Origin: Selaginella moellendorffii
Lineage: Eukaryota; Plantae; Lycopodiophyta
Reading direction: 5' to 3'
Assembly (NCBI RefSeq): GCF_000143415.4
Contig: NW_003314281.1
Span: 918,833 to 982,832 of the forward strand
DNA length: 64,000 bases
The position numbers and the translations under genes are program-made. Under the pieces are notes generated by a model that saw nothing but the letters and a program-made list of their open reading frames with translations, did not search any database and was not told the origin of the DNA. This document shows, in pieces, positions 1 to 64,000 of the stretch; positions within the stretch are counted from its first letter, which is position 1; the number at the start of each line of letters is the position of its first letter.

Positions 1-49
1 CTAAAATGAACTATCTCGCATCTTGGTATTGACTCTCATGATTCTACTT

Positions 50-375
50 AATAGTTGAAAGGTATATTAGCAAACAAATATTTCATTCGGTTTTGGCTAA
101 TCAGTTAATTATGTGAATTCGTTCTTGGTCTTGAAAGGTGACAAGCAAAACTTTGAATTTTAAAATGTGAAAGGCACAAAATAAGTTCTTTCCAAGAGCT
201 GCTCCTTCGTCATGCATGGCATCCCATCTGATCCATGCACTGCAGCACCATGGCAAATTATCCTTCTCATCCTACCTCCTGGAAAGAATATAATATGGAA
301 AATCATGTGAGAAGTAATCACAAAAACAAACTCATGGAGATGGAGTTCCTTGGCCTGGTTGGTGAGCAAGTGTCT
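50..375 (-). pseudogene. Degenerate paralogous fragment of the unknown spliced sequence at ~6560-7410
   Basis: Blocks at 185-372 (catggcatcccatctgatcca / tgcactgcagca / cctacctcctggaa / aatcatgtg / tccttggcct / tgagcaagtg) align in order with 7100-7332; tagttgaaaggta at 52-64 matches 6794-6806; peptide GSDGMPC shared on the minus strand. Confidence 0.5.
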
Positions 376-399
376 AGATATATAGAAGTCTGGAAGGTT

Positions 400-870
400 T
401 TATTGGTACACAACGTACCCATTGGGATCATGATCATGGAATCTGGTATACTCCCAATCGAGATCTATGTACAATATAATACCTTCTGAATCTGATGGGC
501 CACTAGCAAGAGAAAATGGTTCAATATACTATCTCCAACTCCATCGATCTTGCAGACACAACCTTGTGGACAACATGTCTTGGAAGAAAAACACTCTACT
601 TGACAAAAACACCACCTTTATCCCAGCACAATGGCTTCAACGAGCATTTCCAAGGTGCAGATCATGATCGAAAGTTCCACTACTACATCTCCACTGATCA
701 AACAATTGGGATGGGAATCTATTGGCCCATGGGACCGAAACATCGCAGACAGGCCACCACAATCCTCACTCTGTGGTTGGGATGCATGGGAGGGACGCAT
801 CTGCTACTTGTGTGCTAGCAATCGAAACTGTTAAACACTTCGTCCAAGGTTACAACCAACAGCAAGCTGC
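400..870 (+). mobile_element. Possible decayed 3' end of a non-LTR retrotransposon (CCHC-type tail)
   Basis: Frameshifted WEGRICYLCASN / ETVKHFVQG resembles the C-x2-C...ET-x2-H zinc-knuckle tail of LINE ORF2; begins where homology to the 7.1-7.3 kb paralogue stops; many stops. Confidence 0.3.
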
Positions 871-1231
871 CCAGGCACTCCTTGACTCCACAATGCCGCT
901 TCCATTTCTGCTTCAACACAAAGAACACGTCCGACTTGACTCGGCAAATACCTGTCAATTAACAAACCGTCGAAACACTAGATACATTAAGCATCATCAA
1001 TGCGCTTCAAACGAAGAAACCTCAACCTGCTCAACCTGCTCAAATTACAGGTCGGATGCATTGACAGAGTAAAATAAAAATCAAGAGGAGGGGCTCGGGT
1101 ATCTGTGTTCACCCTTTCTTTTCTTTAGATTTGTGTCGTTTACGATTGATTCCCATGTTCATACTGCAGGAGCGATCAGCGCTGCAGGACAGGATGGTCG
1201 AGAGTTTTACAGCGCCCAAGGTGGGGATTTG

Positions 1232-1238
1232 TATAAAT
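1232..1238 (+). promoter_or_regulatory. TATA box upstream of MTPSL
   Basis: TATAAAT about 140 bp upstream of ATG 1376. Confidence 0.45.
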
Positions 1239-1375
1239 AAACTTTTTGTTACCAGTGCCCAGCTGGAGGCATGGTGCCAAGCTGTAAAACATCAATTCTT
1301 CATAGTAACCACATGTTGCTAGCAAGTTACTTCACTGGTTCCATCTTTCTCGTAGCATCAAAGAGGAGCATAGAA

Positions 1376-2446
1376 ATGGAGGCCACTTTGATCTCCAAAT
1401 TCTCCACTGTCACGCACTTCGAGCTTCCGCAGCTTCCCAACAACATCCCATTCGCCTACCACCCGCAATCCGCGACGATCAGTCCCCAGATCGACGAGTG
1501 GATGCTTCGCAAGATGAAGATCACCGATCGGAGTGTGAGGAAGAAGATGATCCACTCCAAGATCGGTTTGTACGCCTGTATGATGCATCCCAATGCCGAG
1601 AGGGAGAAGCTCGTCCTGGCCGGTAAAAATCTCTGGGCCCTCCTACTCATCGACGATTTGCTCGAATCCAGTAGTAAGGAAGAGATGCCTCGGCTCAACA
1701 CCACCATCACCAACCTTGGCAGTGGAAATTCCAGGGATGGAGCTATCCGGAATCCTGTGCTGCTTCTGTATAAAGAAGTTCTGGGAGAGCTTCGAGCTGC
1801 CATGGAGCCACCTTTGCTGGACCGCTACTTGCACTGCCTGGCAGCTTCACTCGAAGGCGTCCGGAAGCAAGTCCACCACCGAACCAGAAAGAGCGTCCCT
1901 GAACCGGAAGAATATAAGCTTACCCGTCGTGCCAATGGATTCATGGACATCCTCGGGGGCATCATGACCGAGTTCTGTATGGGAATCCGCCTCAACCAAG
2001 CTCAAATCCAGTCTCCAACCTTCCGGGAGCTCCTCAACTCTGTGTCTGATTACGTCATTCTCGTCAATGACCTGCTGTCCTTCCGGAAGGAGTTTTACGG
2101 TGGCGATTATCACCACAACTGGATCTCGGTTCTCTCGTACCATGGCCCCACGGGGATCCGCTTTCAGGATGTGATTGACCAGCTGTGTGAGATGATCCAA
2201 GCAGAAGAGCACTCTATCCTGGCCTTGCAGAAGAAGATTGCCGACGAAGAAGGTTGCGACTCGGAGCTGACGAAATTCGCAAGTGAGCTTGCAATGGTTG
2301 CTTCCGGGAGCCTCGTGTGGTCGTATCTCTCTGGCCGCTACCATGGCTATGATAATCCACTGATCACTGGGGAGATTTTCAGTGGAACATGGCTGCTGCA
2401 TCCCGTGGCCACCGTCGTCTTCCCATCCATCAAGGCTCGCCCCTGA
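1376..2446 (+). CDS. MTPSL: Microbial terpene synthase-like protein (MTPSL), class I terpene cyclase, intronless, ~356 aa
   Basis: Single alpha-domain size; DDLLE (DDxxD/E), effector Arg in RRANG, NDLLSFRKE (NSE/DTE), WSYLSGRY (WxxxxxRY); start taken at MEATLISK. Confidence 0.92.
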   Translation: MEATLISKFSTVTHFELPQLPNNIPFAYHPQSATISPQIDEWMLRKMKITDRSVRKKMIHSKIGLYACMMHPNAEREKLVLAGKNLWALLLIDDLLESSSKEEMPRLNTTITNLGSGNSRDGAIRNPVLLLYKEVLGELRAAMEPPLLDRYLHCLAASLEGVRKQVHHRTRKSVPEPEEYKLTRRANGFMDILGGIMTEFCMGIRLNQAQIQSPTFRELLNSVSDYVILVNDLLSFRKEFYGGDYHHNWISVLSYHGPTGIRFQDVIDQLCEMIQAEEHSILALQKKIADEEGCDSELTKFASELAMVASGSLVWSYLSGRYHGYDNPLITGEIFSGTWLLHPVATVVFPSIKARP

Positions 2447-2523
2447 GATACATTGCTGGGGCTCAAAGTTCCGGTTCCACCACCTAGAAAGTAAGATGTG
2501 TTAATGAAAGTAAACGAGCAAAC

Positions 2524-4335
2524 TTAATAAAATTCTTTGCTTACCAAAGGCCCTGGTGTGATCCTGCGTTGCTCCTCCAGCATTCTTACGCTACCGTAGA
2601 TGTTAGCCATGAGCACAAACGCTGGAGTGTGGCTGGGATTTATCTTGAGCAGCGACTCAAAAGCATATCTTCCAGTTTTCACGTCTTTCCACTTCCCGCA
2701 AGCTCCCAGGACCGTCATCCAAGTCACTAACGTTGGTTTGAAAGGCGTGTTTTCGATCATCGCCAGTGCTTCCTCCAGATGATTTGCACGTCCCAAGAGA
2801 TCGACCATGCAGTGATAATGCTCGAGGCTTGGTGTGATGCCATGCTCGGAGAGCATCGCAAAGTACTGCTTCCCTCGTTGTACCAGACCACCATGGCTAC
2901 ACGCCGAGAGCACGCATAAGAATGTGACATTGTCAACCTGGATACACTCCTCTCGCATGCTCTCGAATGCATGGAACACATCCTGGCTCCTCCCTTGGCA
3001 GCTATATCCTGCTATCAGAGCGCTCCAAGTGATAGAAGTTCTCGTTGGAAGCGAGTCGAAAACCTGTTCCATGCCGCTGCTCCCACACTTCCCGTAAAAG
3101 TCGAGCAGTTGGCTCGATAGAAACTGATTGTCTTCCAGCCCGTTTCGATAAATCTCTGCATGGATGGACCTCCCAGAATCAAGAGCAGCCAGGTTGCCGC
3201 ATGCGAGAAGAACAGCCACGTACGTCTGCGAATTCGGTGCACAGTTGCACGCTCTCATTTGCTGAAACAGCTTCAGAGCTGCGTCCGATTCACCGTTCTC
3301 CGCATACCCCTGAATCATCCCTGTCCAAGTTACTACGTCGTGTCCCGTCTTAATCCCGTCAAACACTGCTCTGGCGCTCGATAAGCTCCCACACCGCGTG
3401 TACATGTCTATGAGCGAGCTCGCCACGAACATGTCCGAATCAAAGCCAAGTTTTGCTGCTCGGGAGTGTAGATGAGTTCCTTTCTCCAAGGACATGGGCT
3501 TCACAACGCTGCCATCATCGTGCTTGCCTTCTTCTTTCGTGGCTAGACGGCCGCAGGCAACGAAGAGAGCCACGAAGGTTCGGGAGTTTGGCAGACAGCC
3601 CTTGGAGTCCATGAGCTGGAAAAGCTGCAAAGCCATCTCCGGCTCACCATTCTCTGCATAGCCCAGTATCAGTGCCGTCCATGAAACAACCGTAGGACTT
3701 ACCATCTTGTCAAACACCTTGCGAGCATCCGCCAAGCTCCCACACTTGGCATACATATCGATCAGAGTGCTGGCCACGAACACGTCCTCGCAGTAGCCAC
3801 TCTTCTCTGCTTGTTCGTGCAGCTTAATTCCTCTTTCCAAGCTCTCGGCTTTCAGTAGCTTCCCGTCAACCTTCTTGCCGAGCTCTCTCGCTGCCGAGGT
3901 AGAACAGGCCATCATCGCAGCTACGAAAGTTCTCTCGTTGGGAGCGCACTGTTCTTCTTGCTGCATTCTCGAAAACTGCTGGAGGGCAAGCTCGTTCTCG
4001 CCATTGTCGACGTAGCCCATGATCAAGGACGTCCATGAGACAACGCTGTGGAGCTTCATCCCTTCGAAAACACCGCGAGCATCGGCCATTCTCCCACACT
4101 TGCCATACATGCTCACAAGACTGTTCTCCACGTAAATGCTTCTCCCAGGCCCATGGACAAGGGCATCGCCATGGATCTTTCTCCCGGTCTGGAGATCTCT
4201 CGTGCCAGTGCATGCCTTGAGCGCTGCCACAAAGATCCCTGTCGCTGCCTCTCTCTCGACGACCGCCTGTTCTTGCTGAGGAAGAAGAACTTGCCTGAAG
4301 AAACTCCCAGCGATCGTCAAGCTCCTCGCTCGCAT
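2524..4335 (-). CDS. PLS-class PPR protein (E-type C-terminus, no DYW)
   Basis: Repeated P-L-S triplets (SLVSMYGKCG, VVSWTSLIMGY, TFVAAMMAC), HYHCMVDLLGRA, E-like end; intronless; first ATG at 4335. Confidence 0.9.
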   Translation of the reverse strand: MRARSLTIAGSFFRQVLLPQQEQAVVEREAATGIFVAALKACTGTRDLQTGRKIHGDALVHGPGRSIYVENSLVSMYGKCGRMADARGVFEGMKLHSVVSWTSLIMGYVDNGENELALQQFSRMQQEEQCAPNERTFVAAMMACSTSAARELGKKVDGKLLKAESLERGIKLHEQAEKSGYCEDVFVASTLIDMYAKCGSLADARKVFDKMVSPTVVSWTALILGYAENGEPEMALQLFQLMDSKGCLPNSRTFVALFVACGRLATKEEGKHDDGSVVKPMSLEKGTHLHSRAAKLGFDSDMFVASSLIDMYTRCGSLSSARAVFDGIKTGHDVVTWTGMIQGYAENGESDAALKLFQQMRACNCAPNSQTYVAVLLACGNLAALDSGRSIHAEIYRNGLEDNQFLSSQLLDFYGKCGSSGMEQVFDSLPTRTSITWSALIAGYSCQGRSQDVFHAFESMREECIQVDNVTFLCVLSACSHGGLVQRGKQYFAMLSEHGITPSLEHYHCMVDLLGRANHLEEALAMIENTPFKPTLVTWMTVLGACGKWKDVKTGRYAFESLLKINPSHTPAFVLMANIYGSVRMLEEQRRITPGPLVSKEFY

Positions 4336-6116
4336 TCCCAAACCCTAGACACGTCCTCCTCCCCAAGCTGCGTTGCGAGCACATAGCTTCCTCCTCCACA
4401 CGGCTCCAACGCCGTCGCCAGCCCCGCCGCTCGCGATCCCCTCTCCTTGTCGCCAAGAACCCTACAGGCGCTCAGCAAGCTCGTCCACGCGATCCTGTCT
4501 GGCTCAAACGGCATTGCTTCGAGCAAATCCTCAGCCTCATCGACCTTCCCCGCCCGGGCAAGAAGATCGATCATGATCTTGTAATGCTCCATCCCTGGCG
4601 CAATGCCGTGATCTCCCTGGATGGACTGGAAATATTTCCAGACCTGCGCGAAGACCCCTGCCTGGCCGCAAGCGTAGATCACATTCTTGAAGACGATGTC
4701 GTCGGGCGCTTCACCGTGGAGCGCCATGGCGTGGAAGAGCCCTAGGGCATCGCGGCCATGCCCGTGCTGGGCATATGCCCCCACCATGGACGTCCAGGTG
4801 AGGATATTCTTGTACGGCATGGCGTCAAAGAGCTCGCGAGCGCGGCCCAAGTTTCCGCAGCGCCCGTACATGGCCACCAGGGAGGTGCCCACGACGTGGT
4901 CCGACTCGATCCCGGAACCGGCGAAGCTCGCGTGGAGGAGCTTTCCCTGTGGGAAGAGCCCTAATGCAGCGCAAGCGTCGAAGATCGCGCTCACCGTCTC
5001 GATTGTCGGCTGCTCGCCCTGGATCTCCATGAGCTTGAAGAGATCGAGCGCCTCGCGGCCGTGGCCACGCTGGGCGTAGGCGGTGATCATCACATTCCAG
5101 GAGATTACGTGTGGATTGGCCATGGAATCAAAGATAGCTCGCGCTTTGGGCAGATCCCCGGCTTGGGCATATGCAACCGCCATGCTCGTCTCGCACAGTC
5201 CATCATGGTGCAGCATTCCACGGAAGATCTCCTCGGCCTCGCCCAGATTCCCGGCCGCAGCGAGCGTGGAGAGCGCGATCGTGGCGGTGACGAGGTCGTG
5301 GTGGGGCAATCGCTGGAACAAGGCCCTGAGTTCCTCGATGGATCTTCTCTTGGCGTAGGCCGAGAGCATTGCGGTCCACAAGATCTTGTCCCGGGGTGCC
5401 GCACGATTGAAAACTCGCCAGGCATCGCGCGTGGTGCCGAATTGGGCGTAGGTCTCGATCAATGCCGTGGATGGCACGGGATTTGGAGCGAGCCCGGCCT
5501 CGCAAATCGAGAGCTCGATCGTCCGCGCCTGGGCGTAGGAAGAACACGCATTGATCGTGCCTAGAAAGGTCAATTGATTTGGGCGGAATCCCTCGAGCTT
5601 CATCCGGTGAAAGAGCTCCATCGCGTCGGATAGATGCCCGCTTCGGGCATATGCTGCAATCATAGCGTTCCAGGAGACAGTATCTTTGTAACGATTCCTG
5701 TCGAACAGATACCTGGCAGTCGCAAGATCCCCTTGTCGGGAGAATGCTGACATGAGACAGTTCCACGTGGTGGAATCTCGAATGGGCAGCCTAGCAAAGA
5801 GATCCTTAGCGTGCTGGAGATGCCCATTCCGGGTATATGCGTTGATAATGTGATTCCAGGAGAAGGTGTTGGGTGTTCGAATCCGGTCGAAGGCAGATCT
5901 CGCGCCATCCACGCATCCAAGGCTGCTGTACAATTCGAGCTGGATGTTTCCCAGAGAGGTGTCTCCTCTGAAGTTGGAGCGAGAGATCTCATTGCAAACA
6001 TGATCAAGAGCTTCTTTGCTCGCGCATTCTCGCAGCTTTCGGGCGTATGAAGCTCGATCTAAGGATTTGGCCGTTGATGGCAGCTTCTGTTTTACCAGGG
6101 CGGACGCATTGTGCAT
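4317..6116 (-). CDS. PLS-class PPR protein with short-motif tandem runs, truncated E domain
   Basis: SWNAMIAAYARSGH, SLVAMYGRCG, HYKIMIDLLARAG, AWTSLLSAC, SYVL; intronless; first ATG 6116. Confidence 0.9.
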   Translation of the reverse strand: MHNASALVKQKLPSTAKSLDRASYARKLRECASKEALDHVCNEISRSNFRGDTSLGNIQLELYSSLGCVDGARSAFDRIRTPNTFSWNHIINAYTRNGHLQHAKDLFARLPIRDSTTWNCLMSAFSRQGDLATARYLFDRNRYKDTVSWNAMIAAYARSGHLSDAMELFHRMKLEGFRPNQLTFLGTINACSSYAQARTIELSICEAGLAPNPVPSTALIETYAQFGTTRDAWRVFNRAAPRDKILWTAMLSAYAKRRSIEELRALFQRLPHHDLVTATIALSTLAAAGNLGEAEEIFRGMLHHDGLCETSMAVAYAQAGDLPKARAIFDSMANPHVISWNVMITAYAQRGHGREALDLFKLMEIQGEQPTIETVSAIFDACAALGLFPQGKLLHASFAGSGIESDHVVGTSLVAMYGRCGNLGRARELFDAMPYKNILTWTSMVGAYAQHGHGRDALGLFHAMALHGEAPDDIVFKNVIYACGQAGVFAQVWKYFQSIQGDHGIAPGMEHYKIMIDLLARAGKVDEAEDLLEAMPFEPDRIAWTSLLSACRVLGDKERGSRAAGLATALEPCGGGSYVLATQLGEEDVSRVWECERGA

Positions 6117-6559
6117 CCTACTATGCTCGCAAGAAGCTGCCACCAACGTTTAGATGCATCTAATCGTTGGTCAAATAAAGAAAATAACTTGGTGAAAAGT
6201 ATTTGAAAGCAACCGCTCCAGGAACAACAATCCAAGGAGCTGGAAAAAGATTTAACGATGAATGGAACTATTCTTACACTTCAAACCTTCTTCTCACTTC
6301 ACATCTAGTATCGGCTTGTATGCTTGCGCCAAACACAGGAGCTTCTCAACCTTGCATTCTGGTGTTTCTAAAAACAATGTTTTTCAATGCTCATGTTTTT
6401 GGCAAACATACCAAGGACGTCTTTTATCAGCTCTCGAGTTTTTTCTCAGCTCTGTAAAGTCCAGCCTTTTCTCATTTCCATGACAATATTGTAGATCTCC
6501 CTGACATAAGTATGAGTATCCCAATCCATTCCCTGTGTAGTAGAAATGTATAAGGTTCC

Positions 6560-7410
6560 TAGATTAACAAAAACAAGTCTATGAGTTACCTCTCCAAACT
6601 CCAACTTCTCATCTTTCATTTCTGCCGAAATGCTCTGCTTTTTATTTACTGCTTCCTGGTTAGCAAACAACTAGTATGACTAGTAAACCTTAACTATAAG
6701 GTACCTCTCTGGTGGTAATCAGCTCATCCGAAACAATGAGCTCTCCAGCCAAAGGCCGTTTGGATACGTTCTGTATTGCTGCTTTCCGCTTGTTAGTTGA
6801 AAGGTACCCCAAACAAGGCAAAACACAGATATCTTAGTCACCTGCTGGTTCTGGCACTTTGATTTTGGTGTTCTCTGGGGCTAGTTGCTCAGTGTGCTCA
6901 ACTATCTCAACTGCGGGCTCCTTGCTTTAGAAAAAGAGCTACAAACCTTTTAGAGCTTTCTCCTTCTTCGTTCTGGTTTTCACTACAGGTGGAAGTGGCT
7001 GCAAAAAAAAAAAAAAGAAAAAGAAAAACAAGAAAAAAGAAAAAAAAAAAGGTTTTTAAAATGCAAAACACCATGAAAGATATTCACCCTTTCTTTAGCT
7101 CTTTCCAAAGCTCTTCTTCTGTCACGAGCTCGCATGGCATACCATCTGATCCATATTTTCTTCGGTCACTCTCTTGCACTGCAGCATCATAGAAAATTCT
7201 ACCCCTTTCACCCTACCTCCTGGAAGAAAAAAACAAACCATAAAATCATGTGGAAATATAATACTAACTCTTGGAGATGGAAGGTGGCGAGCTCCTTGGC
7301 CTCATTGGCCATTGTTACGAGCTGAGCAAGTGCTGAGCGCTCGATCCTTGGGACCGTAAACCAAGAACCACGTCCATCAAGTAGAGCAATCGACAACCCT
7401 TCTGCATTTG
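6560..7410 (-). other. Unknown multi-exon gene or pseudogene
   Basis: GT-AG-bounded segments encoding charged peptides (GRIFYDAAVQESDRRKYGSDGMPCELVTEEELWKELKK; EIVEHTEQLAPENTKIKVPEPA; NQEAVNKKQSISAEMKDEKLEFGE); paralogous copy at window start; no continuous ORF could be assembled by eye. Confidence 0.3.
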
Positions 7411-8250
7411 CTATGGATTTGCTTAAGAGTACAATCCAGCAAAGAATTTTAACACAAAGTTCGTGCGCTGCTCATAAAATCTTACTCCTTAACTTGGTTC
7501 TATAAGGTTCACTATTTAAACAAAACTTGTGGAGCTAGGGTTATTTATCTGGCTCGATCGTATTTCCTCCCTAGCTACAGCGAATGGCGTCGGTAATGCT
7601 TGTGTTTTCCTTTTCTTTCATTCGGTGGTGTGTGTTTAGAAAAAGGGGAAGGCGAAGAAGAAGCTGGGTGATCAATTGTTTACTGCCATTGTGAATGGAG
7701 AGAGCAAAAAGCTTCGTGATAAGCTCCGTATAGTTTTGCTGCCACCTTCGGACCTATCAACATTTTCGAATTACCAAAACAGTACGTAAAGAAAAAGAGA
7801 AAAATTTCTACAATGGTCGCTACATTGCCCCAACATTTCGAAATGGACTTTAGTTCTCCAAAGTCCAATATTAAGTTATTATCTTATATATATCCGGCAC
7901 TGTATTCTAGCTACATATTATAACGTGAATCAGCAAAACTATCAACCATGCATCGTCGAAATCGCACCTTGGAGCTCCTTCCTGTGAAGCTTGACCCTCC
8001 AAGCTATCTTAGACACTTAGCTTTTAAAATACTGCCTCTAATCAGGTATTTCATTATTACCCGAGCTCATACCCGGAAAAAGAAAAACGATATACAAATA
8101 CCGACATCTCGAGGTTTGATTATCAGGCCTACCTTTGTAGCACTAAAGATGCAAATATGAATTTCCAGAAGCATTTTCCATCCTAATCTGAAACTTCAGT
8201 GCCGTTAGACTATTTCTTGAGCAAAAGAGAATGAACATGGGTCTGATTAA

Positions 8251-10256
8251 TCAGGTGTCGCTGGTGAAGTCTAAGACCCTGTATTTCTGCGAGATAAGCT
8301 CCGCTTTCACTTTTCTGGCGGTATCAGTAGCGCAGCCGACGAGAATCAGGATTGATGTTCCTGCAAATCCCCTGAAAGCGGTCAAGTGTGTTAACCATTC
8401 CACGGCAGCAGGAGACACAGCCATGATCACTAGAAAGGTGGAATCCAACACTGAAATCCGTGTGAGGACCTAGACGAGCAATAAGAACGGCAAAGTGTTA
8501 TACGAGCAACGTCAAGTCTAGATGAGTCTTACTGTCTCGATGAATGCGGCTGTGGCTTTTCCCGGCCTGACCGACGGGATAGAAGCGCCTTGGCGCTTAA
8601 GTTGGTCGCTCACGTCCGAAGGATCTAGCTGCAAAAACGTGTAGAAATAGTTGAAGAACGCAATGAGCACTGCGTTCGTGGGAAGGTAGAATGATCCTGT
8701 TCAAAGAAGAAACTAAGTAAATCCAAAGGTGATGCAGATTGCATGATCACAAACCTCCTGGATTCAATGTAGCTACTATGTTGTTAAAACCTGTTGCTCC
8801 AGAGAATCGAGCTACGGAGGACGTGAGAGCTAGTGCCGACGTTGAAAAGATTATCGGCATCACACCTGAGCTGTTAATCTGAAGAGCAAAACCAGTCAGT
8901 CATAATATTCTTGACAAGAAAACACGTACTTTAAACGGAAGGTATGCAGATTTTTGAAGCCCTCCACTGTATCTCGAAGCATAATTCAAAGGAATTCTTC
9001 GCTCAGATTCCTGCAACAATGGCCTTGAATAAGAAACTGAGATCAAAGACATTCTTCCCACGTACCTGCACATAAACTATTCCAAGTACGAGCAAGAAGA
9101 ACGAAAGACCAATGGTACCAAGGCCAGCGTAATTGGCATCCTTGAGTGCTTGGTCTATTGTTCGTCCGACAGAGGCAGGCAAAGATGATATGATGTTGGT
9201 GAAAATCAAAAGCGAAGTGCCATTGCCAAGCTTGATGTCTGATATCCTCTCTCCAATGTAGGACGTAAGAACAGCACCAATGGTAAGCAGGGATATAGAA
9301 GTGAAGATCCACCCCAAGCTAAAGTCGTCGGCGTAAGGGCGGATATAGAGAACTTGCCCAATAGCCTGCAACATTTCTCCTTCGTGAACAAACAAGAACT
9401 TCTTGTTGTCCAGCAAAAACAGTACCTGGAAAATGGCGAAGGCAACCGAGGCGTAGCGCGTGTACTGGAGAACTTTCTTCCTTCCAGCTTCGCCTTCTTT
9501 CTTTTGGAGCCTCTCGAGTTCTGGGAAGAGCGATCCAAGCAGCTGGAACAAGATTTGAGCGTTGATGAACGGAACTATCCCGAGCGAGCACACACCGAGC
9601 CTTCCGATTCCACCACCGGAGAAGGCGTCGAGCGTCCGAAACAAACTGTTGTCGGTCATGCTTCCAGAGAAGGCTGCCCTGTCAACTCCCGGTAGAGGGA
9701 TATATGTCCCGACTCTTGACAAAGCTAGCCATCCCAAGAGCAGTAAAAACTTCCCGGGAAGCTTGCCTCGAAAGAAATCCCCGAAATCGATCGAGCTATC
9801 CTCGATGGCAGCTGGAAAAGGAAAAAATGTGTAAGAACTACCTATGGAAGAAAGAAAAGAATTTTTCCATACCCGCAATTCCCTTTCCAGTGGATTTCTT
9901 TCCAGAAGTTTGCTTATTGCCAATCGCTCTCATCGCAACAACGCACAAATCTCCCCAGGCCGCGACGAAATTTCCATTCGCTGGCTCGCAGATCCCCAGC
10001 GGGTCGAATTCCCACTCGGCTCTCCGCCTGCGCAATCATTCCAGAGACTGCAGTGACAATTAAGCCAACAGCCAGGGATCAAAATGCCCTACCTGGAAGA
10101 ACAAGGAGAAGAAGAAATCTTTACGGACATGGCTGCCCGAGCTCCGCGGAGGCGCCTGGAATCCACTCGTACCACTGCATTCCTCCATCCCCAATCGCGC
10201 GGCTGGTCCAGCCGCCGCTGTGGAGACCACTGCGATGCCACAGCTACAAGCGCCAT
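8251..10256 (-). CDS. SCY1: Plastid preprotein translocase SecY (cpSecY1), multi-exon
   Basis: LSRVGTYIPLPG, SLGIVPFINAQI, GEAGRKK, LGNGTSLLIF, YLPFK/INSSGVMPIIF, GTSILILVGCATDT; N-terminal transit-like exon starting MALVAVASQW. Confidence 0.93.
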
Positions 10257-10375
10257 AGCCGGGAAGAACCCTAAAATTTAACATTTAGCTAGCCGTTAAA
10301 CCTTTCGTTTTGAATGGAACTGTTATGCTCGAGGAGATTCTTTCCTTCCAATCAGCGAAAAATAATTTCCTTTCA

Positions 10376-11496
<1,121 letters not shown>

Positions 11497-12036
11497 TCCA
11501 AGAGCCCTAGCTCTCACTTAAACCCTAAAATTTAGAAGCTTTCAAGTAAAATATACGTGGTGGAATTCATACCATTTTTTTTTTTTTTCTGGGAGCATAG
11601 AAAATCCATCGAAACTCAAAGATTGTGCCGATGGTGCTCTCCATTTTAGGTTTACACATCCTCCTCTGTTTTTCAGTGTAAAGTTACGTTTTCTCTGCTC
11701 AAATCGTTCATTGAGCAATGAAAGAGATCGTGATCTTGAGATAGAAAGAAACACCGCAGAGAAACACAAAGAGCTTGGGTGTTTTGTGCTGAGCAAGCGC
11801 GCTCCATCGCCAAAGTAGCTCAAAGTTGATAGCCGGTTGCTTCGGCACAAAGTCATGGTAATTTAACTCATGGAACTCACGACCTCCATTTTTGATCGAG
11901 TATCTCCTTGTCCATCCCTCTGGTCGACCGCCAATAAGCCGGGCTTGTGGATGTTTCTTTTGGGAGCATCGAAATCCATTGAAATACAAAGATTGTGGAA
12001 GTGTCATTTTAGTTGCAAATTCTTGGAACCAGTGAA

Positions 12037-12178
12037 TCAAAACCGGTCGTTTATGGTCAATCAAAGGTCAATGTCTATTGTGGAAATCACTGAGATTGTA
12101 GAGATTTCGTTGATCTTCCTATTTAAAACCATGGTTTCCATTTTGTCCAGCCGGGTCTGATTATTCGACCGGTTTTGA
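12037..12178. repeat. 142-bp segment bounded by a perfect 13-bp inverted repeat (MITE-like)
   Basis: TCAAAACCGGTCG (12037-12049) and CGACCGGTTTTGA (12166-12178); no obvious TSD. Confidence 0.4.
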
Positions 12179-12529
12179 CGTACGGATCAACAGTGTCGTC
12201 TTTGGATAAGTTTATCCACTGAACTTTGAGATTGGCTCTTCTTCTCTTTCTTGGCATCGTGTCGATCGTGATGTCTTTATCAGTCATTGACAATCGTCTC
12301 TGCTGGGGGAGGAATTTTAGACCATGCCAGCTTCGAGACTTGACGAGGCAACCTCTCCAACCTCTCACTCAGCCTCTTGAAGCTTGGATCGCAGCCGGGA
12401 GATGGCTGCAAGGAGAGATTTCAGTCTTACAACGCTACACCTTAAATCATGCACCTTCATGGGAAAGAAAAGAAAAAAGATTAGATCTTGCACAGAGAGA
12501 TCACGTTTGCGTACCCGGTAAACTATGTT

Positions 12530-13083
12530 TCATGGATCGAATCTCAAGGAAACAACACGGGATTGCCTGTTGTGCTTTGCTAGCCTCGTGAAAACGCTTG
12601 TAAAACACGAGGGCGCCCACCACGGGGTTCTAACCTCCTGTTCTCCTCGCAAGCACGCCACTGGGACAATCCAAAAACCAAGCCAGTGAGCTCGAAATCT
12701 CCGTGAAAACTTCTCAAAGCTAGCTCTAGCTCCACCTCATGAAGATGGAATCCAAGAGCGATATCACTGAACTCACCTTTGATGTTGCGCAGCTCTTTAC
12801 ATAGCGTGATGAAGTCCCCCCATTTCATATGACACCGCCGGATGAACCGAAGGATTTGTTCCGTAGTGAACGAGGATAAGTTATCGAGATACTCGCCGTT
12901 CACTCCATTTTGCTTGAACGTCTCCCTGTAACTCCCGAGCCCGATCTCTTCGAGCCAAACGCCAACGTCCTGGAGGCGCGAGCGAAAGAGACGAGTTAGA
13001 CGGCACACACAAGGAGAAGTCGTGTCTACCTCCGGTGTCCAGATGAAAAAGTCGAGCGGCTCCGGAGAAGATCCCGAGGTCAT
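12530..13083 (-). CDS. Small SAM (sterile alpha motif) domain protein, 3 coding exons
   Basis: PLDFFIWTPE|DVGVWLEEIGLGSY...HMKWGDFITLCKELRNIK|VACLRGEQEVRTPWWAPSC...RQSRVVSL, a conserved plant SAM family pattern. Confidence 0.85.
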
Positions 13084-14372
13084 CTTTGGTCGGGGACGAC
13101 GCTTCCGACAGTGGTGGTCGTCGGGAAGAACGAAGAAGATGAAGCTCAGCTCTTGGAATGAAGCAGCATGGCGATGATCTTCCTCATCTCCTCATCATGC
13201 TTTGAAGAGATAGAAAGAGAGGAGGGGGAAGAATTCTTGCTCGATGGAGTACCTGGAGTGGGATTTAGAGGCTCTTGCTCACCGACAGAGAAAATAAAGA
13301 TTTAAAATACCTTCCAAGCCAAACTATGGCGGCTTCCAAGCCAGAGGCAGCGTGTTCTTGCGCTGGACGCGAGCACCCTAAATTCCAGCAACGCGATTAG
13401 CTCACCAAGAAAAGAAAGCCACGAATTTCTCGATTAGAAGCTCCGCCGCAGCAAACGCTGGAGAATCGAGAATGCAGGGCCAAGAAATTCATCCGCGCGA
13501 CGCTCAGATTCGCGGGACGGGGAAGGGAGGCAAAATGCGGCACACTGGCAGATCGCTCACCTCCGAGAAAGAAAGTCTCCACAGCGAAGAGGGGCGCGAA
13601 GCGATGGAGGAGGAGAATTTCTTCGTAGCGGTGGGAGCGCGCTCTAATCTTGCTCGCGCCGCAGCTAACACAACACAGCCATAGCCAAAATAACCTAAAG
13701 AAGGAAAAGATAAAGCGATTTCCTCTTGTCTTTAGCAAGTTAAAACAAATAAACGGCACTGTGTTTAAAACAAACCAGGGATTTAATCTCTTAACGCATA
13801 TTCGAATACTAGCTTTTGATGATCTAATAGAAAGATTTATAATTATGAGCACTAGATACACATGTACTTTTAATACTCCACGAAAAAGTTTGTGAGTGCT
13901 TTTATAAACTTGGAAGCTATCCATTCCTTGCAAGTTTATAGAAAGGATCTCTTTTTGCTTCGCTTTGGACAGGAGTGCGGGACTCACAACACAATCCCTT
14001 TTAAAAGTTTAGAATCGATCAATCGTCTTTTTTTTTTCTCGCAGTGACAACTTAACCACAAAAGTTGGCCTATAGAATTCCTCAAGCAAAGCCTGGATCA
14101 AGCCTCAAAACTCCCGTGAGTGAAAGAAGGCAAGAAAAAAGAAAAAAAAGAAAAAAAAGAGAAAGAACTTTGGAAAGCAATTAACAAGAGCTTCTAAGAA
14201 TCGAGAGAGCGAGAGAAAGAGAAGGAACTGCGCTTGCTTCCTCGTTTTTCTTTCCTTTCTCTAGTTGATCTTCAAGTCTTCCTCCTCCAAACAGGAAAGC
14301 CTGGCTTGGCTCCTCACAAAACTTTTGCTGCGCTTTATAAACCATCTCCTCGAAACTTATTCCTGCCGGAGC

Positions 14373-16717
14373 TTAAGCCAGGTACCTGTAGAGCTTCCTG
14401 TCAACTTTGTCCCTCTCCAGAAACTCCCGCTCGATCAGCGACTCAATCCTCTTCTTGATCACCGCCGGATTCGGCAAGAACCTGGCCTGGAGCTGCTTCG
14501 TCACCTCGCTCACAATGTTGTTGTGATCCAGCACCCGCCGCGACTTCATGATCCTCACGATGGCCGCTTCGATCTGCGGCTTCCGGTCCTCCTCCACCTT
14601 CTGCCGCGTCTCCTGCTTCTCCGGCTCGCTCTCCTTCTGCGCAACCACCGTGCTGATCTTCACCTTGTAAAGCTTGCTCGCGAACTTGTCGTTGAAGAGG
14701 AACACGTCGTCCTCGTTGATGTCCTTGCTCATCGGCTCCTTCCGCAAGACGTTCTTGCCTTTGACGAGCGCCAGCGACTGCAAGCACCGCTTCAAGTCCG
14801 CGGCTGGAATGTCCGTCGCCTGCTCGATCTCCCTGTAAGTCACCTTGTCCGCCATGTTGAAGAGCATGAGCACGCACATCTGGTACGTGGAGACGTTGAG
14901 CTCGTGCCGCGCACCGTTGCCAAACGTAGCCTTGAGGTCCGCGGTTCCCATATTCGTTTGCCAGGTGAGGCGTCTCCCGGTGTGCGTCGACAAGTAGTAC
15001 GTCTTGAACTTGTCACACACCGAGAGGATCTCCGTCGGCAAGTTACACCTCGCGCCCGACTGCGTTGGCCAGGAGCCGGTTGTGAGAACCTGTACCGAGA
15101 GCGTCGGTGCCTCCCCTGGCTGCTCGCAGTTCGCCATCATCGAGCTAAAGCCTTGCATTGTGTCCCGGGACGTCTTCATGTCCGTGAACATCCCCTCGAG
15201 CTTGGACGTGAATTGGTAGCCGCACTCCGTCTTGAGCTTCACGATGAGGCTCCTCTCTGCGTCGTCCGAGATGGTTCTCCCGGAAAGGAGCCGCTTGGCG
15301 AGGTGCTGCTTGTAGTACTTCTCAAACACGTCCTTCTCCTGGAGGTAGCGGAAGAGCATCATCACTTTGTCCAGCACCGTCTCGATGTCCTCTTCGCTGA
15401 CGCCCTTGAGCCCCTTGCGGAGCTTGTCGTCCACGAACAGCGAGATGAACTCGGGCGACCGGGCATTGAGGTTGATGAAGTACTCAAACGCCGAGTTCAA
15501 GGCGTTCTGGAACGTCTTGTCGTTGCTAAACGAGGAGCGGATTATCCTGTCATACTTGTCCTTCTCGTCCAGGAGACGCTGCACGAACTCTACCGGGTCC
15601 TTGAGCCTCTCCGGGTCGACGACCAAGTTCTTGCCAACCTCCCTAAGATGTGAAGTCATGAGATCGCGAATCGTCTGGAGCCCTGTAGTGACCCGCCGGA
15701 AGAGACTATACATGCGAGCCAAGTCGTCATACTTGTCGTCAGTGAGCATCGAAACAAGCCCCGAGTTTTCCATCTCCACGAGCAGCTTCATGTGGTGGCC
15801 GATCATCTCCCTGTCCACAACAGATGTGATCTTTGGCTCGCTCCGAGGAAAGAGATAATGCGTCACCCTGTCCATCTCCTCGTTGAGCCTCCTCTCGGCC
15901 TTTTTCAAGTAGTCGGCACAGTCGCTGCTCTCGAGAAACTGCTGGGACTCTATCCTGTAAAAGTCCGCGGCCGCGTCCAGGAAAGGCTTCTCGAATTCCT
16001 CCTCGTACACCGCCACCCCCAAGTCCATCAACATCTTGGTGATGTTTCGCATCAAGCCTCTGTTGATCACTTCCCCCGTCCTCTCCCTGTGAACCAAGTC
16101 GAGCAGCGTATCTCTCAACCTGTCCTTGATCGTCGGGCATCTCACGATCGTGTCTCGCCACAAGTTTAGCCCCAGCTCGTGGACGGGGGTCTTGCTGGAG
16201 TTCTGTACGTAAGTCCTGTCCATGTACATGAGGATGTCCCGGATCATTTGTAGAGCTTTGTTGTGCTCGGACCATTTCCCGTTTAGCTCCTCGAGAAAGA
16301 GACCACCTTGCGCCGCCTCGATCACCCGAGAAAACTCTTGCAAATGCTGCGTCATCGTGGTTTCCAGCCCCGCGTAGAGCTTCTCTCCATACTTGTGAAG
16401 AACCATGTTGTAGGCATTCCTAGAAAGGAAGAAGAAAAAAGACTTAGAGCACAAGGAGGAAGAATGGATCTACTCTAAAGAATGCAAATTCACGAGGAGC
16501 AAAGCAAAGAAAATGGAATGGAATGGAATCGCGGCAAAGGAAAGTAAAGCACGAACCTGTAGAGCTCCTCAAAGCTCAAGCCGCTGGCGTTGCGATTGTA
16601 AATCTCGTGAATCGCATCCTCCAAAATCTTCCAGGTCTTCTCGGCATACCTGGGATCCATCTCGACCTTGTGCTTGAAGGGCTCGATCTTGAACGGCTTC
16701 TTCTTCGGCTGGCTCAT
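14373..16717 (-). CDS. CUL3: Cullin-3, canonical (2 exons)
   Basis: NASGLSFEELYR|NAYNMVLHK, MIRDILMYMDR, EKDVFEKYYKQHLAKRLL, VLTTGSWP, AAIVRIMKSR neddylation motif, IKKRIESLIEREFL. Confidence 0.96.
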
Positions 16718-17188
16718 CTTTGCCGGGGCCGGTCGATCTGCTCCAAGCTCTCCCCCTAGGGTTTCTTTGCCCGACCCCAGCGCCCTAGGGAATCGTCGCC
16801 ATGGATTGCCGTGGGGGCGAGAATTCGTAGCGTCGCGGGAAGGAACACCGCCACTGGGAGAATGCGCTAGGGCTTGCCAGACGAAGAGTTCGCCATAGCC
16901 ACTTTCTCCTTTCTTTATTTTTGTATACGCACGGGTTAATTTTTTTTCCCTCTTGTGCCATCTCAGCAATGCGCACCATGTCATAAGCTACAAGCTCTGG
17001 TAAAAATCGTGTTTCTTCGCGACGAAGTGTATTGCTACGATTGTCTCCCTCGAAAACTTTGGAAGAGATTGATCGAATCTCGCTCTATTGCCACCATTGT
17101 GTCGCTCGAAATCACTGCCAAAGATCGGTCGAATCTACTGTCACTCGATCTCTTTCTCTTTCTCAATCGACGAAACGAAAGCTTACTT

Positions 17189-18104
17189 TTAGTTTACGAA
17201 GAGTGCCCAGTCGTGAACTTTGAGTGTTCTAAGGATCGTCTGGAAGACTTCCAGCGCGGAAGAACAGCCAGCCACAGCCGCTGGAACTGCGAATCCCGAT
17301 CCAACCGATGCAGCGCTTTCGCTAAGAGCACTGGAGCAACGCAAAGGAAAAGATCAAATCACCACTCACTGCTCGCTCTTCGATTTCGCAGTACCTTATG
17401 TAAAGTGGCTCGTAGACGGAGATTAGAACATCAGTTTTCACGCTCCGCAGCCTCAGATTCGCCATATAAATCTGTGATATCGTCGATGAGATCTTAGAAC
17501 TCGTGATAGAAAAGCAAGGAACCTACTCTCACGATGTTAGCAGCGTCGGCACTTTGCCTGGATTTGGAGACTTTCTGGAAGAACAAATCGCGAAATTCTA
17601 GAAGAGAAACAAAGAATCGAGAGAGCATACCAGTTTTCCAACCGCGACGCCTTTGACAATCGATGGATCGAGGAAAGGAACATCTCCTGGTTGAAGCTGG
17701 CTCACGCTTTCCATTTCCTAAGCGCACGGAGAATGAGGAAAAACGAGAGAGATTGTTTCATACCATAAGAGCGTCCTGTTCGCTCGCAAGATCTTGCAAG
17801 AACCATGACGCGCTTTGCTCATCCGGAATCTCTGGCTTGAGCTCCAGAAGCTCCACAATCACGCTCTCGTCGCGTGATGCATCCGCAAAAACCTCCTATC
17901 GCCAAAGAAGTTTGTAAGAAATATTTTGAAACACTTAGCTCTTGCCTGATTATCTGGAACCTCCCTGATGTTGCTCACGGTCTAGAGATTCTCCACAGTG
18001 AATCAATCGATCAATCAAGAGAAGGACGAACAAACCTGGAATCTCGTGGGCAGCGAGCAGCTGATCGCGCCACCGAACAGGGGCTGCTCTGCGATGCGTT
18101 CCAT
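17189..18104 (-). CDS. MOG1: Ran guanine nucleotide release factor (Mog1/PsbP-like), 7 small exons
   Basis: Spliced: MERIAEQPLFGGAISCSLPTRFQ|TVSNIREVPDNQ|EVFADASRDESVIVELLE...WFLQDLASEQDA|...|KVSKSRQ...ANIVR|IYMANLRL...TDVLISVYEP|...LKVHDWALF; not visible in the ORF track. Confidence 0.88.
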
Positions 18105-18133
18105 AAACCCTAAAATATTTTCTAGGGTTCTTG
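18105..18133. promoter_or_regulatory. 29-bp divergent spacer with inverted telo-boxes
   Basis: AAACCCTA-AAATATTTT-CTAGGGTT between the MOG1 and ALKBH6 ATGs. Confidence 0.65.
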
Positions 18134-19160
18134 ATGGAGCTCAGCAAATATGTCGTGGGACGCGTCGATAGCATCTTCTACATTCCGGATTTCATCACTG
18201 CCGCCGAGCAGAGCTTCCTGCTCCATCAGGTAAGGCGCTTCATCGGTCGATCGAGGATTCATTCAGAGCATCCATTTTCTGTGTAGGTAAATTCCGCTCC
18301 TAGCTCGAAATGGAAGACGCTCACGAATCGGCGGCTCCAAAACTGGGGTAATCTCCCGGTTTTCTAGGATTTTTCTTGATCTTGCAGAGGATTTCTCAGG
18401 TGGAATCGTCGAATCGAATGGCCTCGTGCCTCAGCCATGTTGGTACATTCTCGCTCATTCTTTTTCCTTTCTATCTTAGCAGACTTCTAAGAGAATTTGA
18501 TGATTCCAACAGTGCCTTCTTGGCTCATAAAGGTCACCGAGAAGATTTCTAGCGTGACAGGACTGTTTCCATCGCCGATCAATCACGTCCTCGTCAATGA
18601 ATATCTTCCGGGCCAGGGAATCATGGTAAGTTTATCATGATTTCTTCCAAAACTGTGATTTTCTCTTCGTTCATGCTCGCAGCTCCATCAAGATGGTCCA
18701 AGCTATTTTCCCGTAGTAGCAATTCTCTCTCTCGGCGCACCAACTCTGATGAGATTCAAACCGCACCTTCGATTGATCGAAGCCACGAAGGATTTGGAAA
18801 AAGCGCCAGAGAACACAAGCGTGGCTTTGCTGCCTGGAAGCTTGCTAATCTTCAAAGATGCTGCCTATCAAGGTAACTGCAAAGCCTTCTTCCTTCCAAG
18901 CAGTTCTTCTTCTCATCGTTTTCTCGAGTCTCAGACTATCTCCATGGGATTGACGAATCCAGAGAGCATCGTCTGGACGACAATGTAAGCTCGATCTTTT
19001 CCCAGTTTCTATGTTTCGATTAAAAACCGTGGCTGATTTTCAGGTCTCTAACACGCATCTTCTCGATCCAAAAACATCCATTCTCCAGCAAAACGAAGCT
19101 CGCGTTTCTCTCACTTGCCGTTTCGTTCCAAAGCTCCGGCGAAATTTCATCAAACTATAG
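18134..19160 (+). CDS. ALKBH6: AlkB homolog 6 (Fe/2OG dioxygenase), multi-exon
   Basis: FYIPDFIT, KWKTLTNRRLQNWG, INHVLVNEYLPGQGIM|LHQDGP (HxD), YLHGI, RVSLTCR. Confidence 0.9.
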
Positions 19161-19199
19161 ACATGACAGTTGCAATTTCATCAAACTATAGACATGACA
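19143..19199 (+). repeat. 26-bp direct tandem duplication spanning the ALKBH6 stop codon
   Basis: AATTTCATCAAACTATAGACATGACA at 19143-19168 and 19174-19199. Confidence 0.9.
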
Positions 19200-19283
19200 A
19201 CACTAGAGACATAGAAAATGCTTGTACTGAGAATATACCGGTTTAAAAAGGTTTTAAAGGAGGGAGGCAGCTCCTCCCAATCC

Positions 19284-21585
19284 ATGGCGGCGGCGAAGCG
19301 AGGGGCGCGCTCCAAGGCGGCGGCGGTGGCGATCGAGGCGCCGGCGCCAAAGAAGATCCGGATCAATCCCGTGGTAAGGCGCTACCCTATCGATGTGCAG
19401 GGTAGCTCGCGCGTGCTCCAGAACGCGATCGGCGAGATATTTCGGCGCAGCAATGCCAGCGGCCTCAGCTTCGAGGAGCTCTACAGGTAAAACTGGGATT
19501 GTCGTTTGATCGATCGGGCGATCTTTCCATGGCAGGCATGCCTTTAATCTTTGCCAGGGCAATCACGCCGCTAAGCTCTACCAGATGTTTCGCGAAGAGC
19601 TCATCCGGAACCTCGCGGTCTACCGGGATGGCGTGTTCGCGGCCGCCGACACTGGATCCATGTTTGAGGTCTTGGACGAGAAGTGGCTGGAATTCTCGCG
19701 AGCGCTCCAGCTGATCAGGGCTTTGCTGAGTTGCATGGACAGGACCTATGTGATCCGGTACAGGGAGAGGTCCGTCTATGACTTGGGGCTGGAGCTATGG
19801 AAGGTGGAGGTGGTGAGCTCGCCAAAGCTGCAAGCCGCGCTCACGGCTTTTCTCCTGGGCGAGATCCACAAGGAGAGGTCCGGGGAGATGATTGACAGGA
19901 GCAAGATGAGGAGGGCTGTGCAAATGCTCATCGAGCTCGACTACAAGATATATCTTCTCGTGGTGGAGGAACCATTCATCTCGGCTTCCAAGGATTTCTA
20001 CTCGATCGAGAGCCAGCAGCTGCTGGCTTGCGGGGACTGCTCCGCGATGCTCAAGAGGGTGGAGCGACGACTCAAGGAGGAAAGCATGAGAGTGTCGCGG
20101 TACCTCTCGGAGAAAACTGGGCCAAAGATCAGCAGGGTGGTGGTGGATATCTTCGTCGGGAAGAACATAAAGCAGCTGGTGGATATGGAGAACACGGGGC
20201 TCGAATTCATGCTTTCACAGGACAGGTTGGACGACTTGGCACGCATGTACGAGTTTTTGCAACACTGGGAAGAAGGAGGGAAAGAAATTCTAGATGGTTT
20301 GACGAGGCATATCAAAGCAAACGGTGCGCAGCTCGTCCAGGATCCCGAGCGGCAGAAGGATCCGGTGGCTTTCATCCAGCTGCTGCTAAGTTTCAAGGAG
20401 AAGTACGACGCGATAGTGAGCTCTTCGTTCAAGAGAAACAAGGCCGTGGCCGCGGGTTTGGAGGTGGCTTTCGCAGAGGTCGTCAACTTAAACCGCAGGC
20501 TACCGGAGTTTCTTTCGTTGTTCCTGGATAACAAGCTTAGGCAAGGTGGCAAATCGGATAGTGGTGGCTCGGACGATCCGGAAGCCTTCATGGACAAGGC
20601 GATGCTCATCTTCCGGTACATCAACGAAAAGGACATGTTTGAGAAGTACTACAAGCACCACCTCGCGAAACGGCTGCTCCTGTCCAAGTTCGCCGAGGAC
20701 GAGCTCGAGAGGAGCCTCATCCTCAAGATCAAGACGGTGTGCGGCTACCAGTTCACGAGCAAGATCGAGACCATGCTCAAGGACATGAGGACCTCGGAGG
20801 ATCTCATGCAGCGGTTTAGGAACATGCAGGCAAACATCAACGCGGCGGTGAACATCAACGTCCAGGTGCTCACCACCGGATCCTGGCCGGCGTACGCGTC
20901 GTCCTCGCAGTGCATACTCCCGAGAGAGGTCCACGGGCTGTGCGAGAGGTTCAAGACGTTCTACCTCATGCAGCACAGGGGCCGGCGGCTAACTTGGCAA
21001 GGAAACCTCGGCTCAGCGGACTTGAAGCTCACCATCGACGACACCACGAAGACGCTGAGCTGCTCGACGTACCAGATGTGCATCCTCATGCTCTTCAACG
21101 ATTCCGACCGGCTGAGCTACAAGGAGATCAAGGACGCGACGGGGATCCAGCAGGCGTCGGAGCTCAAGAGAAACTTACAGTCGCTGGCGCTGGTCCGGGG
21201 CAAGAACGTCCTCCGCAAGGAGCCCATGAGCAAGGAGATTGGCGAGACGGACGTGTTCGTGTTCAACGAGGCGTTCACGAGCAAGCTGGCCAAGATCAAG
21301 ATCTGCACGGTGGCGGCGCAGAAGGAGACTGGCGAGGAGAACTCCCGGACGAGGGAGACGATTGAGAGCGACCGGAACCCGCAGATCGAGGCGGCCATTG
21401 TCCGGGTGATGAAGTCGAGGCAGCGGATGGAGCACAACAATCTGGTGAGCGAGGTGATTGCGCAGCTCCAGTCGCGATTCACTCCAAACCCGGCGGTGAT
21501 CAAGAAGCGAATCGAGGCACTTATCGAGAGAGATTACCTCGAGCGGGACAGAGATGACAGGAGAACGTACTGCTACTTGGCATGA
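19284..21585 (+). CDS. Divergent Cullin-3-like protein (exon 19284-19486, 49-nt intron, exon 19536-21585)
   Basis: NASGLSFEELYR|HAFNLCQG, EKDMFEKYYKHHLAKRLL, VLTTGSWP, AAIVRVMKSR, IKKRIEALIERDYL; same intron position as the neighbouring CUL3. Confidence 0.92.
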
Positions 21586-21975
21586 AGAAGAAGAAAAAGA
21601 TCTTCTTCTCGACTGGATCGGATCAGCAAGATGGCCGGCGTGTGGCGACATTCCGTCTTTTTTTTTTTTTTAACACTTTTTCGTCTTGCTCACTGCATTA
21701 CAGGTTGGTCCACGTCCCAATCCAAGAGTGAGAGACATGGAGAGGTTTTCGTCGTCTTTATTCCAAAGAAGCGAAAGTACCACTCCTACAAAAAGAAGAG
21801 GTCCTAAGGCTTGCATTTCTTTCGAACACACCAAGGAAGGTGGCGGTCGCGTCATACGGTCCAAATGTTTGTAAAGATGCTGCAATTGCCCACCTCACTC
21901 ACTTTTTCCCCTTTCCGGCCTTTAGAATCCACAGCCTTTAACGATGCTCCTCGATAGAACAGAATCTTCAGCGGC

Positions 21976-22077
21976 GGTCAACATAGGTCAAACTCAGTCA
22001 AAGACGGTCAGGCAAGTGTCAGCAAGCCGGTCAAAGAAAATGTCAATGACGGTCAACATAAGGTCAACCAGAGTCAA
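21976..22077. promoter_or_regulatory. Array of W-box (TTGACY) elements upstream of the HMA gene
   Basis: Ten co-oriented GTCA cores, seven of them perfect RGTCAA; GACGTGG at 22091; TATAAA at 22249. Confidence 0.7.
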
Positions 22078-22364
22078 CTCAAGAGACAGCGACGTGGAGA
22101 GTGGGGCCCGGCTGGCACTACTAAGGCTCAACGTATCGCGGGTAAAAGATGGAAGGCACTCCTTTGTGTGTGTGTTTTGTCACAAGTTTGCTTGCGCTCT
22201 AGCGTTTGCTTAGCATGCCTATGAGCCAAAAAGCAAAAGAAAAAGAAATATAAAGTGGCTGTCTGCCTCGAGCGAGATAAGAGGCACCCTCTCGAGTAGC
22301 TCCTCTCGTCTCTCTCTCTCTCTCGACCGCGAAAGGAGACAATCAATCAATCGCGTTTGTAGCA

Positions 22365-23044
22365 ATGAGGAAGGTATTTGGAATCTCTGATCACAGTGTA
22401 ACTGATTTCATCTGATATCTACATTTCTCTTTGTTTTTTGTGTGGCGGCCCCCCTTATCCTCGATCGATTCCTCTCCCCTCTCGCAGCTCACTTTGAAGG
22501 TTTCTATGTCCTGCGGCAAGTGCAAGGACAAGCTCGTGAAGCAGCTCAGCGAGGTCCCAGGTAGGAAGCCACGAAACAAATTCGCTTTTTTGAGCGATCC
22601 GTGAGAGGGAACTTCTTTGCAGGCGTGAGCAAAGTGGAGCTAGTTGACGGCTCGACGCTGGTCATCACCGGCGACTTCAAGGCGAACGAGGTGCTGGAGG
22701 CGAGCGGCAAGCGGCGAAAGTGCCTGGCGGTGGAGTCCATGGAGGAGCTGCCGGATCCTCCGCCACCGCCACCGCCGGAGCCGGAGCAACCCTCGGCGCC
22801 GCCCGAGCCGGAGCCAGCGCCGCCCGAGCCGCCCAAGCCCGAGGAGGAGCCGCCAAAGCCCGCGGAGGAGCCGCCGAAAGAGGAGCCCCCTCCTCCGCCA
22901 CCAACGCAAGTCATCTGCGTGGATACATGGCCCAGCGAGTTCGCAAAGATTGGAAAGCTCCCCGGCGGCATCATCGTCCTCGTCAAGAATTTGATCCTCT
23001 GCCCCCACAACAACCAAGTCTCCGACTGTGATTCCTGCTGCTAG
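22365..23044 (+). CDS. Pro/Glu-rich heavy-metal-associated (HMA) domain protein, HIPP/Pi21-like
   Basis: Exons 22365-22373, 22488-22560, 22623-23044: MRK|LTLKVSMSCGKCKDK...|GVSKVE...LVITGDF, PEPPKPEE tract, ends DCDSCC. Confidence 0.85.
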
Positions 23045-23141
23045 TAGCTTGATCAGTTTGAGGTACGTAGAGATCATCGCCGAATAACTTCTAGAAACTT
23101 CACTCCTCCCCAACTCGAAGAATCTAATAAAAATCAAAACT

Positions 23142-25085
23142 TTAGCACGATCCAGAGATGATTCCATTTGCCAGGAGAACATAGCTCGATGCTCGCGAAT
23201 CCAGGCTTTCGATCACCCCATGGCCGAGCTTCGCAGGGATCTCCCGGCTTGCCAGGCACGTCGATTCCAAGACCCCCGGCTGGAATGGCATCGTGTCTAT
23301 GAGCTCGCGAGCGTCTCTCCATCGCCCAGCTCGGGCCAGGAGATCCACAATGCAACAGTAGTGCTGCTTGGTCGGGGTAAAGCCGTGATCGAAGATCATG
23401 GACTGGAACAAGCTCCATGAATCGCGGAGAGTTCCTCCGTGGCTCGCGGCGGCCATTAGAGATAAGAAGCACCCTTGGTCGGGATCTTCCGCGGCCACTC
23501 TCATTGATTGAAGAAAATGGAGACCCTGGTGTGAGTGGCCAAGGCGCGAATATGCCGCCACCATGGTGGTCCATGACACAATGTCGCGGTCGGGCATCCT
23601 CTGGAAGAGACTCCACGCCTGTACAAGATGCCCCGACCGGGCATATGCGTAGAGCATCACGTTTGTGGTCGCCGTATTCCGGGCAGGAATCGTATCGTAA
23701 AAGAGTTGCGTTTGTCGCAAGCTGCCAAAATCGACATATGCTGTTAGCAGTGCGTTGAAGGACACCGTACTTCTCTCGGGCATCTTGGAAAAGATACGTT
23801 TTGATTCCTTTAAATGACCTTCCTGGGCATATGCTGCAAGCATTGTTGTGTAGGTAATGAGGTTTTTCGTTGGTAGGGAATCAAACCGGCATTTGGCTTC
23901 CTCGAGCTTGCCGGATATTCCAAGGATAAAAAGGTCCGTATTGGAGGAGACTAGGTCGAGCTCTGGAATGAAATTTAGAGTCTCTTTGGCGTCGAGTATT
24001 TGCCCATTCTGGGCGAATGCTGTAAGCATTGCGTTCCACGAGACGAGATCTCGCTGGGGCATGCTGTGAAAGATCTCTTGCGCCCAATCCACTCCTCCAT
24101 TGTGAGCCAGCGCTGTGATCATCGCGTTGCAAAGGATGATATCCCTCGCGGGAGCGTCGTCATAGATGATCTTGGCGAGATCCAGGCGCCCTATCTGGGA
24201 ATAGGCGGTGAGCATTGTCGTCCAGGCGATTAGGTCTCGCTCAGGCATCGTGTGGAAGATCTGGCACGCCAGATCGATGTTCTTGCTCTCGGCGAGCGCT
24301 TCCAGCAGGATCGTCCATGCGACGCGGTCTCTCTCTGGCATCTGATCGAACAGGAGCTTCGCCACAGCAAGATTCCCGCTCTTGGCGTAGCCGGAGAGCA
24401 TCGCGGTGAAAGAGAAGAGATTGTGCTCCGGCATCGCGGCGAAGATCGTTCTTGCGGCGTCCGCTAGGCCGGATTGTGCGTAGAACACCAGGATCGTGCT
24501 CCAAGAAACTAGGGTTCTTAGCGGCATTGCGGAAAAGAGTTCTTGGATCGATGAAAGATCGCCACTCCGGGAGAATGCGGCGAGCATCGCGTTCCAGGAC
24601 ACGAGATCGCGCTGCGGCATCGCTTCAAACACGCGCATCGCGTCCCTCAATCGGTTCTTGTGCGCGTAGGCAACGAGCATCGTGGTCCAGCTTCTCAAAT
24701 CCCAGCCAGGGAATCTATCGAATAGCTCTCGCGCGTGATCTAGATCCCCGGCCTGCGCGTAGGCGTCCAGCATCGTGTTCCAGGCGCCCAGATCGGCGAA
24801 TGGCGTGATGGAATCGAAGACTTGCTTGGCGTTCATCAGGCATCCATTTCTTGCCAGGGCCGAGAGGATGAGGTACCAGGAGAAGGGATTTCTTGCGTCG
24901 CCCAGGCCGATGAAGATCTCTACCGCCTCCCTGACGTTTCCAGATCTGCCACACGCATCGATTCGTTTGTTCGCGAAGAACACATCGATCTTCTTCTCGG
25001 CCGCTGGCAGGGACAATCTTTGGCAGCATTGGGAGGTCATTGGCAACAACGATCGTTCGTTCTTGATCAGGTTGAAGGAGGTCAT
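23142..25085 (-). CDS. PLS-class PPR protein dominated by tandem 31-aa short motifs, truncated E
   Basis: Many MPxRDLVSWNAMLxA repeats; HYCCIVDLLARAG; SSYVLLAN; start may be 25085 or ~25040. Confidence 0.9.
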   Translation of the reverse strand: MTSFNLIKNERSLLPMTSQCCQRLSLPAAEKKIDVFFANKRIDACGRSGNVREAVEIFIGLGDARNPFSWYLILSALARNGCLMNAKQVFDSITPFADLGAWNTMLDAYAQAGDLDHARELFDRFPGWDLRSWTTMLVAYAHKNRLRDAMRVFEAMPQRDLVSWNAMLAAFSRSGDLSSIQELFSAMPLRTLVSWSTILVFYAQSGLADAARTIFAAMPEHNLFSFTAMLSGYAKSGNLAVAKLLFDQMPERDRVAWTILLEALAESKNIDLACQIFHTMPERDLIAWTTMLTAYSQIGRLDLAKIIYDDAPARDIILCNAMITALAHNGGVDWAQEIFHSMPQRDLVSWNAMLTAFAQNGQILDAKETLNFIPELDLVSSNTDLFILGISGKLEEAKCRFDSLPTKNLITYTTMLAAYAQEGHLKESKRIFSKMPERSTVSFNALLTAYVDFGSLRQTQLFYDTIPARNTATTNVMLYAYARSGHLVQAWSLFQRMPDRDIVSWTTMVAAYSRLGHSHQGLHFLQSMRVAAEDPDQGCFLSLMAAASHGGTLRDSWSLFQSMIFDHGFTPTKQHYCCIVDLLARAGRWRDARELIDTMPFQPGVLESTCLASREIPAKLGHGVIESLDSRASSYVLLANGIISGSC

Positions 25086-25153
25086 CGATAGATCGAACGA
25101 AGGTCACTGGCAAGAAATTTGATCCATGGATTGTTCTTGAGAAAAGGGGCAAA

Positions 25154-26971
25154 ATGGAGAGGAAAGAATGCCTAGATCTCATCGCATCCGCAAGAACCCT
25201 AGCCGCGGCAAAGAAGATCCACGCCTCGATCCAGGGGTTCCTGGACAGCCGCAAGAACGATCTCTTCCTCGCCAACAAGCTAGTGGAGATGTATGGCAAA
25301 TGCGGTAGCACCGAGCACGCCCGGCAGATCTTCGATCTCATGAGCGCCAGGGACGTTTTCTCGTGGGATATGATGCTCTGCGCCTACGCTCGCAATGGAG
25401 ACGTCAATTCGGCCGCGCAATTGTTCCTGGCCATGCCGCGGCAGCATCTCATCTCCTGGAACATCATGCTCTCGGCGTATTCCCAGACCGGGCATCTGGA
25501 TCTCGCCGGACGCGTCTTCGATGCGATGCCGCTGCGCGATCTCGTCTCCTGGAATGCGATGCTCACTGCGCTCTCACACGTCGGCGCGATCGATCGCACG
25601 ATGACGCTATTCGAGGCTATGCCGGATTGGAATCTCCTCTCCTGGAACGTTGTCCTTTCCGCATTTGCCGAGCTGGGGCATCTTGAATCGGCCAAGAGGG
25701 TTTTTGATGCGATGGGCGAGAGGAGCTTGGTGTCCTGGACCGCGATGCTGCAGTGCTACGCGAGATCGGGCAATCTGGGTGATGCGAGGCGGATGTTTGC
25801 TGCGATGCCGGAGAGAGATCTTGTCTCTGCGACAGCGATGATCGTGGCACTCGTCCAGAGCGGTGATCCTACCGCGGCAAAGGTGATGTTTGAGGAAATG
25901 CCGACGAGCGATCTCATCTCCTGGACTGCGATGCTGGTGGGATTCGCGCAGTGTGGCCGGATTGACGACGCGAGAGCTACGTTCGAGGCGATGCCAGTGA
26001 GGAATCTCGTGTCGTGGACGGCGATGGTGGCGGTGTATGCGCAGAAGGGGAAGATGGATGAAGCGATGGCAATCTTCTCCGCGATGCCACAACGGGATCT
26101 CATCTGCTGGAACTCAATGCTCGCGGCGTATGCCCAGAATGGGCAATTGGAGGAGGCAAAGATGCTGTTCGACACGGTTCCACAGCGGGATCTTGTCTCG
26201 TGGACGGCGATCTTGGTGGCTTATGCTCAGCACGGACATATCGAAGAAGCAAAGCGATTGTTTGATGCGATGCCACAGCAGGAGGTCGGGTGCTGGAACG
26301 CGATGCTGGCAGGGTATGCCCAGAATGGGCATTTGGAGGAGGTGGTGTTCTTTTTTGGGACAATGCCGCAGAGGGACTTGATCTCCTGGACGACTGTTCT
26401 ATCGGCGTACTCGCAGCACGGCCGCCAGCATGATGCTCGACGAGTATTTGATTCGATGCTGGAGCCGGACAGAGTTTCGTGGTCGGCCATCCTCGCTGCT
26501 TACGCCAATAACGGCGATTCCTCGCGGGCGATCCAAGTCTTTCAGGAGATGAAGATGGTGGAGCTCGCGGACGAGACGTGCTTCGTGTCCGCGTTTCTGG
26601 CTTGCAGCCACAAAGGCAAAGTTGAGCTTGGGAGGAGCTACTTTGGATCGATGAGCGTGGATTTTGGAGTAAAGCCGAGCAAGCAACACTACTGCTGTAT
26701 GCTTGATCTTCTAGGACGCGCTGGACGCTTGGACGATGCGCAGGAGCTCATCTACACCATGCCGTTTGTGCCGAGTGCTCTGGACTGGACGTGCGTGCTT
26801 GCCGGGTGTCGGAGTCACTCGGATTCCAAGCATGGAGCTCAGGCAGCCAAGTCCATTGTGGAGATCGATCCAAAACATGGTTCTGGCTACGTGCTGCTGG
26901 CAAACTTGGTGAGGAACTCTGCGAAGAAACCGGCAACAAAAACCAGTCCTGCGTGCTCCAAAGCTTCATGA
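25154..26971 (+). CDS. PLS-class PPR protein dominated by tandem 31-aa short motifs, truncated E
   Basis: MPxRDLVSWTAML repeats; HYCCMLDLLGRAG; GYVLLAN. Confidence 0.92.
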   Translation: MERKECLDLIASARTLAAAKKIHASIQGFLDSRKNDLFLANKLVEMYGKCGSTEHARQIFDLMSARDVFSWDMMLCAYARNGDVNSAAQLFLAMPRQHLISWNIMLSAYSQTGHLDLAGRVFDAMPLRDLVSWNAMLTALSHVGAIDRTMTLFEAMPDWNLLSWNVVLSAFAELGHLESAKRVFDAMGERSLVSWTAMLQCYARSGNLGDARRMFAAMPERDLVSATAMIVALVQSGDPTAAKVMFEEMPTSDLISWTAMLVGFAQCGRIDDARATFEAMPVRNLVSWTAMVAVYAQKGKMDEAMAIFSAMPQRDLICWNSMLAAYAQNGQLEEAKMLFDTVPQRDLVSWTAILVAYAQHGHIEEAKRLFDAMPQQEVGCWNAMLAGYAQNGHLEEVVFFFGTMPQRDLISWTTVLSAYSQHGRQHDARRVFDSMLEPDRVSWSAILAAYANNGDSSRAIQVFQEMKMVELADETCFVSAFLACSHKGKVELGRSYFGSMSVDFGVKPSKQHYCCMLDLLGRAGRLDDAQELIYTMPFVPSALDWTCVLAGCRSHSDSKHGAQAAKSIVEIDPKHGSGYVLLANLVRNSAKKPATKTSPACSKAS

Positions 26972-27789
26972 CGAAATGCCCGGTGGAACTGACGACTTTC
27001 GCTCTACTATTACAGATTCAAAGGAGGGAGCACTGAAGAGCCAAATGTCTGGTAAGCTTTGCATTGGTGTGGACTCGTTTTCTTCCTTTTTTTTTCCTTC
27101 TTTTGACTAGTTTGGTTTGTGCAGGGAGGGGTCCAGGCGGATTTGACAAGTAACTGGTTGAGCTGGATACGTCAGCTGCAAACGAAAGCTCTCGAGATTC
27201 ATCAGCAACTTTAACGTGAGTGAATCAATATGTTTTTGTCTTTGCACAGGGAAAGGGTCTCACTCGTCTTGCAGATGCGCGGGGCCTAAAGTTTGACTCG
27301 TAGTTCTCGTGCCAGTCGTTTTCTCCGGTTGTTGCCAAGTTTTGTTTCGAAGTGGATCTAACTTTCGCTTGCTCCAGGTGCTTTTGCGGCTTTCCCGATT
27401 GGCTGAGAGCATCGGAGTACCATTTCTGGCTAGCTTCCAAGGTAGAGAGATTTCTGTCGCAGACGAAGCGGTAGCTCCCAGATTTCTGGAAGACTGCCTG
27501 ACTGGCTTCAGTCAGTCAGTCGACCATCAAAGCTCCCGTTACGATCTAGCTGCGTTTTCTTTTTCGTTTCCTCGTAGGTAGATAGATTTCGCAATTGGTC
27601 GGTTCGAACTTACCAATGCGTCCCAGCTGCAGGGAAATCAATCGCGCAGAGCTTAAAAAACTCGCACGGGTATTGAAAAAACTGGGCAGGCACTCACTCC
27701 ATCATGTGATGCTCCCAAGAACACAGACAACTAAAGAAGAAAAGGTTTCATTGACTAAGGCGTGGACTGGACCGCTGACTAAGGTTGAC

Positions 27790-28924
27790 TCAACATTTAC
27801 ACGACTGGGAAGGCCTCGGATCGACCAGGCAGAGGAAGCCCATGATCGCGAACAGCGCCAGGATGATCAGGAAGAGAGATCCCAGCGTCCCAATGATGGA
27901 GGTGAAGAATCCCTTCATAGCCTCGGCAGCGGCCTCGGAGGTGCTCGAGGAAGAAGAGGAGGAGCTGAGTGATGCTAGGAGGACCATGACGACGATCACC
28001 AGTCCGATGAGCACTGCCAGATCCATCGAGTCGTTTCTTCCACCGCCGCCGCAGCAAGGATCCGGGTCGTACTGGCTGTAGCAGGGAGGATCGCTGGCGT
28101 CGCAGCCAGTGACGATGATGGTGGGCGGACAGAATGGGATCTCCGGAGGACAGTCATGGTGGTGGTGGTGGTGGTCGTGGTCGTGATCGTGATCGTGATC
28201 GTGGTGGTGGTGGTGGTGCTCGTGGTCCTGCTCGTTGTCACAGCACTTGGGCTCCTTTGGGGCTGGCGGCGGTGGGGATGGCGTTGGCGGTGGAGATTTG
28301 TGGTGGTGGTGGTGCTCGTTGTCACAGCAGCTATGGTGGGGCTTGGGCTCCTTTGGAGCTGGCGGTGGTGGCGGTGGCGTTGGCGGCGGCGATTTGTGGT
28401 GGTGGTGGTGGTGGCACGGGCACTTGCAGTGGTGGTGGCCGTGGCGGTGGTCGCAGCACTTGGGCGATGGAGGGGTGGGGGCGGCGGGCGGGGGATCCTT
28501 GGGCTTGGGCTTCTCCTTCTCCTTCTCCTTTTCTTTCTCTGGCGGCGGCGGGAGATCCTCGATGGAGAGGAAGACAAGCTTCTTCTTCTTCTTGAATCGC
28601 TCCACCACCGCGAGGATGTCCTCGAGCGTTACCTCGCCGGTGACGACGATCTTGCCGCTCTTGGGGGCGTACTCCACCTCCTTGACACCTACAGCATCGA
28701 TCTATCCATCATCCAAGAGAGAAGCAAGGAATGGAGTTAGAACCTGCGGTGTGCTTGAGGATCTCCAGGACCTTCTCTCGGCACTTCTTGCAAGAGCTAC
28801 ACAGATTGAGTGTGACCTGGGACAGAGAGAAGAGATAAGGGAAGCCACAGATCCCTCTGGATAGAGCATTTCCACCATAGCCAGAGAAACTGGAGATTCA
28901 GTAGTAGTACCTTACCTTCTTCAT
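27790..28924 (-). CDS. HMA-domain protein with Pro/His/Cys-rich region and two predicted C-terminal TM helices
   Basis: Exons 28916-28924, 28744-28816, 27790-28688: MKK|VTLNLCSSCKKCREK...|GVKEVEY..KIVVTGEV; poly-His and (HD)n tracts; hydrophobic LAVLIGLVIVVMVLLASL and FFTSIIGTLGSLFLIILALFAIMGFLCLV; ends SCKC. Confidence 0.82.
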
Positions 28925-29375
28925 GGCGATCTTGTGGCTGCTTGGCTTGATTCTTCCTCCACTCACATTCACAGTACCACCATTCTATCTCTCCCGACAG
29001 TGGCCAGCGATGATAGACTAGAAGAACGGATCAAGACACTCACGCCTCTTAGGAGTGTAAAAAGAGGGGTAGATTTTTGCGAGCGTATAAACAAAAAGGA
29101 GAGAATTAGAGAGAAGTGTCCTTCCTTCCCTGTAGAGCGTAGGTGAGTTGTCGGTGGCAAAAAAACTGAACGCTGGGACTAGTTGACAAATGACTCCTGG
29201 AAGGTGGTCCCATTATAAAAATTAACCTAATATTAACTATGAATAAATTGTATATAAATAAGGTTTGATGATTATTATAACTTATTTAAGTTGCATTATC
29301 ACTAATTAATATATCCTTTCCACTAACTCAGGAAATTATTTGTCATTTTATTCAAACATGGTTTATCAGTTTCAA

Positions 29376-29500
29376 TATTACATGATGTAGCTATAACTAA
29401 TAAAATGTAAGCACGATTTATCACAATTAATGTTGATGTAGAGGTTTATTCACAATTAATGTTATTACATGATGTAGCTATAACTAATAAACTGTAAGCA
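29376..29500. repeat. AT-rich direct repeat (~38 bp, period 87 bp) downstream of NBR1
   Basis: TATTACATGATGTAGCTATAACTAATAAA(A/C)TGTAAGCA at 29376 and 29463. Confidence 0.8.
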
Positions 29501-29609
29501 GGGTTTATTCACACACGGTTTATTCAAATCAAAAATCATTTCCAAAAATTATTGCAGAGATTTTTTTAGAAGTTTCCTTTTTATGGGGGCATTTCCGACG
29601 AGAATCGTC

Positions 29610-31964
29610 CTAATCTTTCTTGTCTGCCAGCTTTGGAGCTGGCTCCTTGTACATCTGCACAAGTTCTTTCACCACGCGCTTCACGCTCCCACCGTTCTTG
29701 ATCATCAGCTTGCGGTTCATCTCCGTATCATAGAACCCCTGCAAGGAGAAAAATTAGAATCCCGAATGCAAGCTTTGCAAAGGAAAATCTGCGCTGCGCT
29801 TACCATCTCTTGGAGCTCCTCCAAGATGGGATCCCACTCGGCCGCAGCAACGAGATCATCCAGCGTACGGTGGAAGTCATTGTTGTTCTTCTCCAGGAGC
29901 TCGTATATCAGCTCTTTCTTGTTGGTGAAACCCATCGTCTGGAAGAATACCGCCGCCTTCTCCTTCTGGCTCTCCAGAGAGGCCTCCGGAGTAACTGGAG
30001 TAACTGGAGCAACTGGAGTCACCCTCTTCTCCGCAGAGGCCAGTGGAGTAGCAGGAACCTCCGCCGCTTCCAGCTCGGGCTCGGGCTCTGGCATCGGTGG
30101 CATCGGTGGCGAAGATGCCGAAGCTTCCTCGCTTTTCGGCATCTCCACCAGAGAGAACCCGTCATCGACTTCATCCGCCTTGAAGTCCTCGCCTTCAAAG
30201 CTCTTCTCACTCGGCACAGCCTCGCCCACCATCACTTCCACCTCCACGCTCGTCGCTTCGTCATCGAAGTCTACCACGACGACAGGACTCTCCTCCCCAG
30301 CAGGCTTTTCGGCCTTCACCTCGACATCGCTCTCAGACGCGTTAGGCGTGACCTGCAAGCCAAGAAAGATCGAATAATCAGCCATTGACCACATCGAAAC
30401 TTCAAGTGCTCTCTAGAACATGTCCAGTACCTGGATCAGTGCCCAAACTCTGTGTCCAAACTTAACACCGTAAGGTGTTACAAGCCTCCAGTACGATGCA
30501 TATCGTCCTGCTCGAGCCGGGGCAACGAGATCAACCGCTACCTCAACTTCGGCATCTGGAAGAACGCTAGCACCTTCGGTCTGTTTAAAACCGAAACGAC
30601 TGAATTAGAACACTCGAGAAAGATCAAAGAGAGAAACATACCTGCAGCGACACAGCCGACACTGTTCCCATCTCGTCGCCGCCTACACGCACCAGTCTAG
30701 TGTCGGGTGCCCAGGCAACTTTGCCGCTGTTACGAAGCCTCCATATCTTCACAAAGCGAGTATGGGGGCTAACTTCAGTCCCGTCAGGGATACTGACGTC
30801 GCAGACGAAGCGGCCATCCGGTTTGGCGTACGCCACATCCATCGGACGGCCAAACGGAGAGAACGGAGAGAATGGTCTTGGAGCAAACTCTGTTTCCGAG
30901 TGACGATGATAGTCACCCGCACGTCCCCATGCAGAGCGGCAGCGGTTCGGCCCAAACGCAGCTGGGCATCTTCCCTGCTTTAAAGAAATTTTTTTAAGAA
31001 CACACTGAAACGAAGTGGAGCTTTTACTACTCACCACTCGCCCGGGAGGAACGTAGTGATGACGATGAATTGGTTTGTCGTAGCGAGTATAATCCAGCTG
31101 ACCGCCTTTCGGCAGGTTGTTGAAACAAGTCACGCACAAATCATAGTCGTGCTTGCTGAAAAAAACCATTCTCACATAAGAAACCATAGAGACAGAGAAA
31201 GAGGAAGTTAATTACCTGGTCGACTTGAAGCGTGGACCAACAATTGGTGACGTGCCACAGCCATCACACTGGACGTTCTGGTGGAAGACGTTCTCCATTC
31301 CAGAACGAGGAGCTTCGCTACGATCACCAGCCGGAGGAGGCACAGCATCAGGCGCAGCAGCAGACTTCTCGGCAGCAGAGGTGGTGGTCGACGACTCAGC
31401 GCGGATCTTTCCGGAAAGACCTCGCATAAGGTCCGCCACCGTCACCATGTGGGGCTTGAGGAAGGGATGCACAGCTTCCTTGAGCGTCTCGGCATCAAAC
31501 GCCTTGAGAGCCGCCTCCAAGATTGGTTTGATATCCCCAACAAACGCTCCTTCGCTGCTGCTGGAGCTGCTCCCAAGGGGAACCTCCAGGCGGACGTCCA
31601 GCCTGAGAGGATTTATTCCCTGGAGCACGCAAGCGTCCTCCAACTCCTGGTCATTCGCCATAGTAATCACATCGTTGTCCTTGTCGACGTAAGTTATCAC
31701 CAGCTTTGAAGCAGTAGGGATTCCAAAGCTGCCAGGCAAAAAAAAATTTTTTAGTTCAAGCATACAAAAAATCGATTCTTTCTACCTGTCACAGATTTTC
31801 GAGTGAAGCTCCGCAAAAGAAATCGCCGGAGCTCCGTTTGATGATGCCGGAACAGTGAGCCTCCGCAGAGACTCTTCGTATCTTATCTGAAAAGAAGAAG
31901 ACGAAGCGAAGATAAGAAGATTCTTTTCAGGGATTCACGTCCATACCTTGATCACGAAAGCCAT
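29610..31964 (-). CDS. NBR1: Selective autophagy receptor NBR1 (PB1, ZZ, FW, 2x UBA, AIM)
   Basis: MAFVIK|IRYEESLRR, TYVDKDNDVITM (PB1), VQCDGCGTSPIVGPRFKS...DYDLCVTC (ZZ), DVSIPDGT..FVKIWRLRNSG (FW), EWDPILEELQEM (AIM + UBA). Confidence 0.94.
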
Positions 31965-32180
31965 AATCGCTGATCGCTGCTGGGGAAAGCGCCACAAGCG
32001 TCCCGTCGAAGACCCTAGCTTCTGGAGAGCAAGAAATTCGCAATTTCAGTGAGACCCTAGGAGCGCCAATCGAGGAATCGCTACCTCTGAGCAGAGAAAG
32101 ATCGATCGATCGCACAAACACTACCCGCGTTCCTGTAAGCCGCGAGGAACTACTTTGTGTGGAGCTTACCCCAGCCCTCT

Positions 32181-32292
32181 TTTATATATACATCAAAACG
32201 ATGCATTACCGACTTACTCCGCCGTTGGATGCACGCCACGTGGCAGCAGAAAGTCATAAATGGATTGGAGCTATTTTGGAACATTCTGGAAA
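32181..32292 (-). promoter_or_regulatory. NBR1 promoter: TATA, G-box and perfect heat-shock element
   Basis: TATATATAAA on minus strand (32181-32190), GCCACGTGGC (32235-32244), GAAcaTTCtgGAA (32279-32291). Confidence 0.6.
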
Positions 32293-32311
32293 TATACGTT
32301 GGGGGTTTGAT

Positions 32312-33749
32312 TCAATTAAGAAAGCTTGGAAAGAATAGTCGAGAGTGTTCTTGCGTGAGTTCTTTATCCTCCTCCTTCCTGTAAAGATCAGAATGATTAA
32401 ACTATCGAAGAAACGAAGAACATGGAAGCTAGATTTTAGACCACGAATTGTTGGAACTCTGCCTCATCTTTCATCGCATTTACGACGCCGAGATCGTTCA
32501 TCAAGTCCTGATAAATCGTGTTGCGGGTAAACACACGCGACGGTCGATTGCATTCGAAGTTTTGATCTGTTACTCACCTCGTCGGCCACTGTCAATGCTC
32601 CCGTACTCTCGTCCTGCTAGGAAAAAAACACGATTTTATCAATCAATCCGATAGATACGTAGGGCTGTTACCTTGCACGCAACAAAGAGAAGAGGGTAAA
32701 ATGGAGTGAAGACCACAAACTCGCTGATTCCCTGGAATGATCAGCATGAGAAAAAACCCTGCCAACCTTTTTGAGGGATGTCCTTGCTGTTTACCACTTG
32801 AAAGCTTGTGATTTCTACTCCCTCAGTGATGGATCCGTCTGTAAAGCAGCATAAAAAACGAGGAAAGGAGAAACAAGTTTTTGTAGCCGTACCAGTTTCA
32901 AGCTCCAAAACATCGTCGTCAGTGAAACCAAAACATCCTCGAGCAGTGAGGCAGTATCTAATATCCAAAGAGAACAAGAAAAACAGTCTTGGAATTTGTC
33001 CAGAAAATCTTACCCGCTAAACACAAAATGTAGCCTCTTCTTCGCAAGAGCGTACTCCGCGGTTGGAATTAGCTCTTCTAGTTCGTCATCGCTTATCTGA
33101 GGAAAGATCAAACTCAAGGTAAAGAGAATAGAAACATCGCGTGCTTGCCTCTCTCAAGGCCTCATTTTGCTCGTCATACTTGAGGATTTGCAAAGGACTG
33201 CAACACAAATCTGGAGCTCCTGCTTGCACAAACTCGGGAATTGTGAAGAAAACAATACCTACGTATCAAGAGGCGACAAAAGCAAACACTGGAGTCCGCT
33301 GGAGCTCAAAAATGCTCTTCGCACTGAACACTCGAGCGATCTCCCTGTCTCCGGATCGATCTACGAGGCAAAAAATGAGAACCGTCGAGAGGAAAATACT
33401 TTGGAATGCAAAAAACTCTCATTTTGCAGCTTACCATATCCACGACACGCTTGTTTGCAGGAGCTACAAGTACAACTTCTCCAGCGTCGTTGAGGATAAA
33501 ACCAGCAGGAGGATTTGGAATCGTCGGCGACCAGTTTTTCCTCGGTGGCTCTTCCACAACAGCCTTTGCTCTGCGTGACTTACCTTGCTCTGGAAATCCT
33601 CGTTGTTTGCCGGAAACCAACACAACCCAGCTCTTCCTCCGGGGAATTCTCACAAGCGCTCGAGAATTAAGCTCGGTCTTTGTACCGTAAAATGATACGC
33701 TGCTCGTTAAGTGCATTCTAGGCGCTATCCTTGTCGCCAATGCATCCAT
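32312..33749 (-). CDS. DUF3727-like protein (cyanobacterial-type, probably plastid-targeted), ~10 exons
   Basis: Spliced: transit-like N-term; IDPETGRSLECSVRR...LLSPLDT|PLQIL, DDELEELIPTAEYALAKKRL, CLTARG, EGVEITSF, FVVFTPFYPLLFVA. Confidence 0.72.
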
Positions 33750-33886
33750 CCTGCACCAACACAAACGCCTTGAGAACCCTACAAGTATGAAAGCAAAGAA
33801 AAGACTTACTCTCTTGGAATTTTACCTTTTGGAACGAGAATCCTTCGGGCTTATGAGTTGATAAAAACCGCAGCTTGGGTCTCTTT

Positions 33887-36103
33887 CTACCAGTAATCAC
33901 CGCACGAACAAGAGCCTCTCTGGAAGATATGAAACCGATGCGAGTCCCGGACAAGAACCTTTCGGTGTAACATCTTCGAAACCAGCTTGAAAAACGAGTG
34001 GCAGTCGGGACAGATTCGGAGGTTCTTGACAATGTGTAGCGTCGCTCCTGCGTCGGACGTCAACAGTCCCAGCCCCAGAGCCATCCTCTCGCTGTGAAAG
34101 AGCAGCAACTCGGGCTTCACCTCCTCGTTCACGTCCACCAAAACTTCTTTCGTGTCGGGCTCGTATCCGGCATGAGAAAGCTGTTCGTGGACTTCCTGGA
34201 GCCGAGCACGAATCTCCTGGTTCAGAGGGTGAGCAGTATCTCCACACACGAACTCGTGAATTCTTCGCTGTGCCTCGATCATACTCTTCCCGGGTGGCTT
34301 TGCGAGACCTCTCTGTTTGATCATCTTCTTCACCTCCGCTACGTCTGCCCACTTTCCAGCCTTTGCGTACATGTTTCCCATCAGAAGGTAAGGCCCCGAG
34401 TCGGGAGGATTCAGCTCGGTTATCCGCTTGTAAGCCCGAGCTCCGATCTTCAAGTCCCCGTAGACTTTGCAAGCACTCAGCAAGATCGTCCAAGTAACCA
34501 CGTCGGGAGAATACGGCATGGTGCGGACGAGCTCCTCGGCTTCTCTTAACCGGCCAACCCGTCCCAGAAGATCGATCATGCAAGTGTAGTGGGGCTGAAG
34601 CGGAACGATCCAGTGGTCCTCTCTCATGGCTCGAAAGTAGAGCAAGCCTTCGTCCGGCAGGCCCGAGTGGCTGCAAGCATTGAAGATTGCTGTGAAAGTC
34701 ACGTCGTCTGGAATCACTCCCTCGCAGTTCATCCGCTGGTAAGCTTCGAGACGGTACTGCGACTGCCCCGGCTGAGAGTAAGCGGACATGAGCGACGTCC
34801 AGGTGAAGACGTTCTTCAGTCCACAGTCGTTAAACACGGCTCTGGCTTCGTGAGCGCTGCCACACTTGGCGTACATGTTGACAAGCGCAGTATTGTAAGC
34901 AACGTCGGTCGGCTGGTCACCTCCTTTCACCTTCTTGTGAATCTCTTTCCCTTCGGTGAGAGCTCCCAGCTTTGAGCAGGCGTCGAGAACACTCGTGTAA
35001 GTCCACAAGTTTGGCTCGAGATTCCTGCCTTCCATCTCGATGTAGAGACTTATAGCCTTGCTCCCATCGTCGTACTTCGCAAAAACCGCGATCATGTTGT
35101 TGTAAGACGCGAGGTCCTTGTAACGTATCCCATCAAAGACCCACTTTGCGCTGGCGATCCTCCCAAACCTTCCATACATCCCAACGAGCGCGTTGGAGCA
35201 CACTGGAGTTCGTCTCTCGTGATTTCCCAGCTTGACATGGATGGCTTCTCCCTCTCGGATAGTCGGGCACACGGCTAGAGCAGCGGCGTAAGCGTAGATG
35301 TCCGGCATTATTCCCTCGGACAGCATTTTCTTGTAGAGCTCGTAGGCCTCGACGTGCTTGGCAGTGTGTGTGTAAGCCTGGATCATCGACGTATAGGATA
35401 TCAAGTTCTTGGGCTCCATCTTGTCGAACACCCCGGCCGCAAACTTGAAGCTCCCACACTTTGCGTACATGTGGATGAGGCTGTTTTGGACGACGAGATC
35501 AGTACCAAAGCCTTGAGCAATCGCGTGCCTATGAATCTCCTTACCATCCTCGAGGTAATCATCTCCAAGATGAGCGCACGACTTTAGAACCGTCACGTAG
35601 GTGGCTTGGTTCTGCTGGAGCTCCTCGTTGATCGACTTCTTGAAGAGCTGGAGAGCCTTCTTGTGGAGATCGTTCTCCTGGTAAGCTCCCATCATGATCG
35701 CGTACGAGTACTCGTTCTTCTCCGCGATCTCGGAGAAGGCCGCCACCGCGTCGTCGATGCTCTTGCATCGGCCATAGGCGCGCACCAGGCAATTCCCCAA
35801 AAACGTCTCCTTCTCCTGCTCCAGATTGGCGTCGATGATCCGCTCGTGAGTCATCTTGACGTAGCCCAGCCCAAACTCGCCCCAGCAGCGCTTGAGCCGG
35901 TCGGCGTACTCGGTAGAGCCGATGCGCAGCGGCGGCGGTGGTTTGAGCTGATCTAGCTCCTTCTGTGCCTTCCATTTACCTCGCTTCTCAGATGTGCGGC
36001 CGCCCTGGAGAATGCTGCTGCTGTGGATCTCCCTGGCATCGATCGCGACATGGAATCGAATGCGCCGCCTCCAAATGCGCGCCATTCTCCCCCAAAGCCT
36101 CAT
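33887..36103 (-). CDS. PLS-E-DYW PPR protein (putative C-to-U RNA editing factor)
   Basis: PG box (KPPGKSMIE), HEFVCGD, HSERMA, KNLRICPDCH, CSCGDYW; ATG chosen at 36103 (upstream ATGs overlap the neighbouring gene). Confidence 0.93.
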   Translation of the reverse strand: MRLWGRMARIWRRRIRFHVAIDAREIHSSSILQGGRTSEKRGKWKAQKELDQLKPPPPLRIGSTEYADRLKRCWGEFGLGYVKMTHERIIDANLEQEKETFLGNCLVRAYGRCKSIDDAVAAFSEIAEKNEYSYAIMMGAYQENDLHKKALQLFKKSINEELQQNQATYVTVLKSCAHLGDDYLEDGKEIHRHAIAQGFGTDLVVQNSLIHMYAKCGSFKFAAGVFDKMEPKNLISYTSMIQAYTHTAKHVEAYELYKKMLSEGIMPDIYAYAAALAVCPTIREGEAIHVKLGNHERRTPVCSNALVGMYGRFGRIASAKWVFDGIRYKDLASYNNMIAVFAKYDDGSKAISLYIEMEGRNLEPNLWTYTSVLDACSKLGALTEGKEIHKKVKGGDQPTDVAYNTALVNMYAKCGSAHEARAVFNDCGLKNVFTWTSLMSAYSQPGQSQYRLEAYQRMNCEGVIPDDVTFTAIFNACSHSGLPDEGLLYFRAMREDHWIVPLQPHYTCMIDLLGRVGRLREAEELVRTMPYSPDVVTWTILLSACKVYGDLKIGARAYKRITELNPPDSGPYLLMGNMYAKAGKWADVAEVKKMIKQRGLAKPPGKSMIEAQRRIHEFVCGDTAHPLNQEIRARLQEVHEQLSHAGYEPDTKEVLVDVNEEVKPELLLFHSERMALGLGLLTSDAGATLHIVKNLRICPDCHSFFKLVSKMLHRKVLVRDSHRFHIFQRGSCSCGDYW

Positions 36104-36188
36104 GAACCCTAAAACCCCGCATAAACCCTGGAATATGCTAATCACGTGAGCCCTAAAAGGTGTGAGAGCCCTAAGAACAGAGCATTTC

Positions 36189-36548
36189 ATGGCGTTCGCC
36201 ATCGCGTGCCCGGCGCAGCTCAAATCGGTGCTGGGCGGTCCCGATTCCGGCAGGATTCGCTCGCGTTCACCCGCATTTGGCATTAATCATTCCATTTTCG
36301 CGCAAGTCAGTCGGGGGAGCTTGAAATTTCGGGGTGTTGTGCCATTGGATCACAGGCAAGTGAAAAAATTCTCAGCGACGAACAGCTCTGATGCGAGCTC
36401 CACGGAGGACGAATCAAAACCTACCAGCGATTACAAGAGCGGGCCTCCAATTGCAACGATAGTGGCTGGGATTTTGGTGTTTGTTCTAGTTCTGTGGATG
36501 ATTGGTTCGCTCGTGACTTGGCTTGTAACACTCTTGGTTCATGGTTGA
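36189..36548 (+). CDS. Small protein with transit-peptide-like N-terminus and C-terminal TM segment
   Basis: MAFAIACPAQLKS..., acidic linker, GPPIATIVAGILVFVLVLWMIGSLVTWLVTLLV. Confidence 0.7.
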   Translation: MAFAIACPAQLKSVLGGPDSGRIRSRSPAFGINHSIFAQVSRGSLKFRGVVPLDHRQVKKFSATNSSDASSTEDESKPTSDYKSGPPIATIVAGILVFVLVLWMIGSLVTWLVTLLVHG

Positions 36549-36578
36549 ATGCAAAGATCCGCTTTCTCGCGAGAAGAT

Positions 36579-37805
36579 CTACAAAACTCTTTTGCTCGGC
36601 CACTCGATGATCCGGGAGAAGTAGCGAGGAGGAACAACGCCCCCAAATCCCTCTGTCAGCACCACACGGTTTTCCGAGATGAAAAGCTGCATGCCATCTG
36701 CGAGAAAGCCCATCGAAAATTTAGAACCCAAGAGAATGAAAGAAGAGATGCTTGAAGTTACCATCGAGAGCTTTTTCCACGTCGAGGAAGATGAGAGCAT
36801 CGCAAGTGTTCCTCATTCCTAAAGAACAAAGAGATCATTGTGAGAACTTTCGTGTTATCTCTTCCTCGAAACATTACCACTAACGACGCCATCGTCCCGG
36901 GGCAAGCCAGTCGCAAAGTGGACATGGTTTCTTCCCATGACACACAGCCCTGTTCGCCGAATGCTCGCGAGATTTTTCTTGAACGTCCCATGAACACACA
37001 CTGGCACCAAAGTATCAAAATCTTTGAGGCAAGATCTTCAAAAACCTTTCGAAGTGCCTGGAACTTGATCAGCCGACTCGATCTCTTTGAGGAGTTTCTC
37101 CGTGACCACAGCCTGTTGGTTCACTGGCTCAGCTCTAAAGAAATTCTAGCAACAAAAGAAAAAATCTACCTTCATGGAATGCCCCTGGTTAGCTCTGATG
37201 AAGAGAATCCCGTTCTCCACATTGGTGGAAAATCTGGTCTTTAGATCCGTCTCCACAACCTGGTGCCAAGGATTGATCTTAAGAAAACCACACACACACA
37301 CAAAGAAAAAAGAAAAGATTCCACAACCTTCAAGACGTCCTGTATGGAGTGACCTCTCATCGGTTGCAGCTTGAGAAGATCATTCATCCGGCAGTAGCCA
37401 TCACTCCGGATTTTCAATCCCATTTCCACCGCTTGGTGTCGAAGGATCCTCACTCTACAGAGAGAGTAAAAACCAAAAGAGCAAAGAGAAAAACTTTGCT
37501 TACAAATTCTTCCCCAAGCTTTGGAGCTGTTGATCAGTAGCGATGGATTTCGATGGCGATGCTATGCATTCCTTCTTCGCTACCGCACGGGTGCCGCTAC
37601 TGCCGCCACCGGAAAGATCGATCACTCCCTTGAAAACGCTCGATTTTGATCGAGCTGGAGCCTGTGGATCGTCACGCGAAGGGCTGGAGCTCGCTGCGGC
37701 CTGGATCTTTGGTCGATATACCTTCCTCACGGATCCAGGGCTCGAGAATGCCTGATTCTTGGCTGGAATCGCAGCGGCAGACCTCCGCGAGAAGTTTGAG
37801 ACCAT
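36579..37805 (-). CDS. TPT1: tRNA 2'-phosphotransferase (Tpt1/KptA), multi-exon
   Basis: [45 protein letters not shown]. Confidence 0.9.
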
Positions 37806-38196
37806 CCCAATATGCCCTGTTTTTGCCCTAAAAAGTGAGCTGGTTTGCCCTAAACGAAGGGCGCGCAACGCGAAGGAAGAACAGTGCCTAGGCCGGCAAA
37901 TCTTGTAAGTAGCCTCGATCGATCCATTCTTTAATGCGATGGAGCGGTGATTTGATGCTGATACATTGCTCGATCGATCGATCGATCGGTCGGATTCATT
38001 TGATTGATTCTTTTCCTGTGTTGTGGCTCACTGCGTGTGGTCCACTACAGTCGCTCTCTTTGTTTCTTTCCCCCTTGTCTCTCTCTCCCTTCGCTCATAA
38101 AATTCCGGAAGCCGGCTCTGGATGCTAACAGCGTGGGAATAAATCTCGCCTTGCAGGGCGGCGTTTTGATGAGGAAGAACTGAGAGGAGCGAAACA

Positions 38197-41100
38197 ATGC
38201 GCATCGTCCGCGACGATCGAGTGGGAATCGATCGAGCTCTTTTGCTCCAAAGACCGGTTTGCGAGCTTCCTCCATCCACAGCGTTCTTTGATGTGTGTTC
38301 TTTGGAAGAACACAGCGAGCCGGTAAAGTCCTCGTGTAAAGTCGGCATGGATGAGTCTTTAGGAGAAGGCTTTCAGGAAGCTCCAGACACAGAGAAACTC
38401 GAGAAGGTACTTGTCAATCTTTGTTTCTTCTCTGTTCTGAACTTTTGACGAGCTCGACTTGATGTTACAGCATTCTAGGATCTGGTTCAAAGCTTCCACT
38501 GGAAACTGGGAGATTGGCAGTGTCCAGTCGGTCTTACAGGATGGATCTTTGATCTGTAGCTCCAACGATGACGAGGTACATAGGAAAGTTTCGGCGTGTT
38601 TTTGTTATCGATAGCTTTGTGCTTGTTCTCCAGGTTCTCGAACTTGCAGTGAAGGATATCCATCCTGCAAATCCCGATATCCTTGAAGGCGTCGATGATC
38701 TGACCAAGCTGAGCTATCTGAACGAGCCCTCTGTTCTACACGACTTGAAAACTCGTTTTGAGAAGGACAATATTTATGTAAGCTTTCTTTCCTTCTTTTT
38801 CTATAACATTGTTTTGGCGACCACAGACAAATGCTGGGCCGGTGCTCATTGCTCTCAATCCGTTCAAGAAAATCCCACTCTACAGTGCCGAGCGTGTTCA
38901 AATGTATCGTGATAAGGTGTCTAAGAACTTCGATCCACATGTTTTTGCAATTACAGACAGCGCATGCACGGCCTTGTTTAGAGGTATCAGTCATTTATTT
39001 AATTTTTTTTCATGTTTTATGTTTCTGATCAAGCTAGTTATCAGATGGAATCAACCAGTCTGTTGTTATAAGGTGAGGATTTGCCTGGAATTTATGTGAT
39101 GCATTGTTTCAATGCTGATACTTTTCAGTGGCGAGAGTGGTGCTGGAAAGACGGAAACAGCAAAAATAGCTATGCAGTACATCGCTACATTCGGTGGAGG
39201 ACGGGGCGTAGAGGATGAAATCCTTGAAAGTAACCCGTTACTTGAAGCTTTTGGGAATGCAAAGACGCTAAGGAATGACAACTCCAGCCGATTTGTAAGT
39301 CATTCTGTCGTTGCTACTTGTAACTTACAACTCTTTTTCCTGTACTCCAGGGAAAATTGATTGACATCTACTTTGATGAGTCTGGGACAATATCTGGGGC
39401 AAAGATTCAAACTTGTGAGCCCAATGCGAGCTGACATGTTCATCTGGTAGCTTGTCTAGTTTCAGCGTTTCTTTTCTTTGTCATCTTCTGCTTTGTTTTC
39501 ATTCTTATTTCCTGAGTTTGTCATTAGTGCTGCCTGAAACTAACATTTTATGCCTTTGTACTGAACCGCTTTATCATTTGTTTTCTGTGCATGTTTATCG
39601 ACGCATAACGAGCAGATTTATTGGAAAAGGTACCTCTTATTCGCTTGTTTCTTTGTTTCTGACTTATGTTTGGTGCAGTCAAGAGTTGTTTATCAATCTT
39701 ATGGAGAGCGTTCTTATCATGTCTTTTACCAGCTTTGTGCTGGAGCCGACCATGCATTACGACGTAAGTTTATTCTGATTCCACAAAGTTTCATGAGCTC
39801 ACTGTAGGTGGTTGTTTTCTTCAGAGAAAATCAACTTGAAGCTCGCATCTGACTATCAATACTTGAGTCGAAACGGGTGCTTGACTATTGATGCCGTGGA
39901 TGATGCAGCACAGTTTAGGGCGATGTTGGTAGGCAGAATCATAATGCCTGATTCTATGCAAGATGGCAAAACACTCCTTTTTTACTCCAGAATGCAATGG
40001 ATCGCGTGAGAATTCCCAGAAACGACCAGCAACGACTCTTTGAGATGCTTGCAGCGGTTCTTTGGCTGGGGAACATCTCGTTCCACACGGCTGAGAGCGA
40101 AAACTATTCGACAATGGCTGTTGACGAAGGTATCAGTAAATAGCTTGAAAATGAGAAATCACGCTAATGGCCACTTTGTCAGCTGCAAGGTCTGTCGCGT
40201 CGCTACTAGGATGCCAGATAGATGTGCTTCATACGGCGCTGTGCACCCGTAAAATTAATGCTAGAGGCGAGGTCATAATCCAACAACTGACTGAGGCCCA
40301 GGTATGCTATGGATAGGTTTCATGGAATGGCAATATGTAAGCTCGTTTTCGCTCGTCACAGGCCATCGACTCAAGAGATGCGTTGGCAAAAGCCATATAT
40401 TCCTGTTTATTTGAGTGGCTGGTTGAAAAGATAAACAACTCTCTGGACGCCGGAAAGGCTTGCGAGTCGAAGTTTATCAGCATTCTCGACATCTATGGGT
40501 TTGAGTCTTTTGAGGTAACAAGTATCACACACGCCGCTTCTCACCGATCTTTGACAGTTTGCTTCAACATGTGTAGAACAACAGTTTCGAGCAGCTGTGC
40601 ATAAACTATGCAAATGAGAGGCTTCAACAGTTTTTCAATCACCACCTCTTCAAAATTGAGCAGGACGTAAGCTCATCTGTTATAATGATTTGGATCTTTA
40701 TTTTTTCTTTCTTTTTCTTTTCTCATTTTAGGAATACAGTTCTGAACGAATTGATTGGACGAAGATCGAGTTTGTGGACAACCAAGAGTGTTTGGACCTT
40801 ATTGAAAAGGTATTATCCCGTTTGAAATCTCAGAAAGTGTATAAGCTCTTGTTTACGTGCAGAAACCAGTGGGCCTAATCACTTTGCTAGATGAGGAGTG
40901 CAGCTTTCCTAAAGCAACAGAAGCTAGCTTAGCTTTGAAACTTAGCGAACATTTGAAAGGAAATAGCTGTTTCAAAGCCGAGCGCTCTCCCGGCTTTACG
41001 ATCAATCACTATGCAGGAGAAGTACTGTAAGCAAGATAATTTGTGTATATTGCTCACATTGTTTTGAACAGGTAACTTACGGGACATCCGGATTCCTCGA

Positions 41101-43300
41101 GAAAAATAGAGACCTTCTCCATGTTGATCTTCTGGAACTGCTTGGCTCTTGCGAGCATGATCTGGCAAAAGAGTTTGCGGCTAAGCTTGGGGGTACAGGA
41201 AGACTCAACGGCGTTGATTTACAAAGGCGGAGTGTGTCCACCAAGTTCAAGGTGATCAAGTTTGATGTCAAGCTTTATTTGCTGCTAACCTTTCTTTTTT
41301 CATGGTCTGCAGAATCAGCTGCTTAATTTGATGGAAAGGCTGGAAACCACAAGCCCGCATTTTATACGATGTGTCAAACCAAATAACAGGCAGCTCCGGA
41401 ACGTTTTCGACTTTGATCTCGTACTGCAGCAGTTGCATTGCTGTGGCGTGTTAGAGGTCGTTCGGATCGCGCGATCTGGATACCCAACGCGCTACTCCTA
41501 CGAGCATTTTGCACAGAGGTTTGTGTCGGTGTCTTTCTTGCTCTTATAGTTTCTTAACATCTTGTTTTTTTTCTTCTTTTCTAGATATGGATTTCTACTT
41601 GGCCAAACCAAGTCTCGGCATAATGACTATCGCAATGATTCCCTTCTAGTTCTTCAAAAAAATTCAATTCTACCTGGTGCCTTTCAAGCCGGCTTAAGTA
41701 AATTGTTTTTCCGCCCAGGCCAGGTGAGCTGCGTTGAGCTGTGAAACACAAACTGCCATAACTTTACATATCATGCGTTGCAGATAGGAATTCTGGAGCA
41801 CCTGCGTACAGGCACATTGAACGCAGTGGTTTATACTCAATCCCGTTTCAGAGGAAGGAGAGATCGCATTGAATATCTCCACTTGCGGAGGACCACAATC
41901 TGCTTACAATCATGTATGAATTTATCTGATTTTTCTTCCGGCCATGACTTTCTCGTCGCAGTGATGAGGAGGCGGCAAGCTCAGGTTTATTACGAGCACC
42001 TCAAGCTAGTTCACGTGTCGGCCATCAAGCTCCAGAAGGTTTCAAGAGGCATGCTGGCAAGAAAGCACTACAACAATCTACTCAAGAGATGGTCCGCTAG
42101 CATCATCATACAGAAACACGCTAGAGGCATCATATCAAGACGTGGATACCACCAGCAAAAACTTATCCATCAGGCAGCTGTCACAATCCAGAAGTTTTAC
42201 AAGGCTTTCGTTCATGCGAGACGCTGGTCCAGAATCTGGCAGCAGAGACTCTTCGCAACGGTCACATTACAAAAGTATTTTCGGAGCATACGGGCTCGGA
42301 TGGCCTACATGAAAGCTCGAGCTAGATTGATCCTGGTTCAAGCACGTAAGTTAAAAACTAAGTTGCTAACCAAATACATGCTAACCGGTCTTTTTGTAAC
42401 AGTGGTGAGAGGATGGCTATGCCGGAATGAACGAAAACACCATACGGAGCCGTCTGAGGAAGACAGTGAGTACGTGAATATCTCAGCAGTGGACTTGGAT
42501 ATGGATGTCGACTGCAAGGTAATGCGAGAGACGGTGTTTGAAACTCCGGAAAAAGATGGCGCCACCAAAGTTGTGCCAGAAAAGACCGTCTTTGAGATGC
42601 AAAAGAGGCTTCTCGAGATGGAAAGGAACCTGTGCGAGAAGGAAGACGAGAATGCCGAGCTGGTGATGAAGCTGAGGCTGTACGAAACGCGCTGGAGCGA
42701 GTACGAGGACAAGATGAACAGGATGGAGGGCCTGTGGCAAAACCAGATGGCCTCCTTGCAGCAGAGCTTGGAAGCGGCCAAGAAGAGCCTGGCTACCACC
42801 GTGCTCGACGCGAAGCAAAACGATCTCTTTGAGGTGCAAAGCAATGCGTCCAGGCAGCGAGCTGCAAGGCCGATCCTTCCGCAGAGCGAAAACGATTCGG
42901 ATTTTGATTGGGACGAGAGGACGAGTTTCGGGACCAGGACTCCCGAGTCCACCACCACATCGATCAACAGAGAGGTAAAAGTATTTTCTTTAGCTTCTCA
43001 ACTTTCTCAAGTTTAAGCTATCGATGTTTCCAGGGACAAGCCGTTGTGGAGCACTTGGTGAGAGAATTCGAGCACCGGTCACAGGTATTCAGCGATGACA
43101 TCGAGTTCATAGTGGAGGTGAAATCTGGACAGTGCGACGCGGAGCTGGATCCCGACATGGAGCTCAAGAAGCTCAAGCAGAGATTCGACGTATGGAAGAA
43201 GGATTTCAAGGTGCAAGTGAGGGAGACGAAGATGGTGTTGCAGAGATTGGAGGCCTCGTCGGAGCGGAGTCGAAAGAAATGGTGGGGAAGCAAGCCATAA
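38197..43300 (+). CDS. Class VIII myosin, ~20+ exons
   Basis: [66 protein letters not shown] repeats, coiled coil, class VIII tail [16 protein letters not shown]...KKWWG; start codon uncertain. Confidence 0.93.
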
Positions 43301-43607
43301 CTCATCCACTGAGAGAGACTTCACAGTTTTCCAGAGCTAGAGGTCTGTTTTTCTCCTCTTTCTTTCTTCGTCTTTGCTCGTTAAAGAGCAGCCTAGATTG
43401 CAAAGCAAAGTTTCTCGTGGAAAGAGCAAAAAGGAAGAGCTCGTTTTTGACCCATGATTAGATGCGAGATACTATTTTGCCAATGATCATATGTACTTAT
43501 GTATGATCCTCCCATTTGTTAAGTTTTTTATGAATGATGGTATACAAACATTTTGCCTCATAGCCAATGAATAAAACAAATGTTTTATCAAAAATAATTT
43601 ACATGAT

Positions 43608-46600
43608 TTACATGTTCATTCTGTCTAAAGCCAAATTGAGATCAAGAGCAGCCTTGCCAAGCTCACCGCTTTTCCTGGACAATAAACAAAGCAAAAGGCT
43701 GCTGGATCTTGCAAGTTTCATCCTTTGGAGTACCTTAGAAATGGTTTCAATCCTTGTTTGAGAAGCTGCAACTCCTTGAAACAGGCATCACACCTTCCAA
43801 ACCTGGAATAACAAAAAGGAAACTAAAGAAAAACAAACAAACCACACAAACCTCTTCTCGGCTTGCAAATCCACACCCAAAGTTGGAGAGGTCAAGACTG
43901 CGTCGCTAATGACATGTCCAAAATTCCTAACCAGCATCGACGTGAACGCTATCGAGATCATTACATGCCTGCAGATAAATCATAAAAGCTTAGAAGATAT
44001 GCACACGATAATGCATTGCAAACCTTTGTGTTGCACTAGCAAGAAGGCCGGTAAGCAACGGCAGAAGCATGGCCGCGATTTCTAAAGTAAAAACATCACT
44101 CCTCTCAATCAAAACACTTAAACCATCTACAAGAACCTGCAAAGCAAGCATGAGTTGACAAGAGAGCAGCCATCAAACTTACTGATTTATCTCCCATTTT
44201 AGCCATTGTTTCCACTGCTGACTTCAAATCCTTCTTCATCCAAAATCTCCTAACAACCTGCATCGTGCACATCTGCATCAGGAGCGAATGGAAACTATCT
44301 TAAGACATACTTGTAGCTTGGCAAGACGAGATTGCATTGTATTGCTCATAGTAGTTCGCTCCTGCAAAATTTCCTCTATTACGCGAGTATCTTCTTGACA
44401 TGAACTTCGGCTTCTCTTCTGTAACAACAAACAGCAAATCAGAACCTAAAAGAGATAAACAAAAGAAACATACGGAATCCAGCTCAACGTAAAACTTCCC
44501 TCCATTCCGTGCGTCTGGCCCCGCACTTCTCTCGCGCTCTTTTTCCCTTCTTTCCCAATATGCACTCGAAGACCATGGCCTTCCATTACCTGCTGTCCAG
44601 GAAACGAAATAAGTATAATTATAATGCACTAAAAGTACATACCTGTAGTGGAAGCCCCAAACGATGTTAAGTTTCTCGGAGAGTCGGCTTCTGCAAAAAG
44701 AAACACCCGGTTATCGCGTGATACGTTGTCACAAGACAGCAAACCTGCCAAAGCCTGACCAAGTAAGAAGTCTTCTTCTAGTTTCCTCAGCCGCCTTCTC
44801 GTGGTGAACATACCACCATCGTCATCACCTCTTCCAGTTTTGTCCCCGTGCGATTCCGGGTGGTTCTTTTGTTCGAGTTTGTCAGCAAGTGGAGTTTTTG
44901 GAGACACCAAAGTTGTACATTCCGCTTCCCTGTCACTATTTCGTTTCAATAGCTCGCCCGAACTCTTTCTGAGAGAAGAAAGCTTTATCGACGTCCTTTC
45001 TGTCCCTAAACTGGTATTTGGCCTTGAAGGTTGAAGCTCAGGCGCGCTTCCACGCCTTTGAGGGGTCGCTATAGTAGGCTGGTCTCTCCCTGGAGAAGGC
45101 GTTTTCACTTTCTGAAATGAGACGTGCTCTCCATTCGCTGCACTAAGTACGTAAGACCCTTCTGTAGAAAGGATTGCGGAAAGGCTTACTGTTTGTAGGA
45201 GATCTCAAGTTTCTTGGTGTGGAAATACTCCTGAAAGGGGCTACTCGCTGCAAACATATATTATAGACACAATAATAGATGCAAAAGACGCTTACAGGTA
45301 AGTCCACGACCCATACTCCCACACAACTTTGGTTGAAAGAGCATCCAAGGAGTTTCCCTTCATGCACATTCAAATCAGCCAAGCGTGACCAGTTGGCATC
45401 AATAACATCATGGCATCGTAATGGTTCCCATGAATAAACCTGCCAAGTACTAAACAGTTTCCTTAAAATAACCAAACTTCTCAAAGGTACCTTCAAGCCT
45501 TCCCGCAATGCACACAGCAGCGTCCGGCCGTCAGGAGTGAAGATCATCGGTCGAACTCCAGAATCCTGACACAGTTAAACAAAATCAGAACAAAGTGACC
45601 GCAGTTACAAATAACTTACTTCAGGTCCGGAAGAACCAACGAGCTCGAAAGTTTCCAAGTCATAGAACTTTGCGGTTTTGTCATCAGAACCTGAAAATGC
45701 AAGTTGGAAGAGGAGTATAAATATCACGTAAAGCCAAACCTGTCGCAAGAAGGAATTCATGAGGATGGAAGTCTAGACTGAGAATCTGATCGTCATGGTA
45801 CTTAAAATCATGGATGAGCTTCCCAGCAGTCAAGTCCCACAACTGTACCTTAGTAGCACGGATAGGACGCACAGAAAAATTAACGTTAAAACATTACCTT
45901 CACAGTTTTATCCTCTCCACCTGAAACTACCCAGCGACCATCTGGACTGAACTTGAGGCAATTCACTCCACAGCAATGACCCCTATATGTATGGATGCAC
46001 CCCTTTCGTCTGATATCCCAAATCTTCAAGTTCGAATCAAGCGAGCCGGATGCAAAAAACTCTCCAAACGGATGGAAATCGACTGCCGTGCAGTTGGAAC
46101 GATGCCCGGTAAGAGTGCGGACAACTGGAATCACAGAAACTCTGAGTGAGTTTCAGGAGAGAACGGAAAAGGAGGAAATTGAGTAAAACCTTACTCTTCG
46201 CTTCTTCGAGGTCCCACAGCTTGATAGCACCACTGGCTGCGCCAGCAACGACGTGAGATTCAGCCGCATCGAAAGTCACGGACTCCACAGGGCTCGAGTG
46301 CCCGGCTAAACTCTGTGACACAAACAGGAAATACTTCTCAGTCCATAAGATCGTCGCTTCCTACTAGAATGCAATGCGCCAACTTTGTTTTTCCTTATAT
46401 CCCTCTTGATCACAATGCCGACTGGCCGCTGGGAGAGAACTTACACAAGCTATCTGCAAGGTTCCAAACCACACTTGAAAAAACTATGGAGAAATAGATA
46501 CTCTCCCAGCCATGCCTAGAATGCCCCTAACCATGCTTTCCTAGCTTTATCAAAAGCTGTGCTTACCAGAATCGCGTTGGGCTTGCCGATCGCCCACATA

Positions 46601-46783
46601 TTGACCTTGTGATCGTCTCCACCGGTGACGAGCACCCGCGATGTTTTCCTCCCGATCTTGAGGCAATTCACCTGGGAAGAATGCGCAACAAACTCCTCTG
46701 GATTGCCACCAACAAGATCAACCAACAGCTCTGAAAGAAAACCGAATGCGAAGAAACTCACGTAATTTGTAAGCGCGCTTCAT
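43608..46783 (-). CDS. KTN80: Katanin p80 WD40 subunit B1 homolog, multi-exon
   Basis: MKRAYKL|[70 protein letters not shown]; C-terminal con80 region (GVDLQAEKR). Confidence 0.92.
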
Positions 46784-47115
46784 TGTGGAGCGCTGTGCAC
46801 GTCGAATGCATTCCCCTGTGCGGGCAAAGTAGCGCCCAATTCCTCGAAATCTTAAGCCGCCGCCTTGCTCTACCTCGCTCCTTCCTCATCCACTGGCATT
46901 CCTCTGCTCATCGAGAAGAAGAGATCAACGAGAAAGACGAGGAGAGAGATCCTTCAACCCTATAAATCTATCCCTGCCGCGCTCGCCCAAATTTCTAGGC
47001 TAGATCCAAGCTGCAACCCGGAAATACGCGCGGGATCGGATTATCGCCGACGATCGCCGACGATTGCCCTACCTCTTCTCTTTCCCTCCTCCAATGTCTC
47101 TTCAGTTCATTTGAA

Positions 47116-47262
47116 ACTTGCCACAACAAAGATCCATCTCGTGCTCGAATCCCATTCAAGAAATTACTTGCACAATAAAGACCGGTATGGTGCTCGATTC
47201 CCATACTAGACATGACTTGCCACAACAAAGATCGGTCCAGTGCTCGACTCCTGACCAAGAAT
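47116..47262. repeat. Three tandem ~50-bp imperfect repeats in the KTN80/kinase divergent spacer
   Basis: ACTTGC(C)ACAA(C/T)AAAGA...GTGCTCGANTCC units starting at 47116, 47166, 47215. Confidence 0.85.
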
Positions 47263-47498
47263 GGTGTGATGTTCGAATCATAGACATTGACATGCTACTA
47301 GCAGATGGATGGAATAGGGTTTTAGTTTAGCACTAGCGCACGCCTGGCGGCTCCGCCGATCCACTGTTCCTCGATCGCAGCCGCGCGCTGGATCTGATCG
47401 ATCCCCTCGGAGGTAAGCGGCAGGGAGTTTTGGGAATGCGCGTTGCTCGATCGACGATATCCGGCGGCTAGATCGCGCTGTGGCTCGATATTTCCACG

Positions 47499-50062
47499 AT
47501 GTGGCGCCTCAAGCAGCTGATGCCCAAGGATCAGGCCGGGCTGGAGGGCAAGAGCGTGGAGGTTGGCACATTGAAGCTCCAGGTGAGGAGCGTGGTCGCG
47601 GAAGGGGGATTCTCGTCAGTGTATCTCGCCAGGGACGCGCAATCCGGGAAGAACTACGCCCTCAAGCATTTGATTTGCAACGATGACGAGTCCCTTCACT
47701 TGGTTCGCAAGGAGGTCGCGGTGATGAAGGCTTTGCGTGGGCATCCCAACATTGTCACGCTCCATGCCCATGCAGTGCTTGCCAATGGACGCACCAAGGA
47801 GTGCTTTCTCGTGATGGATTACTGCGAGAAAACGCTGGTGGCTGTTTTGGACGCTAGAGGTGCCGGATTTTTCGAGGAGAGGCAGCTCCTCTCGATTTTT
47901 CGCGACATTTGCAATGCGGTTTATGCCATGCATTGCCAGTCTCCTCCCATCGCTCACAGGTTTGGACGCAAAGTTTAGACCGCAAGTTCTTACTGATCTT
48001 TTCTATTTTACGTTTTTTTTTTTTTTTTTCTTGCAGAGACTTAAAGGCAGAGAACATATTGCTGGGTGCAAATGGCTTGTGGAAGCTTTGTGATTTTGGG
48101 AGCATTTCTACGAATCACAGGAGGTTCGAGAGAGCTGAAGAGATGGGAGTGGAGGAAGACGTTATCAGAAAACACACAACCCCCGCGTACCGTGCTCCCG
48201 AGGTAACGTAACGAACTGGTCCTTGTAATTTGCGTGTCTTTGACGATTTCTCTTGTTTCTTACAGATGTGGGACCTTTATCAGAGGGAATTAATCTCCGA
48301 GAAAGTTGACATCTGGGTTGGTCACTTACTTTTCCTTTTGTTAAATGGTTTTTATTCACTTGGTGCGGTGGTCTTTGCAGGCTCTTGGATGCCTTTTGTA
48401 TAGACTATGTTTCTTTAAGTCTGCATTTGACGGGGAATCGAAGCTACAAATCCTGAATGGAAACTATCGAATTCCAGAAGCCCCCAGATACAGTGAAAAC
48501 GTTACGCAGCTCATCAAGGACATGCTGATGCCAAGTCCAGGCTCACGACCAGACATATTGCAGGCAAGGGTGGCTCCCACATCTGCATTGTTTCATAGGT
48601 TAGTTCGAGAGTCAGCAAACTGCCTGTCGTGCACTTACGTAGCCTGTTTTGTTTTCCGGTAGTATTAAGTGTGATTTGTGTGGCAGGTCTGGAATCGCGT
48701 GAACGAGGCTCTTCCGATAGAGAGCCGGAAAACTTTCCCAGACAAAGCTTCGTCAACTGTAAATAGTTCAATCATTCAGGATTCTCTTGAAACAAGTAAG
48801 TCGGCCTTCGTCAGATGTGATTCTATGCCTGCATGACTGACTCTTTGTATCGGCAGAACCGCCTGTAAAGACTCCGTCACCACCTCCGGCTGCAAAGACG
48901 GCCGGCAGCTTCTGGTCGTCACAGTTAGCAGCAGATGCAAAGCATGACAGTGATTCAGTATCGAGTAATAATCTCGAAAACAGCGTAACTCCGCCTGTGA
49001 CGAGCGGAGGTCCGCCTCCTGGATGGTCTGCCGGTTTTAACGGGTCCAACTCAACACAGAAAAATAGCGTCAACTCTGTACAGACGGAAAACGCTAATGT
49101 AGAAACCAGGCCGGGAAACCTTTTCAAGAAGGGTGGCGTGGCACATTTTGTGAAGAAGGTCGGGTCCTGGAATAAAGACGATGGTGATGGGGACGGCTAC
49201 GCCATGATGTCTGAAGTGGATATGGAACAGCAACTGAGTGCTCCTTCAACGAAGGTGTCCGAAGTTTCAAATGACGGGGCTTTCAATGCTTTCGTGGCGG
49301 AATTCGACAGCGCAGCGAGTGCCAAGAATGTAGAAACGGAGAAGCTGAAGCTGCAACTGAAGCAGGCACTGGCTGAGAAGACAGAGTTCGCCGGGAAGTA
49401 TGAGAAGCTAACAGCAATTTGCCGGTCACAGAGACAAGAGATACATGAGCTTAAGTCCGCTTTAGCTGCAGCGACGGTCAGCAAGGAACCGATGCCAAAG
49501 CCGCCTCTCCAGTCTGCTAGTGCTCAATCGAGACGCACTTCTCGTCCAGTAAACTGGAATTCTTCGACCGAACAGGTAAACCAGAGAACATCGATCAATC
49601 CTTCGAACGCATGGGCTTAACATGGGCGAAATGTATTTGCAGGACACTGAGAAAGACAAGGACAAACAGAACGGTTCTATCTGGGATTTGCAAAGCGGTT
49701 TGACAGCGCAAGCTCCTTCGAAGGGACTCTCACAACAAGCGCCCCTCGTCGACTCTTCGCCGTGGTCAGCCTTTGGTGATGCCTTCAAAGGAAGCTCCAC
49801 GAAGTCGTCATCTCCTACGCCACCGTCCAGTGATCCTCCGCTTAATACAGGCTCTGGACCACCGAGAAGGCAACACGCTAGAGCTGCGAGCTTGAGCGGA
49901 GGAGACACGTGGGGATTCAACAGTAGCGGCTCCAGCTCGATGAGTTTAAATCAGCAGCAGCAGCAGCAGCAACAGGATTCAAAGGGTGGTTTTCGATCAT
50001 CAACAATTGATTCTTCGCAGAGCTCTAGATCTCAGGCTCCGGCGGGCTGGGCTGGATTTTAA
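47499..50062 (+). CDS. AAK1: NAK-family Ser/Thr kinase (AP2-associated kinase 1-like)
   Basis: AEGGFSSVYLA, YALKH, SPPIAHR|DLKAEN, KLCDFGS, HTTPAYRAPE; DGAFNAFVAEF, KYEKLTAICRSQRQEI coil, ends PAGWAGF. Confidence 0.9.
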
Positions 50063-50191
50063 AAGCAGCGGATTATATCGGCCCCCACAGGTACTTTGTA
50101 CTACTACTTTATGCTTTCAATAAATTCAGCAGTATCTACATATCTCCTCTCTGTCCTGGGTTTTTAGAGGGCTTATCCGCGAAACACGGGC

Positions 50192-52300
50192 ATGTAAGTG
50201 TCTTTGAAAGTGGTGGGTTTTCGCCAATGGTGTTCTTCCAGGTCGGAGATAGAGTTCCAAGAAGAAGATCATAGCATTCGACTCAAGCGCGAGGTCGTGA
50301 TCGAAACGCCCAAGAAGGAGCTCATTGCTAAGTTGAGCTCCTGCATTGCTGATCCAGGTAAATGCTGGTTCCAAGCTGAGGCTAACTTCTTTTTTTCTCG
50401 CAGATGAACGGCATGAGTTCCAGCTCTTTTGTCAGAGGATGGAGCAAATGTTCGGCTTGCAATTTCGTACCAGGAAGGAACAGTTAACTGTATGTTTCGT
50501 TCTCTTGTGTCTGCAAGCTAACAAGCTGATATTTCTCAGGAGCTGTATGATCTGTTCAACCCACTTGGGAACAGCTCGAGCAAGATTGAAGAAATTTCGG
50601 ATCTTCAAGTGAAAGAACACGAGGCACGATTTTTGGAGCACTTTGCGAGTGTGAGTGGTTTCTCTTTATCCTCGCGTATCGTTTGACTCGATGCATAGAT
50701 CATGAGCAAGAGCAACTTCAAGGCTTTGAGCGACTACGAATGGAATGTGGCTACCTCCAGTCAGTATCTCTTTCATCTTCCTACAAGGATCGATAAAACA
50801 CAGGTTTTTTTCTTTGATCTTCTCTTTTTCCCTTTAGATTCGTGTTCATCTTCTCCTAATGCAGCTTGATGACGAGCTCTTCGTAGATACTCCATACTCA
50901 AACCCTTCAAACACGGATCTGGGTCGATTTTACGTTGTGTTTCGCCGAGGTATTGGAACGGATCAAAAGAGAGCTTACTTCTTCAAAGCGAAGCTGGATT
51001 ATATTGTTCAGTTTTGTTGGGATGCGACATTCAAGAAACTGTGGAACCGCCTCAGGTATGGTGCTTCCATCAGTTCCTACTTACAAAAATGCCTCTTTTT
51101 TTCTGAAAAGATCATGCGTCGGGAAATCCAAAGCGCACGGACAAGCAATGTTAAGGTTCTGTTTATCTTTCTTATAGTTATCTGGTTGACCTTTACTTGT
51201 TCACTTGCTGGCACTAGAACCGCGCACACTTCTTCAGACAAATACGTCTCCGTAAAGCGGATCCACATCTCAAACTCGTTCGAGCTGAAAGACTTTTTCA
51301 AAAGGTTTACCCTGCAAGATCCGACTTTTGATCACACGATCATAGTTTACAGGCAAGTTCTCTCATTAACGTAAACTATCATATCGCTTTGGGCTGCAGG
51401 AAAGTCACGGAGTTGTGTGATGCTAAGAGAAAGAAAGACTTTGGAATCTACATAAAACACTACAAGGAAATTCCTATGGCGGACATGGAACTAGTCCTCG
51501 TAAGCTCGATTCTTTTCAAGCCTGTTATGAAATCTTTCTTGCAGCCCGCTAAGAAGCATCCAAGGCTCCCTTTGCAGGACTGGATAAAACTTATTGTTTT
51601 CGCTTTGATCTGTGTGGTAAGAGAAGCAATGAAATCCTATATCTCAAATCTATGAATTTCAGGCAGCAATTGTTTCGGCATTGAGACGACGTTCTCAAGC
51701 GGCCATCGTGATTGGTATTGTTGTTGCGTTTGTCAGCTACGCCATGAAGATCTACGTAACGTAAGTAGATCTGTTAGCTGGTTTCACTTGCGTGCTTATG
51801 GCTCGCCTCACGCAGGTTTAATATGAATGTTCTCGAGTACGAACGAGACATCAACAATCTCATGGCTGGGAAACTACTCGACTGTGGACATGGAACACTT
51901 CTCCATGTCCTCGACGAAGCTATCCAGCAGGAGGTACTACGACTTTTCGCCTCAAAAACTCTTTCTTTGATCGCGTGTTTACTTGCAGGTGAAAGAGGCG
52001 ATCATAGCGTACTTTGTGCTGATGAGAAACCCTGGCGGAGCCATCAGTGAAGAGGTTTCCTTTGGTCCATTCAACCAAGTATTCAATCGATTCATTTTCC
52101 AGGAACTGCGGCGCCGATGCAATGAAGTGATTGATAGCTACTTCGAGAATGGGACAAGTGAATTTGAGGTCAAGGACGCTGTGGATAAACTCCGAAGGCT
52201 TGGAATTATAATGGAGAGGGATGGGCGGATCAAGCACGTATTGGTGAGAGAGGCAAACGAGAAACTCCTCGCTAGAATGATGGAGTCATTGTGTGAATGA
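50192..52300 (+). CDS. DUF3754 (TMEM143-like) family protein, multi-exon
   Basis: IRLKREVVI, LYDLFNP, MSKSNFK, YVVFRRGIG, TLQDPTFDHTIIVYR, IYIKHYKEIPMADMELV, GTLLHVLDEAIQQEVKEAIIAY, FEVKDAVDKLRRLGI. Confidence 0.85.
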
Positions 52301-52526
52301 AGGCAACAATTAAAGCTTTGGCATCGTCCTCTTCTAGATTACCAAGGCGAGCATCACATAGAGAAACTCAAGCGATGCGAGCACAAAGTGGAGCTCCATC
52401 GATGGAAACTTGTAGCTGGGATCCAGCGCAATGTTGTAGCACAGCTCCAAGTTATACAGCGAGACATAGGATTTAATGACGTTTGATTATGGTATCACGT
52501 TAACGAAGATGGGATGTTGTGTCGGT

Positions 52527-53083
52527 CCTCTTTCCTGAAAAGTCATGCGTCGGGAAAATCCAAGTTCCTTGTCCGCCCATGGGAATTACCTTGTAGTGCT
52601 TTATGGTCTTTCGTCAAACAACTCCAAAGCGACATGATAATTTATGGATGAGAGGACTTGCCTGTAGACCTTTTGAAAAAAGTGTTTCAGCTAGAACGAG
52701 TTTGAAAAGGGATCCGCTTCACAGACAGAGACGTATTTGTCTGAAGAACTAGAGCTAGCAAGTGGAACAACTAAAGGTCAACCAGATATACATAACAAAG
52801 ATGAACAGAGCCTTAAAATTGGTCGTCCCTGCTCAATTCTTTTCAAGCGTGTTATGACATCTTTCTTGTAGAAGCAGCAAGGCTACCTTTGCTAAAACTT
52901 ACCATTTTCGCTTTGATGTGTGTGGTAAGACAATCCTATATCTAGTAAACGTAAGTAGTTTTCTTAGCTGCGTCCTCTCACGCAGGTTTATTCTCGGGTA
53001 CGAACGAGACATCAACAATCTCATGACTGTGGACATGGAACACTTCTTCATGTCCTCGACGAAACTTTGTGCTGATGAGAAAC
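52527..53083. pseudogene. Deleted, internally inverted partial copy of the adjacent DUF3754 gene
   Basis: 52527-52563 matches 51092-51130 (forward); 52564-52828 matches 51139-51491 (reverse complement); 52832-53083 matches 51504-52030 (forward), with many deletions and intron sequence retained. Confidence 0.85.
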
Positions 53084-53157
53084 GTCATCTTCCTTAGTTA
53101 GGGTAAGGGTGTGGCTATGGCGACTACTCGATGGGTGTTCCATCCAGCTTTTAAACG

Positions 53158-54300
53158 TTGTATGGACATCCTTGGATTGGAATGTTCGCATATATAGGGC
53201 CAATGGACTCGGGCAAAACGGCGCTTCTTCGCGAGTTCTCATCTAGGCAGCGTGCTGGTGACTACCAAGGTGTTCCAAATCCTTCAGATTTTCCCATCAG
53301 CTTAGCTGGTAGCTTTGCAAAGTCTCCTAAGCTTAATGGAGCAGATGCCCGGTTATTTGATAAAGTCTCCTCGCATCTGCTTCTTAAGATCGTGCTGAAG
53401 ACGCCCGGGTGTTTGCATGAGTTTTTCTTGAAGCAGAAGGATCCCATGGACAGAATGCAGGTTGCTTTCACGCGCTACATTTCCAAGTACAAACACTCTA
53501 AAGGATTTCCCACAATCATCACCGATCAAGCAGATTTCCTGACTCACTGGACCACAACCGCAGAGGGTGCGAAGGAGCTAGATGCCGTACTGAAGTTCCT
53601 GGTGCGGATCTCTCAGCAAGAGTGGGCTAACGTAGTTTTCGCTTCATTGGAGAACCTCTTTTAAGGAATGGTTGTGTGACAGGGGACCTTTGAGGGGTCA
53701 TGACGTCGTCCACGCAACTATTGGGCACTTGAACGAAGAGGAGGCCAAGGAGTTCGTGAGGCAGTGTCTCAATAAATCGGAGTTGAAGCGGGAGGGGCTT
53801 GAAGCGGAGGTGTTTGCAATTTGGGATGATGTCTATGCACACTATGGGGGAGCCATTATTCAGCTGTGCGTGCTTATCGAAAAGACTTTACCACGCTCAC
53901 AGCCTGGTAAAGTCTGCGCGAAGTATGGGAGGAGGAGAAACTGATACACATGAGGATTGCCAACGACGTTGTTGAATCAGGTTTCGTACGGCGCATGCAG
54001 ACCCGCAACAAACTTGTCCTGAAAGCACCCGAATGGATGCGCGGGGACTGGAAGAAGGTGGTGGAAGCCATGGCAGCTGCTGAGGATGGAGACGTCCCCG
54101 TGGAGAAACTGTGTGAGACTGTGTCTGGAGCTGCACTTGCATCAATGGTTCGTTGCTATCTCCTCCAATACAGGGAGCCAACTGGTTGGGACAGGGACAT
54201 CAAAGTTGTATCAACTCCGATTGTCATGCCAGTCACGAGAGCTGAGCATCTGGCAATGAGAGAAGTTGTAGCACAACCAAATCATCTCCAGAATATTCCT
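53158..54300 (+). pseudogene. Frameshifted P-loop NTPase (archaeal-ATPase/AAA_16-like), intronless
   Basis: Walker A GPMDSGKT, Walker B TIITDQAD, NVVFAS, IGHLNEEEAKEF, YAHYGGAI; frameshifts near 53660 and 53925; no clear start. Confidence 0.7.
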
Positions 54301-54615
54301 TCTCCGATTACCAGCGGAGGAGCAGAGCACAGCAGAGGTTCACATAAATTCAATTCTTTTCAACCGTATTATGCAACTATCTGGGTCAATATCTTAATTT
54401 TGAATGGGCCAAAACTTTAAAATCTGAATTCTCCATTCATCCATAAAGTGAATCCTTAGTTTATGCGAATGGTTCACCTCAGTGCCAGATCTGTTTTCTG
54501 GGAGGTTCTTTAATCGAACATCAGAGCTGAGTGCTCTAAGGGATCTCCTTACTCCCGTGAGGCCACTTGAAAGGCCAAAGAGTTCGTAGGTCATCAGCGA
54601 GTCGCCCTTGAACCT

Positions 54616-55090
54616 GGAGGGGCTTTGAAGCGGAGGTGTTTGCCATTCGGGATGACATTTATGCACACTGCGGGGGAGCCATTCTGCTGCTGCGACAGCT
54701 TCTGCGAGTGGCGCTACGCTCACAACCTGGTCAAATCTGCAAAAACTGGGAGGTGGTGAAGCGGGACTACATGGCGAATGCCCAAAGCTTTGTTGTTGAA
54801 GGTTTCCTTCCGAACTTTCTGACCAAGATCGATGAGGCACCCACTGAGGAGTGAGGACTGGAAAAATGTGGTGGAAGCCATGGCAGCTGCCAAGGATGGA
54901 GTCGTTCCCTTGCATGAACTGTCTGTATCTGGAACTGCGCTTAAATCAATGATCACTCTCTTAATCACAATCGAACTGGAAGAATATTTTCTATTCATGG
55001 TCATGTACAAGTAATCGGCTCCGAGTCACAAGAGCTCAACATTTGGCAATGAGATCACCCAAATGATAGTTTCTGGCTAATAGAATATTC
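54616..55090 (+). pseudogene. Partial tandem duplicate of the ATPase 3' half
   Basis: ggaggggctttgaagcggaggtgtttgc... aligns to 53791-54300; RDDIYAHCGGAI, WKNVVEAMAAAKDG; disrupted. Confidence 0.8.
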
Positions 55091-55766
55091 TATATGATTT
55101 TTTAGATTATACTAAGCATTTTGCATCAGCCATGGAAAGTGAACTTCCTGAAAAAATTACTGGCCACACTAAGGAGGATGTGTTACATAGCTTCTCATGC
55201 TTCTTCTTGTCCTGTGAAACTAAACCACAGAAAAACTGCTGGACGGAATCGCTTGCGACCTTCGGCGTCCCCTAGAAACATTCTCAAACTCACGGTAAAT
55301 CGCTTTTGTCTCATTAATCACGTAAAAAAGCGGTGAGCAGCCCAACCATATAAAAATCCTTGTCGCAGAGAGCCACCTTGACGTGCTCGCGGACATAAAA
55401 CAAGGGCCGAGTATCCAAACTGGGACGGAAGATCCAAGGCTGTGGAGGAGCTAGCGGACAACACTCTGGGTTTACTTGGAAGCTGCCCGCTGCTTGGACC
55501 GTGTCTATGAGCCTTTCGACTACTACGCGGCTGCTAAGTTATAGCCGCATGGCTGGTTTCAGGGGATCCACTTAATCTTAATACGGGCTAGTGGACAGTG
55601 CCTCTAAACAGTTGCATTTATGTTTTTCCAGGTCGGGTCGATCGAAATCGCTCGCTGCTGGGCGACAAGGTTGTGGGAAATGCTCAGTTCCAAACAGCCT
55701 GGGTGTCAGCCTTTGGGATCAACGCGTGTTCCTGATAATGGAGCAGAGCACTCAACACACACAGTG

Positions 55767-55866
55767 TCTCTCTCTCGCCCTCTCTCTCATCTCTCTCTCT
55801 CACACACACACGAGATTGATTTGCTTGTTTAAGGCTTTTCTCACAGCTTATTCCGAGGATGTTTAC

Positions 55867-55926
<60 letters not shown>

Positions 55927-55970
55927 GCTTGTTTGCGGCTTTTCTCACAGCTTATTCCGAGGTTGTTTAC
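55767..55970. repeat. (CT)n/(CA)n tract, (GA)27 microsatellite and flanking ~50-bp direct repeats
   Basis: (GA)n 55869-55922; gcttgttt..ggcttttctcacagcttattccgagg.tgtttaca on both sides. Confidence 0.9.
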
Positions 55971-56220
55971 AAGTTTTGATGACAGCTCGCAAGTGAGCTG
56001 GTGAGCTGTGGTTTTCGAGTTTGATGCGCTTCAAAGATTGTGAAGCCTCAACTCAAAAGATTTCCACGTTTTGCCAATGTTTTAATGTTCCCGATGGAAC
56101 CACTGAGCCTGGGCTTTGCTTTTCTTCTCTTTGGTGCGTGGGTGCCATGCTTTGGCTTGCGCAGGGGACCCAGTCAAGCATATACCTATATTATAATAGT
56201 GTTGGATTGGAGAGCTTCAA

Positions 56221-56244
56221 AGCAACACCTTGCAAGGTGTTGCT
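56221..56244. repeat. Perfect 24-bp palindrome
   Basis: AGCAACACCTTGCAAGGTGTTGCT equals its own reverse complement. Confidence 0.9.
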
Positions 56245-57447
56245 CTCTGAGAGGCTCTCTGACAAGCTGGCCTACAAAGAAGAACAAAGCTTTGATCGAG
56301 AGAGCGTCCAATCTCTTTCACTGACATGCCATAGTTTTGGTTCCAGGAATAAGGTCCGATTCGAGATAGAATAGCACGCTCTCGGACATTCAACCAAGCT
56401 TTTTATGGAACAAATCGCTTTCTGGGGAAGTCCAAAAAGAAGGACGCGAGGTGTCGTTTGGGACAATTCTATGCGAGGAGGAAACCACCAAACGATCGCA
56501 GCAGAAGGACTAGTACCATACTTTCTTCGCGTTTAAGTTGCCTGAAAACTCCAGGATCTCTTTGATCCTCTGAGGTGTCTTCGCTTGTCCAAGAATCTCC
56601 AGGACTTGAATAAAAAAACCTCTGGGCCATGGTAGCAGTGCGGTAAATACATTGAGATCGATCACGATTTTCTTGCTGCTGGCCAAGGGAGGAGCAATCA
56701 ATCATTTCCTGGCCGAAAACATAAAATTCTATCTGATGATTCCATGCAAGACGACGAAGCAAGCGCGAGACCGAGCGTTTCAATCGGATAATTCACGGGA
56801 ACATGATGTGGGTGTGGCCAGGGATTGTGGCCATATGGCCCAGACACGGCATATAGCTGGCCGGGAAGGGAATGGAACCGACAACCTCTGGAGCATCGAG
56901 ATTGCCGTACGACCACCCCGACCACGTGTCAGCCCAGGACCCACCAAATCTTGCTCGTATCCTAGAAAATCAGGTCGCCATCTTGGGGGGAAATGCGCTC
57001 CTGCATTCGAGCCCAGAGGCCATGCCCGCCACCTTTTCTTCTTTTTACCTTTGTTTCTTTACCACTCTGTTTTTAGGGTTCTTCGAAAAGGGCCCCCCTC
57101 TCTCTCTCACACACACACTCCCGCACATTCAAGCAAAATGTGTATTGAAGTGGAGCGTCTCTTTCAGTTTGATTCTGTAAGATACCACACATTACACGCC
57201 GCGTGGAGTTTGGTGGGCATACAACAATCCTCACCTAATAACATACCCAATTTCGCTGCCACCACCTTTGGCGAACAATTGCGTACATTCTCCTCATGGG
57301 CGGGTCAACACCTCATATGTCTAGTGTGCCACAACCTAACTATGCCATGCCCTAAGAATCAGGAGCCCTAAATCCAGATCCTGGGAAACGTAACGGCCAA
57401 TCCGGCCGTTATGCACTTCCGTACACTGGCGCCACCGGGAATTGGGC

Positions 57448-58130
57448 GACACGTACACAAGGCGGCTGGCCGGCGAGTTAAATTTTGGGCAGGCAACGTG
57501 TCGGGAGGTCCCCATGTCACCGGACAAATATCTGATACCGCCTCCACCGCCCGACACGTGTCTTGGCACTTTTGTTGGCAACCGCCACGTACGTCTGACG
57601 GGCATTTCTTTGGGCGCGAACAAGTCTTGTCTTAAACCTAATTTTTCTGCGAGCCCTGACGAAGCGGATGGATGGGGCGATTTTGATTTCTAGTCCCGGA
57701 AAAGTTTCTCTTTGCTACAAGTTCTCCTATAAAGCTTTGTTTCGCCCCTCGTTTCTTTCAATCTTTTACCTTTGAGAGCTTTCAATCGAATCAATCCATG
57801 GCGCACCGCGCAACGCAAATGATGGCGCACAATCCTAGCTTTCTAGCTCACGACTCTCAACCGGAGCATCCCGGGTGGAATATGCCGCCCCCACATTGTC
57901 GGCGTCAAGCTCCACGTCATGTGGACCCTGTGGATAACGCCCGAATAAATATCCTGAGAAAACTATGGGGAAAGAAATTATTTTTTTTCTCTTTGCGGGT
58001 CACACACCGTACGACAAAAGCAGCCTTATCAAGTTTGGGTCACTACTTTAAGTTAGGTGGTTGTGGTTCACGTTGGAAAAGAGAATGGGCCATGGTCCAA
58101 TCACCACGGACCCCACAGCCGTACGCGTGG
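57448..58130. promoter_or_regulatory. ACGT-core (ABRE/G-box-like) cluster upstream of the TZF gene
   Basis: GACACGTA, AACGTGTC, GACACGTGTC, GCCACGTACGT, CCACGTCA, ACGCGTGG. Confidence 0.45.
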
Positions 58131-58909
58131 AACGGCTCGCGGAAAGAAGAAAGAAAGAATATACCTTTTCTTTTACGACATTATAGTGCGAATCTTGCTT
58201 GATCGCGTTCTTTCCTTTGTCGAGATAAGTCGTGTCGCTATGTCAAGGGACAGCCCGTGTAAAAATTTCCAAGGGCGACCGAAAGAAGTAAAAAGAAATG
58301 GAGGCGCCATGGAAAGAAAAGAGGGGCCACGATCGTGCACGAACGGGAGTGGATTAAACCTGGGGAAAGATGGAATAAACCTTAAAGTATCCATACGCGT
58401 TCGTGGCATCGATTAGATCTTTATACTTGTCACATAGCTAGTCGGCCGCTGCTCGGCGATATTTTCGAGGTAGGGAAGGGATTCGAACCCGGGACCTATG
58501 GGCTTTGTCTTAAAGGTAAAGTTAGTTTTAAGCGGGTGGTCCGTTAAAATGGCCTCTCTTCGCATTCTTCTTGGGACATTTGGGAAATTTCGTTTGACCT
58601 AATTTTTGGGACTTCTTTTCATTTCCTATTTTTCATTCACCCTTCTAACTTGAGGAGATTCTTCTTATCTTTGCTTCTTCTTTGGTTCTTGCCTAGGGGA
58701 AGAAAAAAAATTTGTAGTGTAGGAGCTTGGCTAGCGATTGATTTGACGGAGAGCGCGAGAGCTCATTCTTCTTCTTCTTTGCGCCTTCCTCTCTCTTTGA
58801 TCGATCGAATCTGGATCGCCCAACAAGAAAGAAGAGGCAGACGATGGCGCCGCTCATCCAATTCTTGCAGTGAAGGAAGACCCAAGCGATTTTTTTCTTC
58901 GATTTCAAG

Positions 58910-60655
58910 ATGCCGGGAGTGTTGATCGATGATATGCCCTTCTCGCTGGATCATCCCGCCTCCACATCGCCATTCTTGGACAATCTCTCGCCGCTCTCAT
59001 CGCCCTCTTCCCCCTTCCACCAGATGCATCACCACCACCACCACCACCTCCACCAGCAAAGCAGCAGTCTTTTGGAATCCATAATGGCCACCGTCTCTTC
59101 TCCCACCTCGTCCTCTCCGCCGTCCTCTCCGGTGGACAGTCCGCGCGGCACCTCGCACGACGCCGCGCTGTCTACCGTGCTGCACCGCTTCCTACCGTCC
59201 AACAACAGCGATGAAGCGACCTGGAGCGCCGAGGACGTCTACTCTTGCGACGAGTTCCGGATGTTCGAGTTCAAGGTCCGGCGGTGTATGCGCGGCCGGA
59301 GCCACGACTGGACCGAGTGTCCGTTCGCTCATCCGGGCGAGAAGGCTCGGCGGAGAGATCCGCGGCGGTTTCACTACTCGGGCACTGCTTGCCCGGACTT
59401 CCGCAAGGGGAGCTGCAAGAACGGCGACGCCTGCGAGCTGGCGCACGGCGTGTTCGAGTGCTGGCTGCATCCCGCGCGGTACCGCACGCAGCCGTGCAAG
59501 GATGGCCGGAGCTGCAAGAGGAGAGTGTGCTTCTTTGCGCACACGTCCGAGCAGCTCCGCCTTCTTCCCCAGGTCTCGCAGGCCATGAGCAATTCGCCTT
59601 CTTCCACTACGCCCTCTTCCTCCTCGCCACCCTCTTCTTCCTCCTCAAACGCGCTCTTCTCGTCCTCGCCGTGTTCTTCGTCGCCATCGCTGCCCTCTTC
59701 TTTCTGCGCCACCACCTCGCCGGATTCCTTCTCCTCCGCCCCCTTCGTGGGCTCTCCCTGCTCGCCGCGAAGATCTTCCGCCTCGGCCGCGGCATCGCTC
59801 CTCCGGAGCTTCAGCGACAAACCATTCGCGGGCTCGTCGCCGTCGCTTGGCTTGGATTCCTTCGAGCCCTCCAGCGCCATGTCGACGTCGTACTGCTGCT
59901 GCCACCAGGGCCCGCAACAGCAGTCGTCTCGGGCAGTGGCGGCATGCAGCGCGGCACGCCTCATCTCCTCCCCGACCTCCACTCTCGTCGGCCTCGCGCA
60001 GTCTCCACCGCCGCTCTCCCCGCCACTCTCGCCGTCGCAGTCGCCGCCCATGTCGCCCTCGGCGGTACCGCGGCGTCACCTCGACACCCGCCGCCTCGGC
60101 TTCGCGTCCGCGCCGTCCAGCCCCGCCACCAGCCACCATCCGCTCCACAATAAGGCCATGTGCGATCTCGTCACCGCGCTCCAGCAGCTCGAGCTCCAGA
60201 AGTCGGTTACCGTGCCGCACGTCGCGGGCGGTATGCAGCACGGTACCGCCGGGTGGGTCCAGTGCAGCCCGCAGTACAGCAGCGGCCCCAGCCCGCTCCG
60301 GCCGGGGGCGAGCGCGGGGAGCTGGGCACCGCCGTGCGCCGTACCGCGCGGTACGAGCGTCAGCCTGCCGTGTACCCCGACCAAGCCGACGAGGTGGGAC
60401 ACAATGTGGGAGATGGAGATGGGCGAGGAGGATCTTTTGGAGGAGCAGGAGATGCTATCGATGCCGGTGCCAAGGGTGGAATCGGGCAGGGATTTGCGAG
60501 CAAAGATCTATGGGAGGCTGGCGACCAAGGTGATTGGAAGTGGTGGAAATGGTGGTGGTGGTGGCGAGAGTAGCGGACTGGGGATCGGGTACGAGGCTGG
60601 AATTGGAGAGCCAAGCCCGGATCTGAATTGGGTGAACGATCTGGTGACCGAGTGA
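58910..60655 (+). CDS. RR-TZF tandem CCCH zinc-finger protein, intronless
   Basis: [35 protein letters not shown]; [19 protein letters not shown]; [16 protein letters not shown]; RVESGRDLR; [10 protein letters not shown]. Confidence 0.95.
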
Positions 60656-61913
60656 CATGGATGGATGATCCGACCCAACGCGCGCTTGGCGATTTCTCTC
60701 TATACAGGCATTTTTCGATTCTTTTTTTAAGATTTATTCAGTAGGAGCAAGCAAGCAGGAGTAGCAGCAAAAGACTCAAGAGACGATGGATTGAAGAAAA
60801 CAAAAACAAGGGAAGAGTTTCTCAGGAACTGAGGTGCTTTGGTTCCGGATCAAGCAAAGGCAAGAGGGGTGAACCGATTTAACTCGGAGGAGGTACTAGT
60901 TTAACGATATTGAAGAAAAATTTGAGAAAGTTGGCAGAGGAGTTGTGGTATATGATGTTTATAGGAGGGATGGAGCTAGTAGATCTCTTTCTGTAGTTTG
61001 GGGGTTCTCTTTTTTTTCGTTCCTTCTTTCTTGCTCACTTGGTTGGATGAAGATCCTCCAAGTCTATGTTTATTTCTTGAATTTTTTTGTGTACATGTTT
61101 TTTTGCAAGCTGGTCTTTTCCATTTTTTCTTTATGTAAATAATATATACTATATATACTATATAAATGCCTTTTTAACGCGTTTCTCTCGCGAAGAAATT
61201 GGACCCTCATGTTAGTAGCTCTGGAAAATGACACCAAAAACGACTGACTGTAGCTAATAAAAGTAGAAAGTGGAAGTAAGAACAACACGAGGTCTTTGAT
61301 CATCAACATCAGCAACGAAAAAAACTATGGAAAACAAAAGTTAATAAAAAAAAAGCATGAAGAGTTTCAAGTCTTTCAAGCAACTCTCTCTACCTGGTTG
61401 GTCTTAAAGCCGGAGGCCTTTTTTTGCTTGACGAGACGAGATTCGGAAGGAGAAGATATCTGGGCTGTACAATGTACATAGATATAGAATCACGAGGATC
61501 AAGACATCAGCACCTATAGCAACTATTATGGATAGATTTAATCAAACAATCTCGAGCTTGATATTCTTGGGCGAGTGAGGGACCATCCTGAGCCTTGAAA
61601 GCGACTGGCTTGCGCCGTGGCGGAGGTGTTGATCACTCTAGGAGAGCTTTCCAAGTCAAAACAACCAACAAAGTCTTTGAGATAGGCCTTTGCGTGTGAA
61701 GGATAGGGAGAGCTTGATGTCCAGTTAGCCTTATCTGCACTTGTTGCTTGGATGGTGACTAAAGCTATAGGTTTCTTGAGAGGCGTATTAGTTATAAGAG
61801 CTTCCATCTTTTAGCTGTGATTTAGAGGCCACAACCCGTGACTTCCTCGGGCTATGCGATTGAATCCATTATGGAAGACCAGGATACTCGGGCATCCTTT
61901 CGATTGATTGCAT

Positions 61914-62108
61914 GGAGCACAGGGCGTGGAGCGTGGAGCTTGGCGTTTGGAGTTTTAGGAGCGTGAAGGTTTGGAGTTTTTGGAGCTTGGGTGGATCGCC
62001 TGGGTGGTGCTGGTTGGAGCTTACTGGAGCTTTTCGAGTGTGGAGTTGATCCTTTTTGGAGCTTGGAGCTTGTGGAGCAAGCGTGGCTTGGAGTTTTTGG
62101 AGCGTGGA
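61914..62108. repeat. Degenerate GGAGC/GGAGT short tandem repeat tract
   Basis: More than 12 copies of TGGAG(C/T)-like units (ggagcgtg, ggagcttg, ggagtttt). Confidence 0.65.
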
Positions 62109-62496
62109 ACTATGAACTTGTATAGATATCGGAATTCAAGTGTACAACAACGTATTTGAACCTGGTGCTCGTAGAAGCAGAAGGTGAAGAGTTTGGATAT
62201 GGTATATAGAAATAGTACGCTGGACTTGTGCTTTATAGAGTGGGGATACACAATCTACAAAATAGCTCATTATTTGCTATTAAAAAGGATTTAAAACATA
62301 TAATATGTGTAGCAAATAGTTTTTTTAATCACAAGATAATATTAAGAAAGCCAAAACCAATATGAAATTTTGAATGTTTCAGAATTCCATGAGGCGAACT
62401 TTCATTTCAGCTTGGGTCACATTTGAGATTATTAAACCTTGAATAGTTTATGCTTGAAACAATCACAGTGTTTGTAAGAACTTGGGACTTTGTTCG

Positions 62497-64000
62497 TCAC
62501 TGGGTTATGTAAGGTTGGGTGTTGTCGAGCAGCATCAAGGCCGACGAGATTCCATACACAGCCTGCCACTGCACAACATCGTAAACCGATGCTACAAGCC
62601 TCCCACTTCCCTGGGGATCCTCGGCAAACGGTGATCCCAGCTCCGCTAGAGTGGCCCCGACAGCCTTTTTTATCCCTTTGCGAGCTTTGACCACGAGTTT
62701 GTCGCTGGAATCACTGCCCGTCACAAGAACCATCTGCTGCTCGCTCTTTTCCTCGTGGAGCTGTGCCACTCCACTCAACCAGTCCAGCACTGCGACCTGT
62801 GCTGCTCCCAGTGACAATCCTCCGAGATCCAGCAGAAGCTTCATCTTGGTGAGCTTTGGCCTCTTGTACCACGGGAGTAAGCTCCTGGCTGCTACCATCA
62901 CTGACTTTGCCCGGCGTTTCAATCCTTTCCTCCACAGCCCGTCCATGAGCGAGTTGTAAAACGAAAGGTTGGCCTCTGCGTCTTTGGTTTGAGCCAACTT
63001 CTGAAGGAAGGCCATGACGTCCTTCGGCAAGTCCGCTATGCTACCTTCCAGCAGCGACTCGCAGCTCTCGTACAAAGGCAGGAACATAAGCTGGTAGACT
63101 ATCCTGCACGTCTCCCACCGGCTAGTCTCCAGCGTTCTCACCAGTGGCATGATCTCCGGCGAGGAATCACCGCATGCCGCTATCAGTACTCCGTATCCTG
63201 GAACACCTGGCTCGATGTCTTCGCTGTCCATTTCACTCAGAATATTGGCGGCTTCCGTGTACCACTCCCCACGAATATATAGGTGCAGCATTGCATTGTA
63301 TGCCACCGCAGTGATTTGACAGTTGCTCCTCATTGTAACACAAACCTGTAATGCGGATAAAGATAAAGGGTGTCAGCACAACCAAAAGGTATGGGATCAC
63401 CTCATGTCCCGATCTTGTCCAGCCCTTCATTGCGTATGCGTGAATCATTGACGTGTATGTATGTGCTGTTGGAGAGATTTTCAGTCGCAGCATCCTCTTG
63501 TAGAGCTCTTCTGCTTTAGCACACCTCCCGCTCCTCACAAGTGCTGTGATGGCCGACGTATAAGTTATAGCATTGGCTTTCAGCCCCGAGCCACACACCT
63601 CGTTGTACAATTGCATGGCTTGGAGGTGAAGCCCAGCCTTGGCACATGCGTCCAGTAAAATGTTATAGACAATTAGAGAAGGTTTTGCAATCTGCCACAA
63701 GAAACACAACGATGTAATAAACATCAGCTGTAAGATACAAGTACCTGTTTGGATTCACGGAAGATGGTGAAAGCCTGATCCAAGCAGCCAGCTTTGCAAT
63801 AAGCAAGGAGCAACTGTTCATAGCACGTCGAGTTGGCTTTCAGTCCTGCCTGTTTTAGCATTTGAAACAGCTGCTGGGTCCGAGTGTGGTTTCCTTTTTG
63901 CGCGTGGAGCTGCATCAACTTTACAAGCACCTGAAACAAAACAACACCTTGCACTTTTGAAATGGTTTTAACAGTACCAAAATCCTACCTTGGAATCAGC
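62497..64000 (-). CDS. P-class PPR protein with C-terminal SMR domain (pTAC2-like); 3' part only, runs off the window
   Basis: 35-aa P motifs (IVYNILLDACAKAG, TYTSAITAL, FYNSLMDGLW); SMR motif LDLGGLSLGAAQVAVLDWL...VLVTG; spliced. Confidence 0.85.

Follow-up and report, generated by a model that had tools for sequence, protein, structure and literature searches.

The gene and its predicted product

We analysed a window of 64,000 nucleotides of Selaginella moellendorffii DNA and found on its minus strand, at positions 27790-28924, a gene of three exons with 326 codons (3 + 24 + 1 split Gly codon + 298). PPR, PPR-E-DYW and cullin genes are situated near it, a set that points to a land plant. 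Exon 1 (28924-28916) is made of the codons ATG AAG AAG, which specify M-K-K at the start of strand beta-1 of an HMA-like domain, and is followed by the GT donor of intron 1 (28915-28817; 99 nt, GT..AG). Exon 2 (28816-28744; 73 nt) contains C-S-S-C-K-K-C and would encode the N-terminal half of the HMA-like domain, comprising the metal-binding loop and the first part of helix 1. Intron 2 (28743-28689; 55 nt, GT..AG) is in phase 1 and splits a Gly codon situated just before V-K-E. Exon 3 (28688-27790) has 298 codons, read from 28686, and is closed by the stop codon TGA at 27792-27790. An in-frame stop is present 20 codons upstream of the ATG. The 5′ UTR (28925-29083, with transcript contigs reaching 29074-29083) carries two tiny upstream ORFs; the 3′ UTR covers at least 27732-27789, the start of one transcript contig (X4 record 14) being at 27732.

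Most of the protein is encoded by exon 3, and its parts are given here in the order of translation. The first part (28561-28688) is assigned to the C-terminal half of the HMA-like domain (beta2-beta3-alpha2-beta4) by a top match to Pfam PF00403, by AlphaFold2 and by hhalign, and it includes a K5 patch. Next there is a Pro/Lys/Glu linker (28462-28551), predicted by AlphaFold2 to be disordered, with P4, (EK)n, PKPK and a Pro-rich stretch following in this order. The His/Cys-rich tract (28162-28461) consists of a CC..CKCPC-H6 cluster, two 32-residue tandem units with the layout K-S-P-P-P-T-P ... A-P-K-E-P-K ... C-C-D-N-E ... H5, and the stretch H-E-H6-(DH)5-H6. A Cys-Pro segment with four spaced Cys (28051-28161) ends with Y-S-Q-Y-D-P-D-P-C-C, in which the motif [FY]S..[DN]P..C occupies 28054-28080. 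The remainder is hydrophobic for the most part: a G4-R-N-D-S-M-D spacer leading into predicted helix 1 (27964-28050; the helix at exon-3 residues 223-241), a short Ser-rich, acidic loop joining the helices (27913-27963), predicted helix 2 (27823-27912; exon-3 residues 259-288), and the C-terminal tail D-P-R-P-S-Q-S-C-K-C with the stop codon (27790-27822), which ends with CXC and not with CaaX.

Exon 3 has an unusual composition, with 48 Pro (16%), 35 His (12%) and 18 Cys (6%); the Pro-rich repeats span residues 46-175. Tandem Repeats Finder reported a period of 96 nt with 2.2 copies and 83% matches, and the repeat cores, 28246-28314 and 28342-28410, are 91% identical over 69 nt. The duplicated Pro-rich/CCDNE units described in the original prediction are thus a true tandem repeat, and the other sequence features listed there (HMA-like start, His tract, CC/CKC pairs, hydrophobic stretches and terminal CKC) are all present on the minus strand. 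A tblastn search of the window detected no second copy of the HMA half or of the C-terminal part.

Transcription and splicing

As transcript evidence we used contigs of four public runs (X1, X2, X4 and X18), which come from four studies and bear three organism labels, and compared them with the window over 27300-29300. These runs are stored as contigs and their library type was guessed. The joint of intron 2 (28686>28742, cut +2) was seen in four of four runs, and the joint of intron 1 (28814>28914, cut +2) in three (X2, X4 and X18). Since 28689-28743 and 28817-28915 are skipped exactly, with minus-strand GT..AG ends, the contigs derive from spliced RNA. In X1 the contig retains intron 1; this form is non-productive, with a stop after eight codons. 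The three-exon model, which had been proposed from sequence, is therefore borne out by splice joints in transcripts.

It had been considered that transcripts might end or be spliced before the hydrophobic segments. In the contigs of the four runs we saw no splice joint within 27790-28147, an interval that holds the Cys-Pro segment, both helices and the tail, and the region of helix 1 was read through without a joint by contigs of X1, X2, X4 and X18. A single contig, X1 record 4, covers 27404-28938; two others extend over 27732-28147 (X4 record 14) and 27815-28147 (X18 record 6). Hence the 3′ part coding for the putative transmembrane helices is kept in the mRNA.

At the 5′ side, X2 record 12 ends at 29074, where it passes into adapter letters, and X18 record 7 extends to 29083. 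At the 3′ side, X1 record 4 starts at 27404 and X2 record 8 runs on into the PPR gene; some contigs extend to 27404 and merge with the convergent neighbour gene on the plus strand. One joint, described by the mapping as 'goes back 96', could be mistaken for an additional copy of the repeat. We rejected this interpretation and attribute the joint to a mapping effect of the masked repeat (28352-28544 being masked), because contig and window are equally long between the flanking anchors: positions 939 and 1143 of X1 record 4 have 203 nt between them, and so do positions 28341 and 28545 of the window.

Contig depth was substantial in several studies. The three-exon gene is real and is expressed in S. 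moellendorffii.

Relatives and annotation status

In a phmmer search of 1.84 billion representative proteins no true relative of exon 3 was found. There were four matches, all through the His runs, to two RcnA-like permeases and two short low-complexity proteins; we rejected these as relatives, the similarity being compositional. A word search with exon 3 in full had a single match, again a His-rich RcnA permease, and word searches with exon-3 residues 176-298 and 1-46 returned no match. An ESM Atlas feature search with the C-terminal part and with the HMA half gave no usable match. This absence of relatives holds for annotated proteomes only; the transcriptome-derived proteins of other lycophytes seem to lie outside the collection, since even the contigs that carry the gene gave no match.

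The proteome of S. moellendorffii itself is in the collection, as follows from two other ORFs of the window (1271-2443 and 58910-60652), which are exact entries there and cluster with named S. moellendorffii proteins from a 2.3-Mb NCBI scaffold and its haplotype partner. Word searches and phmmer of the same collection with exon 3 revealed no self match, allele or paralogue. Given that the species' proteome is included and that exon 3 does not find itself, the gene appears, on the simplest interpretation, to be missing from public annotation, as judged from this protein collection.

The original prediction had not recognised the architecture. This agrees with the lack of a relative among the 1.84 billion representatives and with the description of HPPs and HIPPs as intracellular HMA proteins without transmembrane or extracellular domains (PMC12835825); on HIPPs with transmembrane domains, the literature that we searched contained nothing relevant. 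By sequence comparison, then, the predicted architecture is not an annotated family, and so far it is known from one species.

Coding signal and sequence variation

With no relative found, evidence on conservation is limited to near-identical transcripts, and we considered it together with codon composition. The in-frame GC3 was 0.91 in the HMA part, 0.77 in the middle part and 0.75 in the hydrophobic part; in the latter part the other two frames had GC3 of 0.49 and 0.46. The coding pieces of X18 differed from the window at 3 of 654 nt (one synonymous change T>T, and the replacements M>V and I>V), and its 5′ UTR at 14 of 170 nt (10 substitutions and 4 indels). Helix 2 contains the I>V replacement and the loop, a little upstream of it, the M>V replacement; both are conservative. 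Neither a frameshift nor a stop codon was present in the coding sequence in contigs of the four runs.

These data bear on the possibility that the product is a read-through or orphan protein, young and specific to the lineage, that has hardly any function or none, its hydrophobic end being a former non-coding sequence and the protein being unstable or not made. Such an origin would fit with the failure to find a relative, with the absence from public annotation (judged from the protein collection), with the fact that two of the three coding differences in X18 alter the amino acid, and with the retention of intron 1 in one run. Still, the in-frame GC3 of the helix-coding part nearly matches that of the middle part and far exceeds that of its two other frames, the reading frame is intact in all four runs, contigs are deep in several studies, and X18 departs from the window much less in its coding sequence than in its 5′ UTR. 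We consider an orphan product improbable.

The HMA-like domain

Tests of the N-terminus were done exon by exon and hence with half-domains only; the gathering score of Pfam PF00403 is 24.8 bits over ∼60 residues. For residues 1-33 of exon 3 the top Pfam family was PF00403 (14.9 bits, E 0.037, profile positions 26-61/62), a score that falls under the 24.8-bit cut-off because only half-domains were tested. Exon 2 alone gave no HMA row in the Pfam scan.

We also built a small HMA profile from Escherichia coli CopA (two domains) and ZntA. In hhalign comparisons, residues 7-21 of exon 2 aligned with columns 12-26 of this profile, with C-K-K-C placed on CxxC (P 6.6e-4), and residues 10-28 of exon 3 aligned with columns 40-58 (P 0.012). 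When both exon pieces were aligned jointly with MAFFT, they covered the HMA domain from one end to the other, with the split Gly at the conserved G-V turn. The loop deviates from the usual M/L-x-C-x-x-C form: relative to the first aligned Cys, position −2 is a Ser and position −3 an additional Cys.

When exon 3 was modelled alone, AlphaFold2 placed strands at residues 3-7 and 12-16, a helix at 21-32 and a strand at 39-41 (mean pLDDT of 62-76 in 10-residue blocks). The elements within residues 3-41 correspond to the second half of a ferredoxin-like fold, the first half being outside the model. Foldseek comparison of this model with PDB structures had no match at E <= 0.001, which is unsurprising for half a domain attached to a disordered chain, and a PDB sequence search with the two exon pieces gave chance matches only (TATA-binding protein, E 0.19; lactate dehydrogenase, E 1.8).

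The HMA assignment made in the original prediction is upheld in that PF00403 is the top family, in the right register though below threshold, and in that the exon pieces tile the two halves of the CopA/ZntA domains. We conclude that the N-terminus is likely to be a divergent HMA domain resembling those of copper chaperones, ferredoxin-like and with CxxC, its matches lying under the family threshold.

A P1B-type heavy-metal ATPase, or a fragment of one, was also considered and rejected: such ATPases have six to eight helices plus actuator, phosphorylation and nucleotide-binding domains, and the protein has ∼326 residues, two helices and no Pfam match to E1-E2 ATPase or hydrolase.

The hydrophobic end and topology

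Two 19-residue windows of exon 3 had mean Kyte-Doolittle hydropathy of 2.96 (residues 223-241) and 2.93 (residues 270-288), both far higher than the usual threshold of 1.6. AlphaFold2, again with exon 3 alone, predicted helices at 219-241 and 253-288, with mean pLDDT of 58-83 in 10-residue blocks (65-83 in the blocks of helix 2), and modelled residues 45-218 as disordered. The two strongly hydrophobic helices followed by a terminal CKC, as claimed from sequence, are consequently present in the prediction.

Pfam matches of the hydrophobic end (ODV-E18, Yip1, TrbC and others) were all under cut-offs; we rejected the ODV-E18, Yip1 and TrbC identities as sub-threshold, generic two-helix similarity. 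An oleosin-like hairpin was considered and rejected as well. With CYSTM proteins, tail-anchored Cys-rich stress proteins and metallothioneins the product shares its character of a small stress- or metal-type protein, its CxC and CC clusters and its C-terminal membrane segment. The helices contain only one Cys in total, however, and the Cys clusters are outside them. A CYSTM identity was rejected on this ground, for having two helices and not one, and for want of a Pfam match; scans of Pfam gave neither a metallothionein nor a CYSTM match.

There is no N-terminal signal peptide or hydrophobic leader: the protein starts with M-K-K and goes directly into the HMA strand. From this, and from the position of the hydrophobic pair at the C-terminus, the most likely topology that we infer is a hairpin anchor that leaves both ends of the protein, its HMA domain and its His/Cys tract on the cytosolic side.

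SPPP-type motifs are found more typically in secreted proteins of the cell wall. One could imagine a protein facing the cell wall or apoplast, with the SPPP-type tract hydroxylated and glycosylated as in extensin and with the hydrophobic end serving as an anchor or a GPI-like signal; the S-P-P-P and P-rich repeats do resemble motifs of hydroxyproline-rich glycoproteins. Against this, the protein has no signal peptide and begins at the HMA strand. Moreover, two helices with ten polar residues after the second are a misfit with a GPI signal, and free Cys and His clusters suit the reducing cytosol. An apoplast-facing product thus seems highly improbable, and identification as a GPI-anchored or extensin-like wall protein was rejected for the missing leader and the ten polar residues.

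Relation to HIPPs and HPPs

HIPPs occur only in vascular plants, and the most basal genome reported to contain them is that of Selaginella. The HMA proteins of plants are divided into HPPs, HIPPs and P1B-ATPases, with five HIPP and four HPP genes counted in S. moellendorffii (PMC12835825; PMC10459601).

The predicted protein is similar to HIPPs such as AtHIPP26 and rice Pi21/OsHIPP05 in having a likely HMA domain with CxxC at the N-terminus, a Pro-rich region next to it, a putative C-terminal membrane association and a motif of the type [FY]-S-x-x-[DN]-P-x-x-C in the place of FSDENPNA-C(aaX). One of the HIPP criteria is a Pro-rich region separating the HMA domain from the C-terminus; the protein has such a region, with 16% Pro in exon 3, and Pro-rich motifs are common in HIPPs (PMC10459601). 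It differs from them in the missing CaaX box, the two predicted transmembrane helices situated past the motif, a far denser His/Cys tract and the lack of a detectable relative. The sequence ends with S-C-K-C, which puts Cys at positions −3 and −1 but not at −4, so the protein fails the CaaX test for a HIPP.

The features that define HPPs are found in full: an HMA-like N-terminus, no CaaX and no ATPase domains. Operationally, the protein is an HPP and not a HIPP. It shares the likely HMA domain and the missing CaaX with ATX1, CCH and NaKR1; the described HPPs are soluble, though, and a transmembrane hairpin is part of no described HPP (PMC12835825).

In isoprenylated plant metalloproteins of Arabidopsis and rice the sequence FSDENPNA is highly conserved directly before the CaaX box (PMC1929074). 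In exon 3 the sequence Y-S-Q-Y-D-P-D-P-C, at residues 203-211, comes after the Pro-rich region and is internal, 87 residues before the end. Compared with FSDENPNA-C it has S, P and C in common, with Y in place of F and D in place of N twice. The pattern [FY]S..[DN]P..C appeared in 0.08% of shuffles of exon 3 (0.0008), a flattering figure given that the pattern was defined after the sequence had been seen.

The original prediction had taken YSQYDPDPCC to be the vestige of a HIPP terminus. The observable part of this claim stands, as the motif is there, resembles FSDENPNA (PMC1929074) and is rare in shuffled sequence; the claim of origin is weakened by the post hoc pattern and by the lack of an intermediate relative, and we regard such a vestige as plausible. 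What links the protein to HIPPs is the Pro-rich linker together with the occurrence of [FY]S..[DN]P..C after the linker, just before the added hydrophobic end (PMC1929074; PMC10459601). On these similarities we would place its descent in the HIPP/HPP lineage of plants, with a CaaX-ended HIPP or a Selaginella branch with cysteine tails as the putative source.

The same architecture could have another origin, in a Selaginella-specific HMA family with a Pro/Lys linker and a poly-cysteine tail. The terminal CKC, or the CC that follows D-P-D-P, would then represent the tail, and the hairpin would have arisen by insertion or extension inside that family and not have been added to a former CaaX end. 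An HMA-like domain, a K-rich patch, a Pro/Lys/Glu linker and an end made of Cys are all found in the protein, as this origin would have it. It is disfavoured by the phmmer search with exon 3, which gave no S. moellendorffii protein at E <= 0.001 with a query in which only 46 residues belong to the HMA domain, and on the whole we think it somewhat unlikely.

Possible function

We think it rather probable that the gene encodes a cytosol-facing, membrane-tethered metal buffer or chaperone from the HIPP/HPP lineage, in which a divergent HMA domain, a His/Cys tract and a two-helix anchor are combined. In the proposed scheme the HMA domain would come first, followed by ∼170 disordered residues dense in His, Cys and Pro, all of it cytosolic; two transmembrane helices with the short Ser-rich loop would then form a hairpin anchor, followed by the 10-residue tail ending with CKC. 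The hairpin would take the role of the HIPP prenyl group, S-acylation of the juxtamembrane CC and of the terminal CKC may add to the attachment, and the His/Cys tract could act as a metal buffer or chaperone at the membrane. The terminal CKC was also viewed as the end of a Rab-type CXC geranylgeranylation substrate; this was rejected, as the protein has no GTPase domain.

The metal-related part of this proposal is derived from the 35 His and 18 Cys and from the observation that the only look-alikes in databases belonged to RcnA-type Ni/Co efflux permeases, in their cytosolic His-rich loops. With such loops in RcnA, ZIP and CDF/MTP transporters the protein shares (DH)n and H6 runs that adjoin the membrane. 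The resemblance is one of composition and chemistry and not of homology; in contrast to these transporters, the protein has no transporter core and has two helices only. It should be kept in mind that low-complexity sequence rich in His and Pro can emerge and be maintained even if it has no function related to metals.

An extended version of this proposal is that the protein represents an undescribed, lycophyte-restricted class of integral-membrane HMA proteins, in which the hairpin replaces the HIPP prenyl anchor and >50 His and Cys ligands make a high-capacity sink or sensor for Zn, Ni or Cu. In that case it would amount to a natural experiment with tethering to the membrane as the core task of HIPP prenylation. 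We offer it as a tentative suggestion.

The protein might, on the other hand, be no metal protein at all and serve as a membrane-anchored platform for protein interactions (scaffold, susceptibility factor or decoy), in which, as in several HIPPs, the HMA-like fold and the Pro-rich arms bind partner proteins or pathogen effectors and the richness in His and Cys is incidental. We know of no lycophyte effector system that targets this protein, the CxxC is retained along with a third Cys, and 35 His, 18 Cys and (DH)5H6 far exceed the needs of a linker. For these reasons we judge it quite unlikely, even with the deviation of the metal loop from M/L-x-C-x-x-C and with the reports that many HIPP functions are independent of CxxC and that Pro-rich motifs mediate protein binding (PMC10459601; PMC12835825).

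HIPPs form a large family of vascular plants that has been tied to metal tolerance, plasmodesmata and disease susceptibility, and their lipid anchor is known to control cellular location. What would be new here is a plant HMA protein of the HIPP/HPP lineage with a putative proteinaceous hairpin anchor and an unusually dense His/Cys tract. If the preferred reading, a membrane-tethered metal buffer or chaperone, is true, this lycophyte relative would show that the membrane tether can be swapped, and it would provide a simple tool for separating effects of tethering from effects specific to the prenyl group. It would also be a data point on the diversification of the family at the base of vascular plants. 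As a putative compact, membrane-anchored metal-binding module, the protein is a candidate for use in metal tolerance or phytoremediation. The locus further points to low-complexity His-rich genes as a kind that is missed by present annotation of this reference genome.

Transcript forms of the HMA gene

The minus-strand, three-exon HMA gene (27790–28924) is covered by contigs from four public runs, designated X1, X2, X4 and X18. We observed that the X1 contig has kept intron 1 (28817–28915), with intron 2 (28689–28743) removed. Translation of the form retaining intron 1 would meet a stop after eight codons; therefore, this form is a non-productive isoform or pre-mRNA. The 5′ UTR of the gene (28925–29083) holds two very short upstream ORFs, one reading M-V-V-L-stop and the other M-stop. 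When the X18 contigs were compared with the window, the divergence was ∼8% in the 5′ UTR and <1% in the HMA coding sequence.

Convergent neighbour and other genes

On the 3′ side of the HMA gene a plus-strand intron of 50 nt (27327–27376, GT..AG) was removed in the X1, X4 and X18 contigs. One X2 contig (2291 nt) is unspliced and spans from within a long single-exon PPR ORF on the plus strand (25154–26971) into the HMA gene's 3′ portion; thus, the 3′ ends of the HMA gene and of the convergent PPR-side gene seem to overlap or abut. Two more long single-exon PPR ORFs were found on the minus strand, at 23142–25085 and at 33887–36283, the second of which also encodes E motif and DYW deaminase domains. 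For the three PPR ORFs, the searched protein collection contained no exact entry, whichever of the first in-frame ATGs tried was taken as the start.

Immediately upstream of the HMA gene there is an acidic, Pro/Val-rich ORF of 225 codons (29717–30394, minus strand), which has no Pfam match and whose exact sequence is absent from the collection; it is probably a single exon of a larger gene. A CUL3-like gene on the plus strand has a 666-codon ORF (19585–21585) with full Cullin and Cullin_Nedd8 domains according to Pfam. The plus-strand terpene synthase ORF (1271–2443) matched exactly an S. moellendorffii entry, ‘(3S,6E)-nerolidol synthase-like’, and its cluster includes five further near-identical Selaginella sequences of 356–415 residues.
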